In this document: positions 1 to 64,000 of the stretch, in pieces | Layout: each line of letters begins with the position of its first letter | Numbering within the stretch: position 1 is the first letter of the stretch | IMG/VR virus record: IMGVR_UViG_3300042446_001168 | Strand: one strand, 5' to 3' | DNA: 64,000 nt | Source: a virus | Notes under the pieces: generated by a model | What the model saw: the letters and a program-made list of their open reading frames with translations, nothing else | Told to the model about the DNA's origin: nothing | Database searches by the model: none | Translations under genes and position numbers: made by a program

Positions 1-1530
1 GTAATATCTGGTACATACTTTAACCCATCAGCCAATACAGTTCTGCTTGGTAACTCTATATCTCGCTGGGTAGTATCGGCCAACACTGGAGACTTTACAG
101 GTACAGTCACTGGCACAGTAGCAAATATGTCTACCAGTGTCAACTCAGCGCTACTGACAGTTGGGACAGCGTTCGTAGCCAATACTACCGGAGCCTATCA
201 TACGGGTATTGTTAATGCGGCTAGTTATAGAGTTGGATCAAGCTTCATTGCAAATACAACACTGGTGATGACCCCACAGCAGGTAGTTATAACTGGTGGT
301 GCTATCGAAGGCGGCCAAATCGTTATTGGATATGGTAATAACCTTGCAACATCATTGACAGGTCAAGCAAACAACACATTTAACCTTGATATTGTTGGTG
401 GTAATACAGCTTCTACACCGATGTTCCGATCCTTCTTTCAACATAATGACGGAACAACTACAGCAGCCTTTAATGTTGCAAATACCGGTAGAATGCATGT
501 TGGTAGTTTAACAGAACAAACAGATTCTACATTTAAAGTAAATGGAACAGCAAACGTAACAACGTCAGTTAACTCAGCTTTATTGACAGTAGGGACTGCT
601 TTCATAGCTAACACAACAGCTCTTGTAATGACTACTCCAGTCACTGCTAATGGTACCACAGGCACGTCTGGATTTGTCCTCAAGTCAAATGGTTCAGTTG
701 GATCACCATACTGGGCAGCAGCTGCTGGAGGCTCAGTTGGTGGTACTGACACCCAAGTTCAATTTAATGATGGTGGATCCACAACCAATGGTACTGCTGG
801 ATTCACATTCACTAAGACTACAAACAACGTAACAATTGCCAATACATTAACTGTTGGTTCTTCATTTATTGCTAACAGTACTGCAATAGTAGGTACTGGA
901 TATGCTAATGTTACTGGTAGCGTTAATGCGTCTAGCCATACAGTGGGGACTGCATTCATTGCTAATAGTACTGCTATCGTTAGTACCGGTTTTGCTAATA
1001 TAGCAACAAGTGTCAATAGTGCACTGCTGACAGTTGGAACAGCTTTCATTGCAAACACTACTGGTATGTATCACGGTGGAGTAATTAACGCGGCTTCTAT
1101 ATCAGTTGGGTCCGGATCGTTTGTTGCCAACACAACCCACATAGTTATGTCTGATCCACTGACAGCAAATGGTGCTACAGGAACAGCCAGGAACGTCCTT
1201 GCATCCAATGGGTCAGTAGGATCTCCGTACTGGGTAGACTTTAATACTGAGGTAGTATATGCATTATCTGGAACAGCATTGGATCCGTTGAATGGCACCA
1301 TCCAAACCAAAACAATAGCAGCAACAACAACATTTACAGATTCGCTGACAGCTGGACAATCAATGGTTCTGATGTTGAATGGCGGATCTTCCTACTCTGT
1401 TATATTCCCAACCATGACATGGGTCACTACTGCAGGAAATGTTGCTCCTACACTCACAGCTAACGTTGCACTTACATTCTGGAAAATCAGCACTACATTA
1501 TATGGTTCTTATGTTGGGAGTTATACATGA
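1..1530 (+). CDS. Tail fibre-like protein with 30-aa G/T/A/N-rich repeats (5' truncated by window edge)
   Basis: Frame 1 is open from base 1 into ORF 127..1530. Repeats of VNSALLTVGTAFIANxTAIVGTGYAN, plus GTSGxVLKSNGS-YW and GTDTQVQFNDG fibre motifs. Confidence 0.75.
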   Translation, partial: VISGTYFNPSANTVLLGNSISRWVVSANTGDFTGTVTGTVANMSTSVNSALLTVGTAFVANTTGAYHTGIVNAASYRVGSSFIANTTLVMTPQQVVITGGAIEGGQIVIGYGNNLATSLTGQANNTFNLDIVGGNTASTPMFRSFFQHNDGTTTAAFNVANTGRMHVGSLTEQTDSTFKVNGTANVTTSVNSALLTVGTAFIANTTALVMTTPVTANGTTGTSGFVLKSNGSVGSPYWAAAAGGSVGGTDTQVQFNDGGSTTNGTAGFTFTKTTNNVTIANTLTVGSSFIANSTAIVGTGYANVTGSVNASSHTVGTAFIANSTAIVSTGFANIATSVNSALLTVGTAFIANTTGMYHGGVINAASISVGSGSFVANTTHIVMSDPLTANGATGTARNVLASNGSVGSPYWVDFNTEVVYALSGTALDPLNGTIQTKTIAATTTFTDSLTAGQSMVLMLNGGSSYSVIFPTMTWVTTAGNVAPTLTANVALTFWKISTTLYGSYVGSYT

Positions 1531-3134
1531 AATTGGCTAGAAGAATTATTGCAAAGAGTACTCCACTGGTTGGAGCGTGGAATATTGATTATGTTTATTA
1601 CAACCCCCCTTCCAGTCTGTGTTGGGATAGTAGGACAGCGGCGAATACAGGTACTACTGTTCAAAGCTTCACCTCTAGAGATTCATTTCCATCTGGGTTA
1701 TATGTCAAGTCTGACAATACTAAACTGTTTATGGTTGGCTCGACAAACGACAGAGTGTATGAATTTGCTATGTCAAACAACTATACCATTGCTTTCACAA
1801 ATTTTAAAAGTGTGTCCACAGAGGAAACACTTCCCACTGGTTTGACGTTTAGTCCTGATGGAATATTTATGTACGTAATTGGGTCAACAGGGGATGATGT
1901 TAATCAATATACATTATCAACCGCGTGGAGTGTTAGTACAGCTGTATTCACTAGAGTATCAACTGCATCGGTGACGAACCCGGAAGCTACTATGCAGGGG
2001 GTGTTCTTCAAACCAGACGGTACTGCGATGTATACCGTTGGTAGTACACTTAACACAGTGCGACAGTATAGCTTAGCTACTGCTTGGAATGTGAGCACAT
2101 TGGCGTTTGTTCGATCATTTTCTGTGGGAACAGTTGGTCCAGTTGACATATCTTTTGATCCCACCGGTACCAAAATGAGAGTATTCACGGATTTTGGTAC
2201 CGGTGGACAGTTCCTCTCATACACCCTATCAACCGCATGGAATATTAGCACTGCAACACTTGATTTTGCTAGACCATCAACACCGTCATTAGGAGACGCC
2301 TCAGTTCAAGCCGGATTCTTTGAGTCAACTGGTAGACACGTGTTTGTTACGGGTAGCACAGCGCAGGGTTTTTCCCCATATGTGCTGGGTGGTTTTGACA
2401 TATCAGCCAAGGAAACAGCACCAACAAGCATTGCGTTCAGCGACGATGGTACTAAGATGTATGTGTATGGTTCAATTAGTGATGCAGTACATCAATACAC
2501 TCTTAGCACAGCTTGGGATGTAAGTTCTGCTGTGTTTTTGCAATCCTTTGCAATTGCGGATGGTTCACCCAATGGGCTTGCTTTTAGCTCGGATGGTTTA
2601 AAATTATATTCTATTGGTACTAGTTCCGTGAGAGAGCATACTCTTTCTACTGCATGGAATATTAGCACTGCAACGTTTGTGCGAGTTCAGAGTTTTGCGT
2701 TTACTACAGGAGAGGCTCTGTCCACCGGTATATACTTTGACAGCACAGGTACCAGAGTATATACTACTGGATCGGGATCAGACAATGTATATCAATATAG
2801 CTTAGCCACTGCATGGAATATTTCCACTGTTTCTTATGTAAGAGCCAAAAGCGTAAGTGCACAAGATACTTCACCACAGGATGTTTTTTTTAAGCCTGAT
2901 GGTAAAACAATGTATGTTCTTGGACAAGTTGGCGGTGTTGGTGTATCCCCAGGACTACTCCAGTATACTCTTTCTACTGCATGGGATATTAGCACTGCAA
3001 CGTTTACCAGATTCAAGCCCACAGAGACCGAAGAAAATACCGCAACAGGATTTACTTTCAAACCAGATGGTACCAAGATGTATATTGTGGGTACCAAGAA
3101 TAGGGTATTCCAATATTCTTTAGGAGTTGAATGA
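1527..3134 (+). CDS. Beta-propeller repeat protein (putative receptor-binding or fibre-associated)
   Basis: About 10 repeats of FxPDGTKMYV.G...V.QYTLSTAWxISTA; overlaps the fibre stop codon (ATGA). Confidence 0.7.
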   Translation: MKLARRIIAKSTPLVGAWNIDYVYYNPPSSLCWDSRTAANTGTTVQSFTSRDSFPSGLYVKSDNTKLFMVGSTNDRVYEFAMSNNYTIAFTNFKSVSTEETLPTGLTFSPDGIFMYVIGSTGDDVNQYTLSTAWSVSTAVFTRVSTASVTNPEATMQGVFFKPDGTAMYTVGSTLNTVRQYSLATAWNVSTLAFVRSFSVGTVGPVDISFDPTGTKMRVFTDFGTGGQFLSYTLSTAWNISTATLDFARPSTPSLGDASVQAGFFESTGRHVFVTGSTAQGFSPYVLGGFDISAKETAPTSIAFSDDGTKMYVYGSISDAVHQYTLSTAWDVSSAVFLQSFAIADGSPNGLAFSSDGLKLYSIGTSSVREHTLSTAWNISTATFVRVQSFAFTTGEALSTGIYFDSTGTRVYTTGSGSDNVYQYSLATAWNISTVSYVRAKSVSAQDTSPQDVFFKPDGKTMYVLGQVGGVGVSPGLLQYTLSTAWDISTATFTRFKPTETEENTATGFTFKPDGTKMYIVGTKNRVFQYSLGVE

Positions 3135-3604
3135 TGTATGTGAAAATTGCCAATAATACCGTTGTAAAATATCCATACACACTCAGAGAGATGAGTGAGG
3201 ATAACACGAACGTGTGCTTTCCTGAACAGATACCAGATGAGGATCTTGCGTTATTTGGAGTGTATCGAGTGTATATTCCACCTATCCCTGCATACGATCA
3301 CATTACCCAGAGAGTTGAATGGGCAACAGTACCAACTTTAATTGATGGAATCTGGACGCTGGGTGGCACTGTGGTTGATAAGACAGATGTACAGCTGGAT
3401 TCAGATAATCGTAGTCAAGCAAAGCAAATTCGAAACGATCGTAAAGTCATACTGAGAGAATGTGATTGGACACAATCAAACGACACCCCACTTCCCGCAG
3501 CTCAAGTAGCTGCATGGGCAGCATACCGACAAGAGTTGCGAGATATTAGTACTCAGTCCGGATTTCCGTGGATTGTTGTGTGGCCAGTTGCCCCAACGGA
3601 GTAA
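3131..3604 (+). CDS. Phage tail fibre assembly chaperone-like protein
   Basis: C-terminal R..R...L..CDWTQ..D.P....W..YRQ.LRDI..Q.GFP...WP motif. Confidence 0.75.
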   Translation: MMYVKIANNTVVKYPYTLREMSEDNTNVCFPEQIPDEDLALFGVYRVYIPPIPAYDHITQRVEWATVPTLIDGIWTLGGTVVDKTDVQLDSDNRSQAKQIRNDRKVILRECDWTQSNDTPLPAAQVAAWAAYRQELRDISTQSGFPWIVVWPVAPTE

Positions 3605-3645
3605 CTAGTTGATAGTATTAAGTATTTGATACCTGGAGATGTATT

Positions 3646-4041
3646 TTGAGGAATGTTTTTGTTAATGGTACCTTTGACGTAATACATCCTGGGCATATTG
3701 AGCTACTAAACTTTGCTAAGGATCAAGGAGATCATCTCACAGTAGCTATTGATAGTACTGATAGAATAAGAAGATTGAAAGGTCCTTATCGCCCAATAAA
3801 CACAGAATATGAGCGGGTACTCATACTCCAGAATATTAGGGCAGTAGATCATGTGGTAGTATTCCACACAGATGAAGATCTGATCAAGTTAGTATCCAAA
3901 TGTGATGTAATGGTAAAGGGCTCTGACTACAGGGGCAAGCCTATAGTTGGTGAGAGTGAATGTAAGGAAATTCTTTTTTATGAGATATACAATGAATATT
4001 CAACAACAAAAAAAATTCAACATATTATTAGTAGGGGATAG
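3646..4041 (+). CDS. Heptose-1-phosphate adenylyltransferase (HldE domain II / HldC-like)
   Basis: NGTFDVIHPGH (HxGH) motif, RRLKG..RPIN and VKGSDY; TTG start with GGAG upstream. Confidence 0.85.
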   Translation: MRNVFVNGTFDVIHPGHIELLNFAKDQGDHLTVAIDSTDRIRRLKGPYRPINTEYERVLILQNIRAVDHVVVFHTDEDLIKLVSKCDVMVKGSDYRGKPIVGESECKEILFYEIYNEYSTTKKIQHIISRG

Positions 4042-4741
4042 CTGTACTGATGTGTATCAGTACGGTACTGTTGATAGAATCAGTCCAGAGGCACCGGTTC
4101 CCATCTTTAGTTTTTTGTATCAGGATGATAAACCTGGTATGGCATTGAATGTCCAGTCTAATCTAGAGCAACTTGGATGCAATGTCCATATCATGACTCA
4201 AACTCCTTCAAAAAAAACCAGGTTAATAGATAGAAAAACTAGTCAGCAGATGTTGAGGATTGATACTGATAGTATTAGTAAAACTCCGTTTATGTTTGAA
4301 GAACCTATAGTGGGGTATGATGCTGTAGTAGTATCTGACTATAAAAAAGGATGTGTCAGCTATAAAACTATTAACAGTATTCAAAGGTACTTTGATGGTC
4401 CCATATATGTTGATACCAAGAAAACCAACCTTAGTAATATTGATGGGTGTTTTGTTAAGATAAACAGTCAAGAGCGTAATCGAGTGGTGTCGTTGTGTAC
4501 TGAGCTGATTGTTACAATGGGCAAGGACGGAGCTCAGTATAATGGAGATACATATCCAGCAAATCACGTCGAGGTAAATGATGTGTGTGGAGCTGGAGAT
4601 ACTTTCATGGCTGCACTTGTTTACTTTCATTTGCACACAGGAAATATTAAAACAGCAATACATTATGCTAACAAAGCTGGATCTATAACGGTACAGCATC
4701 TAGGAACATATGCTCCTAGTATTGAAGAGATATTATTATGA
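3992..4741 (+). CDS. Heptose-7-phosphate kinase (HldE domain I / HldA-like, PfkB family)
   Basis: RISPEAPVP, VSDYKKG and DVCGAGDTF motifs; ATG at 3992 preferred over 3947. Confidence 0.88.
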   Translation: MNIQQQKKFNILLVGDSCTDVYQYGTVDRISPEAPVPIFSFLYQDDKPGMALNVQSNLEQLGCNVHIMTQTPSKKTRLIDRKTSQQMLRIDTDSISKTPFMFEEPIVGYDAVVVSDYKKGCVSYKTINSIQRYFDGPIYVDTKKTNLSNIDGCFVKINSQERNRVVSLCTELIVTMGKDGAQYNGDTYPANHVEVNDVCGAGDTFMAALVYFHLHTGNIKTAIHYANKAGSITVQHLGTYAPSIEEILL

Positions 4742-5499
4742 AAATATTAGTAACAGGATATAAAGGATTTATTGCTCAGAATCTAATTCCTCAGCTATCT
4801 GACCATGAAGTATCGGTATTTGAGTGGGGAGAGGATGAGCCAGTTATTGAAGGATTAGATTGGGTAATTCATTTGGGAGCCGAGTCTTCTACTACAGAAA
4901 CCAATGTAGAGAAGGTGATGACGAAGAACTATGACTTTAGTATGTGGTTACTGTCAAAATGTATTGATCACGGCGTAAACATGCAATACGCTAGCTCTGC
5001 ATCGGTGTACGGTAAAGGAATTGAATTTAGTGAGGAAAGTCCAAAGGATCCAAGGACACCATATGCTTGGTCAAAGTATCTTTTTGATAGAGAGGCTTTT
5101 CAATTAAATCATGCTGGGGATATTGTTTTACAGGGGATGAGATATTTTAATGTTTATGGTCCGCATGAAGATCGTAAAGGAAGTCAGGCTAGTGTATATC
5201 ATCAATTTCAGCAACAGTTTAGTGAAACTGGTAGGGTGAAGGTATTTGAAGGATCTGAGAATTTCTACAGGGATTTTATTTACGTTAATGATGCTATCTC
5301 TATGCAGATGGCTTTGATGGAGACAGGACAAAGTGGAGTCTGGAATATTGGGTCGGGTAAAATAGCCAGCATAATGGATGTTGCTAAATTGTTCACAAAT
5401 AATATTGATGTGATTCCATTTCCAAAGAATTTAGAGCATTCATATCAAGAGCACACGTGTGCTGATATTACAAAATTAAAACAAACGTTGGGTATATAA
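4738..5499 (+). CDS. hldD: ADP-L-glycero-D-manno-heptose 6-epimerase
   Basis: VTGYKGFI, HLGAESSTTE, YASSASVYG, YAWSK, RYFNVYGPHE..KG and RDFIYV motifs. Confidence 0.85.
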   Translation: MKILVTGYKGFIAQNLIPQLSDHEVSVFEWGEDEPVIEGLDWVIHLGAESSTTETNVEKVMTKNYDFSMWLLSKCIDHGVNMQYASSASVYGKGIEFSEESPKDPRTPYAWSKYLFDREAFQLNHAGDIVLQGMRYFNVYGPHEDRKGSQASVYHQFQQQFSETGRVKVFEGSENFYRDFIYVNDAISMQMALMETGQSGVWNIGSGKIASIMDVAKLFTNNIDVIPFPKNLEHSYQEHTCADITKLKQTLGI

Positions 5500-6422
5500 T
5501 GAACACTACATTTATGATTTCGGGTGGAGCAGGAAAAATTATATGTGCTATTCCTGCGCTCGAGAAGTTTGCAAGACTAAATCCGGAGAATGACTTCAGG
5601 GTTGTTATTCCAGCATGGGATAGTCTTTACTGGGGTAACCCAGTTCTTCAACCAAGAACATTTAACGTGGATCACAAGGGTCTTTTTGACCATGTTGTTA
5701 AAAACAACAAGTTAGTAGTCCCGGAGCCATATCACCTACACTCTTACTATAACCAGAAGAAGACTCTTATAGAGGCTTTTGATGAATTAATTAATACTAC
5801 CCACGATCACTCTGATTTAACTAAACCAAACTTATATGTAAGCACCAAAGAGGATCTTCAAGGGGCCAGTGTTATTAATAAGCTGCATGAGCAGCACGGT
5901 AAGAAGAAGGTAATTGTATTTCAGCCGTATGGTAGAGGAATGTCAGCAATTGATGGTATTCCTTTTGACCAATCTACTAGAAGCATTATACCTTCTATGG
6001 CACTGAATATGTCTACTGAACTTAGCAAGCATGCTATAGTGGTATATTTTGGAGACAAAGAATTCATGCATCCAACTGACAAGTCAATGGTTCATATTGA
6101 GGATGGTGGAACTGGTCTGCGGATGTATCTGAGTTTAATTAAGCACTGCGATTACTTTGTTGGTTGCGATTCAATTGGTCAACACATAGCTAGGTCTTTT
6201 AACAAACCTGGCACCGTTATAATGGGGGCTACCTCAGAGTATCAAGTATCATATCCTGATCATTTTGATATTGTCAGGAACGGAGTATCACCGGTACATA
6301 ATCCATATGGTATTACTGGATGGGAAGGTGGACTAATTGATATACTCAATCAGGATACTATGACATTTACGGACGAGCAGATTCATAATATAGTATGTTC
6401 TATAGTAGCAGAAATGCTGTGA
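5499..6422 (+). CDS. GT-B glycosyltransferase, heptosyltransferase (GT9)-like
   Basis: C-terminal IKHCDYFVGCDSIGQHIA...KPGTVIMG matches the GT9 DSG..H.A motif; follows the hld genes. Confidence 0.7.
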   Translation: MNTTFMISGGAGKIICAIPALEKFARLNPENDFRVVIPAWDSLYWGNPVLQPRTFNVDHKGLFDHVVKNNKLVVPEPYHLHSYYNQKKTLIEAFDELINTTHDHSDLTKPNLYVSTKEDLQGASVINKLHEQHGKKKVIVFQPYGRGMSAIDGIPFDQSTRSIIPSMALNMSTELSKHAIVVYFGDKEFMHPTDKSMVHIEDGGTGLRMYLSLIKHCDYFVGCDSIGQHIARSFNKPGTVIMGATSEYQVSYPDHFDIVRNGVSPVHNPYGITGWEGGLIDILNQDTMTFTDEQIHNIVCSIVAEML

Positions 6423-6450
6423 TATTAAAAGGTTCCCGGATACCTTATCA

Positions 6451-6458
6451 GATAAATA
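6451..6458 (+). promoter_or_regulatory. T4-type late promoter variant GATAAATA
   Basis: Near-consensus TATAAATA about 22 nt before the ATG at 6480; equivalent boxes at 7298 and 8108. Confidence 0.6.
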
Positions 6459-6479
6459 GAAGAAAATAAGGAGCATCTA

Positions 6480-7244
6480 ATGGCAATAACCTGTAGTGTA
6501 GATACAATAACCTTCAACGATGGTACTACACAGACCCAAGCGTTTTGTACGTCTTGTATGATTAGCTTTTGTACTAATCCTGTAAATATTAATTTTGGCA
6601 GTGCATCGGTTCCTGCTTTTACCGCTACCTCAGCCATAGCAGCGGGGGCATCAACAATATGCAGTCATAATCTTACATCTACAACATCCTTCTACAGGCA
6701 AGGTACAGGGGCTTCTGCCTGTATCAATTTTGACGTTTCTAGTAGTACCAAGAGAACTTACTTTGCTTCGTGTGTAGTCCAACGGCAGAATATTACACCG
6801 AGCACTACTAATACACTGAATTTAGGAAGTACAGGCCTTCGTTGGTCTACCTTGTGGATAGCCGGTGGATCAGTGACTAATGTGTCGGATGAAAACCACA
6901 AGACTGATATAATGCCCATATCTGATCAAGAAAGATCAGTTGCTCTGGAACTACAAAAGAATTTAAAGCGGTTCAAATTTAAGGATGCGGTTACTGAAAA
7001 GGGGTTTGAGGAAGCCAGATATCATCTTGGGTGTATTGCTCAAGAGGTTGCACAAATTTTCCGGGATAAGGGATTGGATCCTTTCAAGTACGGTATGATT
7101 GGTTATGATATTTGGTATGAGGGGATCAATCCTGATACTCAAGATTTTGAAAGGGTTGATACTCCTGCTGATGGTTATGTTAAGAAGGATCTGTATTCAA
7201 TTAGGTACAGTGAACTACTTTCCTTTATTGTAGCGGCAATGTGA
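6480..7244 (+). CDS. Small fibre/spike protein with C-terminal peptidase S74 intramolecular chaperone (paralog 1)
   Basis: LGSTGLRW, SDENHK cleavage motif, ARYHLGCIAQEV and YSIRYSEL. Confidence 0.8.
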   Translation: MAITCSVDTITFNDGTTQTQAFCTSCMISFCTNPVNINFGSASVPAFTATSAIAAGASTICSHNLTSTTSFYRQGTGASACINFDVSSSTKRTYFASCVVQRQNITPSTTNTLNLGSTGLRWSTLWIAGGSVTNVSDENHKTDIMPISDQERSVALELQKNLKRFKFKDAVTEKGFEEARYHLGCIAQEVAQIFRDKGLDPFKYGMIGYDIWYEGINPDTQDFERVDTPADGYVKKDLYSIRYSELLSFIVAAM

Positions 7245-7327
7245 TATGATTGTTAGCTATCATCTTAAACTCTATACTGTACGGTATAATTGGATAGCAT
7301 AAATAGAAGAAAGGTAAGGAGTATCTT

Positions 7328-8107
7328 ATGGCAATATCAAGTAACGCTACTGCAATAATTTTTAACAATAGTACGGTTCAAACTACGGCGTTCAGTAAGA
7401 CATCCGGACTCACCTTTACAACTGCTGCTATAACTTCAACAGCTGCTACCCTGGCGTTATGTACTCCGGGAGCAATATGTGCACCATCTATAGTTGCAGC
7501 TACTCAGATCTTTTGTACTGGGGCCACACAGATACAATATCTTGTTACCGATATGATATTGACAGTTAACAATGCGACCAACCACGCACATGGTACAACC
7601 AGTACTGTACAATACAAAGATATAATTCCAATTACCACTAACGTATATCACTTGGGATCTACAGCTGTGCGATGGGGGGCGGCGTGGGTGACAAGTGGAT
7701 CGTTAGTGGCGTCCGACGAGAATCTAAAGACGGATATAACATCAATATCCAATCAAGAGAGAGATGTTGCCTTAGAGGTAAAGAAGAACCTTAAGCGGTT
7801 CAAATTTAAGGAGGCAGTTGCCAAGAAGGGATTTGATACGGCCAGATACCATTTTGGGTGTATAGCTCAAGAAGTTGAACAAATCTTCCGGGATGGTGGA
7901 TTAGATCCTTTTAAATACGGTATAATAGGATTTGATACGTGGTACGAGGGAGTAAAAATTAGTTTGAATGGTCAGAATCAGGAGTTTGAAGATATTGACA
8001 TATCGTACACCCCAAAAGACGGATATGTTAAAAAAGAGCTACACTCAGTTAGATACGATGAGTTAATTACCTTTATTTTATCGGCGTTGGCTGGTACAAG
8101 TAGGTAA
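7328..8107 (+). CDS. Small fibre/spike protein with peptidase S74 chaperone (paralog 2)
   Basis: SDENLK, ARYHFGCIAQEV and SVRYDEL motifs. Confidence 0.8.
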   Translation: MAISSNATAIIFNNSTVQTTAFSKTSGLTFTTAAITSTAATLALCTPGAICAPSIVAATQIFCTGATQIQYLVTDMILTVNNATNHAHGTTSTVQYKDIIPITTNVYHLGSTAVRWGAAWVTSGSLVASDENLKTDITSISNQERDVALEVKKNLKRFKFKEAVAKKGFDTARYHFGCIAQEVEQIFRDGGLDPFKYGIIGFDTWYEGVKISLNGQNQEFEDIDISYTPKDGYVKKELHSVRYDELITFILSALAGTSR

Positions 8108-8137
8108 GATAAATATAAAAAGAGTAAGGAATACCTT

Positions 8138-8950
8138 ATGGCAATAACCAGTAACGCTACTGCAATAGCTTTTAACGATGCATCTGTTCAAACTTCAAAT
8201 TTCAGTTTGACTTGTGGGCATGCGTTCACGTGTCAGCTTTGCTTTGGTTCCGGATTCACTACGTGCATAGGATCACCTACTCCAGCAACCAACCAGTCAA
8301 CTCTATCGTTTTGTACAACTGGTCAACTGTGTGCACCTACTTTCTGCTCAAGATTTCGAAATTTTGAATCTGCAGCTGGGGAAGCGTACGGAAGTACTTC
8401 AATGTATACTGGCTCCGCCATTGGTTGTCTAGTGACGCGTGTTGGGAGTGTTAATACAGCAATATTCACTACCACTGCACATAACGCAGGCAGCAATCTA
8501 TTTCCAACCAGCACAGCAGCTGCGATAAGCTTAGGGACCACTAGTCTTCGATGGGCAACCATTTGGGTAACTGGTGGATCGTTGATAGTGTCTGATCAGA
8601 ACTATAAGACCGATATAACTCCAATAACTGATCAAGAGAAAGCTGTTGCTCTAGAGATAAAAAGAAATATAAAAAGATTTAAATTTAAAGACGCAGTAGC
8701 TAAAAAGGGCTTTGATGCTGCTAGATATCATTTTGGATGCATTGCTCAAGAAGTTGAACAAATCTTCCGAGATAGTGGGTTAGACCCCTTTCAGTATGGT
8801 GTTGTGGGATATGATGTCTGGTATGAGAGGTTCAATCCAACTACTCAGAGGACGGAGGTAGTTCAAGAGCCTACCGATGGGTACGTCGAGACGACGTTGT
8901 ACTCAGTTAGATATGATGAGCTGCTTTCGTTCATTGCTTCAGCCCTATAA
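8138..8950 (+). CDS. Small fibre/spike protein with peptidase S74 chaperone (paralog 3)
   Basis: SDQNYK, ARYHFGCIAQEV and YSVRYDEL motifs. Confidence 0.8.
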   Translation: MAITSNATAIAFNDASVQTSNFSLTCGHAFTCQLCFGSGFTTCIGSPTPATNQSTLSFCTTGQLCAPTFCSRFRNFESAAGEAYGSTSMYTGSAIGCLVTRVGSVNTAIFTTTAHNAGSNLFPTSTAAAISLGTTSLRWATIWVTGGSLIVSDQNYKTDITPITDQEKAVALEIKRNIKRFKFKDAVAKKGFDAARYHFGCIAQEVEQIFRDSGLDPFQYGVVGYDVWYERFNPTTQRTEVVQEPTDGYVETTLYSVRYDELLSFIASAL

Positions 8951-8959
8951 GGAAATTAG

Positions 8960-9700
8960 ATGGCAGTCCCTACAAGTAGAAGTGCATTTAAAGAATACTG
9001 TTTAAGAAGTCTTGGCAAACCTGTGATTGAGATCAACGTTGACGATGATCAGGTTGAAGATCGTATTGACGAGGCTTTAAAATATTTCTGGGATTATCAT
9101 TTTGATGGTTCTGAGCGTGTGTATTATAAGCATCAGATTACTAATGATAATGTAACTGACAAATATGTCACTCTGCCAGAAAATATTATTGGAGCCGTAA
9201 GGATTTTTAATATTGGCGATCCAATGGTATCAAACAATCTATTTGATATTAGATATCAAATTGCGCTCAATGATCTATACACTCTGACGTCTGTGTCAAT
9301 GATACCATACTATATGGCATTCCAGCATATTCAGCTGATGGAACAGCTGTTAGTTGGGATGCAGCCAATTCGTTACAACAGACACATGAACCGCCTCCAT
9401 GTTGACATGGACTGGGGTAAAGTTACTGTTGGTAACTTCTTAATTGTAGACGCGTATCAAATTGTGGATCCTGATACGTATACTGATGCATGGGGGGACA
9501 GATGGTTAGCCCAATATGCCACAGCAAAGATTAAACGTCAGTGGGGATCCAACTTGACTAAATTCAGTGGTATGCAGCTACCTGGTGGAGTTCAATTCAA
9601 TGGCGATAAGATATATGAAGATGCAGTCAAGGAGATTGAAAATCTTGAGAATGAGATGATTATTAGCTACTCGCTTCCTGTAACCGATATGATTGGGTAG
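8960..9700 (+). CDS. gp13: Neck protein gp13
   Basis: YCLRSLGKPVIEINVDDDQVEDRIDEAL and KRQWGSNLTKFSGMQLPGGV; synteny. Confidence 0.92.
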   Translation: MAVPTSRSAFKEYCLRSLGKPVIEINVDDDQVEDRIDEALKYFWDYHFDGSERVYYKHQITNDNVTDKYVTLPENIIGAVRIFNIGDPMVSNNLFDIRYQIALNDLYTLTSVSMIPYYMAFQHIQLMEQLLVGMQPIRYNRHMNRLHVDMDWGKVTVGNFLIVDAYQIVDPDTYTDAWGDRWLAQYATAKIKRQWGSNLTKFSGMQLPGGVQFNGDKIYEDAVKEIENLENEMIISYSLPVTDMIG

Positions 9701-9704
9701 TTGA

Positions 9705-10430
9705 ATGTCCTCAAACTTCTTTTTCAATAACTTTGGAGCTAGTCAGGAGCAGCTTCTGATAGAGTCTTTAGTTGTTGAATCTATAAAAATATACGGCCAC
9801 GACCTCTACTATCTCCCAAGAAACCGGGTAGTGGATGATGCTATTTACGGAGAGGAAAACTACTCATCCTTCGATTCTCATTATTTTGTTGAGATGTATA
9901 TTAAGAATGTTGAAGGGTTTGGTGGACAAGGAGACTTCCTATCTAAATTCAATCTTGAGATTAGAGACCAAGTCACCTTTACGATGTCAAGAAAGACGTT
10001 CTTTGACGATATTGGCGCATATACTACCTTTGAAAGACCTAGGGAAGGAGATCTGATATATTTCCCTCTTAATAGAAAACTTTTTGAGATTAAATTTGTT
10101 GAACACGAGGCTATTTTCTATCAGCTGGGGTCACTGCAAACGTTTGACTTGGTATGTGAGTTGTTTGAATACAACAATGAGATACTCAATACAGGAATTG
10201 CTGATATTGATGTTAGGCAAGAAGCCCTCACGTTTAATATGAGTGATTTCCGAATAACAACAGAATTAGGATTAGCGTTGGCTGATGAAGATGGGTTTGA
10301 TTTGGTTCAAGAGTCATTTGGAATGAAAACTCAGGATCCTATATCCGACAATGAGGACTTGCAGGTTGAGTCAGATACTATTTTAGATTTCACTGAAATA
10401 GATCCTTTTAGCGAAAAAGGAAGCTACTAA
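9705..10430 (+). CDS. gp14: Neck protein gp14
   Basis: EQLLIESLVVESIKIYG.D.YYLPR and RPREGDLIYFP. Confidence 0.92.
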   Translation: MSSNFFFNNFGASQEQLLIESLVVESIKIYGHDLYYLPRNRVVDDAIYGEENYSSFDSHYFVEMYIKNVEGFGGQGDFLSKFNLEIRDQVTFTMSRKTFFDDIGAYTTFERPREGDLIYFPLNRKLFEIKFVEHEAIFYQLGSLQTFDLVCELFEYNNEILNTGIADIDVRQEALTFNMSDFRITTELGLALADEDGFDLVQESFGMKTQDPISDNEDLQVESDTILDFTEIDPFSEKGSY

Positions 10431-11227
10431 TGTTTGGCCAAGTCTTCTACCACGATACAATCCGAAAGTATGTTATTCTTTTTGGAACTCTTTTTAATGA
10501 CGTGTACATTGTTAAAAATAATGGCACTGATAACACACAGACAATTAAAGTTCCTATCTCGTATGGTCCTAAGCAGAAATACCTAGCCAGACTCACACAA
10601 GATCCTGGTCTGAATAAGCCTGTGGCTATTCAGCTTCCAAGGATAGCTTTTGAGCTCTCGGATATTAGCTACGCACCAGAGAGAAAACTGCCAACTATTA
10701 ACAAGATAGCTGTGCAAGACCCCACTAACCCTGATAAGTTATACTACCAGTATTCTCCAGTACCGTACGATTTTGAATTCAATCTTAGTATAATGGTAAA
10801 ACAAGCCGAAGATGGTACTAGAATACTAGAGCAAATTCTTCCTTTTTTTACTCCAGACTGGACACCCACTCTGAATCTTGATTCAACTATGCAGCACAAG
10901 TATGATACTCCTGTTACACTCAACAGTGTAACATCGCAGGATACGTACGAAGGTAACTTTGTTGACCGTAGAGCTCTTATATGGGATCTACAGTTTACTA
11001 TGAAGGGGTATATTTTTGGTCCAACAAGGAAACAAAAGAGTATCAAGACCTCTATTATTAATCTGTATGAGGTAGGAGGCAATACTGATATAGATGCTGC
11101 TGTAAATAATACTCAGGTTTCCGAAACAATAACAACTATCCCAACTGTGGCAGGTAAGACGTTAGCACAGGTCGAATCCGATGATGACTATATAATTACT
11201 CAAACAATTGAACAATATTATGAATGA
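10430..11227 (+). CDS. gp15: Tail sheath stabiliser / tail terminator gp15
   Basis: FYHDTIRKYVILFGTLFND, VPISYGPKQK and QILPFFTP. Confidence 0.92.
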   Translation: MFGQVFYHDTIRKYVILFGTLFNDVYIVKNNGTDNTQTIKVPISYGPKQKYLARLTQDPGLNKPVAIQLPRIAFELSDISYAPERKLPTINKIAVQDPTNPDKLYYQYSPVPYDFEFNLSIMVKQAEDGTRILEQILPFFTPDWTPTLNLDSTMQHKYDTPVTLNSVTSQDTYEGNFVDRRALIWDLQFTMKGYIFGPTRKQKSIKTSIINLYEVGGNTDIDAAVNNTQVSETITTIPTVAGKTLAQVESDDDYIITQTIEQYYE

Positions 11228-11606
11228 TCCTATTGGAAACGCACTTGATCTAGATCCAATGTACCAGGTCCTTCCTGCAGCAAGCAAGAAGGCTGAGGAC
11301 ATTCCTTCGGATTATCAATATGCTCGTGGCAACATTATTAACATTCTTGAGAAGGGTAATGAAGCTCTTGATGGAATGTTAGATGTTGCTCAGCAGTCTC
11401 AGCATCCTAGAGCCTATGAAGTTGTTGCAGGTCTTATTAAGACGTTATCAGACACTAACAAAGATCTACTAGAGCTTGCAAAAAGGACTAAGGAGCTAGA
11501 AAGATCAGATAATGATTCCTCACCGCAAACCATAAACAATAATCTTTTTGTTGGTTCCACAGCAGAACTTCAAAAATTAATTAAACAGAATAATGAACAA
11601 AAATGA
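11220..11606 (+). CDS. gp16: Terminase small subunit gp16
   Basis: DYQYARGN, HPRAYEV and NNNLFVGSTAELQK. Confidence 0.92.
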   Translation: MNDPIGNALDLDPMYQVLPAASKKAEDIPSDYQYARGNIINILEKGNEALDGMLDVAQQSQHPRAYEVVAGLIKTLSDTNKDLLELAKRTKELERSDNDSSPQTINNNLFVGSTAELQKLIKQNNEQK

Positions 11607-13218
11607 GATATATCTTGGTAATAAGAACTTAAAACGGTCAGATGTTAAGGTTGAGTTCACTAAAGAAGAGATACAAGAGTATATAAGATGTGCAAGAGAT
11701 CCACTATACTTCATTGAAAATTATGTGAAGATTGTTAATGTGGATAGAGGTCTGATACCATTTCTACCCTACAACTTTCAAAAAGATATTATACGATTAG
11801 CTAATACAGAGCGCTTTGTAATATGCAAGATGCCTCGCCAATGCGGTAAGACAACCACCATGGGTGCATTTATACTGCACTCTGTACTATTCAACGAAAG
11901 ATACTCTGTTGCTATTCTGGCAAATAAAGAATCCCAAGCGCAAGAAATCCTAAGCAGGATTCAGCTTGCCTATGAACATCTACCGAAGTGGCTGCAGCAG
12001 GGAGTTGTGGAGTGGAACAAAACCTCAATTGAGCTAGAAAACGGTTCAAAGATTGTTGCAAGTTCTACGGCATCTAGTGCTATTCGTGGAACAACTCAGA
12101 ATTTAGTGTACTTAGATGAGTTTGCCTTTGTTCCAAACGGTATACAAGAGAGCTTTTTTGCTTCTGTATATCCTACTGTATCTTCTGGTACAACTACAAA
12201 GGTGTTAATAACCTCTACTCCTAATGGTCTTAATTTATTTTATAAGCTGTGGGTAGATAGCGAGAACGAACGAAACTCTTATAAGAGAATAGATGTACAT
12301 TGGTCCGATGTTCCAGGAAGAGATGCTGCTTGGAAAGAAGAGACTATTCGAAACACATCAAAGGATCAATTTAAAGCTGAGTTTGAGTGCGAGTTCTTAG
12401 GGTCTTCAAACACTCTTATTGATCCAGAAGTACTGCGTAGACTAGTATTTGAGCCTACTATAGCTAGTAATGAATTCCTTAAAGTATATGCTGATCCACT
12501 ACAAGGTAGATTATACACCATGACGGTGGATGTGTCAAGGGGTTTAGGAGGAGATTATTCGGCATTTATTGTGTGGGATATATCAGAGGTACCGTACAAG
12601 GTAGTATCAACGTATAGAAATAACAATATGTCTCCGCTCATGTATCCGGAAATAATATATACTACCTGCAAAAGATATAATTATGCTCATGTACTTATTG
12701 AAACCAATGATCTTGGCCAGCAAGTGGCGGACATTCTTCATGAAGAGCTCGAATATGAAAACATTATATACACCAACAAGAATCCAAAAGGCCTTGCCGA
12801 AATCTCGCAAGGATTCAGACAGGGCGCAGTTAAAGGTGTAAGAACAACAAAGTCAACAAAAAAAGTAGGATGTAATAATTTTAAAGCACTGGTAGAAAAC
12901 GATAAGGTAGAACTCAGAGATATAGATCTTATTTCAGAACTCTACAGGTTTGTAAGTAACGGCCAATCATATGAAGCAGAGGAAGGTAACGACGACCTTG
13001 CAATGTGTGGTGTTCTTTTTGGCTGGATGATGACTCAGAATTATGTCAGAGAGTTGACTGATTTAGATATTCGTCAGCGGATCTTGCTAGAGAAGCAAAA
13101 AACAATGGATGACGAGCTCCTACCTTTTGGTATTATTGAGGATGGACAACCCTTTACTGGTGAGCTCGAGTTGACCAAAGATCTACTTGCTGAACTACTG
13201 TTTCCTAGTGGAGATTAG
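11593..13218 (+). CDS. gp17: Terminase large subunit gp17
   Basis: Walker A PRQCGKTT, Walker B YLDEFAF, STPNG and nuclease DDLAM. Confidence 0.96.
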   Translation: MNKNEIYLGNKNLKRSDVKVEFTKEEIQEYIRCARDPLYFIENYVKIVNVDRGLIPFLPYNFQKDIIRLANTERFVICKMPRQCGKTTTMGAFILHSVLFNERYSVAILANKESQAQEILSRIQLAYEHLPKWLQQGVVEWNKTSIELENGSKIVASSTASSAIRGTTQNLVYLDEFAFVPNGIQESFFASVYPTVSSGTTTKVLITSTPNGLNLFYKLWVDSENERNSYKRIDVHWSDVPGRDAAWKEETIRNTSKDQFKAEFECEFLGSSNTLIDPEVLRRLVFEPTIASNEFLKVYADPLQGRLYTMTVDVSRGLGGDYSAFIVWDISEVPYKVVSTYRNNNMSPLMYPEIIYTTCKRYNYAHVLIETNDLGQQVADILHEELEYENIIYTNKNPKGLAEISQGFRQGAVKGVRTTKSTKKVGCNNFKALVENDKVELRDIDLISELYRFVSNGQSYEAEEGNDDLAMCGVLFGWMMTQNYVRELTDLDIRQRILLEKQKTMDDELLPFGIIEDGQPFTGELELTKDLLAELLFPSGD

Positions 13219-13224
13219 CAATAT

Positions 13225-13232
13225 TATAAATA
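13225..13232 (+). promoter_or_regulatory. T4 late promoter TATAAATA (gp18)
   Basis: Exact consensus upstream of the AGGAG RBS of the sheath gene. Confidence 0.8.
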
Positions 13233-13262
13233 TAAAGAAACTCTAGTCCTTAGGAGAATAAA

Positions 13263-15557
13263 ATGGCATTTCAAGTTAGTCCTGGCGTAAACGTATCTGA
13301 AATTGACTTAACAACAGTCGTACCAGCGGTGGCAACATCCACTGGTGCGGTGGCTGGTGTATTTAAGTGGGGTCCTCTTGATGAAAGAACCCTAGTCAGT
13401 TCAGAAATTGGTTTGGTAGATAGATTTGGTAAACCAACTAACCACAACCCCGAAACATTTTTTACCGCTGCTAACTTTTTAGCTTACGGTAATGCGCTGT
13501 ATGTTGCAAGAGCTGGTAACACCACTCCAACATCAGCATATACCTCTTGTACCACAGCAGATAGCAATGCTCAAATCATTGCTGTTAGTACCGCTAGTTT
13601 AGCAGTTGGTATGAAGGTTGCTGGTTTAAGTACAGTTCCTGATGGCACACTGATTACAGCAATAACAAACTCAACGTTGTTTACTGTTGCAACTGCTGCT
13701 AATGGTATTGCATCATCCACCAACACATACTTCTACAGTGCAAACTCGGTATTGAGTGCAATTGCTACCAGTGATAGTTCTAATTCAATTGTAGTGAGTA
13801 ACTTTGCTACAACGACTACAGTCAAAAACGACACCCACTATGGTACGATGACGTTTAGCGATTCGGATCTATATTACATTGCTAGACATCCTGGTGAGTT
13901 TGGTAACTCGTTGAAGATCTCGGTTTGTGATAGTGCTAATGCATACCTCAGAAACCTCAGTATCACAAACTCTGACGCTAACCTAGCATCTGGCTCTTTG
14001 GCCGCTACTATTGGGTCAACCACTGTTACCGTGTCCGTTGCTAACTCTTCGACAGGTACATTGGCAGAAGCCAACACTAGAATGGCGGCTCTCCTGAGCA
14101 GCATTGAAGTTGGTGACAACCTTGAGCTTGGTAATACATCAATTGGTAAACAGTATGTTAGGGTGCTGAGTGTTCCAGCTACTATGGGAACCAACTCCGA
14201 GTTTGCAAATACAACACACAGATACTTTAGTGTGACAGTTGATAGCGCTTATCAACTTGCTGCAGATTTCAGCGGAAGCAATGTTGTTGCATACTGGGAG
14301 TATTTCAACACAGTTGATGTTGCTCCTGGCACATCAGACTACCAAACAAGTTTTGGTAATACATCTGCCGTAGATGAGATGCACATCGTTGTTGCTGATG
14401 AAGATGGATTATTTACAGGTGTGCCTGGATCTATCCTTGAAGTATACAAAGGAGTATCGCGCGCAACAAATGCAAAGACCACTGATGGTGCCACCAACTA
14501 CTATGTAAATGTTATCAACGATTCAAGTAAGTATGTGAGATGGGCTAACCACAGAGCTGGAGTAGCTTCTAACACAGCCTCTAATTTGGCAAGTGTTGAT
14601 ACAGTACCACTCTACGCTTCGTTCCATAACGGTCAAGATGGTGATGCTGAGGATGCTATTCCACTAGGTAGAGTCCTGGCTGCATATGATTTGTTTGCAT
14701 CCACTGACGATGTTGACGTTGCTCTAGTTATGACTGGTAAGTCAAGAGGCGGCACTAACGGAGAGCAGATTGCTAACTATTTGGTTGATAATATTGCAGA
14801 AGTAAGAAAAGATTGTATTGTTCTTGCATCTCCTGAAAAAGCAGATGTTGTCAATAACAATAACTTAGACGAAGCTAGCGATACTGTCACATTTAGAAAT
14901 TCGTTAAGATCATCTTCGTATCTAGTTATTGATTCTGGATACAAGTATCAATATGACAAGTATAATGATGTGTTCCGTTACGTTCCATTGAATGGTGATA
15001 TTGCTGGTCTATGTGTTAGAACCGATGCTACTCGTGATCCTTGGTTCTCGCCTGCTGGTTTCAATCGCGGTCAGATTAAAAACCTAGTAAAACTAGCATA
15101 CAATCCAGATAAAGCAGATAGAGATCTTCTGTATAAGAATGGTATCAATCCAGTAGCAACATTCCCTGGTCAAGGTACTGTTTTGTTTGGCGACAAGACT
15201 GCTCTATCGAAGCCTAGCGCATTTGATCGTATTAACGTACGTAGATTGTTTATTGTTCTTGAGAAGGCAATTGCAACAGCTGCCAAGTTCTCGCTGTTCG
15301 AATTCAATGACGAATTCACCAGAGCCCAGTTTGTGTCTCTAGTTGAGCCGTTCTTGCGTGATGTCCAAGGAAGAAGAGGCATCTACGACTACAGAGTGGT
15401 TTGCGATAACACCAACAACACCGGTGAAGTAGTCGATAGAAACGAGTTTGTCGGGGACATATATATTAAGCCAGCTAAGTCAATTAATTTCATTCAGCTC
15501 AACTTCGTTGCAGTAAGAACAGGTGTGGCTTTTGATGAAATAGTTGGTAAGTTTTAA
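13263..15557 (+). CDS. gp18: Tail sheath protein gp18
   Basis: MAFQVSPGVNVSEIDLT, PWFSPAGFNRG and FDRINVRRLF. Confidence 0.97.
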   Translation: MAFQVSPGVNVSEIDLTTVVPAVATSTGAVAGVFKWGPLDERTLVSSEIGLVDRFGKPTNHNPETFFTAANFLAYGNALYVARAGNTTPTSAYTSCTTADSNAQIIAVSTASLAVGMKVAGLSTVPDGTLITAITNSTLFTVATAANGIASSTNTYFYSANSVLSAIATSDSSNSIVVSNFATTTTVKNDTHYGTMTFSDSDLYYIARHPGEFGNSLKISVCDSANAYLRNLSITNSDANLASGSLAATIGSTTVTVSVANSSTGTLAEANTRMAALLSSIEVGDNLELGNTSIGKQYVRVLSVPATMGTNSEFANTTHRYFSVTVDSAYQLAADFSGSNVVAYWEYFNTVDVAPGTSDYQTSFGNTSAVDEMHIVVADEDGLFTGVPGSILEVYKGVSRATNAKTTDGATNYYVNVINDSSKYVRWANHRAGVASNTASNLASVDTVPLYASFHNGQDGDAEDAIPLGRVLAAYDLFASTDDVDVALVMTGKSRGGTNGEQIANYLVDNIAEVRKDCIVLASPEKADVVNNNNLDEASDTVTFRNSLRSSSYLVIDSGYKYQYDKYNDVFRYVPLNGDIAGLCVRTDATRDPWFSPAGFNRGQIKNLVKLAYNPDKADRDLLYKNGINPVATFPGQGTVLFGDKTALSKPSAFDRINVRRLFIVLEKAIATAAKFSLFEFNDEFTRAQFVSLVEPFLRDVQGRRGIYDYRVVCDNTNNTGEVVDRNEFVGDIYIKPAKSINFIQLNFVAVRTGVAFDEIVGKF

Positions 15558-15573
15558 TCAAGGAGAACAGTAA

Positions 15574-16083
15574 ATGGCTTTCAACATTAATGCATTTAAA
15601 TCGCTAGTAAGTACTACCGATTTTGCAAGACCGTCGTTATTCCAGGTGTTTATGTCTACACCACCTGGTGTTACTCCTCTTATCCCTTTTAGTCCTTTCC
15701 TGGTTAGGTCGGCAAGCTTGCCGGCTTCTAACGTAGGACAGATCCCAATCTCGTATGGTGGACGTACCATTAAGATTGCAGGAGAAAGAACGTATTCGGA
15801 TTGGTCGACGACAGTTATGAACGACGAAGGATTTATCGTTCGTAACGCAATAGAAACATGGATGGAGATTATCAATCAGCGAGTGAGTAACTTCAGAGCT
15901 TTCCCTAGTGAGTACAAAGTTGACCTAACAGTCACTCAATACTCTAAAAAAGGACCTCCACTCAAGATTGTTAAACTCATTGGTTGCTTTCCTACAGCGG
16001 TTAGTGAAATAGCGCTGGATTGGGGATCGGCCGATGCAATTGAAGAATTTGGTATTACTTGGTCTTACGACTACTGGGAATGA
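15574..16083 (+). CDS. gp19: Tail tube protein gp19
   Basis: ARPSLFQV, GRTIKIAGERT...W and IEEF..TWSYDYW. Confidence 0.93.
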   Translation: MAFNINAFKSLVSTTDFARPSLFQVFMSTPPGVTPLIPFSPFLVRSASLPASNVGQIPISYGGRTIKIAGERTYSDWSTTVMNDEGFIVRNAIETWMEIINQRVSNFRAFPSEYKVDLTVTQYSKKGPPLKIVKLIGCFPTAVSEIALDWGSADAIEEFGITWSYDYWE

Positions 16084-16086
16084 TAC

Positions 16087-16110
16087 GGGAGGGGCTTAAT
16101 GCCCCTCTTC
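16087..16110 (+). terminator. GC-rich hairpin after gp19
   Basis: GAGGGGC-TTAAT-GCCCCTC stem with a weak U tail. Confidence 0.5.
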
Positions 16111-16125
16111 TAACAAGAGGATAAT

Positions 16126-16734
16126 ATGACACCATATACATACCTATTAGGATGGAGTGATCTTAATAAGTTTTATTATGGTGTTAGATATGCAAAGACC
16201 TGTAGTCCAGGGGATTTGTGGGTAACATATTTTACATCATCCAACGTTGTAAAAACGTTTTACCAGAAGCATGGTGATCCAGATATTATAGAAATACGAG
16301 AAACGTTTAGTAGTCAGCAAGATGCTCGCTGCTATGAGGAAAAGGTTCTGAGACGGTTGGATTGTGCTGGAAGAAAAGATTTTTTAAATGTTTGTAACGG
16401 CAGAGCAATACCATCAGAGATGGCTAGCCATCCTGGTGAGCAGCATCCAATGTTTGGTAAAAAACACTCGGATGAAACTAAAGAAAAGATGAAAAAGCCA
16501 AAAAGTACATCACACAAGTCCAATCTGAGTAACGCGGCAAAAAAAAGATGGATAGGTGTTAATAGGAGTGGTGTTAATAACGCTAACTTTAAAGGCATGA
16601 TCAAAACACCCTATGGAATCTTTGCTGGCTTAAAAGCTGCTGCTTTAGCAGAACCTGTTACGGTTGATGTATCTACAATTTCTAATAGGATAAAAAATCC
16701 TAAGTTTAATAATTATGAAAGAGTTGTGATATGA
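16126..16734 (+). mobile_element. Free-standing Seg-like (GIY-YIG type) homing endonuclease with NUMOD3 motif
   Basis: N-terminal YTY...FYYGVR...YFTSS; NUMOD3-like HPMFGKKHSDETKEKM; inserted between gp19 and gp20. Confidence 0.75.
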
Positions 16735-18248
16735 ATTTGTTTGGATTTGAATTTAAAAAAAGTGTACCACAAGAGGAACCAGTATCATTTGCACCACCTG
16801 TCAATGATGATGGTGCTGTAGTTGTTGCTGCTGGTGGCTCTTATGGCACCTTTGTAGATTTAGAAGGCACAGCTAGAACCGAAGCTGAGCTAGTAACTCG
16901 TTATAGGGATATGTCTCTCACTGCAGACATCGAACGTGCCGTAGACGAGGTAGTTAATGAAGCTATTGTTCATGATAAGATGGATGAAGTGGTAAGACTG
17001 AATCTTGATAGACTTGGGTACCCTGATAATATCAAGCAAGTTATTATTACAGAGTTCTCTAATATCAAGAGTTTGCTAGATTTTGATAACCAGGCTTATG
17101 AGATTTTCAGAAAGTGGTATGTTGATGGTAGATTATACTACCACGCCATTATTGATGAGAACAATCCAAGACTTGGTATCAAAGAGTTAAGAAATATAGA
17201 TCCACGGAAAATACGTAAGGTCCGTGAGCAGAAGAAGAAAAGAGACCCTAAGTCTCAGGTAGTCGTAACACAGAATCAGAAAGAGTACTTCCTGTACAAC
17301 GAAAAGGGATACAACGCTCAAGGTATTGGTAGTGGGGCTGTATCTCATTCGGCAACTGGTGTTAAGATTGCTAAAGATTCTATCGTTCATAGTGTATCCG
17401 GATTAATGGATAACAACGGGTCGATGGTTCTTTCGTTCCTGCACAAGGCTATTAAGCCATTAAACCAATTAAGAGTTCTTGAAGACGCAACTGTTATATA
17501 CAGACTCTCAAGAGCTCCAGAGAGAAGAATATTCTACATTGACGTAGGTAATCTTCCTAAGATGAAAGCAGAGCAGTATCTTCGTGATATGATGGCTCGA
17601 CACAAGAACAGATTAGTCTATGATGCCTCGACAGGGGAGGTCAGAGACGATAGGAAGTTCATGACAATGTTGGAAGACTACTGGCTTCCAAGACGTGAAG
17701 GTGGTCGTGGTACAGAAATCACGACATTGCCTGGTGGAGAAAACCTAGGCAAGATTGAGGATGTTGAATATTTCCAAAAGAAATTATATCAAGCCTTAAA
17801 TGTTCCAGTTACCAGACTGCAATCTGAGCAGACCTATTCAATAGGTAGAGCCACAGAGATAACAAGAGATGAAGTTAAGTTTGCCAAGTTTATCAAAAGA
17901 CTGCGCGCACGATTCTCTGCCCTGTTCCTCAAGTGCTTAGAGAAACAGCTAGTACTAAAAGGAATTGTTACTACTGATGACTGGGAGGCAATGTCTCAGT
18001 TTATCAAGTTCGAGTTTTCAAGTGACGATTATTATGAAGAATTGAAAGAGACTGAGGTAATGGCTTCAAGAATCAATGTTGCAAACCAACTAGCTCCTTA
18101 TATTGGTAAATACTATTCGCATAAATGGCTAAGACAGAATGTATTTAAGCAAAATGATGAGGATATGATTGCACAAGATGCTGATCTCAATGGAGAGTTT
18201 AGTAATGCAGTTTTCTACCCTCCACAACCACCTTCAGAGCCTCAATAA
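16731..18248 (+). CDS. gp20: Portal protein gp20
   Basis: RAPERRIFYIDVGNLPK and EDYWLPRREGGRGTEITTLPGG. Confidence 0.97.
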   Translation: MNLFGFEFKKSVPQEEPVSFAPPVNDDGAVVVAAGGSYGTFVDLEGTARTEAELVTRYRDMSLTADIERAVDEVVNEAIVHDKMDEVVRLNLDRLGYPDNIKQVIITEFSNIKSLLDFDNQAYEIFRKWYVDGRLYYHAIIDENNPRLGIKELRNIDPRKIRKVREQKKKRDPKSQVVVTQNQKEYFLYNEKGYNAQGIGSGAVSHSATGVKIAKDSIVHSVSGLMDNNGSMVLSFLHKAIKPLNQLRVLEDATVIYRLSRAPERRIFYIDVGNLPKMKAEQYLRDMMARHKNRLVYDASTGEVRDDRKFMTMLEDYWLPRREGGRGTEITTLPGGENLGKIEDVEYFQKKLYQALNVPVTRLQSEQTYSIGRATEITRDEVKFAKFIKRLRARFSALFLKCLEKQLVLKGIVTTDDWEAMSQFIKFEFSSDDYYEELKETEVMASRINVANQLAPYIGKYYSHKWLRQNVFKQNDEDMIAQDADLNGEFSNAVFYPPQPPSEPQ

Positions 18249-18263
18249 TTATTAGGAGATATA

Positions 18264-18479
18264 ATGCCAGACGGACAACCACAGTATGATGTAAGTGACT
18301 TAGTTAAGCATGCTTACGAGGGTCAGCCTTCGAGGATGCAAGATGTGTTTAATGAGCTCATGATGGGCAGAATTTATGATTCAATTCAGCAAAAAAAAGT
18401 CGAGGTAGCTCAATCATTTTTTGCACAACCCACAGACAATACTGATTCAGATCACGAAGAACAAGAAGAGGATATTTAA
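18264..18479 (+). CDS. Small prohead core protein (gp67-like position)
   Basis: Acidic 71-aa ORF after the portal gene with a strong RBS. Confidence 0.55.
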   Translation: MPDGQPQYDVSDLVKHAYEGQPSRMQDVFNELMMGRIYDSIQQKKVEVAQSFFAQPTDNTDSDHEEQEEDI

Positions 18480-18480
18480 G

Positions 18481-19314
18481 ATGGCAAAAACTCTTAAAGG
18501 TATTTTGGAGGTTTATTCTCCTAAATCTAAGGACGAGAAACGCTTCAAAGACAAGCACATTATTGCTAAGCAGAAGCTAGATGATGCTGGTACTCAAGAT
18601 GATAAGATGTTCAATGCAACTAACATCAAGACTATTGGACGTGAGAAGACTCGTCATGGATACGATGTCAATAAGGATGAGAGAGTGTATGAGGAGTCTA
18701 CAAAGCTACATCCAATGGCTCTTCATGTCAGCCATGTTGATAGTGGTATGCACAAAGGTAAGTACAAGGTACATGCAGTTGGTAAAAGCCTATCCGATAG
18801 TATTGATGTTGGTGAGCATCTTTCTGATACTGAGTTAGATGATGCTGCTGAAATGGGTGCCAAGATTAAGCACAAAGATTCGTATTCGTCCGTCAAAGAA
18901 GAAGTTGAAGGTCTTGACGAGAGCGATACATCGCATCAGCGGTTCCAAAAGAACCACGAAGAAGCTGCTAAGCATATTAAAGGTATCACCAAGGCCCTAT
19001 CTGATCACTACGACGCTGTTACTAGTAAAAAGAATTATAACCAAGGTGAGGCCGGTTGGCACCATGTTGATCAGATTAAGACAATTAATAACTCACTATC
19101 TGACCTACATGATAGAATCTTGCAGATGGCTGATTACAGCAAGCCAGCTAAGCTCAAGGAAGGATATGATCAGGATCCAGAGATCAACGAGCTTCTAAAT
19201 ACCGTATATGAAAATTTGTCAGACGACAACAAAAAGGTATTTAACGATATACTTGAAAATAGCCCAGATCAAATGATTGAGTTTTTAGAGCAGTTGGAGG
19301 TGCAAAATGGCTGA
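18481..19314 (+). CDS. Putative prohead core / internal head protein
   Basis: Lies between gp20 and gp21; His/charge-rich, with VYEE, VKEE, LDES and LKEG gp21-type cleavage-like sites. Confidence 0.55.
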   Translation: MAKTLKGILEVYSPKSKDEKRFKDKHIIAKQKLDDAGTQDDKMFNATNIKTIGREKTRHGYDVNKDERVYEESTKLHPMALHVSHVDSGMHKGKYKVHAVGKSLSDSIDVGEHLSDTELDDAAEMGAKIKHKDSYSSVKEEVEGLDESDTSHQRFQKNHEEAAKHIKGITKALSDHYDAVTSKKNYNQGEAGWHHVDQIKTINNSLSDLHDRILQMADYSKPAKLKEGYDQDPEINELLNTVYENLSDDNKKVFNDILENSPDQMIEFLEQLEVQNG

Positions 19315-19603
19315 TCCATTTAAACCAATAGGAGTAGAGGTTGCTTTGACAACAGCTAACAATCTCAGTTTGGCTTCTCTTGTAAGATTAGTCAATGTGG
19401 ATAGTGCCAATAGCGCGACCATTACTATAACATCAAATACAGGTACGGTGCTAGGAACATTTACACTTGGCCACCATGGTACTGATTTTGGTATAGAATA
19501 TGTTGTTAAAAATCCAACTGATACTTTAAAAGCAAATAACCAACCAAATAATGGCGCCTATGCTGGCGCGGGTATTTTTGCTGTTGCTGCTGCGTATAGA
19601 TAA
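19307..19603 (+). CDS. Small virion-associated hypothetical protein
   Basis: GGAGG RBS; beta-rich; immediately upstream of gp21. Confidence 0.5.
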   Translation: MADPFKPIGVEVALTTANNLSLASLVRLVNVDSANSATITITSNTGTVLGTFTLGHHGTDFGIEYVVKNPTDTLKANNQPNNGAYAGAGIFAVAAAYR

Positions 19604-19612
19604 GGAACTAGA

Positions 19613-20260
19613 ATGAAACTAATCTGCGAAGTCAACGAAGGGATGAAGTTCCTTGTTGAAGAAAAAGAAGGAAAGAAGAGCTTTTTTATTGAAGGTATCT
19701 TTATGCAAGCCGATCGTACCAATAAAAATGGCAGGATATATAGGGGTAATGTTCTTGAGAGAGAAGTGAACAGATATAATAAAGAATACATTCAAGAGAA
19801 TAGGGCTTTTGGAGAGTTAGGTCACCCACAAGGTCCTAATATCAATCTTGAAAGAGTATCTCACATGACTGTTAAGCTCTTTAAAGAAGGGTCTAACTTC
19901 ATTGGTAAAGCCAAGATTATGGACACTCCATACGGCAACATTGTTAAGAATCTAATGAGTGAGGGATGTGTTCTTGGCGTATCGTCAAGAGGTATGGGTT
20001 CCTTGAAGCTCAACAGCGAAGGTATTAATGAAGTACAGGATGACTTTCATTTAGCTACCGCTGCAGATGTTGTTGCAGATCCTTCCGCACCGGATGCGTT
20101 TGTCAGAGGGATCATGGAAGGAGTTGAGTGGGTATGGGACAATGGTCTCCTTAAAGCTCAGAAGTTAGAAGAAATGAAGAAAACCATTCAAAAGACATCA
20201 AGTAGAAACCTTGAAGAGCAAAAGATCAAGGTTTTTAAACAATTCATTGATTCACTGTAA
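19613..20260 (+). CDS. gp21: Prohead protease gp21
   Basis: GELGHP, GVSSRGMGSL and DVVADPSAPDAFV. Confidence 0.96.
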   Translation: MKLICEVNEGMKFLVEEKEGKKSFFIEGIFMQADRTNKNGRIYRGNVLEREVNRYNKEYIQENRAFGELGHPQGPNINLERVSHMTVKLFKEGSNFIGKAKIMDTPYGNIVKNLMSEGCVLGVSSRGMGSLKLNSEGINEVQDDFHLATAADVVADPSAPDAFVRGIMEGVEWVWDNGLLKAQKLEEMKKTIQKTSSRNLEEQKIKVFKQFIDSL

Positions 20261-20270
20261 ATTTTTAAAA

Positions 20271-20278
20271 TATAAATA
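20271..20278 (+). promoter_or_regulatory. T4 late promoter TATAAATA (gp22/gp23)
   Basis: Exact consensus. Confidence 0.8.
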
Positions 20279-20306
20279 ATAAAGATACTTTTAAGGAGTA
20301 AAGAAA

Positions 20307-21266
20307 ATGGCAAGAAAACAACTAGATGAATTGGCAGTAGGTGGTGGTGCTACCGGTGTGTCAATGGTTCCTGATGCTGGTACCAAGAAAAATACCCTAC
20401 CTAATTCGAAGCAACAGGGTGATATGAACCCACAAACCATCGATGCAGATCAGAATGGTCAGCAAGATACCAATACAGAAAACAACACAGCTCCAACAGG
20501 AGATATGTCAGCTAAGAATAAGGCCTCGGTAGCAATGAAAGAACACATTGATGCTATGTTTAACGGAGAAGACATCTCCGAAGAATTTAGAGAGAAAGCC
20601 ACTACCATTTTTGAAGCAGCTATTCAAACTCGTATCTCGGAAGAGATTGCTGAGCTAGAAGAGCAATTCGAAACCAAGCTAGAGGAAGCTGTTTCGGAAG
20701 TTACTCAAGAAATCACATCTAAGCTAGATGACTATCTTGATTACTGTGTTGAGCAGTGGATGAAAGAAAATGAAGTTGCTATCGAGCATTCGTTGAAATC
20801 AGAGATCACTGAAGAATTCATGGATGGCCTCAAGAATCTTTTTGCAGAAAACTACATTGAGATTCCAGAAGAGAAGCTTGACGTGCTTGAGCAGTTAACC
20901 CTCAAAGTGGAAGAGCTGGAAGACAAGCTCAACAACTCAATCACAGAGAACATTGAGCTCTCGAAGTCGATCAGCCAATACTCGAAGCAAGACATTTTTA
21001 TTGAAGTTGCTGAAGGTCTGGCAATGACTCAAGTAGAGAAGCTACGTCAGTTGTCAGAAGGAATTGATTTTGACAGCAGCGAGTCCTATCAGAAAAAGTT
21101 GTTGTTGGTTAAGGAAAACTATTTTCCAGCAACCAAGAACGTACAGTACATTCAAGAAGAAGACGAAGCAATTGTAAACAACGATCTATCGGAAGATACG
21201 GAAGTTAAATTCCAAGACCAATCCGTTAAGCGTTATTTCAAGGCTATCTCGCGCTCTACTAAATAA
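20307..21266 (+). CDS. gp22: Prohead scaffold gp22
   Basis: SEEFREKATTIFEAA and LDDYLDYCVEQWMKEN; acidic coiled coil. Confidence 0.93.
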   Translation: MARKQLDELAVGGGATGVSMVPDAGTKKNTLPNSKQQGDMNPQTIDADQNGQQDTNTENNTAPTGDMSAKNKASVAMKEHIDAMFNGEDISEEFREKATTIFEAAIQTRISEEIAELEEQFETKLEEAVSEVTQEITSKLDDYLDYCVEQWMKENEVAIEHSLKSEITEEFMDGLKNLFAENYIEIPEEKLDVLEQLTLKVEELEDKLNNSITENIELSKSISQYSKQDIFIEVAEGLAMTQVEKLRQLSEGIDFDSSESYQKKLLLVKENYFPATKNVQYIQEEDEAIVNNDLSEDTEVKFQDQSVKRYFKAISRSTK

Positions 21267-21305
21267 TAATTATAAAGATTTTTTTAACCTCGAAGGAGAA
21301 GTAAG

Positions 21306-22622
21306 ATGATGTTAGCAGAAGAACTACAAAAAAAGTGGGACCCGATCTTGACTCACCCAGATCTATCCCCAATCAGAGATCAACATCGTAGAAGCGTGAC
21401 CGCTGTCGTTCTAGAGAACACAGAAAAAGCACTTCGCGAAGCTAATCACTACATTCCACAAACACTCACAGAAACTGCTCCAGCTAATGCAACCGGTGCT
21501 GATATTGACACATTCGATCCAGTTTTGATTAGCTTGGTTCGTCGTGCAATGCCTAACCTGATTGCTTATGATATCTGCGGCGTTCAGCCAATGACTGGCC
21601 CAACCGGCTTGATCTTTGCAATGCGTTCGAAGTACTCGAACAGCTCCAACAGCGGTGTTGAGAACTTCTACAACGAAGTTAACACATCGTTCTCGACAGC
21701 TGTTTCTGGTGCTAATACACTGGGTCAAAAGCACGTTGGTGGCTATCCTGGTAACACAACAACTGGTACAGCTAACTTGGCTGAGACAGGCATTTACAAC
21801 TTTGGTTCGGGTATGTCGACCGCCACTGCTGAAGGTAACAACTCTTTTGCAGAAATGGCTTTCTCGATTGAAAAAGTTACTGTTACTGCTAAGTCCCGTG
21901 CTCTTAAAGCTGAGTACTCGATGGAACTTGCTCAAGATTTGAAAGCAATCCACGGTCTTGACGCAGAAACAGAATTGTCGAACATCCTATCGGCTGAGAT
22001 CCTTGCAGAGATCAACCGTGAAGTTGTCCGTACAATCAGCGTAACTGCTACCAAAGGTGCTACAGAGAACACAACTACAGCAGGTCGTTTTGACTTGGAT
22101 ACAGATTCGAACGGTCGTTGGTCTGTTGAGAAGTTTAAGGGTCTGATGTTCCAAGTTGAGCGTGAAGCTAACCAAATTGCTAAGGCTACTCGTCGCGGTA
22201 AGGGTAACATGATCATTTGTTCGTCTGACGTTGCTTCGGCTCTTCAGATGGCTGGTGTTCTTGATTACGCTCCTGCTCTGAACAGCAACAACCTGAACGT
22301 TGATGATACTGGCAATACTTTTGCTGGTGTTCTAAACGGTCGTATCCGTGTTTATGTTGATCCATATGCTACTGGTAACTACCTAGTTGTTGGCTACAAA
22401 GGTGCATCGGCATTCGACGCTGGCTTGTTCTATTGCCCATACGTTCCTCTACAAATGGTTCGTGCTGTTGATCCTGACAGCTTCCAACCAAAGATTGGCT
22501 TCAAAACACGTTACGGCATGGTTGCAAATCCATATGCTGAAGGTGCTACGGTCGGTCTAGGTGCATTGACCAAAGATTCGAATGTTTATTACAGAAGAAT
22601 CCTGGTTGACAACCTGATGTAA
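21306..22622 (+). CDS. gp23: Major capsid protein gp23
   Basis: GVQPMTGPTGLIFAMR, KSRALKAEYS.ELAQDLKAIHGLDAE and FQPKIGFKTRYG. Confidence 0.98.
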   Translation: MMLAEELQKKWDPILTHPDLSPIRDQHRRSVTAVVLENTEKALREANHYIPQTLTETAPANATGADIDTFDPVLISLVRRAMPNLIAYDICGVQPMTGPTGLIFAMRSKYSNSSNSGVENFYNEVNTSFSTAVSGANTLGQKHVGGYPGNTTTGTANLAETGIYNFGSGMSTATAEGNNSFAEMAFSIEKVTVTAKSRALKAEYSMELAQDLKAIHGLDAETELSNILSAEILAEINREVVRTISVTATKGATENTTTAGRFDLDTDSNGRWSVEKFKGLMFQVEREANQIAKATRRGKGNMIICSSDVASALQMAGVLDYAPALNSNNLNVDDTGNTFAGVLNGRIRVYVDPYATGNYLVVGYKGASAFDAGLFYCPYVPLQMVRAVDPDSFQPKIGFKTRYGMVANPYAEGATVGLGALTKDSNVYYRRILVDNLM

Positions 22623-22662
22623 TTTGAATATAAAAACTACAATATAAACCAGCAATAAGTTT

Positions 22663-22689
22663 GAGAGGACCTTCGGGTCCTCTCTTTTT
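22663..22689 (+). terminator. Rho-independent terminator after gp23
   Basis: GAGAGGACC-TTCG-GGTCCTCTC followed by TTTTT. Confidence 0.9.
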
Positions 22690-22721
22690 GTCTATAGATA
22701 AATAGTAAAAAAAGGAATACT

Positions 22722-23264
22722 ATGAGCGCTATTACAAATACCCCAACAAACAGAAACTTTCTATCTCCTCTGAATTTTAGATTGGTGCTTCAACGAGCTC
22801 CATCTCTGAACTTCTTTTTGCAGGGAGCATCTATTCCAGGACTATCGTTCGAGGGATATGTCAACCTAACTAACCCTTTTGCTAAGATACCTCTACCAGG
22901 GGATCACCTAAACTATTCACCACTCACAGTATCGTTCATGGTGGATGAGGACCTTTCTAATTACCTTGAGATCTTTAACTGGATGCTGTACATAGGTGGA
23001 CCTACTTCAATTGATCCTGGTGCCGTACAATCGCCCTACGGACTAGATAACTCTATTACAACAGATCCAATGCAGGCAATCAGGTCAGATATAAAGTTGA
23101 TGATCCTATCAAGTGCAAAAAATCCTAATCTAGAAATTACATTTAATGATGCCTTTCCAAGTCAGCTTGGCGAACTTCAATTCAACACCACTGCTGGAAC
23201 AATAAACTACCTTGAATCTTCTGTAACTTTCGAGTATGTAAAATACAGTATTGCTAAATTATAG
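22722..23264 (+). CDS. gp3: Tail tube terminator/completion protein gp3
   Basis: NFLSPLNF, F.VDEDL.NYLEI.NW and FP..L..L.F. Confidence 0.85.
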   Translation: MSAITNTPTNRNFLSPLNFRLVLQRAPSLNFFLQGASIPGLSFEGYVNLTNPFAKIPLPGDHLNYSPLTVSFMVDEDLSNYLEIFNWMLYIGGPTSIDPGAVQSPYGLDNSITTDPMQAIRSDIKLMILSSAKNPNLEITFNDAFPSQLGELQFNTTAGTINYLESSVTFEYVKYSIAKL

Positions 23265-23293
23265 TTGACTTGAATCTGTTTTGGTGATATAAT
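23265..23293 (+). promoter_or_regulatory. Sigma70-like early promoter (uvsY-uvsW)
   Basis: TTGACT-N17-TATAAT. Confidence 0.8.
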
Positions 23294-23316
23294 GCAGGTT
23301 AGTATTGGAGACTTGT

Positions 23317-23751
23317 ATGAAGACAGATGAAATATTGGCAGCGTGGGAACAAGATTGTGCAATGGATAAGACTGAGTTAGGCAAAGAGTCTCTTCGTATT
23401 CCTCAATTGCATTCAAAGTATATCAATGAATTTTATCAAGCCAAGACGTCCTATATAAAGCATACTCAAGATTACAAGAAGCTGTACAAGCTCAAGCATC
23501 AGTATTATCAGGGAATTCTTTCGAAAGAAGAGCTAGACCAGTATGGTTGGGATGTACAGGCACTCAAGATACTGAAGGTTGATATTCCTGTATACCTTGA
23601 GTCAGATGATGATCTGCAGATCATCAAAGTTAAGATAGAGATGATTGAATACAAAATAGAGATGTTGGAAAACATTATCAAGACGTTAAACAATAGGGGA
23701 TATTTAATAAAAAATGCAATTGAGTGGTCCAAATTTCAACACGGACTATGA
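23317..23751 (+). CDS. uvsY: Recombination mediator UvsY
   Basis: W..D..MD..EL..ESL.IPQLHSKY and RGYLIKNAIEW.KF; synteny. Confidence 0.88.
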   Translation: MKTDEILAAWEQDCAMDKTELGKESLRIPQLHSKYINEFYQAKTSYIKHTQDYKKLYKLKHQYYQGILSKEELDQYGWDVQALKILKVDIPVYLESDDDLQIIKVKIEMIEYKIEMLENIIKTLNNRGYLIKNAIEWSKFQHGL

Positions 23752-23776
23752 TACAGCAACACGGACTATGATACAG
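23737..23776 (+). repeat. Perfect 20-bp tandem duplication across the uvsY stop / uvsW start
   Basis: CAACACGGACTATGATACAG x2. Confidence 0.95.
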
Positions 23777-25204
23777 ATTGAAAAATTCAACGAGACGTAC
23801 AATAAGATACATTGTAACGACGATATTGCTAGGGAGCTAAGTGATTACTTTACTTTTGAAGTTCCTGGTGCTAAGTTTATTCCATCCGTAAAGAATAAAA
23901 AATGGGACGGTAAGATTCGATTATTTAATGCTGGTACCCATAACATATACGCTGGCTTAATTGAATATGTTCAAGATTTTGCAAAACAAAATGAGTATCC
24001 AGTAGAGCTCCTCTCTGATTTCTCGGATGCTGATTGTGGCGATGTTGATGATCTGATCTCTAGGATTGGACTTACTAAGCCACCAAGAGACTATCAAATA
24101 GCTGCCTTCAGGCACGCAGTCAAGAAACAAAGATCGTTACTCCTATCTCCAACAGCATCTGGTAAGTCGCTAATCATCTACATGCTGTGTAGATACTACA
24201 ATCTCAAAACTCTCTTAATCGTGCCAACAACATCGTTAGTACATCAGATGTACTCTGACTTCGAGGAGTATGGATTTGACTCAAAAACTAACTGCCATAT
24301 GATATTCTCTGGCCAGGAGAAAGATGTTGATAAGCAGATATACATATCCACATGGCAATCAATATACAACCTTCCTAAAAAATGGTTCCAGCAGTTTGAT
24401 TGTGTAATAGGAGATGAGGCTCATTTATTCAAGGCTAAATCGCTTACAACCATTATGCAGAACCTTTCTGCATGCAAGTATAGGTTCGGGTTTACAGGAA
24501 CGCTAGACGGGTCACATACACATAAGTTAGTACTTGAAGGATTGTTTGGAACTGTCAAGAAGGTAACTACCACATCAGAGCTTATAGATAGAAAATACCT
24601 TTCAGACTTTAAAATTAAAGCAATTGTTCTTAACTATGAGGATCAGTATCGGCAGCAGATCAAGATAGCAACGTATGCTGATGAGATGGATTTTTTGGTT
24701 AATCATTATCCTAGAAACAAATTTATTTGTAATCTAGCGTTGAATTTGAAGGGTAACACATTGATACTATATCAATATGTTGATAAACATGGGAAGGCCA
24801 TTTACGATGTTCTTAATGACAAAGCAAAAGATAGAAAAGTTCACTTCGTCTCTGGTGAGATTTCTGGTCAGGATAGAGATGTCATTAGAAGAGCTGTGGA
24901 GCTGGAGACTGATTCGATTATTGTTGCTTCTTACGGTACTTTTTCTACTGGCGTCAATATTAAGAACCTGCACAATATCATTTTCGCTTCACCTTCAAAA
25001 TCAAGGGTCAGGAACCTCCAATCAATTGGTCGTGGTCTTAGATTAGGGGATAGGAAAGAAAAAGCCTGGCTGTATGATATAGCTGATGATTTGCAATGGA
25101 AGCAAAGAAAGAATCATACTCTCAATCACTTCGTGGAACGTATTAAAATATACAATGAGGAGAAGTTTGATTACAAAACGTTTTCAATAGACATCAAAGG
25201 ATAA
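23768..25204 (+). CDS. uvsW: DNA helicase UvsW
   Basis: SPTASGKS, GDEAH, GFTGT and QSIGRGLR; start taken at the ATG of the second repeat copy. Confidence 0.95.
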   Translation: MIQIEKFNETYNKIHCNDDIARELSDYFTFEVPGAKFIPSVKNKKWDGKIRLFNAGTHNIYAGLIEYVQDFAKQNEYPVELLSDFSDADCGDVDDLISRIGLTKPPRDYQIAAFRHAVKKQRSLLLSPTASGKSLIIYMLCRYYNLKTLLIVPTTSLVHQMYSDFEEYGFDSKTNCHMIFSGQEKDVDKQIYISTWQSIYNLPKKWFQQFDCVIGDEAHLFKAKSLTTIMQNLSACKYRFGFTGTLDGSHTHKLVLEGLFGTVKKVTTTSELIDRKYLSDFKIKAIVLNYEDQYRQQIKIATYADEMDFLVNHYPRNKFICNLALNLKGNTLILYQYVDKHGKAIYDVLNDKAKDRKVHFVSGEISGQDRDVIRRAVELETDSIIVASYGTFSTGVNIKNLHNIIFASPSKSRVRNLQSIGRGLRLGDRKEKAWLYDIADDLQWKQRKNHTLNHFVERIKIYNEEKFDYKTFSIDIKG

Positions 25205-25206
25205 CA

Positions 25207-25602
25207 ATGGTAAAGATCATCAAACTTCAAAACAACTGTGAAATTATTGGTAGCATGGTTGAAGATAATAATGATAGTGTTGTGATAGACAATCCTTTCT
25301 CTATCAATTATATGTTTACTGCAGCAAGTGACAGACCTATCATTGGTTTGTTAAGGTACATGCCGTTTGCTGAGGAGCGTCAGATGTCCTTTCAAAAGTC
25401 TGGTATAATTAACATTGCCAATGCCAGAACATCGATGTCCAACTATTACGATGTCATACTAGATAGTCATCTATCAGACATTGATGACCATGTTGATAAT
25501 GAACTTCAAGGAATTGTTGACTCTGATTTTGAGGACGAGAATAATTCCGATACTTTACAAGCGATACTAGAAAAAATGAACACTAACGATAGAATGCACT
25601 GA
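25207..25602 (+). CDS. Conserved T4-like hypothetical protein (Sm-like fold)
   Basis: KIIKLQNNCEIIG start; conserved position between uvsW and gp55. Confidence 0.6.
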   Translation: MVKIIKLQNNCEIIGSMVEDNNDSVVIDNPFSINYMFTAASDRPIIGLLRYMPFAEERQMSFQKSGIINIANARTSMSNYYDVILDSHLSDIDDHVDNELQGIVDSDFEDENNSDTLQAILEKMNTNDRMH

Positions 25603-25603
25603 T

Positions 25604-26137
25604 ATGGCAGATCACTATATTGATAACAAGACTTTTTATGAGGCAATAAAAAAGTACCGTGAAAGTATCGCTGAGGCAAAGGAGCTGGGAAAGGATAAAC
25701 CAATTATTCCTAACTACCTTGGCCAATGTATTCTGTTGATTGCCAATAGGCTAGCAACAAAACCAAACTTTATCAACTACTCTTATAAAGATGAGATGAT
25801 AGCAGATGGTATCGAGAACTGTATCATGTACATAGATAATTTTGATCCAGAGAAATCGACAAATCCCTTTGCATACTTTACTCAGATTATATACTTTGCA
25901 TTCCTACGCAGAATACAAAAAGAAAAGAAACATCTTTACATTAAGCATCAGGTACTAAAGAACTCTATCATATCTGATGAGATGTATAATCTACAGGACG
26001 GGGATGATGATGTATCAATGGCCAGTATGTTTGACAATGAGAAGATGAATGACTTTGTCAAGGCTTTTGAAGAGGGCTTGGAGAAGAAACGAAAACCTAG
26101 TCAGAAAGTAGGACTCGAAAAGTTCTTTGAGGAGTAG
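25604..26137 (+). CDS. gp55: Late-transcription sigma factor gp55
   Basis: HYIDNK.F and NFDPEKSTNPFAYFTQIIYFAFLRRIQKEKK. Confidence 0.96.
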   Translation: MADHYIDNKTFYEAIKKYRESIAEAKELGKDKPIIPNYLGQCILLIANRLATKPNFINYSYKDEMIADGIENCIMYIDNFDPEKSTNPFAYFTQIIYFAFLRRIQKEKKHLYIKHQVLKNSIISDEMYNLQDGDDDVSMASMFDNEKMNDFVKAFEEGLEKKRKPSQKVGLEKFFEE

Positions 26138-26149
26138 CTTGTACGTGCA

Positions 26150-26186
26150 CCCAAATGTTTTATAAATACAAGAAACATTGGGGGGC
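26150..26186 (+). promoter_or_regulatory. Late promoter TATAAATA (26161-26168) in the loop of an RBS-sequestering hairpin
   Basis: CCCAAATGTTT / AAACATTGGG arms flank TATAAATA; the 3' arm overlaps the G-run RBS of the HNH gene. Confidence 0.65.
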
Positions 26187-26189
26187 ATC

Positions 26190-26738
26190 ATGGGAGTAAA
26201 AAATCAATTTCCTGCTATATCAAGGCAGAACAGACTCAAAGCTATTGAAGAAGGGTCTACAACTTACATAAGTGGAACCACGTGTAAACACTGTGATACA
26301 ACTGTGAAGTATGTTAAAAACTCTTCTTGTGTAGAATGTACTACGGTGAAAACAAAGCAAAGAGATTCCAGTGTATATTCAAAGTATATTAACTCGGAGA
26401 AGGGTAAAAATTGGAAGAGCTCGTATAGAAAAACTACAGTGTATAAAGAAGTACAAAAAAGATGGTTGGATGCCACTGGGTATGGTTCCTTCAGACAATC
26501 CTTGAGAAGGAAGCAGATAAAAGACTCGATTACTTTATTATCAATTGATGAACTAGAACAAGTTGAGCAGATTTACAAAAAAGCAGCAGAACTAAGACAG
26601 TCAACAGGTAAGATGTATCACGTTGACCATATCATACGGCTGGCTGATGGTGGTACACATTGGCCGGATAATTTACAAATTTTAGATGAATCCACACACC
26701 GTGAGAAAACATCTGGTGAAAATAGAAAGGAGGGTTAG
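26190..26738 (+). mobile_element. Free-standing HNH homing endonuclease
   Basis: CKHC..CVEC zinc finger; YHVDHII.L..GG.H...NLQIL HNH motif; inserted between gp55 and gp47. Confidence 0.88.
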
Positions 26739-26741
26739 TCA

Positions 26742-27798
26742 ATGAAAGTAGCACTTTTGACTGACACGCATTTTCGGTGCTAGAGGAGACCATGCAGCAT
26801 TCGACAAACATTTTAAGAAATTCTACGAGCAAACATTTTTCAGAACTCTCACCGAGCGAGATATACGGCACGTTATTCATCTTGGCGATATGTTTGATCG
26901 TCGCAAGTATATTAACTATCTTACTCTCAGCAATTGCAGGAAGTATTTTTTTGATACTCTTCGTGATCGGGAAATTGAGCTTGATGTTATCGTTGGTAAC
27001 CACGACGTATTCTACAAAAACACAAACGAAGTAAACTCTCCAGAGTTACTACTCACCGAGTATGATAACATTCACCCATACTCTGTAGCCACAAAGCTCA
27101 ACTACGATGGCCTGGATATATTAATGCTTCCATGGATATGCTCTGATAACTATCAAGAGTCCATGAATATAATCAAAGACACAAGTGCTGAAGTCTGCTT
27201 CGGACATCTTGAGCTTGCCGGCTTTCAAATGTATAAAGGACAAAAAAATGATCACGGATTTGATTCTAAAATATTCAGCCGATTTGATCTTGTGTGTAGT
27301 GGTCATTTCCATCATCGCTCAAGCTCTGGCAACATCCACTATCTCGGTAATCCTTACGAACTTACATGGGCTGATTATGAAGATCCACGAGGATTCCATA
27401 TATTCGACACAGAGACCAGGGAGCTAGAGTTTATTCAGAATCCCAATAGAATGTTCCATAAAATATTCTTCAACAAGGACTATACAATTGATGATCATAA
27501 CTATGATGTATTGAAAGATTGTTTTGTTAAAGTTGTGGTTCAGGATAAAGACACTCCAATGAAGTTTGATATCCTAATTGACAAGTTAGAAAAGGTTGGT
27601 ATAGCCGACTTGCAAGTAGTTGATGATCACATGCATATGGATATTGAGGACAACGAGGACATACTAGAGAGCGCTGAAGATACCATGACTCTATTGTCAA
27701 AATTCTGCGATCAGCTAGATGCCACTGTTGATAAAAAAAGGCTTGACGGCCTGCTTAGAAACCTGTACAATGAGGCGGTTAACCTAGAATCCGCATAA
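26742..27798 (+). CDS. gp47: Recombination endonuclease gp47 (Mre11-like), with a +1 frameshift near 26771-26775
   Basis: MKVALLTDTHF (motif I) from 26742 continues in the +1 frame as GARGD...HLGDMFDRR, GNHD and SGHFH. Confidence 0.9.
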
Positions 27799-27801
27799 AC
27801 T

Positions 27802-29520
27802 ATGATATTGTTTTCCAAAGTTAGATGGCGCAATATGCTATCTACGGGTGATGCCTGGACAGAAGTAAACTTCACAAAATCTAAATCGACTCTGGTTGTA
27901 GGGGAGAATGGCGCTGGCAAGAGCACCATTCTTGATGCCGTTTGTTTTGCGTTATTCGGTAAGCCGTTCCGAAAGATAAACAAGCCGCAGCTCGTTAACT
28001 CCATCAACAAAAAGAATATGGTGGTGGAGATAGAGTTTAAGGTAGGTTCTCGAGAATATATTATCAAGCGAGGACAGAAGCCAACTCTTTTTGAGATACT
28101 GGTCAATGGAGAACTCATAAGCCAGAACTCCGAATCCAAAGAGTATCAAGAAATGCTCGAGAAGACCATTCTCAAGCTAAACTTCAAATCATTTTCCCAG
28201 ATTGTTATTCTTGGTAGTGCCTCATTCACGCCCTTCATGCAGCTACCAGCTGCTCATAGAAGAGAGATCATTGAGGACTTGCTTGACATTCAGATATTCT
28301 CTACTATGAATACTCTACTAAAAGAAAAAGTAGCTCTAAACAAACAAGAGATTACGTGTGTTTCTTACGAGATGAAGGTTGCTGCAGACAGGATTGAGTT
28401 ACACAACAAACTTGTAAAGACTCTTACCGACAATAAGCAGACTACAATTACTACAAAGAGTAATCAGCTCAAGGAAGTTACTGGCAACATGCAGATAGCC
28501 CTTGATGTTATTAAGGAGCACAGGGAGAAAGTTATAACGCTCAAAGGTAATATAGTAGACGAGGATGCAGTGTCTGGTAAGTATTCTACCTACATAAGCT
28601 TGAAGCGTGCAGGTGAGAATAAGTTAAAGAACATAAACGATAGCATTGAATTTCTAGAAGATCACGAGAGTTGTCCGACGTGTAATCAAGACATTGATGC
28701 TCATTTTAAATATGGTAGTATTGGAGAGAAGACTACTCAAAAAGTTGATGTTGAAACCTCACTTGCTTCATTGCAAAGACTCATGGTAGCTTTGGAGGAG
28801 AGACTAAAAGATATAGCAGGGGTGCATTCTCTGATACAAGACCAGGATGATCTTATTCAGGACTACAACACTCAAGTAAAGATATACGAGAACACAATTA
28901 AGCTACTACGAGATGAAATAAAATCTTTGCAATCTGAGATTGAAGTGCAGTATACAGATGATGCTGAAGAGTTAACTGCTATCAAACGAACATTAAAAGC
29001 AGCCATTAATACAAAAGAAGAGTTACTGAAGGATAAAGCTGCTCTAGATGTTGCTTCTGTGTTGTTGAGAGACTCTGGAGTAAAGACAAAGATCATTAAG
29101 CAGTACATCCCTGTCATAAACAAGCTCGTCAATAAGTACCTGGCAGCAATGGACTTCTTTGTTAACTTTGAGTTGAACGAGAACTTCGAAGAGACTATCA
29201 GATCAAGACATCGTGATGATTTTAGTTATGAGTCCTTTTCCGAGGGCGAGAAGATGCGCATTGACTTGGCTCTACTATTCACATGGAGAGCAATAAGTAA
29301 ACTACGTAACTCAGCATCAACGAATCTTTTGATCATGGATGAAGTATTTGATAGTTCATTAGACAATAATGGGACGGAAGAGTTCCTTAAAATTATCAAT
29401 ACGTTGACTGCTGACACAAACTTGTTTATAATAAGCCACAAAGGCGATCAACTCTTTGATCGGTTTCATTCTGTAATAAAATTCCAAAAAGTAAAGAACT
29501 TTAGTCAAATGGTGAAATAA
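27802..29520 (+). CDS. gp46: Recombination ATPase gp46 (Rad50-like)
   Basis: GENGAGKST, CPTC hook, FSEGEKMRIDL and MDEVFDSSLD. Confidence 0.96.
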   Translation: MILFSKVRWRNMLSTGDAWTEVNFTKSKSTLVVGENGAGKSTILDAVCFALFGKPFRKINKPQLVNSINKKNMVVEIEFKVGSREYIIKRGQKPTLFEILVNGELISQNSESKEYQEMLEKTILKLNFKSFSQIVILGSASFTPFMQLPAAHRREIIEDLLDIQIFSTMNTLLKEKVALNKQEITCVSYEMKVAADRIELHNKLVKTLTDNKQTTITTKSNQLKEVTGNMQIALDVIKEHREKVITLKGNIVDEDAVSGKYSTYISLKRAGENKLKNINDSIEFLEDHESCPTCNQDIDAHFKYGSIGEKTTQKVDVETSLASLQRLMVALEERLKDIAGVHSLIQDQDDLIQDYNTQVKIYENTIKLLRDEIKSLQSEIEVQYTDDAEELTAIKRTLKAAINTKEELLKDKAALDVASVLLRDSGVKTKIIKQYIPVINKLVNKYLAAMDFFVNFELNENFEETIRSRHRDDFSYESFSEGEKMRIDLALLFTWRAISKLRNSASTNLLIMDEVFDSSLDNNGTEEFLKIINTLTADTNLFIISHKGDQLFDRFHSVIKFQKVKNFSQMVK

Positions 29521-30038
29521 TGATATATGAATTAGTGAAGCCGGACCATGTGATGTTGAGAACCAAACTGGATAGATTTGACTTCAACAATCCACCAATG
29601 AATCCTCATGAGCTAGCTAACAACCTCATCGAAACAATGATCCACAACAACGGTATTGGGTTATCTGCCAATCAATGTGGTCTCCCGTACAAAGTATTTG
29701 TGTTGTGGTCAAACCCAACAAAAGTAATGTTTAATCCTACTGTGGCCGATATCTCTACGGAGGAGATTATGTTGGAGGAAGGATGTTTGACGTATCCAAA
29801 TCTTTTCATAAAGATTAAGAGACCGAAGTTAGTCCGTATTAGATACATGGATTCATTTGGAGAAGCTCAGACCGATAAGTTTACTGGGATGACTGCTAGA
29901 TGCGTACTTCATGAGATGGATCATCTGAATGGAGTTAATTTCACACATAAAGCTAGCAAGTTTCATTTTGAGCAAGCCATGAGACAGAGAAATAAACGAG
30001 AAAAATCATATAAGGTGCCTAGCCATGAGCAAAATTAA
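29520..30038 (+). CDS. def: Peptide deformylase
   Basis: GIGLSANQ, EGCL and HEMDH motifs. Confidence 0.93.
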   Translation: MIYELVKPDHVMLRTKLDRFDFNNPPMNPHELANNLIETMIHNNGIGLSANQCGLPYKVFVLWSNPTKVMFNPTVADISTEEIMLEEGCLTYPNLFIKIKRPKLVRIRYMDSFGEAQTDKFTGMTARCVLHEMDHLNGVNFTHKASKFHFEQAMRQRNKREKSYKVPSHEQN

Positions 30039-30876
30039 AGTAGCAGAATTATTCTATTCTCTTCAGGGTGAAGGGAAATATGTCGGAGTTCCTAGTGTGT
30101 TTTTACGAACATTTGGGTGTAACTTCACTTGTAGTGGATTTGGAATGCCTAAAGGAGACGTATCTAATGAACGAGATGGGATTGCAGTTAATATTGGCCA
30201 GTTTAAATCTTACAACGATCTACCACTTGTTCATACCGGTTGCGATTCTTATGCTAGCTGGGATCCTCGGTTCAAACATCTTTCACCGGTTCTTACTACG
30301 GATTCGATTGTGGAATCAATTAAGGAATTACTCCCGAATAAACACTGGAAAGAAGAACACCTAATTATTACTGGTGGTGAGCCATTACTTGGATGGCAGA
30401 GATCATTTGCCGATCTACTATCACACGAGGGGATGGCTGGCCTCAAGTCTATTACTTTTGAGACCAACGGTACTCAGAAGCTCACAGACGACTTCAAGAA
30501 GTTCTTGTTTCAACATGGATCAAAGAACAAAGGTAATGTTGAGATTGTGTTCTCCGTGAGTGCTAAATTGAGTGCATCAGGAGAAAAATGGGAAGAGGCA
30601 ATTCTACCAGCAGTTGTAGCTGATTATGAACAGTACGGTGAAGTATATCTGAAGTTTGTGGTTGATAAGGATAGTGACATTGAAGAAGTTGATAGAGCGG
30701 TGTATGTGTACAGAGATAATGGGATTCGTGGTAACATATATCTGATGCCTGTTGGAGGAACTGATCAGATATACTTTAGTAACTTCAAAGCTGTTGCAGA
30801 AATGGCCATGAAGCGTGGGTGGAGATATAGTCCAAGATTGCAGGTAGATATTTGGCGTAACGCATGGGGTACTTGA
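30025..30876 (+). CDS. queE: 7-carboxy-7-deazaguanine synthase (radical SAM)
   Basis: ELFYSLQGEG, FLRTFGCNFTC...CDS (with insertion), TGGEPLL, FETNGT and YSPRLQ. Confidence 0.92.
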   Translation: MSKIKVAELFYSLQGEGKYVGVPSVFLRTFGCNFTCSGFGMPKGDVSNERDGIAVNIGQFKSYNDLPLVHTGCDSYASWDPRFKHLSPVLTTDSIVESIKELLPNKHWKEEHLIITGGEPLLGWQRSFADLLSHEGMAGLKSITFETNGTQKLTDDFKKFLFQHGSKNKGNVEIVFSVSAKLSASGEKWEEAILPAVVADYEQYGEVYLKFVVDKDSDIEEVDRAVYVYRDNGIRGNIYLMPVGGTDQIYFSNFKAVAEMAMKRGWRYSPRLQVDIWRNAWGT

Positions 30877-30879
30877 TAA

Positions 30880-31353
30880 ATGGACATTGACCAAAATGAT
30901 TTCAATAAAGCAGTTGATAGCCTTTGTGTACAAATCAGAGAGAGTCAGGTTAAATTTGACTTCATTGTTGGAATCAGTCGTGGGGGCCTTATTCCTAGTG
31001 TTCTTTTGTCTCACCGTCTTCAGATTCCTCTTAGGACTGTAGAGTGGTCAACAAGGGATTCAGGTCTCAGGAATTGTTCCCCTGATATTGCCTATCAAGC
31101 AAGATATAAATCACCAACATATGAACGTAAGAACATATTAGTAGTAGATGACATTGTTGATAGTGGTATTACAATCAAAGAGCTACTTGATAGTTGGCAA
31201 ATGAAGGATAGTGATAACGTCAAGTTAGCATGTATAGTATTTAACAAGGAACAGCGATTGATAACACCTGATTACTATTATCAAGTGATAGATCGAAGTG
31301 AAAATAAACAATGGGTAAATTTTTGGTGGGAGCAAAATGAATCAACCAGTTAA
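30880..31353 (+). CDS. Type I phosphoribosyltransferase (xanthine/guanine PRT-like)
   Basis: IVGISRGGLIP, ILVVDDIVDSG.T PRPP loop and WVNFWWE. Confidence 0.88.
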   Translation: MDIDQNDFNKAVDSLCVQIRESQVKFDFIVGISRGGLIPSVLLSHRLQIPLRTVEWSTRDSGLRNCSPDIAYQARYKSPTYERKNILVVDDIVDSGITIKELLDSWQMKDSDNVKLACIVFNKEQRLITPDYYYQVIDRSENKQWVNFWWEQNESTS

Positions 31354-31837
31354 TTATAAATTCGTATCAACAAAAGAGTATGTGGATGCCTTCCCATGTG
31401 CTTACAGACAATTCCGTGCAGATTCTCACTGCAACCTAATTCATGGGTACAGCTTCTCCATGAAGTTCTACTTTGGAACCAACGACCTTGACGTTCGTAA
31501 TTGGGCTGCTGACTATGGTGGATTGAAAGAGCTAAAGGAAGTACTACAGGAACAGTTTGACCATACCCTTCTTGTAGCAGAGGATGATCCTGAGCTAGAG
31601 ACCTATAAACTTCTACAAGAGAAGAAGATGGCTAAGCTAACCATCCTACCACGACTGGGATGCGAAGGCCTGGCCGATTCGCTTTACAAGTATGTTAATG
31701 GAGTTTACATTCCTGACTATTGGGGTCCTGGTGAGTCGCGTCGTCTTTGGTGCTATCGTGTAGAGGTTCGCGAGACTCAAAGTAATATGGCTTTCCGAGA
31801 AGGACATCGTGAGTGGAACGAGGATCTATTCGAATGA
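31337..31837 (+). CDS. queD: 6-carboxy-tetrahydropterin synthase (QueD/PTPS)
   Basis: SHCNLIHGYS, DYGGLK, FDHTLL and EVRET. Confidence 0.85.
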   Translation: MNQPVNYKFVSTKEYVDAFPCAYRQFRADSHCNLIHGYSFSMKFYFGTNDLDVRNWAADYGGLKELKEVLQEQFDHTLLVAEDDPELETYKLLQEKKMAKLTILPRLGCEGLADSLYKYVNGVYIPDYWGPGESRRLWCYRVEVRETQSNMAFREGHREWNEDLFE

Positions 31838-32055
31838 GAGAGGGTAGGTACATACGAAAGAACTTTGATTGGGTGCCTGACGGAGTGTATGACAGTGAAT
31901 TCTATCTGGTCCGGTATGTTATTGAGGATGGAGCCCATCACATAGCCATTTCAAAAATGTGGCTGGATGATGGTGGTCCAGATGATGCTGATATAGCGTT
32001 GAGACTTCCGTGGGGAACCTACGTAGACCTCCCACAAAAACCGCAGAAACAGTAG
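31834..32055 (+). CDS. Hypothetical protein
   Basis: ORF coupled to the queD stop (ATGA). Confidence 0.5.
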   Translation: MREGRYIRKNFDWVPDGVYDSEFYLVRYVIEDGAHHIAISKMWLDDGGPDDADIALRLPWGTYVDLPQKPQKQ

Positions 32056-32059
32056 GCTG

Positions 32060-32088
32060 TTGACTTAATTACCATCATTAGTTATAAT
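32060..32088 (+). promoter_or_regulatory. Sigma70-like early promoter
   Basis: TTGACT-N17-TATAAT. Confidence 0.8.
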
Positions 32089-32116
32089 AGAATCTCAATT
32101 GATAAGGAGATTCGTT

Positions 32117-32308
32117 ATGACACAGCTTACTGCTCTTGCACGTTCTATTTCTAGTCCACTAATGGCTACTCGTGAAAATCTTCAGGATGCATTCGAGTAT
32201 GCTTTTGAGATTGCTAAAGCATCTGATAACCCCGCTGCCGTTATGACGGCTATCTTCGTTGTCACTAACACTATTGCTAAGCAGCTGAAGGAGATTGAGA
32301 ATGCCTAG
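32117..32308 (+). CDS. Small early hypothetical protein
   Basis: AAGGAG RBS, downstream of an early promoter. Confidence 0.6.
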   Translation: MTQLTALARSISSPLMATRENLQDAFEYAFEIAKASDNPAAVMTAIFVVTNTIAKQLKEIENA

Positions 32309-32492
32309 TACGATAGGGTTAGAAATTGAAAATAAAGTGTTTACGGAGATACGTAAAGGTTTTGACTCTGCAGATGAGAGACGTGAGGTCTTTTTAGATA
32401 TTGCAGATCATTATAATGTTTCACCTGATATAGTTTGGACTGCTTTTTTTAAACTCACCACTCTTTTTGATCAAGGAGTTATGAATGACTAG
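32301..32492 (+). CDS. Small hypothetical protein
   Basis: AGGAG RBS; overlaps neighbouring ORFs. Confidence 0.5.
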   Translation: MPSTIGLEIENKVFTEIRKGFDSADERREVFLDIADHYNVSPDIVWTAFFKLTTLFDQGVMND

Positions 32493-32670
32493 TGATCCTC
32501 AGCTCCGCGACCAGTTTGTTAAGGCTGTCAATAGTTTCAAGTATAAGCCAGCTTTGCTTCGCCAGACAATAAAAGATGCAGAAATGTACCGAAAAGAAGG
32601 GCAATTGACCGAGTTTGACATTATTTTCCTGAAAAGATTGGCAATGACCCACAGTACATGCGTGTTTTAA
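32485..32670 (+). CDS. Small hypothetical protein
   Basis: AGGAG RBS. Confidence 0.5.
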   Translation: MTSDPQLRDQFVKAVNSFKYKPALLRQTIKDAEMYRKEGQLTEFDIIFLKRLAMTHSTCVF

Positions 32671-32673
32671 CTG

Positions 32674-32702
32674 TTGACTTAATTTGTACTTCATGTGATA
32701 AT
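32674..32702 (+). promoter_or_regulatory. Sigma70-like early promoter
   Basis: TTGACT-N17-GATAAT. Confidence 0.7.
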
Positions 32703-32735
32703 AGACATTCTGAACACTTAATTATGGAGATTTAA

Positions 32736-33047
32736 ATGACTAAATCTAAAGTTGATAAAGACACTGGATACACACCAGAAGAGCAGCAAGCTAAGTATGA
32801 GGAACTTTTTGTAAAAAAGCCAAAGCGCAAACTGGCTCGGAATCCGGATCCAGTAGTGACCGACAAGCCACAGACAGCCTCGGTAGATCTGAGGACTCAG
32901 GCAGTGAATCTGTACGGTCAGGGACTAAGCGCAAAGGACGTAGCAAAGACTCTTAGTATCACGTATGCCAATGCATACTATTACAAGCGTTTTGTAAAGA
33001 ATGAAAAAGCTGAAGCTCGACTTCAAGAGTCGCTGAAGCGTATTTGA
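32736..33047 (+). CDS. Early protein with C-terminal HTH-like motif
   Basis: AVNLYGQGLSAKDVAKTLSITYANAYYY. Confidence 0.55.
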   Translation: MTKSKVDKDTGYTPEEQQAKYEELFVKKPKRKLARNPDPVVTDKPQTASVDLRTQAVNLYGQGLSAKDVAKTLSITYANAYYYKRFVKNEKAEARLQESLKRI

Positions 33048-33052
33048 TTATT

Positions 33053-33130
33053 GGGCCTCTAGCTCATGTTGGTTAGAGCAGCGAACTCATAATTCGTTGG
33101 TGCCGTGTTCGACTCACGGGAGGCCCACCA
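33053..33130 (+). tRNA. tRNA-CAT (Ile2-like, or Met)
   Basis: GGGCCTC/GAGGCCC acceptor, GCGAA-CTCATAA-TTCGT anticodon arm, TTCGA loop, encoded CCA. Confidence 0.9.
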
Positions 33131-33144
33131 CTATTGGAGAACTT

Positions 33145-33453
33145 ATGACGTCCTGGACAGTGCCTGTTAAAGAAAATGAAGACGATACGGATATTTACAT
33201 TGTTGAGACTATTAGTACTTTTGCCATGAAGTATGCTATACGTGCCAAGTCGGCTGATCGTGCGATGGATGCTGTAGTTATGGAGGAAGCACTTGATATC
33301 CACCAGAAGCACGTCGGAGAAAATATTGTCCGGTCTAGGAAGGTCACCAAGCAAGGTTACCTGGAAGAGTTTGACCAGGATAGCGAGTATCTCAAGGGCT
33401 GGTCAGATGATCAGAAGTTGAGCATGGTAACTGTGATAAACTACGATAAGTAA
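33145..33453 (+). CDS. Hypothetical protein
   Basis: GGAG RBS before the ATG at 33145, downstream of the tRNA. Confidence 0.6.
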   Translation: MTSWTVPVKENEDDTDIYIVETISTFAMKYAIRAKSADRAMDAVVMEEALDIHQKHVGENIVRSRKVTKQGYLEEFDQDSEYLKGWSDDQKLSMVTVINYDK

Positions 33454-33457
33454 TAAA

Positions 33458-33613
33458 ATGAAGGTTATTGAGCGTTGGTATGAGAAGCTTTTGGGATATG
33501 ATTGGTTCTATCGCCTGCAGAGGTTCACCCTCATGGAGTGGGTAGTTATAGTGCTAGTTGTATCAGCAATGGCATATTCTTTTTTTGGGTGGCTTATTTT
33601 TGGTGACGTGTGA
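33458..33613 (+). CDS. Small membrane protein (51 aa, not in ORF track)
   Basis: MKVIERWYEKLLGYDWFYRLQRFTLMEWVVIVLVVSAMAYSFFGWLIFGDV. Confidence 0.5.
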   Translation: MKVIERWYEKLLGYDWFYRLQRFTLMEWVVIVLVVSAMAYSFFGWLIFGDV

Positions 33614-33698
33614 AATATTTTGATGGGTTTGATATTGCAGTAGTCATATCTATTTGTTCGATATTTGGAAGTATTATTTATAAAATAATAGGAATATC

Positions 33699-34370
33699 AT
33701 GAAAATTATTATTGGGCCGTATACTAATTGGATAGGGCCATATCAGATTGCAGAAAAGATCTTGTTCTGGATGGACAGAGATAAAGATGAGCGCGTCCAC
33801 AAGTTTGGCGAGTGGCTTGCTGGCAGCGAGAATGACCCGTCAACATTGACAAAAATATGCCGGTTTATTGATAGTAAGAAAACTCGTAAAGAGTATATTC
33901 GTATTGATAAGCATGATACCTGGGGAATGGATCATACACTAGCATTAATTATTACCCCAATGCTGAAGCAGCTTCGCGATACTAAGCACGGTGCTCCCTC
34001 GGTGGATGATGAGGATGTACCTGATCATATTAAGAGTACATCTGCTCCACCAAAGGACAATGAGTGGGATATTGATGGTCATCATTTCCTTCGTTGGGAT
34101 TGGGTCCTTGATGAGATGATTTTTTCTTTTGAGTCAAAGCTGAATGATGAGTGGGACAAGGAGTTTTGGACAGGAGAGGCTGGCCCTGTTGAATGGGAGG
34201 AGACAGAAAAAACATTTCCTAACCCGTTGACTAACGAGGAAGAAAAGACGTATATTATGAAGAAGACTGGCAACCTTGAATGCAATTGGACAGCCAGGCA
34301 AGTGAAGTCGGACAGGATTCAGAATGGGTTTAGGTTGTTTGGGAAGTACTATCAATCACTATGGGATTAA
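33699..34370 (+). CDS. Conserved T4-like phage hypothetical protein
   Basis: IDKHDTWGMDHTLA.II.PMLKQL...KHG.P and GFRLFGKYYQSLWD. Confidence 0.7.
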   Translation: MKIIIGPYTNWIGPYQIAEKILFWMDRDKDERVHKFGEWLAGSENDPSTLTKICRFIDSKKTRKEYIRIDKHDTWGMDHTLALIITPMLKQLRDTKHGAPSVDDEDVPDHIKSTSAPPKDNEWDIDGHHFLRWDWVLDEMIFSFESKLNDEWDKEFWTGEAGPVEWEETEKTFPNPLTNEEEKTYIMKKTGNLECNWTARQVKSDRIQNGFRLFGKYYQSLWD

Positions 34371-34371
34371 C

Positions 34372-34908
34372 ATGAAGAAATATTTTATTATGACCGCTAT
34401 TGCTTTGGCTTTAGTCGGGTGTGCAAGTGACAAGACCAAGCTGGTGGAGCTTCCCACATCTAAGGGAATTCCTGAATGGTTTGCATCTGAGCCACCAAAG
34501 AGTGAAAAAGAAATTGTTGTAACAGCTACTGATACGTCTCGAGACATGCAATTTGCTATTGATAAGGCAATGATGAACGCTCGTGTAGAGTTAGCTAATC
34601 GTATCAATGTCAAGATTGAGTCTCTTGTTAAAGAACAGTTAACTGAGGATGGTGCTGGTAAGATGAAAGACATTAATCGTGAGGTTGAGCGAGTTAGTAA
34701 GCAGGTAACTAACCAGGCACTATCAATGTACACTCGCGAGAAGCTCTTTGTTGCTAAAGAGGATGAAGGGTTCCGTGCATATGTAATGTTAAAGATTGAT
34801 GTTGACCAAGGACGTCGATTGGTTGAAGGTAATCGTAAGAATTCAAAAGATAGTAAGGACAAGTTCAAAGAGCTGGATGATTCTGTTATTGAAAAAAGTA
34901 AATCTTAG
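34372..34908 (+). CDS. Lipoprotein (LPP20-like)
   Basis: Lipobox LVGC after a signal peptide; PEWF and A...ARVELA. Confidence 0.7.
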   Translation: MKKYFIMTAIALALVGCASDKTKLVELPTSKGIPEWFASEPPKSEKEIVVTATDTSRDMQFAIDKAMMNARVELANRINVKIESLVKEQLTEDGAGKMKDINREVERVSKQVTNQALSMYTREKLFVAKEDEGFRAYVMLKIDVDQGRRLVEGNRKNSKDSKDKFKELDDSVIEKSKS

Positions 34909-34914
34909 ATTATT

Positions 34915-35006
34915 GCCAGCGAGACTTGGTAGTCAGAGAGGTCTTATACACCTTTTAGCGCCAGATTAGCGTTCTTGAGAGGGTTCGATCCCCTCCGCTG
35001 GTACCA
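34915..35006 (+). tRNA. Non-canonical tRNA-like RNA, anticodon TAT (Ile codon AUA), long variable arm
   Basis: GCCAGCG/CGCTGGT acceptor plus ACCA; GACT-TGGT-AGTC D arm; GAGGT-CTTATAC-ACCTT anticodon arm; AGCGC/GCGTT V arm; GAGGG-TTCGATC-CCCTC T arm. Confidence 0.75.
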
Positions 35007-35171
35007 ACATAGGAGGCAACCAAAATGGGGCTGTTACAGTGTTCTTAATAGTAATAATGCTGTTGGTATTCATCGACCGTAATTTTTAACAGTATACGTC
35101 CAAGGGTGATAAGATCAACCCTCAGTGAGTTCGCCTACTAAATAATTTATTATGAACTTTCAAAGGGAAAG

Positions 35172-35960
35172 ATGAAAAAAGTCATTCTCGCTTTGTTATT
35201 CGTGTGCAGTAATAGTTTAGCTACAACACAATATGTTTACAATGTTTCAAAAGAGCAGGTAATTATTGATTCGGCATCAGAGGCTGTGAGACCAATAGCC
35301 AGTGTTACTAAGTTAATGACTGCTATCATTATCCTTGATAGTAGCTTGTCAATGGATGAGAAGGTCCCATACAAAGGATCTAAGCAGCTCTCTAGGAAGC
35401 CCCGCACTCGAGAAGAGTTACTCTCTCTGATGCTGATTAAAAGCGATAACAACGCGGCTGATGCATTGGCCAGCAGTGTATCTGGGGGACGGGACGTTTT
35501 CATTAGTCAAATGAATGAAAAAGCTCGGTCTCTTGGGATGGTCAATACCACATACGAAGACTCTTCCGGGCTAGGATTTCGTAATCAGAGTACTGCCAGG
35601 GATCTTGCACTGCTATTACAGCATGCCTATAGCTACGATAAGATACGACAGGTAGCGTCGACTCAACAATACATCGTGATAGAGCCTGCAAAGAAGGTGA
35701 AGGTTAAAAGAAGTAGTAAGTTGAAGAAAAGGAAGACGTTCAGGACGTCAGGCATAATTGTAATCAACAATACCAATTACAATCTACTAGTAGACTACAA
35801 AGAGATTGAGATTTCTAAGACCGGGTTTACTAACCCAGCTGGTAAGTGTCTGGCTATGTTCCTTACTAAGCATGGAGACCACTTTGTAGTTGTGATCCTT
35901 GGTGAAAGAAATACTAGCAGCGTGCAAAAGGTTTCAAGAGGTATTATTGACCGGCTATAA
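35172..35960 (+). CDS. D-alanyl-D-alanine carboxy/endopeptidase (peptidase S11, PBP7/Dac-like)
   Basis: Signal peptide; SVTK, SDN and KTG active-site motifs. Confidence 0.9.
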   Translation: MKKVILALLFVCSNSLATTQYVYNVSKEQVIIDSASEAVRPIASVTKLMTAIIILDSSLSMDEKVPYKGSKQLSRKPRTREELLSLMLIKSDNNAADALASSVSGGRDVFISQMNEKARSLGMVNTTYEDSSGLGFRNQSTARDLALLLQHAYSYDKIRQVASTQQYIVIEPAKKVKVKRSSKLKKRKTFRTSGIIVINNTNYNLLVDYKEIEISKTGFTNPAGKCLAMFLTKHGDHFVVVILGERNTSSVQKVSRGIIDRL

Positions 35961-35963
35961 ATA
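35956..35963 (+). promoter_or_regulatory. T4 late promoter upstream of tRNA-Thr
   Basis: TATAAATA. Confidence 0.6.
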
Positions 35964-35985
35964 AAAATAGCAGTAGAGATTATAA

Positions 35986-36061
35986 GCCGAAATAGCACAA
36001 CTGGTGGTGCAGCGCACTTGTAATGCGAAGGTTGAGGGTTCGAGTCCTTTTTTCGGCACCA
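35986..36061 (+). tRNA. tRNA-Thr(TGT)
   Basis: GCCGAAA/TTTCGGC acceptor, CT-TGT-AA loop, TTCGA, CCA. Confidence 0.92.
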
Positions 36062-36070
36062 AAATAATGG

Positions 36071-36099
36071 TTGACTTTGTTATTATGTTGCTATATAAT
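36071..36099 (+). promoter_or_regulatory. Sigma70-like early promoter
   Basis: TTGACT-N17-TATAAT. Confidence 0.8.
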
Positions 36100-36125
36100 A
36101 TCTTTGTGGACTAGGGGAATATTAA

Positions 36126-36485
36126 ATGCGTTTTGAGGGAATGGTGGATAAAGGTTGGGGACACGAGCTGATATGGGCCACCAATAATAAGTATTGCGGG
36201 AAGTTTCTGAACTTCAATACAGGATCTAGATTCTCTATGCATTTCCATAAAGAGAAGGATGAGACCTGGTATGTAATGAGTGGTAGGTTTATTGTAAAGA
36301 GTATTAACACAGATGATGCTGGCCAGTTTAAGAAAGAGTTAGTGGCTGGGGATGTGTGGCACAATCCACCAATGGTACCACATCAGTTGATATGTTTGGA
36401 GTCTGGTACAGTTGTAGAGGTATCTACTCCGGATAGTGTTGAAGATAATTACAGGATAATACCTGGAGACAGTCAGAAGAAATAA
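36126..36485 (+). CDS. Cupin (mannose-6-phosphate isomerase type II-like)
   Basis: KGWGHE, SMHFHKEKDETWYV, PHQL and EVSTPD. Confidence 0.8.
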   Translation: MRFEGMVDKGWGHELIWATNNKYCGKFLNFNTGSRFSMHFHKEKDETWYVMSGRFIVKSINTDDAGQFKKELVAGDVWHNPPMVPHQLICLESGTVVEVSTPDSVEDNYRIIPGDSQKK

Positions 36486-36486
36486 A

Positions 36487-36566
36487 GCCCATGTGGTGGA
36501 ATGGTAGACACGCTAGTCTTAGGAACTAGTCTTCGGGTGGGGGTTCGAGTCCCTCCATGGGCACCA
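36487..36566 (+). tRNA. tRNA-Leu(TAG)
   Basis: GCCCATG/CATGGGC acceptor, CTAGT-CTTAGGA-ACTAG anticodon arm, short V arm, CCA. Confidence 0.92.
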
Positions 36567-36640
36567 GCACTCGCGTTTGTTGACCGCGTATAATAGGATA
36601 AGTTGTCAACACCGAATTTAAATATTATGACAGGATCATT

Positions 36641-36841
36641 ATGACTATCACATTGAGTAGAACACAGATTGAGAAGCTAATTCAAATATATGAACACTTT
36701 AGCGACATTCCATCGTTCACCATATCATTAGAAAGTGACTCTGACATGATCAACGTTGCATTTGATATGTCTACCATTCCAGAAAAGCAGAAGACTATTG
36801 TAAGGGTTGAAAAGCCTTTCAAAGCCCAATCATTCAAATAA
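36641..36841 (+). CDS. Hypothetical protein
   Basis: AGGA RBS; 66 aa. Confidence 0.5.
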   Translation: MTITLSRTQIEKLIQIYEHFSDIPSFTISLESDSDMINVAFDMSTIPEKQKTIVRVEKPFKAQSFK

Positions 36842-36859
36842 CTCACCTAATTATATATT

Positions 36860-37279
36860 ATGAAAACAGGATTCACTTGTTCCACCTTTGACCTATTTCA
36901 TGCCGGTCACGTGTTAATGCTTAAAGAGGCCAAGCAACACTGCGATTGGCTCATTGTTGGATTACAAACAGACCCAACAATTGATCGTCCAGATACCAAG
37001 AACAAACCAATACAATCTGTGTATGAGCGTCAAGTGCAACTACAAGGCTGCAGGTATGTTGACGAGATTATTGTATACGAAACTGAAAAAGATTTGAAGG
37101 ATATGCTGTTGTCTTTACCTATTAACATCCGTATAATTGGGGATGAGTACATGGGCAAGCAATTTACCGGCCATGATTTAGAAATTGAGATGTACTACAA
37201 CTCTCGTAAGCATAGTTTTTCAACTACAGAGTTGAGGCATCGAGTAGTTGACTCTGAACAACGAAAACTCAAATATTAA
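36860..37279 (+). CDS. Glycerol-3-phosphate cytidylyltransferase-like (TagD family)
   Basis: CSTFDLFHAGH, VGLQTDP and FSTTELR. Confidence 0.85.
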   Translation: MKTGFTCSTFDLFHAGHVLMLKEAKQHCDWLIVGLQTDPTIDRPDTKNKPIQSVYERQVQLQGCRYVDEIIVYETEKDLKDMLLSLPINIRIIGDEYMGKQFTGHDLEIEMYYNSRKHSFSTTELRHRVVDSEQRKLKY

Positions 37280-37283
37280 TATT

Positions 37284-37358
37284 CCGGCCATAGTACAACG
37301 GATAGTACAGGGGATTTCTACTCCCTCGATGTGGGTTCGATTCCTGCTGGCCGGACCA
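37284..37358 (+). tRNA. tRNA-Arg(TCT)
   Basis: CCGGCCA/TGGCCGG acceptor, GGGGA-TTTCTAC-TCCCT anticodon arm, CCA. Confidence 0.9.
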
Positions 37359-37366
37359 AGTTCTAC

Positions 37367-37440
37367 GCGGGATTAGTTTAATGGTAAAACTAAAGGTTTC
37401 CAACCTTTCGTCATCAGTTCGATTCTGATATTCCGCTCCA
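37367..37440 (+). tRNA. tRNA-Gly(TCC)
   Basis: GCGGGAT/ATTCCGC acceptor, U discriminator, AAAGG-TTTCCAA-CCTTT anticodon arm, CCA. Confidence 0.92.
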
Positions 37441-37476
37441 AAACAACCGAATGGTTGACTGATATGGAGATATATT

Positions 37477-37599
37477 ATGTACGGATTTGTATTTGGAGTC
37501 ATGGTGACTCTGGCAGTGCTTAATCCCAGCGATACCAAGATAGTTACTGGTAAAGCTATTGATTTTATTCATGGAGTGGTGATAAATGTTGCAGACTAA
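37477..37599 (+). CDS. Small membrane peptide (40 aa, not in ORF track)
   Basis: GGAG RBS; MYGFVFGVMVTLAVLNPSDTKIVTGKAIDFIHGVVINVAD. Confidence 0.45.
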   Translation: MYGFVFGVMVTLAVLNPSDTKIVTGKAIDFIHGVVINVAD

Positions 37600-37912
37600 A
37601 ATTGAGAATAAGACTAGCTGTATATCAAAGCAGTATAATTATGTTGACTTTGATCCCTTCAAGAAGCAGCATAGAACAGCCTTTGTAGAGTTTAAACTCT
37701 CTGGCAAATGGCCTGCCAATACAAGATTCATACTTGATCCAATGTACACCAACGTACCATCAATGATCAACCAGAAGCTTCTTGACTTCTATTTCAATCG
37801 GGATCGTGCTATACCCGAAGACCTAAAAAAAAAATATCTAACCACAAAAAACATATATCCGATTGGCAGTATGTTGACTGACGAGGAAATGAATGACAAA
37901 GCCTATATCTGA
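37586..37912 (+). CDS. Hypothetical protein
   Basis: ORF; FDPFKKQHR...W. Confidence 0.55.
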   Translation: MLQTKIENKTSCISKQYNYVDFDPFKKQHRTAFVEFKLSGKWPANTRFILDPMYTNVPSMINQKLLDFYFNRDRAIPEDLKKKYLTTKNIYPIGSMLTDEEMNDKAYI

Positions 37913-38576
37913 GCAAATTAAGTACCGGCTATTGAAAGCCAATAAGAGATTCAATGCTAGTGATAATATCTCTGAATACATTGAGGATGGAGAGTTTCCA
38001 GAATTGGTTAAAGAAGTGCAGACCAAGTTTCAGGGAGTTCTTGAGTCTTTAGTTATTGACACTGATAATGATCCTAACTCAATGGATACGGCAAAGCGTT
38101 TAGCTAAAATGTACGTATACGAGCTCATGGCCGGACGCTATGAGAAGAAGCCTGATTGCACATCGTTCCCTAACGAAGGTGAAGGTCGTTTTGAGGGAAT
38201 GCTTGTAGTGCGAGCAGAACTTCGTTCAATGTGTTCACATCACCATCAACCAGTCAAGGGTGTTGCCTATATTGGTATTATTCCAACTGGTCGAGTAATT
38301 GGTCTTTCAAAGTATGTTCGTATTGCACAGTGGTGTGCACGTCGCGGTCAGTTGCAAGAGGAGTTAGTGAACCAGATTGCTAAAGAGATTATGCAGGCCA
38401 CTGATACCGAGAATGTTGCAGTCTATATCGAAGCTACACATGGATGCATGGATAACCGAGGTGTAATGGCTCACTCATCGATGACTCAGACGTCTGCTGT
38501 ACATGGTCTATTCCATAACAATAGCGTCAAGCAAGAGTTCTTTGATAATATTAAACTTCAAGCAATGAAGTGTTGA
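37893..38576 (+). CDS. folE: GTP cyclohydrolase I
   Basis: TAKRLAKMY, SMCSHHHQP, GLSKYVR, QLQEEL and HGCMDNRGV. Confidence 0.95.
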   Translation: MTKPISEQIKYRLLKANKRFNASDNISEYIEDGEFPELVKEVQTKFQGVLESLVIDTDNDPNSMDTAKRLAKMYVYELMAGRYEKKPDCTSFPNEGEGRFEGMLVVRAELRSMCSHHHQPVKGVAYIGIIPTGRVIGLSKYVRIAQWCARRGQLQEELVNQIAKEIMQATDTENVAVYIEATHGCMDNRGVMAHSSMTQTSAVHGLFHNNSVKQEFFDNIKLQAMKC

Positions 38577-38607
38577 CTTTAATCAGTAACTATATTATTA
38601 TAACGAT

Positions 38608-38820
38608 ATGAAAGATTTGTCTAGTTTTGCTCAAGCAGTATGGACTGCAAAAAGTGTTGAGGCTAAAAGAAGCGCAATGCTTTCTTTGCTAGGGCAGTTT
38701 CAACATAAGCAGAAGATGCAGCAGTTTGTAACCGAAGTAGAAACCACTACATCGGGTAAACGTCTCGACTTCTTGGCGGCAAATCTTTTTCTTAGAGACG
38801 GTGACCCAGTAATAAAATAA
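38608..38820 (+). CDS. Hypothetical protein
   Basis: Follows a TTGACT-N17-TATTAT promoter at 38573. Confidence 0.5.
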   Translation: MKDLSSFAQAVWTAKSVEAKRSAMLSLLGQFQHKQKMQQFVTEVETTTSGKRLDFLAANLFLRDGDPVIK

Positions 38821-38845
38821 CCTAAACTTGAATTGGAGAAATAGT

Positions 38846-39088
38846 ATGACTCAGTATGATAAATTGATGGGCTTTTTTAAATCTGGTAAAGAGATCACTG
38901 CTAAGCAAGCAGCTGGTTTGTTCAAAGTAACCAACCTCTCGGCACGTGTGTCTGAGTTGCGTGCAGAAGGTCATGCAATCTATACCAACAAGACCAAGAA
39001 CGGCAAGACTGCATATCGCCTTGGTAAGCCATCGCGTGCAATGGTAGCCATTGCATATGCCTCCAGTGGCAATCAATTGTTTGCTTAA
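38846..39088 (+). CDS. Winged-HTH DNA-binding protein
   Basis: EITAKQA..LF.V.NLSARVSELRAEG..I. Confidence 0.7.
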   Translation: MTQYDKLMGFFKSGKEITAKQAAGLFKVTNLSARVSELRAEGHAIYTNKTKNGKTAYRLGKPSRAMVAIAYASSGNQLFA

Positions 39089-39097
39089 TTGATCAAC

Positions 39098-39124
39098 AGC
39101 TAGCCCTCAGGGGCTAGCTTTTTA
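39098..39124 (+). terminator. Rho-independent terminator
   Basis: AGCTAGCCC-TCAG-GGGCTAGCT followed by TTTTT. Confidence 0.85.
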
Positions 39125-39137
39125 TTATGGAGGTGTT

Positions 39138-39602
39138 ATGTTGACAACTCGGATTACTAAAAAATGGACTCCTACTCTCGTAGAGGCATTTGGTCCAGGT
39201 GTTGCTAAAGCAAGACAAGCTGAACTTATGGTTGCAGAAGCTTTTGCTAGTTGGGGGTATGAGGTATTGGACTGCGAGTCTGATATCCAGAGCCAGAAGC
39301 ATGGAATTGATTTAACTATCAAACATCCATCATGGCGCAAAGCATACTCTATAGATGTTAAATCAAATATGAATAAATATGGTACTTTTTTTGTGGAGAC
39401 GTCACCTGAAGGATGGTTGCGCAACCCAAGCAAAATAAGCGATCGTATATGTCATGTCTGTGTTGACACAGGATGGATCGTGTGGTATGGTAGAGATGAT
39501 ATGGTTCAGTGGCTGCGTAAGAATGGTCAATTGAAAACTGGTCTGTTTGAAGTAACCACTCGACATAAAATTAGTTTTCTCAATAAAAGGAAGATTACAT
39601 AA
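39138..39602 (+). CDS. PD-(D/E)xK nuclease-like protein
   Basis: AE..V...F, Q.HGIDL and SIDVKS. Confidence 0.55.
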   Translation: MLTTRITKKWTPTLVEAFGPGVAKARQAELMVAEAFASWGYEVLDCESDIQSQKHGIDLTIKHPSWRKAYSIDVKSNMNKYGTFFVETSPEGWLRNPSKISDRICHVCVDTGWIVWYGRDDMVQWLRKNGQLKTGLFEVTTRHKISFLNKRKIT

Positions 39603-40006
39603 TGATTAAGACCTCTGTTTGGATAACTTTTCAAAAAGAGGGTGTTCACAGGTATCCAGCAGCTGCTACTGATCCTAGACTAGCGGCTGTTTCTTTTTTA
39701 GCCAATGAGCACCGTCATATATTCCACTTCAGAGTGGATCTGCAAGTATTTCATGATGATCGAGAGATTGAATTTATTTTACTAAAGCGAGAGCTTGAAG
39801 GACTATATACTCAAGGCACTCTTCAACTCAATAATATGTCATGTGAGATGATTGCCAAGGAATTACTAGTATACATCAAACAATACCATCCACATCGAGA
39901 CTGCACTATTGAAGTGAGTGAGGACAATGAGAATGGCTGCCGTCTAGTGTTTGATCACAACGATACAATCCCATTGACCTCCAACGTACTTACTGACTGG
40001 AAATAG
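39602..40006 (+). CDS. QueD-paralogous T-fold protein, DpdL-like (putative CDG decarboxylase)
   Basis: LANEHRHIF fits the LxxxHRHxF signature; REIEFI, SCEMIA and VSEDNENG. Confidence 0.7.
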   Translation: MIKTSVWITFQKEGVHRYPAAATDPRLAAVSFLANEHRHIFHFRVDLQVFHDDREIEFILLKRELEGLYTQGTLQLNNMSCEMIAKELLVYIKQYHPHRDCTIEVSEDNENGCRLVFDHNDTIPLTSNVLTDWK

Positions 40007-40009
40007 ATT

Positions 40010-40867
40010 ATGGCTGAGTTCTGTCACATTGCCCCTATTCCTCATCTTGACCTAGTTAAGGGAGCCAGCACTCATTTGGTGCTTGCTCATTTAATTGAGC
40101 AGAGTGAGGAGTATTGTGAGTTTTACAAGAGTGAGAAGGTAGCAGGTAGTACTATCATTCTTGATAACTCCGCCTTTGAGATGTATAAGCAGCACAAGCC
40201 AATGTATGAGGTTGGTAAGTTGATTACAATGGCTGAGAAGGTGGGAGCTGATTATGTTGTTATGTCCGATTACCCTAATACCTACTCTTCAACAACAATC
40301 CGAGCTGCAGAGGAATTGGCGCCTCAATTGAGAAAGAAGGGATTTGGTACTTTCTTTTGTCCACAGTCTCAGATTGGAGACAAGGAAGATTTGATTGATT
40401 CATTCAGATGGGCAGCAGAATCTGAATTAGTAGATTACATTGGGGTATCAATTCTTGCTATCCCTAACGCATATGGTGTTGAGCGGGGTAATAAACTCCA
40501 ACGTTTTGTAAGTCGTTATATGTTCATGCAAGAGCTATACGATGACGGTATTCTGGACTTGATTAAAAGTAATGGTAAGAAGATTCACTTCTTGGGTATG
40601 TTGGATGGTCCAGGAGAAATTCGTCTAATGAACCCATACAAAGAATACATTGACACGTGGGATAGTAGTGCTGCTATCTGGTTAGGGCTGCATGCTAATT
40701 GTCACTTTGATAGTTCTCCAACTGGACTACTTAATGGTAAGTACGAAGTCGAAGTTGATTTTAATTACAGTAACCCACAAAACAAGTTGACAGCTGTTAT
40801 TAACAAGAGTATAATCAACAACTACATTCATATGTACCTAACACCTGAGGAGCAATACATTGATTGA
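40010..40867 (+). CDS. TGT-fold transglycosylase, DpdA-like (deazaguanine insertion)
   Basis: IILDNSAFE (compare DSGGFQ), VVMSDY, IHFLG and TWDSS TGT-type motifs; adjacent to the DpdL-like gene. Confidence 0.7.
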   Translation: MAEFCHIAPIPHLDLVKGASTHLVLAHLIEQSEEYCEFYKSEKVAGSTIILDNSAFEMYKQHKPMYEVGKLITMAEKVGADYVVMSDYPNTYSSTTIRAAEELAPQLRKKGFGTFFCPQSQIGDKEDLIDSFRWAAESELVDYIGVSILAIPNAYGVERGNKLQRFVSRYMFMQELYDDGILDLIKSNGKKIHFLGMLDGPGEIRLMNPYKEYIDTWDSSAAIWLGLHANCHFDSSPTGLLNGKYEVEVDFNYSNPQNKLTAVINKSIINNYIHMYLTPEEQYID

Positions 40868-41303
40868 TTACAATTACAGAGAGAATATCTACCTGGAAGA
40901 TATTAAGAAGTATATTGACGGTACCTACGGAGAGCACTATGTTGCAGATGATATTCAGGTAGTAGACATCTGGCAATCATTGGGATCGCTAGAGAGTACT
41001 GCAAGAGATACCGCAATCAAGTATTTGTGCCGGTATGGTAAGAAAGATGGGAAGAACAAGAAAGATCTGTTGAAGGCAATTCATTACATTATCCTGATGC
41101 TGTATGCAAGCTCAGAAGATAAGAGTGAGATTAGAGATGAGGATATTACTATTAGCTTATCTTCCTCCAGGTTTGCGGGTCCAGGAGAGCCAGGAGAGCT
41201 TTATGATCATTACATATCTGATTTGAATGGAACAATTGTCTCTGCAGATCTTACCGACTCTTATGAAAGGACAGACAAATATGATTCACGTGTTGGGCAG
41301 TAA
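40860..41303 (+). CDS. DUF3310 / T7 gp1.7-like protein (possible nucleotide kinase)
   Basis: TYGEHY...IQVVD and IKYLCRYGKKDG...DLLKAIHY. Confidence 0.7.
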   Translation: MIDYNYRENIYLEDIKKYIDGTYGEHYVADDIQVVDIWQSLGSLESTARDTAIKYLCRYGKKDGKNKKDLLKAIHYIILMLYASSEDKSEIRDEDITISLSSSRFAGPGEPGELYDHYISDLNGTIVSADLTDSYERTDKYDSRVGQ

Positions 41304-41787
41304 AAGTAACTCCACTCTTACTTGCGTACAGGGAGGTGATTCACAACCCAATGCAGTTGACCTTCGCTTGGAAAAAGTGTTCATGATATCACGCGAACCG
41401 TTTGTTATTGATAACGAGCAGAAGAAGCATCGTGGTACTGTGGAGTGGATGCCAGACGAAGATGGGTGGTTCACTCTACCCGAAGGAACGTATGAGGTGG
41501 TGATGGAGAATATTATCCACGTAGGAGCTGATGAGGCTGGTTGGGTAATTACTAGATCAACGCTAAACCGTAACGGGTTGTTTATTACATCTGGCCTATA
41601 CGACTCCGGTTATCATGGAGTTATGGCTGGAGCATTGCATGTAAGTAACGGAGTAGCAAAAATTAAGAAAGGAACACGGGTAGCACAGTTCCTACTTTTC
41701 AAGGCAGAGGCACTCTCTGAATACAATGGATCATATGGTATCAATAGTTCACATGATCAGAAATACACAAAAGGAGTTTTACAATGA
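41281..41787 (+). CDS. Trimeric dUTPase / dCTP deaminase family protein
   Basis: QPNAVDLRL, RSTLNRNG, YDSGYHG, RVAQF and YNGSY. Confidence 0.85.
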   Translation: MIHVLGSKSNSTLTCVQGGDSQPNAVDLRLEKVFMISREPFVIDNEQKKHRGTVEWMPDEDGWFTLPEGTYEVVMENIIHVGADEAGWVITRSTLNRNGLFITSGLYDSGYHGVMAGALHVSNGVAKIKKGTRVAQFLLFKAEALSEYNGSYGINSSHDQKYTKGVLQ

Positions 41788-42650
41788 GTGAAGGTTTTAA
41801 ATTACAAGTGAGTATTGAGGAGTTGCAAAAGCGCAAACTATTCCTTGCTGTTCCAATGTACGGTGGCCAGTGTGCTGGTATGTTTACAAGATCGGTTGCT
41901 GATCTATCTGCTGTGTGTACCAAGCATGGTATTCAGCTTCAGATGTTCTTCTTGTTTAACGAGTCCCTGATTACGCGTGCTCGTAACTACTGTGTGGATG
42001 AGTTTATGCGTTCTGGTGCTACTCATCTAATGTTCATTGATAGTGATATTGGATTCAATCCACAAGACGTTATTGCTCTACTTGCCATGCAAGATGATGC
42101 AAGTGAGTACGATGTTATTGGTGGTCCATATCCTAAGAAGTGTATCTCATGGGAAAAGATCAAGCAAGCAGTTGATAAAGGTATGGCAGATGAGGATCCT
42201 AACAAGCTGGAGAAGTATGTTGGAGACTATGTGTTCAACCCAAAGACTACTCAACGGGAGATCCCTCTCAACCAACCAGTAGAAGTTCTTGAGCTTGGTA
42301 CTGGCTTTATGATGATTCGTCGCAAGACAATTGAGGACTATCACAAAGCATTCCCGCATCAGTGGTACAAGCCAGACCATGTGCGTACAGAACACTTTGA
42401 CGGTACACGAGAGATCATGGCTGTATTTGATTGCATCATTGATCCAGAATCTAAGCGTTATCTGTCAGAAGACTATATGTTCTGCTACAATGTTCAGAAG
42501 ATGGGTGGTAAAGTGTTCCTATGTCCTTGGATGCAACTGCAACACGTTGGTAGTTATGTGTTTGGTGGGTCATTGGCTGACCTGGCGTCTATTGGAGCAT
42601 CTGCTACAGCTGACACTGAAAAATTGAAGCACAAGATTAAAAAGAAGTAA
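41784..42650 (+). CDS. GT-A fold glycosyltransferase-like protein
   Basis: AVPMYGG, ESLITRARN, MFIDSDI (DxD), GTGFMMI and LSEDY.FC. Confidence 0.7.
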   Translation: MSEGFKLQVSIEELQKRKLFLAVPMYGGQCAGMFTRSVADLSAVCTKHGIQLQMFFLFNESLITRARNYCVDEFMRSGATHLMFIDSDIGFNPQDVIALLAMQDDASEYDVIGGPYPKKCISWEKIKQAVDKGMADEDPNKLEKYVGDYVFNPKTTQREIPLNQPVEVLELGTGFMMIRRKTIEDYHKAFPHQWYKPDHVRTEHFDGTREIMAVFDCIIDPESKRYLSEDYMFCYNVQKMGGKVFLCPWMQLQHVGSYVFGGSLADLASIGASATADTEKLKHKIKKK

Positions 42651-42672
42651 TCCTCAACAAGGGAACTACATT

Positions 42673-43350
42673 ATGAAATTCAGTGCAAGGACTGTACAGA
42701 TCCTTAAAAACTTCAACCAGATTAATCCTACGTTGTTGTTTTCTCCCGGCAATGTTTTAACAACAATGTCACCCATGAGAACGGTGATGGCTAAAGCAAC
42801 AATTGCTGAGACTATTCCTCAGCAATTTGCCATCTTTGACCTATCACGGTTTCTTGGGGTGATGTCGTTGTTTGAAGATCCGGAATTAGAATTTGATTCT
42901 AACTGTATTATAATTAAGAGTGGTAAGCAGGCATTAAGTTATCTTTACGCAAATCCAGATCATATCAAAGCTCCCCCTGATAAGGAGATTGAGATTCCAG
43001 CTGATTCCGTAGAGCAGATCTTAACAGCTGCTAACATTCAGGCTGTGATGAAAGCTGTTGCTGTTCTTCAGTTACCAGATATTGCATTCACTGGTAAGAA
43101 CGGGTTGATGTATGTAGAAGCACTAGATACCAACCCTAAGACGAAGAGCACTGGGTCACCTAGTGATACGTTTGCTATTGATATCGGTGAGACGTCTAAA
43201 CAGTTCAAGATGGTTGTTAAGCCGGATAACATTAAGCTGCTGAATGGGGATTATACATTAAAAATATCTTCAAAACGTGTTCTCTATCTCAAGGGACCTG
43301 ATGTACAATACTGGATTGCCTGTGAAGAAAATTCTGTGTACGTTGGATAA
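42673..43350 (+). CDS. gp45: Sliding clamp gp45
   Basis: ILKNFNQIN, FAIFDLSRFL and YWIACE. Confidence 0.93.
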   Translation: MKFSARTVQILKNFNQINPTLLFSPGNVLTTMSPMRTVMAKATIAETIPQQFAIFDLSRFLGVMSLFEDPELEFDSNCIIIKSGKQALSYLYANPDHIKAPPDKEIEIPADSVEQILTAANIQAVMKAVAVLQLPDIAFTGKNGLMYVEALDTNPKTKSTGSPSDTFAIDIGETSKQFKMVVKPDNIKLLNGDYTLKISSKRVLYLKGPDVQYWIACEENSVYVG

Positions 43351-43371
43351 CATGACCTGGAGTATTATATT

Positions 43372-44310
43372 ATGGCAGTTGATTTCTTATGGGTTGAAAA
43401 ATACAGACCCAAAACTATAGCGGACACTATCCTACCGCCATCTCTCAAGCAAACATTTCAGCAGTTTGTAACCCAAGGTAACATTCCTAATCTACTTCTA
43501 ACTGGCCGGGCTGGTGTTGGTAAAACAACAGTAGCTCGAGCCATGCTAGAAGAAGTTGGTAGTGATTACCTGATTATTAACGGCTCGATGAATGGTAACA
43601 TTGATACCTTGAGGAACGATATTAGACAGTTTGCATCGTCTATATCATTCACTGGCGGTAGGAAGTACGTTATCCTCGACGAGGCCGATTACCTCAACCC
43701 TAATAGTACGCAGCCAGCGTTGCGTAACTTTATGGAAGAGTTCTCAAAGAATTGTGGATTTATTCTCACTTGCAATTATAAAAACAGAATTATTGAACCA
43801 TTGCACTCTAGGTGTTCGGTAGTTGAGTTTAAGATTGAGAGTGAGGATAAGCCCAAGATTGCATCCCAGTTTATCAAACGGGTGTCGACCATACTAGAGA
43901 CTGAGGGTATAGAGTATGATAAGGCGGCTGTTATTGAGGTTATTAAGAAGTTCTTTCCTGATTGGAGGAGAGTTCTCAATGAGCTGCAGAGGTACTCGGC
44001 TACCGGAAGGATTGATACTGGTATCCTTGTTAACTTTACTGATGAAAAGCTGAAGAAGCTCATTGAGCTAATTAAGCAAAAGAACTTTACAGAGATACGT
44101 AAGTGGGTTGGTGAAAACACAGATCTTGATACTACTACCTTCTTTCGTAAGATATACGATACAGCATCTGAGTTCTTGAAGCCAAGTTCGATACCTCAGC
44201 TAGTTCTCATTCTAGCAAACTACCAATACAAGTCGGCCTTTGTTGCCGATCAGGAAATAAATATACTGGCTTGTCTAACAGAAATAATGGTCGAAGGAGA
44301 ATTTAAATGA
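43372..44310 (+). CDS. gp44: Clamp loader large subunit gp44
   Basis: LWVEKYRP, GRAGVGKT, DEADYL and LHSRC. Confidence 0.96.
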   Translation: MAVDFLWVEKYRPKTIADTILPPSLKQTFQQFVTQGNIPNLLLTGRAGVGKTTVARAMLEEVGSDYLIINGSMNGNIDTLRNDIRQFASSISFTGGRKYVILDEADYLNPNSTQPALRNFMEEFSKNCGFILTCNYKNRIIEPLHSRCSVVEFKIESEDKPKIASQFIKRVSTILETEGIEYDKAAVIEVIKKFFPDWRRVLNELQRYSATGRIDTGILVNFTDEKLKKLIELIKQKNFTEIRKWVGENTDLDTTTFFRKIYDTASEFLKPSSIPQLVLILANYQYKSAFVADQEINILACLTEIMVEGEFK

Positions 44311-44489
44311 TATTGCTGAGCGAATATGAACAAGGACCTATCAACTCGCGAGTCTTTAGGTTACAGGATAACAGATATCAGGTGTTAGTGTTCAATGCAT
44401 CAACAGGTAAAGAAGTAGCTGAATTCTTCAACAATTATGAGGTAGCCTGTAGTCATGCTGAAAACTCTGTTGAACAGCTGAACGGATGA
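44307..44489 (+). CDS. Hypothetical protein
   Basis: Coupled ORF. Confidence 0.5.
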   Translation: MILLSEYEQGPINSRVFRLQDNRYQVLVFNASTGKEVAEFFNNYEVACSHAENSVEQLNG

Positions 44490-44710
44490 AAACCTTTATA
44501 CACGTCAACCAGGCCTACATTCGAAGGAATATCAAAGCAGCAACTGATGACAAGGTACCGGTACTCACTGTTAAGACCTATAACACAAACAGGTATGCTA
44601 ACTCCGTGACTATACACGGCCCAAGTAAAGTAGTATATTCTCCTGATAAGCCTCTTAGCTGTGGTGCTAGGGTTTGGATAGAGACCGAGAGTGAGGTAGA
44701 GGTTGAATGA
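44486..44710 (+). CDS. Conserved phage hypothetical protein
   Basis: IHVNQ..IR.N and PLSCGARVWIET motifs. Confidence 0.65.
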   Translation: MKTFIHVNQAYIRRNIKAATDDKVPVLTVKTYNTNRYANSVTIHGPSKVVYSPDKPLSCGARVWIETESEVEVE

Positions 44711-44993
44711 TGTATTATCACCAACTATTGAATGGATAAAAAGTGATTATCGCTCTAATCGTATTCGTTTTGTTATCGAGTTGCTGGCTTGGGCTCTTAG
44801 CGTTGGCTGCTCAATCACCATGGCAATCACAGTCCCAAATCCTCCTTTGCTGGCTCTTTATCCTGTGTGGATTAGTGGTTGTGCCATGTATGCTTGGGCT
44901 AGTTATAGTAGGAAATCATTTGGCATGCTTGCTAACTACATCTTGCTGACAACAATAGACACAATAGGACTACTGAGGATGACAATATTATGA
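44703..44993 (+). CDS. Small membrane protein
   Basis: Three hydrophobic segments. Confidence 0.6.
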   Translation: MNDVLSPTIEWIKSDYRSNRIRFVIELLAWALSVGCSITMAITVPNPPLLALYPVWISGCAMYAWASYSRKSFGMLANYILLTTIDTIGLLRMTIL

Positions 44994-45265
44994 AGCAAAT
45001 TAAAATATCTGGATTGTTGTATGATGTAGTGTACAAGAGTAATGAGGAGATGGAAGGCCGGATTGGACTGGCTGATTTCAACAGACAGTTGATAAGTGTA
45101 AATGAGTCGCATACTTCACAGACTCAGCAAATAGCTTTGATGCATGAAATTTTGCATCTACTTGATATGTCATACAACCTGAAGCTAACAGAAGAACAAG
45201 TTGTATACACTACCCACTCTTTGATTGCTCTCTTTGCAGACAATCCAGAGCTGACTTTTATTTGA
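44990..45265 (+). CDS. Small HExxH metallopeptidase-like protein
   Basis: LMHEILH motif. Confidence 0.6.
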   Translation: MKQIKISGLLYDVVYKSNEEMEGRIGLADFNRQLISVNESHTSQTQQIALMHEILHLLDMSYNLKLTEEQVVYTTHSLIALFADNPELTFI

Positions 45266-45282
45266 TATGATGGAGATATATT

Positions 45283-45486
45283 ATGAGTGTTGAACAAGCC
45301 GCTATCTTTCTTGCCGGTAGTATCCTAGTCATGCTGGGACTGACGACCATTGTTGTGTTTGTAGTAATCATCAATAATATACTTTATAAGCACTGGAATC
45401 CTATTAAGATCATGAAGTATTTGGGTGGCCCTGACTATTCGTCGGATCCTCTCAAAACAGAAGTAAAGACCAAGCCTACCAAGTAA
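45283..45486 (+). CDS. Small membrane protein
   Basis: Single TM helix; GGAG RBS. Confidence 0.55.
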   Translation: MSVEQAAIFLAGSILVMLGLTTIVVFVVIINNILYKHWNPIKIMKYLGGPDYSSDPLKTEVKTKPTK

Positions 45487-45500
45487 CCTTAAACTATATT

Positions 45501-45878
45501 ATGAGTCTTTTTGATTTTGTCAATGCTATATCAGTAAATAAGAAGGATTTGATGGCTGAGGATAAAGTGGAGACCCTTTACCAGCCTTTCCTAGTTAATA
45601 AAGCACTATCATACTTTCCTGACACCATTCTCTATGCCAACGAGATGAATGCCAGCCCCCATGTGGATAATAAACTACAATTTCATTTTTTTCTAAATAG
45701 TATAAGACCTGCGAAGCGATTTTCGAAGTGGGTGAAGAAGCAAGAAGATAATGATCTTATAGCAGTAATGGAATATTATGGGTATAATCCAGAAAAGGCA
45801 TTAAGCGCACTATCTATCCTTTCTTCTGATCAATTGATCACTATAAAACAAAAATTAGAAAAAGGTGGACAAGTATGA
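45501..45878 (+). CDS. gp62: Clamp loader small subunit gp62
   Basis: YQPFLVNKALSYFPDT..YANEMN and KRFSKW. Confidence 0.93.
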   Translation: MSLFDFVNAISVNKKDLMAEDKVETLYQPFLVNKALSYFPDTILYANEMNASPHVDNKLQFHFFLNSIRPAKRFSKWVKKQEDNDLIAVMEYYGYNPEKALSALSILSSDQLITIKQKLEKGGQV

Positions 45879-46279
45879 ACATTATTGACAGCCTGGTCGA
45901 GGTTGCGCTGACAACCGAAGAGGATTTCTTAAAAATTAAAGAGACGCTCACACGTATTGGTGTTGCATCTCGTAAAGATAGAACCCTATATCAATCCTGC
46001 CACATCCTACACAAACAAGGTAGATATTATATTGTACATTTCAAAGAGCTTTTTTCTTTGGATGGCAAACCATCTAACTTCTCTGAAGACGATAAGGCAA
46101 GACGCAATACTATCATCAATCTACTTGCTGAGTGGGGCCTGATCATATTGATTAATCCACAGAAATCAAGTACTCCTGTAGCACCATTCTCCCAAGTTAA
46201 AGTAATAACTCACAAAGAGAAACATGATTGGGAGTTGGTTGCAAAATACAACATAGGAGCAAAACGTAAGCCTGACTAA
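45875..46279 (+). CDS. regA: Translational repressor RegA
   Basis: DFLKIKETLTRIGVAS and LYQSCHILHKQGRYYIVHFKELF. Confidence 0.97.
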   Translation: MNIIDSLVEVALTTEEDFLKIKETLTRIGVASRKDRTLYQSCHILHKQGRYYIVHFKELFSLDGKPSNFSEDDKARRNTIINLLAEWGLIILINPQKSSTPVAPFSQVKVITHKEKHDWELVAKYNIGAKRKPD

Positions 46280-46280
46280 T

Positions 46281-46787
46281 ATGATGACATCTAAATTATG
46301 GGACTACCGGTTTCTTCAACTAGCTGAAACCGTATCTAGTTGGTCAAAAGATCCTTCACGTAAGGTAGGTAGTGTGGTTGTTGATAACAAGCGAAGAGTT
46401 GTTAGTCTTGGGTATAACGGTTTTCCACGTGGTGTAGAAGATTCCGCAGAACGGTACGCTGATCGTGAGCTCAAGCTCAAGCTCGTGTGCCACGCCGAAA
46501 GAAACGCACTAGACAATAGTTCAGCCAGCGTAGAAGGGGCGACCCTTTACACTACGCTGTTCCCATGCAACGAGTGTGTTAAATCGATTATACAGCGTGG
46601 AATTAGTAAAGTAGTAACAATAGTTCCGGAGCCAGGAAAAAATCAGTTGTTTTATTTACCAATCTCGTATATGATGTTAAAAGAGTCTGGTGTGGAGTTG
46701 CATCAGTATGATTATGGATTATTTGAAAGGTGGAAAAATGGTACCGAAGGATTTGATCCGCTCGACTCTCAAGTCGAACATCTGTAA
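46281..46787 (+). CDS. cd: dCMP deaminase
   Basis: SKDPSRKVG, GYNGFP, HAERNA and PCNEC. Confidence 0.92.
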   Translation: MMTSKLWDYRFLQLAETVSSWSKDPSRKVGSVVVDNKRRVVSLGYNGFPRGVEDSAERYADRELKLKLVCHAERNALDNSSASVEGATLYTTLFPCNECVKSIIQRGISKVVTIVPEPGKNQLFYLPISYMMLKESGVELHQYDYGLFERWKNGTEGFDPLDSQVEHL

Positions 46788-47007
46788 GATTAAGTTTACT
46801 AAGACTAATGGTGAGGTCCGTGACATGATTTGTACGCTCAAGGATGATGTGGTTGTTCCTCACGAAAAAACTACTGACCGAGTTAAGGTTGCTAACGAAG
46901 AGGTGTTGGCTGTCTGGGATTGTGAGAAGAATGCCTGGCGTTCTTTCCGATTTGACAGTATCCTTGAGCATACCTTATATGTGGGAGATATTAATGTTCC
47001 AGCGTAA
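46738..47007 (+). CDS. WYL-like / SH3-fold protein
   Basis: FTKTNGEVRDM.CTL and VWD.EKNAWRSFR. Confidence 0.7.
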   Translation: MVPKDLIRSTLKSNICKIKFTKTNGEVRDMICTLKDDVVVPHEKTTDRVKVANEEVLAVWDCEKNAWRSFRFDSILEHTLYVGDINVPA

Positions 47008-47215
47008 GGCTAATATGAAACCAGCTGCTCTGCAGGACGGCTGTAATGTATCTCTTCGGTCACTTATTGACTTTGTTGGTCAATGTGAGACTGCTCTGAA
47101 GGCCAAGGGGCAGGATGATGAGGCCTTTCGGTTCGAGTGTCTGCAGGAATATCTTCGAAATGACTTTCATCCTCGAGATGGGTTAAAATTCAAAGGTGGA
47201 GCAATCGGTCTTTGA
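46994..47215 (+). CDS. Hypothetical protein
   Basis: GGAG RBS before the ATG at 46994. Confidence 0.55.
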   Translation: MFQRKANMKPAALQDGCNVSLRSLIDFVGQCETALKAKGQDDEAFRFECLQEYLRNDFHPRDGLKFKGGAIGL

Positions 47216-47280
47216 TAAATAAAAGAAACGGATTATAAGGATACTGAATGACTCATTACAAGAGACAGTAGGTAGGGAGA

Positions 47281-47314
47281 AGACACATGGGTCGAGAGGC
47301 TATGTGTCTTTTTT
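47281..47314 (+). terminator. Rho-independent terminator immediately upstream of phoH
   Basis: AGACACAT...ATGTGTCT followed by TTTTT. Confidence 0.7.
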
Positions 47315-47343
47315 GTTTTTAACAACAATAATAAAGGCGCCTC

Positions 47344-48087
47344 ATGAAAAAACCAGTAAGACTTTCTCAAGCCTCCGTTCATCCTTTTCCGGATCAATCA
47401 AAACGAAAACTCAAACTAAGAATAGATGATCTACAAGTTTTTGATGCACTAACACCAAACCAATCCGTATTTTACAATCTATACAAAGAAAAAGCCCAAG
47501 CAATAATGCTGCACGGAGCAGCAGGTACCGGAAAAACATTCATAGCTCTATACAAAGCCCTTGAGGAGGTGATGGATAAGAGTAACTCATATGAAAAGGT
47601 AGTTATAGTTAGGTCAGTAGTCCCCTCAAGGGAAATTGGCCATCTACCCGGAGACGAGAAAGAAAAGACAGATGTGTATCTTGCCCCATATAAAGCAGTA
47701 TGCAAGGATCTCTTTAACACCGAACAAGCATATGAGCGGCTTGTTGAACAAAAGAACATTGAGTTCCTAATCACATCCTTTGTCAGAGGAATTACAATTG
47801 ACAACGCCGTTATTATTGTAGATGAATGTCAAAACATGAATTTTCAAGAACTGAGTTCTATTATTACTCGAGTTGGAGAGGGTTCAAGAATTGTATTCTG
47901 CGGAGACTTTAAACAGACTGATCTTAACAAGAGACATGATCAATCAGGACTCAGAGAGTTTGTGGAAGTAATTAACAGAATGCCATCATTCCGGAATGTT
48001 GAGTTTGGAATAGATGACATTGTAAGAAGTAGTCTGGTGAAAGAATTTATTGTTGCAAATTTACACATTCAAACAGTAAAAAGTTGA
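47344..48087 (+). CDS. phoH: PhoH-family ATPase
   Basis: GAAGTGKT, IGHLPG, VRGIT, DECQN and CGDFKQ.DL. Confidence 0.93.
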   Translation: MKKPVRLSQASVHPFPDQSKRKLKLRIDDLQVFDALTPNQSVFYNLYKEKAQAIMLHGAAGTGKTFIALYKALEEVMDKSNSYEKVVIVRSVVPSREIGHLPGDEKEKTDVYLAPYKAVCKDLFNTEQAYERLVEQKNIEFLITSFVRGITIDNAVIIVDECQNMNFQELSSIITRVGEGSRIVFCGDFKQTDLNKRHDQSGLREFVEVINRMPSFRNVEFGIDDIVRSSLVKEFIVANLHIQTVKS

Positions 48088-48114
48088 CTTTCATCTGAGT
48101 AAGATGTATAAATA
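48084..48114 (+). promoter_or_regulatory. Composite promoter for hsp20: sigma70 -35 with TATAAATA serving as -10 and as late box
   Basis: TTGACT-N17-TATAAATA. Confidence 0.7.
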
Positions 48115-48150
48115 GAGATGCGTTGCCTTTGGGGACGCATTTCTATAATA

Positions 48151-48177
48151 ACCTTGCTTAATAGGAGGTCTTAAATG
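48151..48177 (+). promoter_or_regulatory. ROSE-like RNA thermometer hairpin sequestering the hsp20 SD
   Basis: ACCTT-G-CT-TAAT-AG-GAGGT: UUGCU pairs with the SD leaving a bulged G. Confidence 0.6.
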
Positions 48178-48693
48178 ACTAAAGATACACTTACCGCTCT
48201 TGCTAACACTTTTGCTTTTGGTCCAGGATTCAAATATGGGACAAAAGATCTCGAAAAGTTCTTTGTTGGGTTTGACGACTCATTTGATAAGTTAGCCAAG
48301 CTACATGATGAAGTAACAAAAAACATCCCGAACTATCCCCCATACAATATCAAAAAAGTAGACGATAACAAGTATACTATTGAGATTGCTGTCGCTGGTT
48401 TTGCCAAGCAAGACATCGACCTCGAGTTTGCCAATAACAAGCTAATCGTTGCTGGTAAAGCATCTGATGATTCTGAAAACGATTCATTCCTATGGAGGGG
48501 TATTGCCAATAGAGCATTCACACGTACTTTTGTTCTTGACGATCAAGTTGAGATTCAGAATGCTGAGATGCTAAACGGTATGCTGAAGGTTTTCCTTGAG
48601 CGTATTATTCCCGAGCACAAGAAGCCTAAGAAGATCGAGATTAACGAAAAGCCTTCAAAGGAAGAGAAACAGTTCTTAGCGGAGGACAAATGA
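48175..48693 (+). CDS. hsp20: Small heat shock protein (Hsp20/IbpA-like)
   Basis: NYPPYNI, EIAVAGF, RGIANRAFTRTF and NGML. Confidence 0.95.
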   Translation: MTKDTLTALANTFAFGPGFKYGTKDLEKFFVGFDDSFDKLAKLHDEVTKNIPNYPPYNIKKVDDNKYTIEIAVAGFAKQDIDLEFANNKLIVAGKASDDSENDSFLWRGIANRAFTRTFVLDDQVEIQNAEMLNGMLKVFLERIIPEHKKPKKIEINEKPSKEEKQFLAEDK

Positions 48694-48860
48694 ACTACCT
48701 AGAAAAGATTCTCAAGGTATCAGAAAATTTCTTTTTTGGTAGTACAGCCGCATTTTCAAAAACAGAAATTAAATACCTCAATCAAGCTGTAGATCAATGT
48801 GATCTAGAGTATCGTATGAAACAGATTGAGCGTAAGCACGAAACTTTGGGATATATGTGA
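48690..48860 (+). CDS. DUF3563-like small protein (56 aa, not in ORF track)
   Basis: GGAGG RBS; YLNQAVDQCDLEYRMKQIE. Confidence 0.55.
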   Translation: MNYLEKILKVSENFFFGSTAAFSKTEIKYLNQAVDQCDLEYRMKQIERKHETLGYM

Positions 48861-48863
48861 AAC

Positions 48864-48884
48864 GAGGGGGGCAACCCCCTCTTT
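48864..48884 (+). terminator. Terminator hairpin
   Basis: GAGGGGG-GCAA-CCCCCTC followed by TTT. Confidence 0.75.
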
Positions 48885-48900
48885 AATTTAAAGGATAGAA

Positions 48901-49215
48901 ATGATAGTCAGAGTAATTAGATTAATGAACGGCGAAGATTTAATTGGTAGCCTTGAAGTATCATCAAAAAAAGATGCTGGACTAGTGTACAAACTCAGGG
49001 ACGTTGGAACAATCCAATTGGTTCCAACTAAGGATGGTGGGGTTGGGATCTCTCTATTTCCCTTTGCACCCTACGCAGAAGAGAGCGAGTTTACATTCAG
49101 AGAAGAGCATGTTGTAACTACCTTCAGTCCTTCTGTTGACCTTCTCAACAACTACAATCGTATGTTTGGATCTGGTATCCAAATTGCATCTGCAGGATCC
49201 GTCACTGGCCGTTGA
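48901..49215 (+). CDS. Conserved T4-like Sm-like protein upstream of gp43
   Basis: IRLMNGEDLIG and YNRMFGSGI. Confidence 0.65.
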   Translation: MIVRVIRLMNGEDLIGSLEVSSKKDAGLVYKLRDVGTIQLVPTKDGGVGISLFPFAPYAEESEFTFREEHVVTTFSPSVDLLNNYNRMFGSGIQIASAGSVTGR

Positions 49216-49240
49216 TTTAAAGCACCGAACGTAGTATAAT
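49212..49240 (+). promoter_or_regulatory. Sigma70-like promoter for gp43
   Basis: TTGATT-N17-TATAAT. Confidence 0.75.
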
Positions 49241-49261
49241 TGTGTTTTACAATGAGGTATT

Positions 49262-51799
49262 ATGCGCTTTTACACTAATGTACACGTTAACTCCAACAGC
49301 GCTTTCCTGCGAGGGTATGATAATGGTAAGCGATTTGAGGTAAAGTATAACTACCGACCCTATATGTTCGTGGCCTCAAATCAACCATCAGAGTACAAAA
49401 CGCTTGACGGTAAGAGTGTTCATCGGGTTGATTTTGACAATGCAAAGGATGCCAGAGACTTTGTCAAGAACTACGACACCGTAGAAAACTTCAAGATATA
49501 TGGTACCTCAGCATTCACCTATCAAGCTATCTACGAGAACTTCAAGGGTGAAGTGTTATATGATGTAGACAATATCAATGTGGTGTCGGTGGACATCGAG
49601 ACTTCTACTCAGTATGGTTTTCCTAACATTGCCTTAGCCGATAAGGAAATTATAACCCTATCCATGAGGAAAAGAGGTAAGTGTATCGTATTGGGTACAC
49701 GACCATACACTCCCAAGAGTACTGACATTAAGTACCATCAATGCAGGGACGAAGCAGATCTACTTTCAACGTTCCTCAATATATGGAATTCTGATCAGTG
49801 GAAACCCGATGTTGTTACGGGTTGGAACATTGAGAACTTTGACATTCCATATCTGTATATTAGAATAACAAACATTCTGGGTGATAAGCAAGCAAGAAGA
49901 TTATCTCCGTGGGGCATGATTGCCAAGAGATCTATTAGTGGAGATACTGATGGTCCTTTTGTGTATGACCTAATAGGGATAGCTACACTGGATTATCTTG
50001 CCCTGTACAAGAAATTCTCATACACCCCTCAAGAATCATACAAGCTAGATCATATCGCAGAGTACGAGCTTGGCGAGCGAAAGCTTGACTATTCCGAGTA
50101 CGAATCAATGCACGAGTTCTATGTACAGAACTTTGAGAAGTTTGTCGACTACAACATTCACGACGTTGTGCTGGTAGATAAACTAGAGGAGAAGTTAAAG
50201 TTTATTGAGCAGGTATTTGCTATATCGTACGATGCGAAAGTGAATTATATTGATACGTTCACCACTGTTCGGATCTGGGATATCATTATTGCTAACTATC
50301 TAATGGATAGAAACATTGTAGTCCCTCATCACGCTACGTCAGTAGTCAAAGGAAGATTTGGGGTGGATCAAGAGATGGGCCCAATCATTGGAGCCTACGT
50401 CAAAGATCCTCAAGTTGGAATGCATAAGTGGGTATGCTCATTTGACTTGAACAGTCTCTATCCTCACTTGATTATGCAGTACAATATCAGTCCTGATACC
50501 TTTATGGGTATGGAGAAGGATATTAGTATTGAGCGACTACTTGATGGTAACATTGGACAGGCTCTCACTGACAAGCTCATATCAAACAATCAAACCATGA
50601 CTCCTAACGGAGCAATATTTGATAAGGATAAAGTCGGGTTCTTTGCTGAGTTGATGAGTACCATGTACAACGATCGTTCTGCATGGAAGAAACGAATGAT
50701 CGAAGCCAAGAAGAAGTATGAGAGTACTCCCACTCGCGAGCTTGAGAATGAGGTTGCACGCTGTCATAATATGCAGATGGCCAAGAAGATTCAACTCAAC
50801 AGCGCATATGGAGCTTTGGGGAATACCTTCTTCAGGTGGTATCAACGCGATCTAGCCGAAGCAATTACTATGTCTGGTCAACTATCCATACGATGGATGG
50901 AGAAACATATCAACGAGTACCTCAATAAGTTGTTTAAGACAACCAACGAGGACTATGTTATTGCATGCGATACGGATTCGATGTACATTCGGTTAGATAG
51001 GCTAGTACAGAGTGTATTCAATGGAGATGAGAGTGATTCTGCCAAGGTTGTAAAGTTCCTTGACGATGTGTGTGAGAAAAAGATTCAGCCATTCATTGAT
51101 CGGACATATGATAAGCTCGGATCTTATATGATGGTGATGGAACAGAAGATGGTAATGAAGCGTGAAGCCATTGCCAACAAAGGTATCTGGACCGGAAAGA
51201 AGCACTACATCCTTAACGTATTTGACAACGAAGGTGTGTTGTATAGTGAACCAAAGCTCAAGATACAAGGTATTGAGGCTGTGCGTTCATCAACACCAGC
51301 AGCCTGTAGGAAGAATATTAAGAAGGCTCTGAGTATTATTATGAACCAGACTGAGAGTGATATTATTAAGTTCATATCAGACTTCAGACAAGAGTTTACA
51401 ACCCTTCCGTATGAGGACATTGCCTTCCCAAGAGGAGTACGAGACCTCAAGAAGTACACCGACTCAAGTGCAATATATAAAAAGGGTACTCCAATTCACG
51501 TCAAGGGATCGTTGGTGTATAATGAATTGATCAAAGAGAAGAAAATTCAGAACAAGTATCCAATTATTGCTGATGGGGACAAGATTAAGTTTTCATATCT
51601 ACTCAGACCCAATCCAGCAAGAGACACAGTTATATCATGTCCAGGACCTCTTCCAAAAGAACTTGGGCTGGATGCATACATTGACTATGATATGCAATTT
51701 GATAAATCGTTCCTCGAACCTCTCAGATCAATCCTTGATGCGGTAGGATGGAAGACTGATAATAACACCAGAGCAACACTAGAAGATCTTTTTAATTAG
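49262..51799 (+). CDS. gp43: Family B DNA polymerase gp43
   Basis: Exo DIET and GWNIENFDIPY; pol SFDLNSLYP, KIQLNSAYG and DTDS. Confidence 0.98.
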   Translation: MRFYTNVHVNSNSAFLRGYDNGKRFEVKYNYRPYMFVASNQPSEYKTLDGKSVHRVDFDNAKDARDFVKNYDTVENFKIYGTSAFTYQAIYENFKGEVLYDVDNINVVSVDIETSTQYGFPNIALADKEIITLSMRKRGKCIVLGTRPYTPKSTDIKYHQCRDEADLLSTFLNIWNSDQWKPDVVTGWNIENFDIPYLYIRITNILGDKQARRLSPWGMIAKRSISGDTDGPFVYDLIGIATLDYLALYKKFSYTPQESYKLDHIAEYELGERKLDYSEYESMHEFYVQNFEKFVDYNIHDVVLVDKLEEKLKFIEQVFAISYDAKVNYIDTFTTVRIWDIIIANYLMDRNIVVPHHATSVVKGRFGVDQEMGPIIGAYVKDPQVGMHKWVCSFDLNSLYPHLIMQYNISPDTFMGMEKDISIERLLDGNIGQALTDKLISNNQTMTPNGAIFDKDKVGFFAELMSTMYNDRSAWKKRMIEAKKKYESTPTRELENEVARCHNMQMAKKIQLNSAYGALGNTFFRWYQRDLAEAITMSGQLSIRWMEKHINEYLNKLFKTTNEDYVIACDTDSMYIRLDRLVQSVFNGDESDSAKVVKFLDDVCEKKIQPFIDRTYDKLGSYMMVMEQKMVMKREAIANKGIWTGKKHYILNVFDNEGVLYSEPKLKIQGIEAVRSSTPAACRKNIKKALSIIMNQTESDIIKFISDFRQEFTTLPYEDIAFPRGVRDLKKYTDSSAIYKKGTPIHVKGSLVYNELIKEKKIQNKYPIIADGDKIKFSYLLRPNPARDTVISCPGPLPKELGLDAYIDYDMQFDKSFLEPLRSILDAVGWKTDNNTRATLEDLFN

Positions 51800-51807
51800 G
51801 AAAATAT

Positions 51808-52107
51808 ATGGCCAAAATATCTATTGAACTAGATGAGGATAATGATTTTGGATTCTCTGCTGTCAGTGAAGATGACCTCAAATCAATGGAGCGGCAGCTT
51901 CAACAACAAGTTCATGAAAAAGAACAAGAATTATCGTTGACTTCTAAAGAGTATAAAGATAAACTAGAGGCTCTTTATAAGTTGATCATGCCACTACTAC
52001 TCAACCTAGCCAAGGATTCTGAAAAAGAGTATATACTCTGGCCTGACCGATCTAAGAAGATGAAAATTTTTATTGATAAAGTAAATAAGTTAGTAGAAAA
52101 TGATTAA
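51808..52107 (+). CDS. Conserved hypothetical protein
   Basis: DFGFSAV and PLL.NL....EKEYI.WPDR. Confidence 0.65.
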   Translation: MAKISIELDEDNDFGFSAVSEDDLKSMERQLQQQVHEKEQELSLTSKEYKDKLEALYKLIMPLLLNLAKDSEKEYILWPDRSKKMKIFIDKVNKLVEND

Positions 52108-52996
52108 CTACCTGGCATTGTTGGTTGCTATTGGATTGTCTGGAGTATCGGCCTACTTCTCAATCCTTGGACTGACAGCTATCTTTGCAGCATCATTCTG
52201 GCCTGTAGTTATTATGGGTTCAATGCTTGAAGCAGCTAAGGTTGTTGCTGCGTCTTGGGCCTTTCGGAACTGGTCATATGCACCGGCCAGTATTCGCTAC
52301 TACCTTGTTTCTGCCGTTATTACTTTAATGTTTATAACATCAATGGGTACGTTTGGTTACCTGTCCAAAGCACATATTGAGCAGTCAGCATCGGTTGGTG
52401 ATGCTGCCGCTCAGGTTGCTGTTTACGATGATAGAATCAAAGTTATAAACGACACCATCAATGCCAATCGTACACTCCTTAAACAGTTTGATGAAGCTGT
52501 TGACCAGGTGATGTCTCGTTCAACAGACTCTAAGGGAGCTGAGCGAGCTCTTCAGATTAGAAAATCACAGCAGAAAGATCGTAGTCGGATCATGGAGGAA
52601 ATATCAGCACTGCAGAAAGAAGTTAGCAAGCTCAATGTTGAGAAGTCTCCACTGGTATCGCAAGTTAGAAAAGTCGAGGCAGAAGTTGGTCCAATCAAAT
52701 ATATTGCCGAGCTTTTTGTTGATAAGGCTGATGATTCGTTTCTGGAAAAGACTGTTCGTTGGGTTATTATTATGATTGTAACAGTATTTGATCCGTTAGC
52801 TATTCTTTTGCTGATAGCAGCTAATATGGGATTGATGCGGCAGAGTCAAGATCGTAAGACATCCTCCCTGGCACAGGATATTACTAACAGCGAAGAGGAG
52901 TCAGAAAAGAGATTCAAGAAGCTACAAGAGTTGACTGGAAAGGCGAACCGTAGTAAAGTGACTATTGATAAGAACAAAATAAGGAAGATGACATGA
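52100..52996 (+). CDS. Membrane protein with coiled-coil domain
   Basis: Three N-terminal TMs, ITSMGTFGYLSKAH, EVGPIKYIA and VFDPLA. Confidence 0.7.
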   Translation: MINYLALLVAIGLSGVSAYFSILGLTAIFAASFWPVVIMGSMLEAAKVVAASWAFRNWSYAPASIRYYLVSAVITLMFITSMGTFGYLSKAHIEQSASVGDAAAQVAVYDDRIKVINDTINANRTLLKQFDEAVDQVMSRSTDSKGAERALQIRKSQQKDRSRIMEEISALQKEVSKLNVEKSPLVSQVRKVEAEVGPIKYIAELFVDKADDSFLEKTVRWVIIMIVTVFDPLAILLLIAANMGLMRQSQDRKTSSLAQDITNSEEESEKRFKKLQELTGKANRSKVTIDKNKIRKMT

Positions 52997-53895
52997 GTTT
53001 TTTAAAGGGTTTATTAAAGGAGTTAAATGATGAAAACACTTATCTGGCCAGTGACGGCGGTGGTAGTGCTGAGTTTGGTGGGTTTATTGATACTGGCAGC
53101 TATATTCTCAACGCTCTTCTCTCTGGTAGCATCTTTGGTGGCGTATCTGATAACAAGATTACTGCTTTTGCAGGAGAGTCCGCTGTTGGAAAGAGTTTCT
53201 TCGTACTTGGTATCGTTAGAGCCTTCCTTGACAAGAACCCAACAGCAATCGTCGTCTACTACGACACCGAAGCAGCAGTAACTAAGAAGATGATGTCGGA
53301 ACGTGGTATTGATGTTGAGCGAGTAATTATTGCTGAGCCAGATACCATTCAAAAGTTCAAGACTCATGCACTTAAACTGATAGAGGCGTATGAAAAGACT
53401 TCGGAGAGCGAACGTCCTAAGATGATGTTTGTTCTTGACAGCCTTGGTATGTTGTCAACATCCAAAGAAATGGAAGATTCTCTGGATGGCAAAGATACAA
53501 GAGACATGACCAAGTCTCAAGTAATTAAAGCAGCGTTCAGAGTGTTGACTCTCAAGCTAGCAAAGGTTAAAGTACCTATGCTAGTCACCAATCACGTTTA
53601 CGAGGTTGTTGGATGTCTTGATGCTAGTCAATGGATCAGGCTAGAAGATGGTACTCATAAAAACATTGTAGATATTGACATTGGAGATGTGGTTACTACA
53701 CTAGATGGCCCAAAGCCAGTTACAGAGACTTTTGAGTATACAGTTGATGAATATGTTGAGCTAACTTTTGAGGATGGTAGTGTGATTAAAGCTACTCCTA
53801 ATCACAAGTTCTTAATCGACGGGGTTTGGGTTGCAGCTGAGGATATCGTCCTCAATGATGAGGTCGTATCCATAGGCACGTGCGAACTCGTCTAG
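52993..53895 (+). CDS. uvsX: UvsX recombinase N-extein (207 aa) fused to split intein N-fragment
   Basis: IDTGSY, AGESAVGKS and LDSLGML; after VTNHVYEVVG the intein block A CLDASQWI and block B ATPNHKF follow, then a stop. Confidence 0.93.
   Translation: MSFLKGLLKELNDENTYLASDGGGSAEFGGFIDTGSYILNALLSGSIFGGVSDNKITAFAGESAVGKSFFVLGIVRAFLDKNPTAIVVYYDTEAAVTKKMMSERGIDVERVIIAEPDTIQKFKTHALKLIEAYEKTSESERPKMMFVLDSLGMLSTSKEMEDSLDGKDTRDMTKSQVIKAAFRVLTLKLAKVKVPMLVTNHVYEVVGCLDASQWIRLEDGTHKNIVDIDIGDVVTTLDGPKPVTETFEYTVDEYVELTFEDGSVIKATPNHKFLIDGVWVAAEDIVLNDEVVSIGTCELV
53614..53892 (+). mobile_element. Split intein N-fragment (93 aa)
   Basis: Cys1, I.IGD.V, TxxH block B and W..A..I...DEV end. Confidence 0.92.
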
Positions 53896-54045
53896 TACTC
53901 GCGCATCAACTTGGAGATGTCTTGCAGCCTCGGCAATTGAGAAGTAGTGTCTATTATTAATAATCACAATATTTTTCATGGTTATAGTATTGGCGTTCTC
54001 AGAGGATTTGATCTTCTTGAGCTTAGTAGTTTTTGACGTATCCAC
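53812..54045 (-). CDS. Antisense mini-ORF with NUMOD1/HTH-like motif (possible homing endonuclease remnant)
   Basis: INNRHYFSIAEAARHLQV; minus-strand TATAAATA at 54075-54082. Confidence 0.5.
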   Translation of the reverse strand: MDTSKTTKLKKIKSSENANTITMKNIVIINNRHYFSIAEAARHLQVDARVLDEFARAYGYDLIIEDDILSCNPNPVD

Positions 54046-54074
54046 AATGATTCCGTTTTAATTTACACACGCAT

Positions 54075-54082
54075 TATTTATA
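54075..54082 (-). promoter_or_regulatory. Minus-strand T4 late promoter
   Basis: TATTTATA on + strand equals TATAAATA on - strand, about 30 nt upstream of the antisense ORF. Confidence 0.6.
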
Positions 54083-54097
54083 AGAGCAGGAGTTACA

Positions 54098-54205
54098 ATG
54101 AAGGTAATATCGAAGAGGGTGGTCTCTGACCAACTAAAGGTATATGATTTTACGGTAGAGGATTCACATCACTACGTATTAGAAAATGGAGTTGTTTCGC
54201 ATAAT
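54098..54205 (+). mobile_element. Split intein C-fragment
   Basis: MKVISKR...[22 protein letters not shown] followed by Ser+1. Confidence 0.92.
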
Positions 54206-54634
54206 TCATATGTACCTACTAAGGAGATATCAGGTGGTTCGGGACTTAAATTTGCTGCCAGTACTATTGCAATGCTCTCAAAGAAGAAAGAAAAGGATGG
54301 CGATGGAGATGTTATCGGCAACCAAATTAAAATCAAGATGTACAAGTCACGACTCTCAAAAGAGAACCAAGATGCAACAGTGCTACTTACTTATAGCAAA
54401 GGTCTAGATCGATACTTTGGATTGTTGGATCTAGCAGAGAAGTACGAAATTATTAAGAAAGTATCTACGCGGTATGAATTACCAAACGGTAAGAAGGTAT
54501 TTGGTAAGGAGATAAACACCAACCCTGAATTATACTTTACAGAAGATATTCTCCAACAGTTAGAGATATGTGCAAAGAAGGAGTTCAGTTATGGAGTTAG
54601 TGAAGAAGTATCGAGTGATATTCCAGAGGAATAA
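54098..54634 (+). CDS. uvsX: Split intein C-fragment (36 aa) fused to UvsX C-extein (142 aa)
   Basis: Own AGGAG RBS; VYDFTV block F, SHN/S splice junction, then [19 protein letters not shown]. Confidence 0.93.
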
Positions 54635-54724
54635 TTCTATTGGATTCAAGTATATGTTCAATGACACTGAGCTAGCACAGTTTGTAGAGAAGTATAAAGA
54701 TTGTATTGTTGAGGTAATTGAATT

Positions 54725-56113
54725 ATGATAGAAAAATTAATACTCTCAAATCTGATTACTAATGAAGAGTTTGGCCGAAAGGCCATTCCTTTTCTGAAGA
54801 CTGAGTACTTCCAAGAGAGATCAATGAAGGCACTGTTTGATGGAATTGATACCTTCGTCAAGCAGTACAACAAATTTCCTTCTGTGGAAGCTCTGTGTAT
54901 TGATCTTGATAACAACAAAGATATTGCTAGTATATATAATGATGTTGTTAGTCTAGTTGGTAGTCTTGATACAGAGCCAAGTACTAACCTTGACTGGCTT
55001 GTCAATCAGGCTGAGAAGTTCTGTCAGGATAAGGCTATCTACAACGCCATCATGAAGTCTATTGAGATTTTAGATGGTGATAAGGATGCACATAGCAAAG
55101 GAGCTATTCCTCAGATACTATCCGATGCTCTTGGAGTGTCGTTTGATTCTCATATCGGACATGACTTTCTTGAAGATTATGATTCTCGATATGAATTTTA
55201 CCATAAGAAAGAAAAGCGTGTACCATTTGATCTTGAGTATCTTAACAAAATTACCAAGGGTGGATTACCAAATAAAACTCTTAATGTGGTTCTTGCTGGC
55301 ACTGGTGTCGGTAAGTCTCTCTTTATGTGTCATTGTGCTGCAGCTAACCTTTCCAAGGGCGCTAATGTCCTTTACATAACAATGGAGATGGCTGAAGAAC
55401 GTATTGCAGAGCGTATTGACGCAAACATGCTCAATGTTACTATTGATGAGCTCTCAATCCTTCCACGAGATTCGTATGATAAGAAGATCAACCGTGTACG
55501 GGAAAAGACTAGTGGTAAGTTAATCATTAAAGAATATCCTACTGCATCAGCAGGCGCTGGTCACATGCGTCACCTATTGAATGAGTTAAAGTTAAAACGA
55601 AACTTCAAACCAGACATCATCTATATTGACTACCTAAATATTTGTACATCCTCAAGATTAAAGTATGGGGCGAATGTTAATTCGTATACGTATATCAAGG
55701 CCATTGCAGAAGAACTTCGTGGGCTGGCAGTTGAGTTTGATGTGCCTATTGTTACCGCCACTCAGACTACTAGAAGCGGGTTTACAAGTAGTGATCTTGG
55801 ATTAGAAGATACTAGCGAGTCGTTTGGATTACCAGCTACGGCAGACTTCATGATTGCACTAATAAGTTCTGAGGAGCTTCAGGACTTGAATCAGTTGATG
55901 GTCAAGCAACTCAAGAACCGTTTTGGTGATCCAGGAATGCATCGAAGATTTGTTATTGGAGTTGACAAGACTAAGATGAAGCTGTACGATGTAGAGCAAG
56001 CCGCACAGGATGATGTTGTAGATGATGGTCCTGTTTTTGATAAGTCTAGTACAGGTGCAAGAATAAACTCGGAGAAGGATAAATTCAAAAATGCTTTTAG
56101 TTCGTTTGTATAA
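54725..56113 (+). CDS. gp41: Replicative helicase gp41
   Basis: LAGTGVGKS, IDYLNIC, TATQTTR and SESFGLPATAD. Confidence 0.97.
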   Translation: MIEKLILSNLITNEEFGRKAIPFLKTEYFQERSMKALFDGIDTFVKQYNKFPSVEALCIDLDNNKDIASIYNDVVSLVGSLDTEPSTNLDWLVNQAEKFCQDKAIYNAIMKSIEILDGDKDAHSKGAIPQILSDALGVSFDSHIGHDFLEDYDSRYEFYHKKEKRVPFDLEYLNKITKGGLPNKTLNVVLAGTGVGKSLFMCHCAAANLSKGANVLYITMEMAEERIAERIDANMLNVTIDELSILPRDSYDKKINRVREKTSGKLIIKEYPTASAGAGHMRHLLNELKLKRNFKPDIIYIDYLNICTSSRLKYGANVNSYTYIKAIAEELRGLAVEFDVPIVTATQTTRSGFTSSDLGLEDTSESFGLPATADFMIALISSEELQDLNQLMVKQLKNRFGDPGMHRRFVIGVDKTKMKLYDVEQAAQDDVVDDGPVFDKSSTGARINSEKDKFKNAFSSFV

Positions 56114-56291
56114 CGCTGGCAAGTATATTGTATACTTTTCGTGGGTGCTATTACTCTCAGCATCTATCATTACTATACAGACTGTTCTCCATTACGTTAA
56201 AAGAATATTTGATCTACCTATGGAAGTGATCCTAGCAATCAACACACTAGAAGAGTCACATGAAGATAAAGACGAGACGGTTCAGAAATAA
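56091..56291 (+). CDS. Small membrane protein
   Basis: Hydrophobic segment; overlaps neighbours. Confidence 0.4.
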   Translation: MLLVRLYNAGKYIVYFSWVLLLSASIITIQTVLHYVKRIFDLPMEVILAINTLEESHEDKDETVQK

Positions 56292-56745
56292 GGGACTAAT
56301 GTCTTTCATTAAGAAGGCTACCCAGTTTTATATTCAGCAGATTATACCTAACAATGTTTCAGATGAGATTTCTATTAGTGTTAGAGCTGTAGACAATTGC
56401 GGAGCTAACGGATACTGCACCAAGATGTCAAAGAAGCACTATGAAATTGAGATTGATAGTTCGCTTGAGTTTGAGCACATGATGATTACCTTGGCCCATG
56501 AAGTTGTTCATGTTAAACAATATGCCACTAAAGAGTTGAACACTATGTTTGTTGGAAAGAACATAGTCGATGTGTGGAAGGGCAAGAGATATAAGAACAC
56601 TGATTATGAAGACCAGCCGTGGGAATGGGAAGCTCTTTTGATGGAGGAGAATATGTACATTGATTTCCTCTCTGAATGCTATGCTACGGGACTGGTGGAT
56701 TTGAAGTCTATAAATACCACGAAAACTGCGCTGTTTGTCTGTTGA
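56260..56745 (+). CDS. HExxH zinc metalloprotease-like protein
   Basis: TLAHEVVHVKQY and Y.DQPWE.EA. Confidence 0.75.
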   Translation: MKIKTRRFRNKGLMSFIKKATQFYIQQIIPNNVSDEISISVRAVDNCGANGYCTKMSKKHYEIEIDSSLEFEHMMITLAHEVVHVKQYATKELNTMFVGKNIVDVWKGKRYKNTDYEDQPWEWEALLMEENMYIDFLSECYATGLVDLKSINTTKTALFVC

Positions 56746-56770
56746 CTTATTTGTTATGTTGCTGTATAAT
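56742..56770 (+). promoter_or_regulatory. Sigma70-like early promoter
   Basis: TTGACT-N17-TATAAT. Confidence 0.8.
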
Positions 56771-56801
56771 TAACTTTAAATCATAACTTTATGGAGTTTT
56801 T

Positions 56802-57284
56802 GTGCTCAGATTTTTTCTGGTGGGTGTCGCACTTGTTCTAGCAGCAACAGCATTTAGTCAGAGTGCCAAGCAACAATCAACAGCTCGTATTAATCCAACT
56901 ACTGTGTCTTTACTTGAGCAGGCAAAGAAGTTTATGAAGTTTACTGGTGAAGTTGAAATGCCGACTATTATATCGTCAAGCCAGGACGACCTCAAGCAAA
57001 TGTACTGTCCGGGTAGGAATTGTTCGGTATCTGCTATATACGAAAGTGGTACCATCTACCTCGATAATGATATTGATTTTAATAACTCACTAGATAAATC
57101 AATTATACTACACGAGCTAGTACATCATGTGCAGTGGATAAAATACGGAAGCACTTTAGACTGTCAGCGGTGGTTTGCTAATGAGCGGGAAGCCTATAAG
57201 ATTCAAGCTAAATATTTGAAGAGCAAGAAGATAGATCCCTTTTTTATAACTGATACAGTGACCAATTTGAAATGTCCAGAATGA
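56802..57284 (+). CDS. Secreted HExxH protein
   Basis: Signal peptide; LHELVHHVQ and EREAY..Q. Confidence 0.7.
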   Translation: MLRFFLVGVALVLAATAFSQSAKQQSTARINPTTVSLLEQAKKFMKFTGEVEMPTIISSSQDDLKQMYCPGRNCSVSAIYESGTIYLDNDIDFNNSLDKSIILHELVHHVQWIKYGSTLDCQRWFANEREAYKIQAKYLKSKKIDPFFITDTVTNLKCPE

Positions 57285-57853
57285 TTAAAAATAATACTGA
57301 AAATGATAACTACGCTACAGTTCAAGATGAAATTGACTGGAATCTACACAATAGTGGGTCCTTCTTTCTAACTGGAGAGATTGATGAAATAAGTACTGGT
57401 GAGGTTGTTAAATGGATAATAAGTGAGAACATCTCAAAAAAGCATACTGAGCTTCGGTTGTTTATTAATAGTTGTGGTGGAGATCTGTATAGTGCTTTTG
57501 GGTTGATTGACATTATGAAGACCAGTAAGATTCCTATTCACACTATTGGAGTTGGTAGCTTGATGAGTGCAGCGTTCCTCATCTTCATGACTGGTTTCAA
57601 GGGTGGTAGATTACTTACTAGAAATACAACGGTAATGTCCCATCAATTCTCTACCTATTATGAAGGTAAGGAGCATGATGTCAAGGCCTCGGAAAAAGAA
57701 ACGAGGACAGTCAAGCAGAGAATGTTGGATATAATTAAAGAGAGCTGTAACATGGATGAGCGAGCGGTGAAGCGAAAGCTCCTTCCTCCGTCAGATGTTT
57801 GGCTATCTGCGCAGGAATGTATAGACCTTGGAGTTGCAGACGCAATCTTCTAG
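57272..57853 (+). CDS. clpP: ClpP-like protease subunit
   Basis: INSCGG, SLMSAA (catalytic Ser), MSHQ (His) and DVWLSAQE...LG.AD. Confidence 0.85.
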   Translation: MSRMIKNNTENDNYATVQDEIDWNLHNSGSFFLTGEIDEISTGEVVKWIISENISKKHTELRLFINSCGGDLYSAFGLIDIMKTSKIPIHTIGVGSLMSAAFLIFMTGFKGGRLLTRNTTVMSHQFSTYYEGKEHDVKASEKETRTVKQRMLDIIKESCNMDERAVKRKLLPPSDVWLSAQECIDLGVADAIF

Positions 57854-57870
57854 AATATAAATAATGTTAC

Positions 57871-57895
57871 AAAACCCACTTCGGTGGGTTTTTTT
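57871..57895 (+). terminator. Rho-independent terminator flanked by two late promoters (57856, 57900)
   Basis: AAAACCCAC-TTCG-GTGGGTTTT followed by TTT. Confidence 0.9.
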
Positions 57896-57899
57896 GTGA

Positions 57900-57907
57900 T
57901 ATAAATA
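57900..57907 (+). promoter_or_regulatory. T4 late promoter for the internal-protein cassette
   Basis: TATAAATA. Confidence 0.8.
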
Positions 57908-57930
57908 CCTGATAATATCACGGAGTCAAA

Positions 57931-58902
57931 ATGAAAACATTTACCCAATTTATAACTGAGGCTGTTATCTCTGCATCTGGTATGGATGCAGATAGGCATG
58001 TCAAAAAATATGTAACTCCTTTCTTACCTGGTGGTGAAAAGTATTCCAAACAAGGAACTCATACACTAGTGGGTTCTGGTGAATCCGTTGTTCTCCACTC
58101 TCACCACGTAGAAAATGGAAAACACTCAGTAGTTATCTCAAAGGTTGGATCTAAACAAAAAACAACAATTCCTGTTAATAAGCTGACTAAACCAGGTACC
58201 TCTTCTGAGAATAAGGGTCACAAATACGAGACTCAAACATTTGAACGATTTAAGCAACATGGATTAGTTCCAGCAGGTCACAGGCCAGCAGGATCTACAG
58301 CTGGCACTGACGTTCCAATACTCAATAAAAAGAAAAAGGAAGTTCACCAAGGGTCTATTGTTGGTACGGTTCACTCTGGTGAGGTAAAACTTGGAACATC
58401 AGCAGCTTTTGGTCAGCTAACTATCCACCACGACCCAGAAAAGGGTGGATGGCATATCCCAGAAAAATCAAGACAGAACAGACCTCAGTATGCAAGCGAA
58501 ATTGAGAAGGCTGGTATAATTGATCACCTCAATAGATCCCACGATCCAAGTAAACCAGGTCAGGTTAAAAGTACCCAGAGTGGTAAAGCTCAGAATGTTG
58601 TGATGGGTCATCCTAATCTTCATCCTGCTGAGGCCTACTTGAAAGATCATGGAGTGCATGTGTTGCAAGTTGGTGAGGGTCACGGAACATACCGTGTTGG
58701 ACATAAGGACGTTACCGGTCATGGCTTACCAAGAATGTCTGGTTCTGGTAAATGGACTGTGAGACAGAAAACTTCTAACCCTTCACATAGAACAATCATG
58801 TTCCAACCAGAAGGTAAAAAAGGTCTCACACCAAGTCATGTTAATTTAGATAGTGATGATCATATGCATCAGTTCAAGAAAACATTGGGACATGACAAGT
58901 AA
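57931..58902 (+). CDS. His-rich putative internal head protein, possible PD-(D/E)xK fold
   Basis: N-terminus MKTFTQFITEA (capsid-targeting-like); G..YE, TDV and GEVK spacing. Confidence 0.55.
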   Translation: MKTFTQFITEAVISASGMDADRHVKKYVTPFLPGGEKYSKQGTHTLVGSGESVVLHSHHVENGKHSVVISKVGSKQKTTIPVNKLTKPGTSSENKGHKYETQTFERFKQHGLVPAGHRPAGSTAGTDVPILNKKKKEVHQGSIVGTVHSGEVKLGTSAAFGQLTIHHDPEKGGWHIPEKSRQNRPQYASEIEKAGIIDHLNRSHDPSKPGQVKSTQSGKAQNVVMGHPNLHPAEAYLKDHGVHVLQVGEGHGTYRVGHKDVTGHGLPRMSGSGKWTVRQKTSNPSHRTIMFQPEGKKGLTPSHVNLDSDDHMHQFKKTLGHDK

Positions 58903-60068
58903 TGCGTCACATATTCTTCCTACTAAAAGAATCAGCAGCTAACGAAGAGAAACTAACTCACCTTGAGCATGCTGAAGACCATCCCATCAATGCCGGTGCT
59001 GATGGGTTGAAGCATGCAACGAATACTTTGAACGCTGTGCATAAAACACTTACTGGCCAAAAAGGTGGAGCTGCTTTAATGACCAAGTATGATGGAAGTC
59101 CCAGTATCGTATTTGGCCATCATCCAAAGACTGGTAAGTTCTTTGTTGCCTCAAAGTCTGCATTCAACAAAGAGCCAAAAATCAATTACACTGACGAAGA
59201 CATTGAAACTCATCATGGTCATGCTCCAGGCCTCGTATCAAAGCTGAAGACTGCTCTACTCCATCTTCCCAAGGTTGCTCCTAAAGAAGGAGTATTTCAA
59301 GGGGACGTCATGCACACTCCAGATGATGTTGAGGAGAAAGGTGGCAGCGTCCACTTCAAGCCAAACCTGATCAAATACTCTACTCCTGCAGACTCTGCTG
59401 AAGGTAAGAAGATTGCCAATTCAAAAATTGGAGTGTATGTTCATACCGGATATAAAGGCAATGACATAGGTTCAATGAAAGCAGACTACACTCCTGATCT
59501 ATCAGGATTCAGTGAGCATACGGCTGTGCATACAATGAAGTATGGATACGATACCAAGAACTCTCAATACGATGCTGATGCACAGAAACAGTTTACTAGG
59601 CATATGGAAGATGCGGCCGATGTAGGGAAGAAGTTGAAGCCCAAAGACTACAGCGCAATTGAACCTCATGTAGAGCATGTTAAGACTTATATTAACAAGA
59701 CAGTGCGTGAAGGCACTGCCCCTTCTGCGGAAGGATTGTATCAGCATATACAGAATACTCATGAAAAGGGTATTGATAAGGTCAAGACAGAAAAAGCAAA
59801 GAACCAAAAGACTGCAGAAATGAACTCCGTGTTGGGTCAGGTGAGATCAAGTGGTGAGTCAATTAGTAACGTCCTTGCTCTTCACCACCATCTGCAGAAA
59901 GCCATGGATGTATTAGTTAATGCAATGTCCCATAAGCAGGATTTTGAGCATCACATTGGAGACACTAAAACAAAGCCAGAAGGGTTTGTTGCTGTGGTAA
60001 ACAACAGACCAACAAAATTGGTTGACCGTGCAGAGTTTAGTAGACAGAACTTTTTAGCGAGACAATAA
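58902..60068 (+). CDS. Ligase-like nucleotidyltransferase (DUF6267-like), putative internal protein
   Basis: THLEHAED, KYDG (motif I), FQGD, EGFV (motif IV) and KLVDR.EFS. Confidence 0.65.
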   Translation: MRHIFFLLKESAANEEKLTHLEHAEDHPINAGADGLKHATNTLNAVHKTLTGQKGGAALMTKYDGSPSIVFGHHPKTGKFFVASKSAFNKEPKINYTDEDIETHHGHAPGLVSKLKTALLHLPKVAPKEGVFQGDVMHTPDDVEEKGGSVHFKPNLIKYSTPADSAEGKKIANSKIGVYVHTGYKGNDIGSMKADYTPDLSGFSEHTAVHTMKYGYDTKNSQYDADAQKQFTRHMEDAADVGKKLKPKDYSAIEPHVEHVKTYINKTVREGTAPSAEGLYQHIQNTHEKGIDKVKTEKAKNQKTAEMNSVLGQVRSSGESISNVLALHHHLQKAMDVLVNAMSHKQDFEHHIGDTKTKPEGFVAVVNNRPTKLVDRAEFSRQNFLARQ

Positions 60069-60673
60069 TGAAAAGATTTTCTCAGTTTATTGTTGAGTCA
60101 GACGCCAAGAGAACATTGCATGTTTTTGATATTGACGATACGTTATTACACACCACTGCAAAGATTCATGTAAAGGATCCACAAGGTAAGGTAACACGTA
60201 CCTTGAGTAACCAAGAGTTCAATGACCACAAGCTCCCTAAGGGTCATAGCTATGACTTTGGAGAGTTTAGGAATGCAGAGAAGTTCAACAAAGAATCAAA
60301 GCCAATGCCCCACATGATTAGTCATGTTAAAAAGCTATCGTCTCAGCCAGGCAATCATATTATCTTTAACACTGCTCGAGCCAACTTCGACGATAAGAAT
60401 AAGTTTTTGCAGACGTTCAAGAAGCATGGAATCAATATGAACAAGATCCATGTGATTAGAGCTGGCAACATTAACAAAGAAGGTCCTCCAGCAGAGAAAA
60501 AGACAACAGTTATTCATGGATACATTAGTAAGCATAAATATAACAACGTCCATATGTACGATGACAGTGCCACTAATTTAAAATCGTTTGTGGGACTCAA
60601 GGATGCACATCCCAATACAACATTCCACGCTCACCACGTTGAAGGCGAGAATGTGACAACAAAGGTAGTATAA
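60068..60673 (+). CDS. HAD-family phosphatase, putative internal protein
   Basis: MKRFSQFIVES N-terminus; FDIDDTL, TAR, K and YDD..NL motifs. Confidence 0.75.
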   Translation: MKRFSQFIVESDAKRTLHVFDIDDTLLHTTAKIHVKDPQGKVTRTLSNQEFNDHKLPKGHSYDFGEFRNAEKFNKESKPMPHMISHVKKLSSQPGNHIIFNTARANFDDKNKFLQTFKKHGINMNKIHVIRAGNINKEGPPAEKKTTVIHGYISKHKYNNVHMYDDSATNLKSFVGLKDAHPNTTFHAHHVEGENVTTKVV

Positions 60674-61278
60674 TGAAAAGCTTTTCTAGTTTCCTCGTAG
60701 AGGGAAAAGGCAAAACAGAGGTTCTTCTTTTTGGAAGAATGAACCCAATTACTAGTGGCCACGAAGAGAATGTTAATGCAGCTCACGATCTTGCTACAAA
60801 GCACAATGGTAGCTTGCGAGTTGTTGGAAGCCACTCTCACGACCCAGAAAAGAATCCATTATCACCAGAAGATAAGCTGAAGCACATGAAGCGTGCATTT
60901 GGTCATCTTGATAACACTACCATCACAACCAGCTCCAAACAAAAGCCAACCATTATGCATCACGCTGCTGAGGCATACAAGAGTGGTGTTAAGAATTTAA
61001 TCATTGCCGGTGGAAGTGATAGAGCTGATGAATATAAAGAAAAACTGACCAAGTATAATGGTGTCACAGGAAAGCCTCACGGTGAGTTTCATTTTGACTC
61101 TATTAGTGTTGCTAATACTGGGGAACGAAAAGCTGGTGTGAGTGGTACTGATATGAGAAAGCACGCTGCTGCTGGTAATTATAATCAGTTTAAGTCTGGC
61201 CTACCGTCTAAACTAAAGTCTAATGCTATTCACGCAAAAGAGATGTATAATGATGTTCGTAAAGGGATGAATGTATGA
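60673..61278 (+). CDS. Cytidyltransferase-like (HIGH) nucleotidyltransferase, putative internal protein
   Basis: MKSFSSFLVEG N-terminus; FGRMNPITSGH, KNPL, GSDR and SGTDMR. Confidence 0.8.
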   Translation: MKSFSSFLVEGKGKTEVLLFGRMNPITSGHEENVNAAHDLATKHNGSLRVVGSHSHDPEKNPLSPEDKLKHMKRAFGHLDNTTITTSSKQKPTIMHHAAEAYKSGVKNLIIAGGSDRADEYKEKLTKYNGVTGKPHGEFHFDSISVANTGERKAGVSGTDMRKHAAAGNYNQFKSGLPSKLKSNAIHAKEMYNDVRKGMNV

Positions 61279-61931
61279 AATTATTTGATGCTAAGGTGAG
61301 AGTCCGGGAACAGGAAGTCGATGGTATTACCAACTGGATGTGGCCAACAAGTGATAGTGGTGCATGGGATGGTCCCAGTGCTGAGTGGGAGAGAACTCAC
61401 AGGGATGCGTACTTGAAGTACTGCAAAAAATTTGATGTTGTAGTTCAAGCTGGTGGCAACTGTGGATTGTATCCCATGTTGTTTTCAAAATTCTTCGGTA
61501 GAGTGTATACTTTTGAACCCGATGCCCTGAACTTCCATTGCCTTGTCAATAATTGCCAGTCCCCCAACATCTTTAAGTTCAATGCTGCCCTTGGAGATAT
61601 AAATAAACTGCTCTTCCTGTTTAATGGCAATGTGCAGAATGTTGGATGTCATACGGTGGGAGATAATGGGGATAGGTACTCTGTCAAGCAAAACCACGTA
61701 CCAACATTTACAGTTGACCAATTGAATCTTGATCAATGCGACTTGATTCAGCTTGATTGTGAAGGGTATGAACCAAAGGTTATTCGCGGTGCAATCAACA
61801 CGATAGAGAAATTTCGGCCCGTAATATCCATGGAAACTACTGATGCTAGCACGGAAGAGTTGCTCCATAAGATTGGATATATACACATGACCACTGTTGG
61901 TTCAGATAAAATATTCGCAGTTAAAGATTAA
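61275..61931 (+). CDS. FkbM-family methyltransferase
   Basis: VVQAGGNCG, YTFEP, LIQLDCEGYE and PVI.ME. Confidence 0.85.
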   Translation: MKLFDAKVRVREQEVDGITNWMWPTSDSGAWDGPSAEWERTHRDAYLKYCKKFDVVVQAGGNCGLYPMLFSKFFGRVYTFEPDALNFHCLVNNCQSPNIFKFNAALGDINKLLFLFNGNVQNVGCHTVGDNGDRYSVKQNHVPTFTVDQLNLDQCDLIQLDCEGYEPKVIRGAINTIEKFRPVISMETTDASTEELLHKIGYIHMTTVGSDKIFAVKD

Positions 61932-61946
61932 CGGATAATAAGAAAA

Positions 61947-64000
61947 ATGGCCCTCTCAAGAATAAAATCAACTGGTATCGCTACAAGTAACCTCAACCTT
62001 ACCGTAGCAGCAATAACAGCAAATGGTACGTTGGGAACAAGTGGTCAAGTTTTAAAGTCGAATGGTTCTATAGTGTATTGGGATACAGATAGTGCTACCG
62101 CTATTGGATCAGATACCCAAGTAGAATTTAATGATAATGGAACACGTGCTGGTGCTAGTGGATTATTGTTCAATAAAACAACAAACAACGTAACTGTTAG
62201 TAACAACGTGATAGTTGGTACCTCAGTTAATGCAGCTAGTTACACTGTTGGATCTGCATTTATTGCTAATACCACAGCTATTGTTGGTACTGGGTTTGCT
62301 AATGTTGCTGGTAGTGTTAATAGTGCTCTACTAACAGTAGGATCTGCATTTATTGCAAATACCACAGCTATTGTTGGTACTGGGTATGCTAATATTACTG
62401 GTAGTGTCAATGCATCTAGCCACACAGTAGGTGTTGCGTTCGTAGCTAATAGCACAGCAATAGAGAGCATAGGATATGCTAATATTGCAACTAGTGTTAA
62501 TAGTGCGTTACTAACAGTCGGTACTGCATTTATAGCCAACAGTAGTGCTATTGTTGGTACTGGGTATGCTAATGTTACTGGCAGTGTTAATGCAGCTAGT
62601 CATACAGTAGGATCTGCATTTATAGCTAACAGTACTGGAGTATTTCATACTGGTATAGTTAATACTGCTACAGTTAACGCCAGTACCTTCAGTGTAGGTA
62701 GTGATCTTATAGCAAACTCAACAGTGCTTTTGCACACCGGTACAATTAATGCAGCGTCCTTTACTACATCTGGAATCACCGCCAATACAACCGGAGTATA
62801 TCCATCATCCAACACAACTGGTGTAACCTTAGGGACGAGTACCAAGCGCTGGAATCTCACAGCTAACTCTGGTAACTACAGTGCAAATATTGCAATGAAT
62901 AGTAACTATATCACTGGCCTCAGTGATCCGGTTGCTGATCAGGATGCAGCCACAAAATATTATGTGGACACTGTGACTCAAGGTCTGCATGTGCACGCTG
63001 CGTGCCACGCAGCTACAACGACTACTTTAGCTCTGGAAACGGGAGCTACTGTAACATATACCAATGGTACTTCAGGTGTAGGTGCTAAACTGACATTCAC
63101 AGGTGGTACACTATCTACGCTAGATGGTTACACACTTCAAAACGGTGATAGGATATTAGTTAAGAATCAAGCTAATGCTGCTCACAATGGTATATACACG
63201 TGGGCTACGGGTGGAGCTGAGCTTACCCGAGCAACAGATTTTGATACTGGTATAGAAGTTGCTGGCGGTGACTTTACATTTGTTACGAATGGTACTCTGT
63301 ATAATAGCTCCGGATGGGTGCAGACCGATGAAGTCACTACAATCGGAACTGATCCAATAGAATTTACTCAGTTCTCTGGCCAAGGTCTGTACACCGCTGG
63401 TAACTACTTGTATCTGGTTGGATCGCAATTCAACGTCAATGCTGCCAGTGCAGCAACTGCATCAGTAGTAGTCGCCAGGGACTCGGATGGTAGTTTTAGT
63501 GCAAATACTATCACTGCTAATTTAACTGGTAGTTTTGTTAATGTTGCTACTAGTGTTAATTCTGCTCTGCTAACTGTTGGAACGGCATTCGTTGCTAACA
63601 CTACCGCAATAGTAGGCACTGGGTATGCTAACATATCAACAAGTGTCAACTCTGCTCTACTAACTGTTGGAACAGCGTTCATTGCAAATAGTACTGCAAT
63701 AGTAAGTACTGGCTACGCTAATATTGCAACCAGTGTCAATAGTGCGTTGTTAACTGTTGGATCTAATTTCATTGCAAACACATCAGCTATTGTAGGTACT
63801 GGTTACGCTAATATTACTGGTAGCATTAATGCTTCTAGCCATACAGTTGGATCTGATTTCATAGCTAACAGTTCAGCTGTAGTTGGTACTGGCTATCTGC
63901 AGGTAACAGGAAAAATTGAAGGGGGGTATATACAGGCCACTCAACCCAGTGGAAATGTATACTCGGGATCATCTGGTAAGTTTACTATTGGTACTAGCTC
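61947..64000 (+). CDS. Long tail fibre-like protein with 30-aa repeats (3' truncated; not in ORF track)
   Basis: ATG at 61947, open to the window end; DAATKYYVD, DRILVKNQ..A.HNGIY and LTRATD fibre motifs; 90-nt repeats. Confidence 0.8.
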   Translation, partial: MALSRIKSTGIATSNLNLTVAAITANGTLGTSGQVLKSNGSIVYWDTDSATAIGSDTQVEFNDNGTRAGASGLLFNKTTNNVTVSNNVIVGTSVNAASYTVGSAFIANTTAIVGTGFANVAGSVNSALLTVGSAFIANTTAIVGTGYANITGSVNASSHTVGVAFVANSTAIESIGYANIATSVNSALLTVGTAFIANSSAIVGTGYANVTGSVNAASHTVGSAFIANSTGVFHTGIVNTATVNASTFSVGSDLIANSTVLLHTGTINAASFTTSGITANTTGVYPSSNTTGVTLGTSTKRWNLTANSGNYSANIAMNSNYITGLSDPVADQDAATKYYVDTVTQGLHVHAACHAATTTTLALETGATVTYTNGTSGVGAKLTFTGGTLSTLDGYTLQNGDRILVKNQANAAHNGIYTWATGGAELTRATDFDTGIEVAGGDFTFVTNGTLYNSSGWVQTDEVTTIGTDPIEFTQFSGQGLYTAGNYLYLVGSQFNVNAASAATASVVVARDSDGSFSANTITANLTGSFVNVATSVNSALLTVGTAFVANTTAIVGTGYANISTSVNSALLTVGTAFIANSTAIVSTGYANIATSVNSALLTVGSNFIANTSAIVGTGYANITGSINASSHTVGSDFIANSSAVVGTGYLQVTGKIEGGYIQATQPSGNVYSGSSGKFTIGTS
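62225..62640 (+). repeat. 90-nt (30-aa) tandem coding repeats; second block at about 63540-63895, related copies at 130-1140
   Basis: GATCTGCATTTATTGCxAATACCACAGCTATTGTTGGTACTGGG recurs at 62251 and 62341. Confidence 0.9.

Follow-up and report, generated by a model that had tools for sequence, protein, structure and literature searches.

Fractured uvsX with a canonical split intein and the remnant of an HNH endonuclease gene in a freshwater T4-like phage

The recombinase gene uvsX of the phage analyzed here is cut in two, which raises the question of how a whole UvsX protein could be made from it and how the break arose. The window, i.e., the whole stretch of 64,000 nucleotides that was analyzed (IMG/VR record IMGVR_UViG_3300042446_001168), comes from a freshwater (lake-water) T4-like phage. 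An initial annotation, based on the letters of the sequence, had proposed that UvsX breaks at VTNHVYEVVG into a 93-aa IntN that ends at a stop codon, and that about 200 nt further on a separate ORF with its own AGGAG encodes a 36-aa IntC followed by Ser. Both ORFs lie where it had placed them, and the spacer measures 202 nt. The features of the locus, in coordinates of the window, are the following:

52993..53613, + strand: N-extein of uvsX, 207 aa with the C-terminal end VTNHVYEVVG, matching PHROG 97 (UvsX-like, E 1.6e-59)
53614..53895, + strand: IntN, 93 aa, with Cys1 at 53614-53616, block B TPNH and the stop codon TAG at 53893-53895
53896..54097, no strand: spacer between the two uvsX genes, 202 nt
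53812..54045, - strand: what is left of an HNH homing endonuclease gene, an ORF of 77 codons with residues 16-73 matching the NUMOD/HTH-like tail at the C-terminus
54075..54082, - strand: TATAAATA, the T4-type late-promoter consensus, upstream of the endonuclease remnant
54088..54092, + strand: AGGAG ribosome-binding site, 5 nt 5' of the IntC ATG at 54098
54098..54205, + strand: IntC, 36 aa, starting MKVIS and ending NGVVSHN
54206..54634, + strand: C-extein of uvsX, 142 aa, with Ser+1 as its first residue, stop codon included

The first uvsX ORF (52993-53895) encodes 300 aa and the second (54098-54634) 178 aa. Cys208 of the first ORF is residue 1 of the intein, which starts CLDASQ directly after Gly207, the last residue of the N-extein. 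IntN and IntC belong to different ORFs, and each ORF has translation signals of its own. The genes are ordered gp43, two small genes, uvsX-N, uvsX-C and gp41, all on the plus strand, and the same gp43-uvsX-gp41 order is found in cyanophages with an unsplit uvsX. Both parts of uvsX have thus kept the original locus and orientation, as in a fractured gene sensu Dassa et al. 2009.

Based on the NCBIfam models, the isolated IntN scores 27.3 bits with intein_Nterm (TIGR01445; cut-off 24.5) and IntC 34.1 bits with intein_Cterm (TIGR01443; cut-off 15.6), so that the profile search suggested at the outset places both halves above curated cut-offs. Only these models pass; Pfam Hint (25.8 against a gathering score of 29.7) and Intein_splicing (23.9 against 35.8) both fall below. 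IntN matches the Npu DnaE and Mtu RecA inteins, and the alignment of IntC with the Npu DnaE IntC (36 aa) takes in residues 4-36 of the latter, essentially its full length. Both halves have homologues among the solved split inteins, namely Npu DnaE and gp41-1, with an identical break point. The split is at the canonical position, giving 93 + 36 aa with complementary local charges. Net charge is -15 for IntN, +3 for the first 15 residues of IntC and -1 for the whole of IntC, in agreement with the acidic IntN and basic IntC N-terminus that had been noted from the sequence.

The residues expected of an active intein are conserved. Among 13 IntN homologues, Cys1 and T-x-x-H (T268, P269 and H271 in alignment A3) are invariant. 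The block F/G region of IntC has the pattern VYDFTV..HHY...SHN, with the penultimate His and the terminal Asn followed by Ser+1, and V15, D17, Y26, H35, N36 and S37 (Ser+1) are invariant among 28 sequences. The initial reading of the intein as a naturally split one holds, with all of the defining sequence features of a canonical split intein present and conserved, and we conclude that uvsX in the window is genuinely fractured and that its split intein is a canonical one of class 1. Judging by sequence homology to solved inteins, the reassembled halves would form a HINT fold of ~129 aa.

The joined exteins amount to 349 aa and restore VVG-SYVPTKE at the junction, as had been proposed. Residues 1-207 of the UvsX in PDB 9GBG align to the N-extein (E 2e-70) and residues 208-333 to the C-extein (E 7e-44), with nothing missing or added, and the joined sequence also matches 32 unsplit relatives without a gap. 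In these 32 relatives the junction reads NH-V-Y-x-x-[VI]-G-[SA]-Y-[VI]-P-T, and in most of them exactly NHVYEVVGSYVPTKE. From residue 37 onward, the second ORF is 60-63% identical to the UvsX of cyanophages and of Melnitz. The junction lies 7 residues upstream of a GG motif aligned to E. coli RecA 211-212, which we take to be the region of the DNA-binding loop L2.

We did not find an earlier description of the insertion site VVG|SYVPTKE. It is absent from the records of the phage collection searched, and a megablast of the locus against cultured phages gave no match. Matches of tblastn over residues 1-290 of the first ORF had suggested intein-bearing relatives among Synechococcus phages (ACG-2014e, S-H9-2, S-WAM2). 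These candidates were rejected: their annotated uvsX genes are ordinary, unsplit and 337-344 aa long, and the extension of the matches into IntN is spurious.

The same break is present in other viruses. We identified 17 viral contigs split at the window's site with the same two-ORF layout, each second ORF with its own start codon and most with a GGAG/AGGA-like site 5' of the IntC ATG. At least 41 clusters of metagenome proteins share the split site; of the 120 best clusters of short C-halves, 41 have IntC there. Across the 18 DNA loci (the window and the 17 contigs), Cys1, TxxH, the penultimate His, the terminal Asn and Ser+1 are retained in every case. These loci carry two intein sequence types, the second of which has TGEH or TEEH as block B. 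In nine pairs of split loci, and where dS was unsaturated, dN/dS was 0.03-0.28 for IntN and 0.04-0.15 for IntC. The exteins of the split alleles have similar values (0.03-0.2). Both intein halves are under purifying selection in the relatives.

Two observations favour mobility of the cassette. The extein tree requires at least three changes of split state, and the nearest UvsX relatives of the window are unsplit. Within two groups of loci (L046/L047/L048 and L052/L054), identity is 84-88% between the IntN halves as compared to 61-80% between the N-exteins. A scan of metagenome contigs with IntN yielded one distant locus alone, at 35% identity. Longer proteins with the intein unsplit, which would represent a contiguous ancestor, were also sought, and nothing relevant was retrieved; the sole match was a DnaE intein (E 7.7e-4), which we read as a weak negative.

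The spacer contains the trace of another gene. Its content, which the initial annotation had passed over, includes most of an opposite-strand HNH endonuclease remnant that overlaps the 3' end of IntN by 84 nt. Pfam, PHROGs and NCBIfam assigned the 77-aa remnant to no family, and it could be identified only through the complete genes of the relatives. It matches the 228-aa HNH endonuclease of L008 with 41% identity over L008 residues 166-224 (BLASTP, E 3e-10). A whole HNH gene is present in 16 of the 17 related split loci, where the spacer is 556-695 nt long as against 202 nt in the window and holds a minus-strand gene of 210-228 aa; PF01844 (HNH) scores above its cut-off in the endonucleases of L008 and L049. 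Based on DNA alignment with a relative, ~452 nt are absent from the window, which retains only the last ~60 codons of the endonuclease gene, the HNH catalytic part being deleted. The endonuclease gene that belongs to a fractured gene as described by Dassa et al. 2009 is therefore represented here by a 3' remnant lacking the HNH motif. Comparison of L051 with L049 reveals a second case, and the deletion arose independently at least twice.

Upstream of the remnant, the TATAAATA box is a putative promoter. The window has 11 copies of it where 4.5 are expected, only two of which are on the minus strand. A 13-nt block, ATTATTTATAAGA, is shared with L008, where it is located ~30 nt upstream of the endonuclease start. 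Matches to sigma-70-like promoters in the spacer (53930-53964) are within background, with 11 found in the region and 5.6 +/- 2.7 expected. An intron or structured RNA in the spacer was considered and rejected, as there was no Rfam family, nor anything meaningful, among the matches and the RNA fold is unremarkable (z-score 0.23).

The locus is reproduced in independent assemblies. Two further lake metagenome runs each yielded a contig over the locus, one for 52900-54700 (X2, 2405 nt, 3 substitutions) and one for 52900-54320 (X3, 1696 nt, 1 substitution), both with 0 indels. The stop codon at 53893 and the spacer, which the initial annotation had wanted confirmed, are thereby found to be real. 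Those variants that near-identical contigs show inside the two ORFs are synonymous. Seven near-identical protein clusters (96-99%) retain the full length of 300 aa, and an eighth is a 201-aa fragment. The same stretch recurs, at ≥64% of its sampled words, in runs from lakes or other freshwater dated 2018-2025, 21 in number; these runs carry 21 study codes, perhaps not all from independent campaigns, and one run is a possible source of the window. RNA evidence is limited to a metatranscriptome (run X22), with contigs of uncertain strand and RNA origin that cover 53939-54139 and 54231-54408.

The explanation that accounts best for these observations, and that we hold to be very probable, is a fractured uvsX whose protein is joined by the intein, within a cassette of mobile origin that has lost its endonuclease. 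Judging by their sequences, the UvsX halves most likely need joining at the protein level. The acidic IntN would associate with IntC, whose start is basic, into the HINT fold. An N-S acyl shift by Cys1 would be followed by trans-esterification through attack by Ser+1 and by cyclisation of the terminal Asn, and ligation of the exteins would yield the 349-aa UvsX with its native VVG-SYVPTKE (predicted junction peptide VPMLVTNHVYEVVGSYVPTK). The cassette itself would be a homing mobile element, originally with an opposite-strand HNH gene between the intein halves that was probably expressed from a T4-type late promoter. In the lineage of the window, ~450 nt of the endonuclease gene including the HNH motif would have been lost; the intein is therefore probably stranded, yet still needed for maturation of the recombinase.

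Other explanations were weighed against this one. The UvsX pieces could form a non-covalent heterodimer, with the intein halves serving as mere association domains and no peptide bond being made, as in the NrdA of phage Aeh1. Functional split genes that dispense with splicing are documented in T4-like phages (Aeh1 nrdA, in the account given in PMC2677866), and the charge complementarity of IntN and IntC would fit simple docking too. However, docking would not require Cys1, TxxH, His-Asn and Ser+1, residues that matter only for the chemistry and that are invariant even though the IntN halves are only 30-55% identical. Docking would also leave ~129 foreign residues permanently in what we presume to be the L2 DNA-binding loop region. 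We consider a heterodimer very unlikely.

Decay of uvsX into a pseudogene, with the cassette having disrupted the gene and the halves being non-functional, would be in keeping with the truncated endonuclease gene. Moreover, uvsX is not strictly essential in T4, where uvsX mutants are viable, and therefore a defective uvsX is not necessarily lethal. Against decay, each of the two ORFs is intact and comes with a ribosome-binding site, dN/dS of the exteins is low in split alleles, ORF variants are synonymous in near-identical contigs, full length is kept in all near-identical clusters but the fragment, and the lineage recurs without indels in many lake metagenomes over the years sampled; such decay is extremely improbable. 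To an artefact of assembly or sequencing, or to a continuous protein made by removal or bypass of the spacer (group I intron, read-through or hopping), we assign a negligible probability. The general possibility is all that speaks for it, while the stop and the spacer recur, free of indels, in contigs of other runs and studies, the 17 diverged loci share the two-ORF layout with separate start codons and, mostly, GGAG/AGGA-like sites, and the spacer holds an antisense protein-coding remnant and has neither an Rfam intron match nor an unusual fold.

Genes fractured by split inteins have been described from ocean metagenomes by Dassa, London, Stoddard, Schueler-Furman and Pietrokovski in 2009, who reported gp41-1 to -9, NrdJ-1, NrdA-2 and IMPDH-1 (PMC2677866). 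As in those cases, the host gene in the window is broken into two same-strand genes at one locus, the intein is broken between blocks N4 and C2 with complementary local charges, and the host is a replication or recombination gene of T4-like phages; their gp41-7 locus likewise lacks an endonuclease gene (PMC2677866). The host differs, as uvsX is mentioned there only as an unbroken neighbour (PMC2677866), and in the window's family the endonuclease is HNH-type and encoded on the opposite strand, with a remnant in the window. A free-standing HNH homing endonuclease gene, mobE, cuts nrdA of Aeromonas phage Aeh1 in two and is expressed only late in infection, according to what PMC2677866 relates of the studies it cites (Friedrich et al. 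2007; Crona et al. 2011, PMC3045599). That case resembles ours in being a T4-like phage gene split by such an endonuclease gene. In the same account, however, no intein is involved and the pieces assemble non-covalently, whereas the break in the window is flanked by complete intein halves.

Fractured uvsX genes also occur in deposited genomes of cultured Straboviridae, namely vB_YenM_TG1 (Yersinia), Thanatos-1 (Shewanella), EniLVp02 (Vibrio), Salmonella phage SEA1 and Proteus phage Pm5461. The initial annotation had overlooked them. They share with the window the host protein, the two genes and a split mini-intein that starts with Cys1 and ends in HN, and their IntC is 53-56% identical to that of the window (IntN, about 36%). 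In contrast, their insertion site, GG|TG, is 11 residues downstream of VVG|SYVPTKE, and the +1 residue is Thr rather than Ser. Between the two parts of uvsX, these Straboviridae have a same-strand gene: TG1 and Thanatos-1 encode a GIY-YIG endonuclease there, EniLVp02 an untyped homing endonuclease and SEA1 a hypothetical protein, unlike the opposite-strand HNH gene of the window's family.

With the Npu and Ssp DnaE inteins (PDB 4KL5, 4LX3, 2KEQ) and gp41-1 (PDB 6QAZ), the intein in the window shares a 36-aa IntC and, as its residues suggest, class-1 chemistry. Acidic IntN and basic IntC starts are common to all of them and Ser+1 is as in gp41-1, but the halves in the window are only remotely similar to theirs in sequence. 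The 202 nt between the halves also set the window apart from cyanobacterial DnaE. There, the intein halves are encoded far apart in the genome, without an endonuclease gene.

Fast naturally split inteins are workhorses of protein engineering, and the characterised set is small. The family in the window is a canonical Cys1/Ser+1 split mini-intein, remote from any solved intein. It is a plausible candidate for a new orthogonal split intein, because its best match to any solved intein reaches only 25.7 bits for IntN (E 1e-4; 18.9 bits for IntC). Natural variants of it number in the dozens, fall into two sequence types and are ready material for orthogonality tests. The fractured uvsX is a real and conserved example of an arrangement already known, and the understanding of split inteins is unchanged by it. 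What is new in the family is the opposite-strand HNH gene in the spacer, reduced to a remnant in the window; a fractured gene of the HNH type had been predicted by Dassa et al., who did not observe one, and is supplied here. Stages of a homing cycle are seen side by side, as empty alleles, as split inteins with a whole endonuclease gene and as split inteins with the endonuclease deleted.

We think it unlikely that the TATAAATA box on the antisense strand and the NUMOD/HTH-like tail that the lost endonuclease has left in frame are more than debris and have been kept for a purpose. If they were, late antisense transcription across the 3' end of IntN may time or limit production of the UvsX halves, or a small DNA-binding protein made from the remnant may keep related HNH endonucleases from cutting or invading again; trans-splicing could then be a regulated step of maturation, not the scar of a neutral parasite. 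UvsX joins the replication and recombination proteins targeted by inteins with a second site in the presumed DNA-binding loop region. The two sites, 11 residues apart in UvsX, are both occupied in L060 and P0055, and adjacent sites of this kind, if borne out, would mark the region that we take to be loop L2 as a hot spot.

The initial annotation placed a split intein in uvsX, with a stop, a spacer and an AGGAG motif separating the two halves of the gene, and the coordinates of both open reading frames are exactly as it described. The features of the locus are listed here.

Features of the fractured uvsX locus
52993-53895, plus strand: ORF1, 300 aa; UvsX to ...VTNHVYEVVG (residue 207), then a 93-aa IntN
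53614-53616, plus strand: Cys208 (Cys1 of the intein), start of the 93-aa IntN segment, which contains TPNH; its stop, TAG, is at 53893
Between ORF1 and ORF2: spacer of 202 nt
54088-54092, plus strand: AGGAG, ahead of the ORF2 ATG
From ATG 54098, plus strand: ORF2, 178 aa; 36-aa IntC ending ...NGVVSHN, then Ser and the rest of UvsX
53812-54045, minus strand: endonuclease remnant, a 77-codon ORF matching the last ~60 residues of the endonuclease of a related viral locus, L008
54075-54082, minus strand: TATAAATA, T4 late-promoter consensus, within the block ATTATTTATAAGA

Residues 1-207 of ORF1 correspond to positions 21-227 of PHROG 97 (UvsX-like recombinase) and residues 36-164 of ORF2 to positions 228-329, which are consecutive. 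The intein assignment was borne out by NCBIfam, in which both intein_Nterm on the isolated IntN (27.3, cut-off 24.5) and intein_Cterm on IntC (34.1, cut-off 15.6) exceed their thresholds; Pfam Hint and Intein_splicing gave genuine matches, yet under gathering scores. Alignment with known inteins agrees: based on solved structures IntN resembles the Npu and Ssp DnaE, Mtu RecA and gp41-1 inteins, and the 36-aa IntC aligns end-to-end with the 36-aa Npu DnaE IntC, which puts the break at the canonical point. The proposed contrast between an acidic IntN and a basic IntC start also holds, with net charges of -15 and, for IntC residues 1-15, +3. The product of the gene just upstream (52100-52996) is a 298-aa protein, hydrophobic in N-terminal segments and, over a long middle part, charged and coiled-coil-like; the stop codon of this gene and the uvsX start codon overlap in ATGA at 52993-52996.

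The joined exteins (349 aa) were expected to restore a usual UvsX, and they do: residues 1-207 of a solved phage UvsX (9GBG) align with the N-extein and 208-333 with the C-extein. Thirty-two unsplit uvsX genes from IMG/VR contigs keep NH-V-Y-x-x-[VI]-G-[SA]-Y-[VI]-P-T at the junction, which in most of them reads exactly ...NHVYEVVGSYVPTKE..., and one (L032) is identical across the junction to the joined sequence of the window. The extein junction is thus seamless. E. coli RecA aligns from about residue 209 or 210 with C-extein residues 8-105, and the break therefore lies ~7 residues ahead of the conserved GG, a position that in RecA-family proteins belongs to the region of DNA-binding loop L2.

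The break in uvsX is not an artefact. A 1-kb stretch around it is carried (≥64% of sampled words) by 21 lake or freshwater metagenome DNA runs with 21 study codes from 2018-2025, one run being flagged as a possible source. The stop at 53893 and the spacer are reproduced without indels in contigs of two runs: a 2405-nt contig from X2, which covers the locus completely, has 3 substitutions, and a 1696-nt contig from X3, covering 52900-54320, has 1. Substitutions within the ORFs of near-identical contigs (53082, 54394, 54343) are at third codon positions and synonymous. Within the endonuclease remnant, the window has T at 53954, a minority allele among the contigs compared; those of X2, X3 and X9 have C. 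Folding of the spacer RNA was no better than that of shuffled sequences (z 0.23), and an Rfam search of the spacer returned nothing of note. Two stretches, 53939-54139 and 54231-54408, are covered by contigs of X22, a lake metatranscriptome library in which DNA carry-over is possible; they take in spacer, the TATAAATA box, the start of the IntC ORF and part of the C-extein.

The arrangement is shared by a family. A database search with ORF2 retrieved 1780 short UvsX C-halves; among the best 120 clusters of these, IntC is followed by SY.PT in 41 (site a, the window's insertion point, VVG/SYVPTKE) and directly by SG in 20 (site b, 11 residues downstream). Of the 17 clusters matched by the IntN region, seven are 96-99% identical and retain all 300 aa, an eighth (96%) is a 201-aa fragment, and the other nine range down to 52%. 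The split at site a recurs in 17 IMG/VR loci, a lower bound given sampling by peptide patterns, and all 17 retain Cys1, TxxH, His-Asn and Ser+1. Where dS is unsaturated, pairwise Nei-Gojobori dN/dS lies between 0.03 and 0.28 in IntN and between 0.04 and 0.15 in IntC, within the range of the exteins. These low values indicate that both intein halves are maintained by selection, which counters the possibilities that uvsX is a pseudogene and that the halves are docking-only domains. We conclude that the split intein is, on sequence grounds, real, that the reading of uvsX as a fractured gene is supported, and that splicing is predicted.

Two intein sequence types occupy site a: CL../TPNH, the window's type, and CAL.GT/T[GE]EH, with IntN identities of only 28-39% between them. 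The former (CL.. or CM.., with TPNH) comprises the window, L008, L046-L049 and L055, and the latter L036, L052, L054, L056 and L060. The gap between them is about the distance of either from site-b inteins of Straboviridae. Two types at one site suggest repeated invasion, or intein movement between neighbouring sites.

Sixteen of the 17 split relatives have a spacer of 556-695 nt, within which lies a minus-strand ORF measuring about 210-228 aa when read from its MKHKHH-type start (up to 264 aa in some loci, where the first possible start codon is further upstream) and opening MKHKHHIIPKH.GG.DD..N......EHA.AH. The proteins of L008 and L049 exceed the PF01844 (HNH) cut-off, the tails give NUMOD3 and I-HmuI NUMOD-like matches, and the 3′ end of the gene overlaps that of IntN on the opposite strand. 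The window's remnant matches the L008 endonuclease with 41% identity (E 3e-10), including the motif YFSIAEAAR; in a DNA alignment the window is without about 452 nt, including the entire HNH part. Loss occurred independently in another lineage, as L049 and L051, whose exteins and inteins share 99% identity, differ in this gene: L049 has it complete (212-aa HNH; 629-nt gap, 3309-3947) and L051 has only the HTH tail (78-nt gap, 3860-4000). The L051 deletion is recent and separate from the window's.

The window and L008 share the 13-nt block ATTATTTATAAGA immediately before the IntC start; in L008 this block precedes the start of the endonuclease gene by ~30 nt, and TATTTATA is at the equivalent place in several other relatives. 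TATAAATA is a candidate promoter of the endonuclease strand. The only other minus-strand copy in the window is at 33675-33682, and the remaining nine are on the plus strand.

In the extein tree the window falls within a clade made up of 32 alleles that are unsplit and 2 that are split, and the alleles closest to it (87% identity) belong to the unsplit kind. At least three changes of split state are needed, a lower bound from a quick tree search on loci chosen by peptide patterns. IntN is 84-88% identical within L046/L047/L048 and L052/L054, compared with 61-80% for the N-exteins, and thus the cassette has passed from one diverged uvsX allele to another. The opposite trend is seen between the window and L008 (inteins 55-67%, exteins 77-82%).

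Fractured genes with the same arrangement, including gp41, NrdA, NrdJ and IMPDH, were described by Dassa et al. 2009 (PMC2677866), where UvsX is named only as an unbroken neighbour; the window differs in its host gene, uvsX, and in its HNH-type endonuclease. The endonucleases found in that study were GIY-YIG and Vsr-like only, with HNH predicted to be capable of the same, and one locus without the endonuclease, gp41-7, is a precedent for loci such as L051. A full-text literature search found no description of an intein in UvsX. As a fractured host gene uvsX is already known at the other site, GG/TG, from deposited cultured Straboviridae (Yersinia TG1, Shewanella Thanatos-1, Vibrio EniLVp02, Salmonella SEA1 and Proteus Pm5461). 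There the +1 residue is Thr, 11 residues downstream of the window's site with its +1 Ser, and the intervening gene is on the same strand, in contrast to the opposite-strand HNH gene of the window's family; its annotation is GIY-YIG in TG1 and Thanatos-1, homing endonuclease of no stated type in EniLVp02, and hypothetical protein in SEA1. The phage collection contained no record with the window's insertion site and no ORF2 match spanning IntC plus extein, and its IntN matches are just 33-39% identical. Relative to the cultured phages, the site-a insertion point is new, and the window is also set apart by its opposite-strand HNH endonuclease, which survives as a remnant only.

Some relatives (L060:3515-4423, L061 with the same layout, and the protein P0055) have two uvsX inteins 11 residues apart. 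Their second ORF runs from the site-a IntC through a middle extein of 11 aa (SYVPTKEMGGG or SLYPQDIMGGG) and a complete, contiguous 132-aa mini-intein at site b to the C-extein, and in it the NCBIfam models match twice for intein_Cterm and once for intein_Nterm. To mature, this UvsX would have to be spliced once in trans and once in cis.
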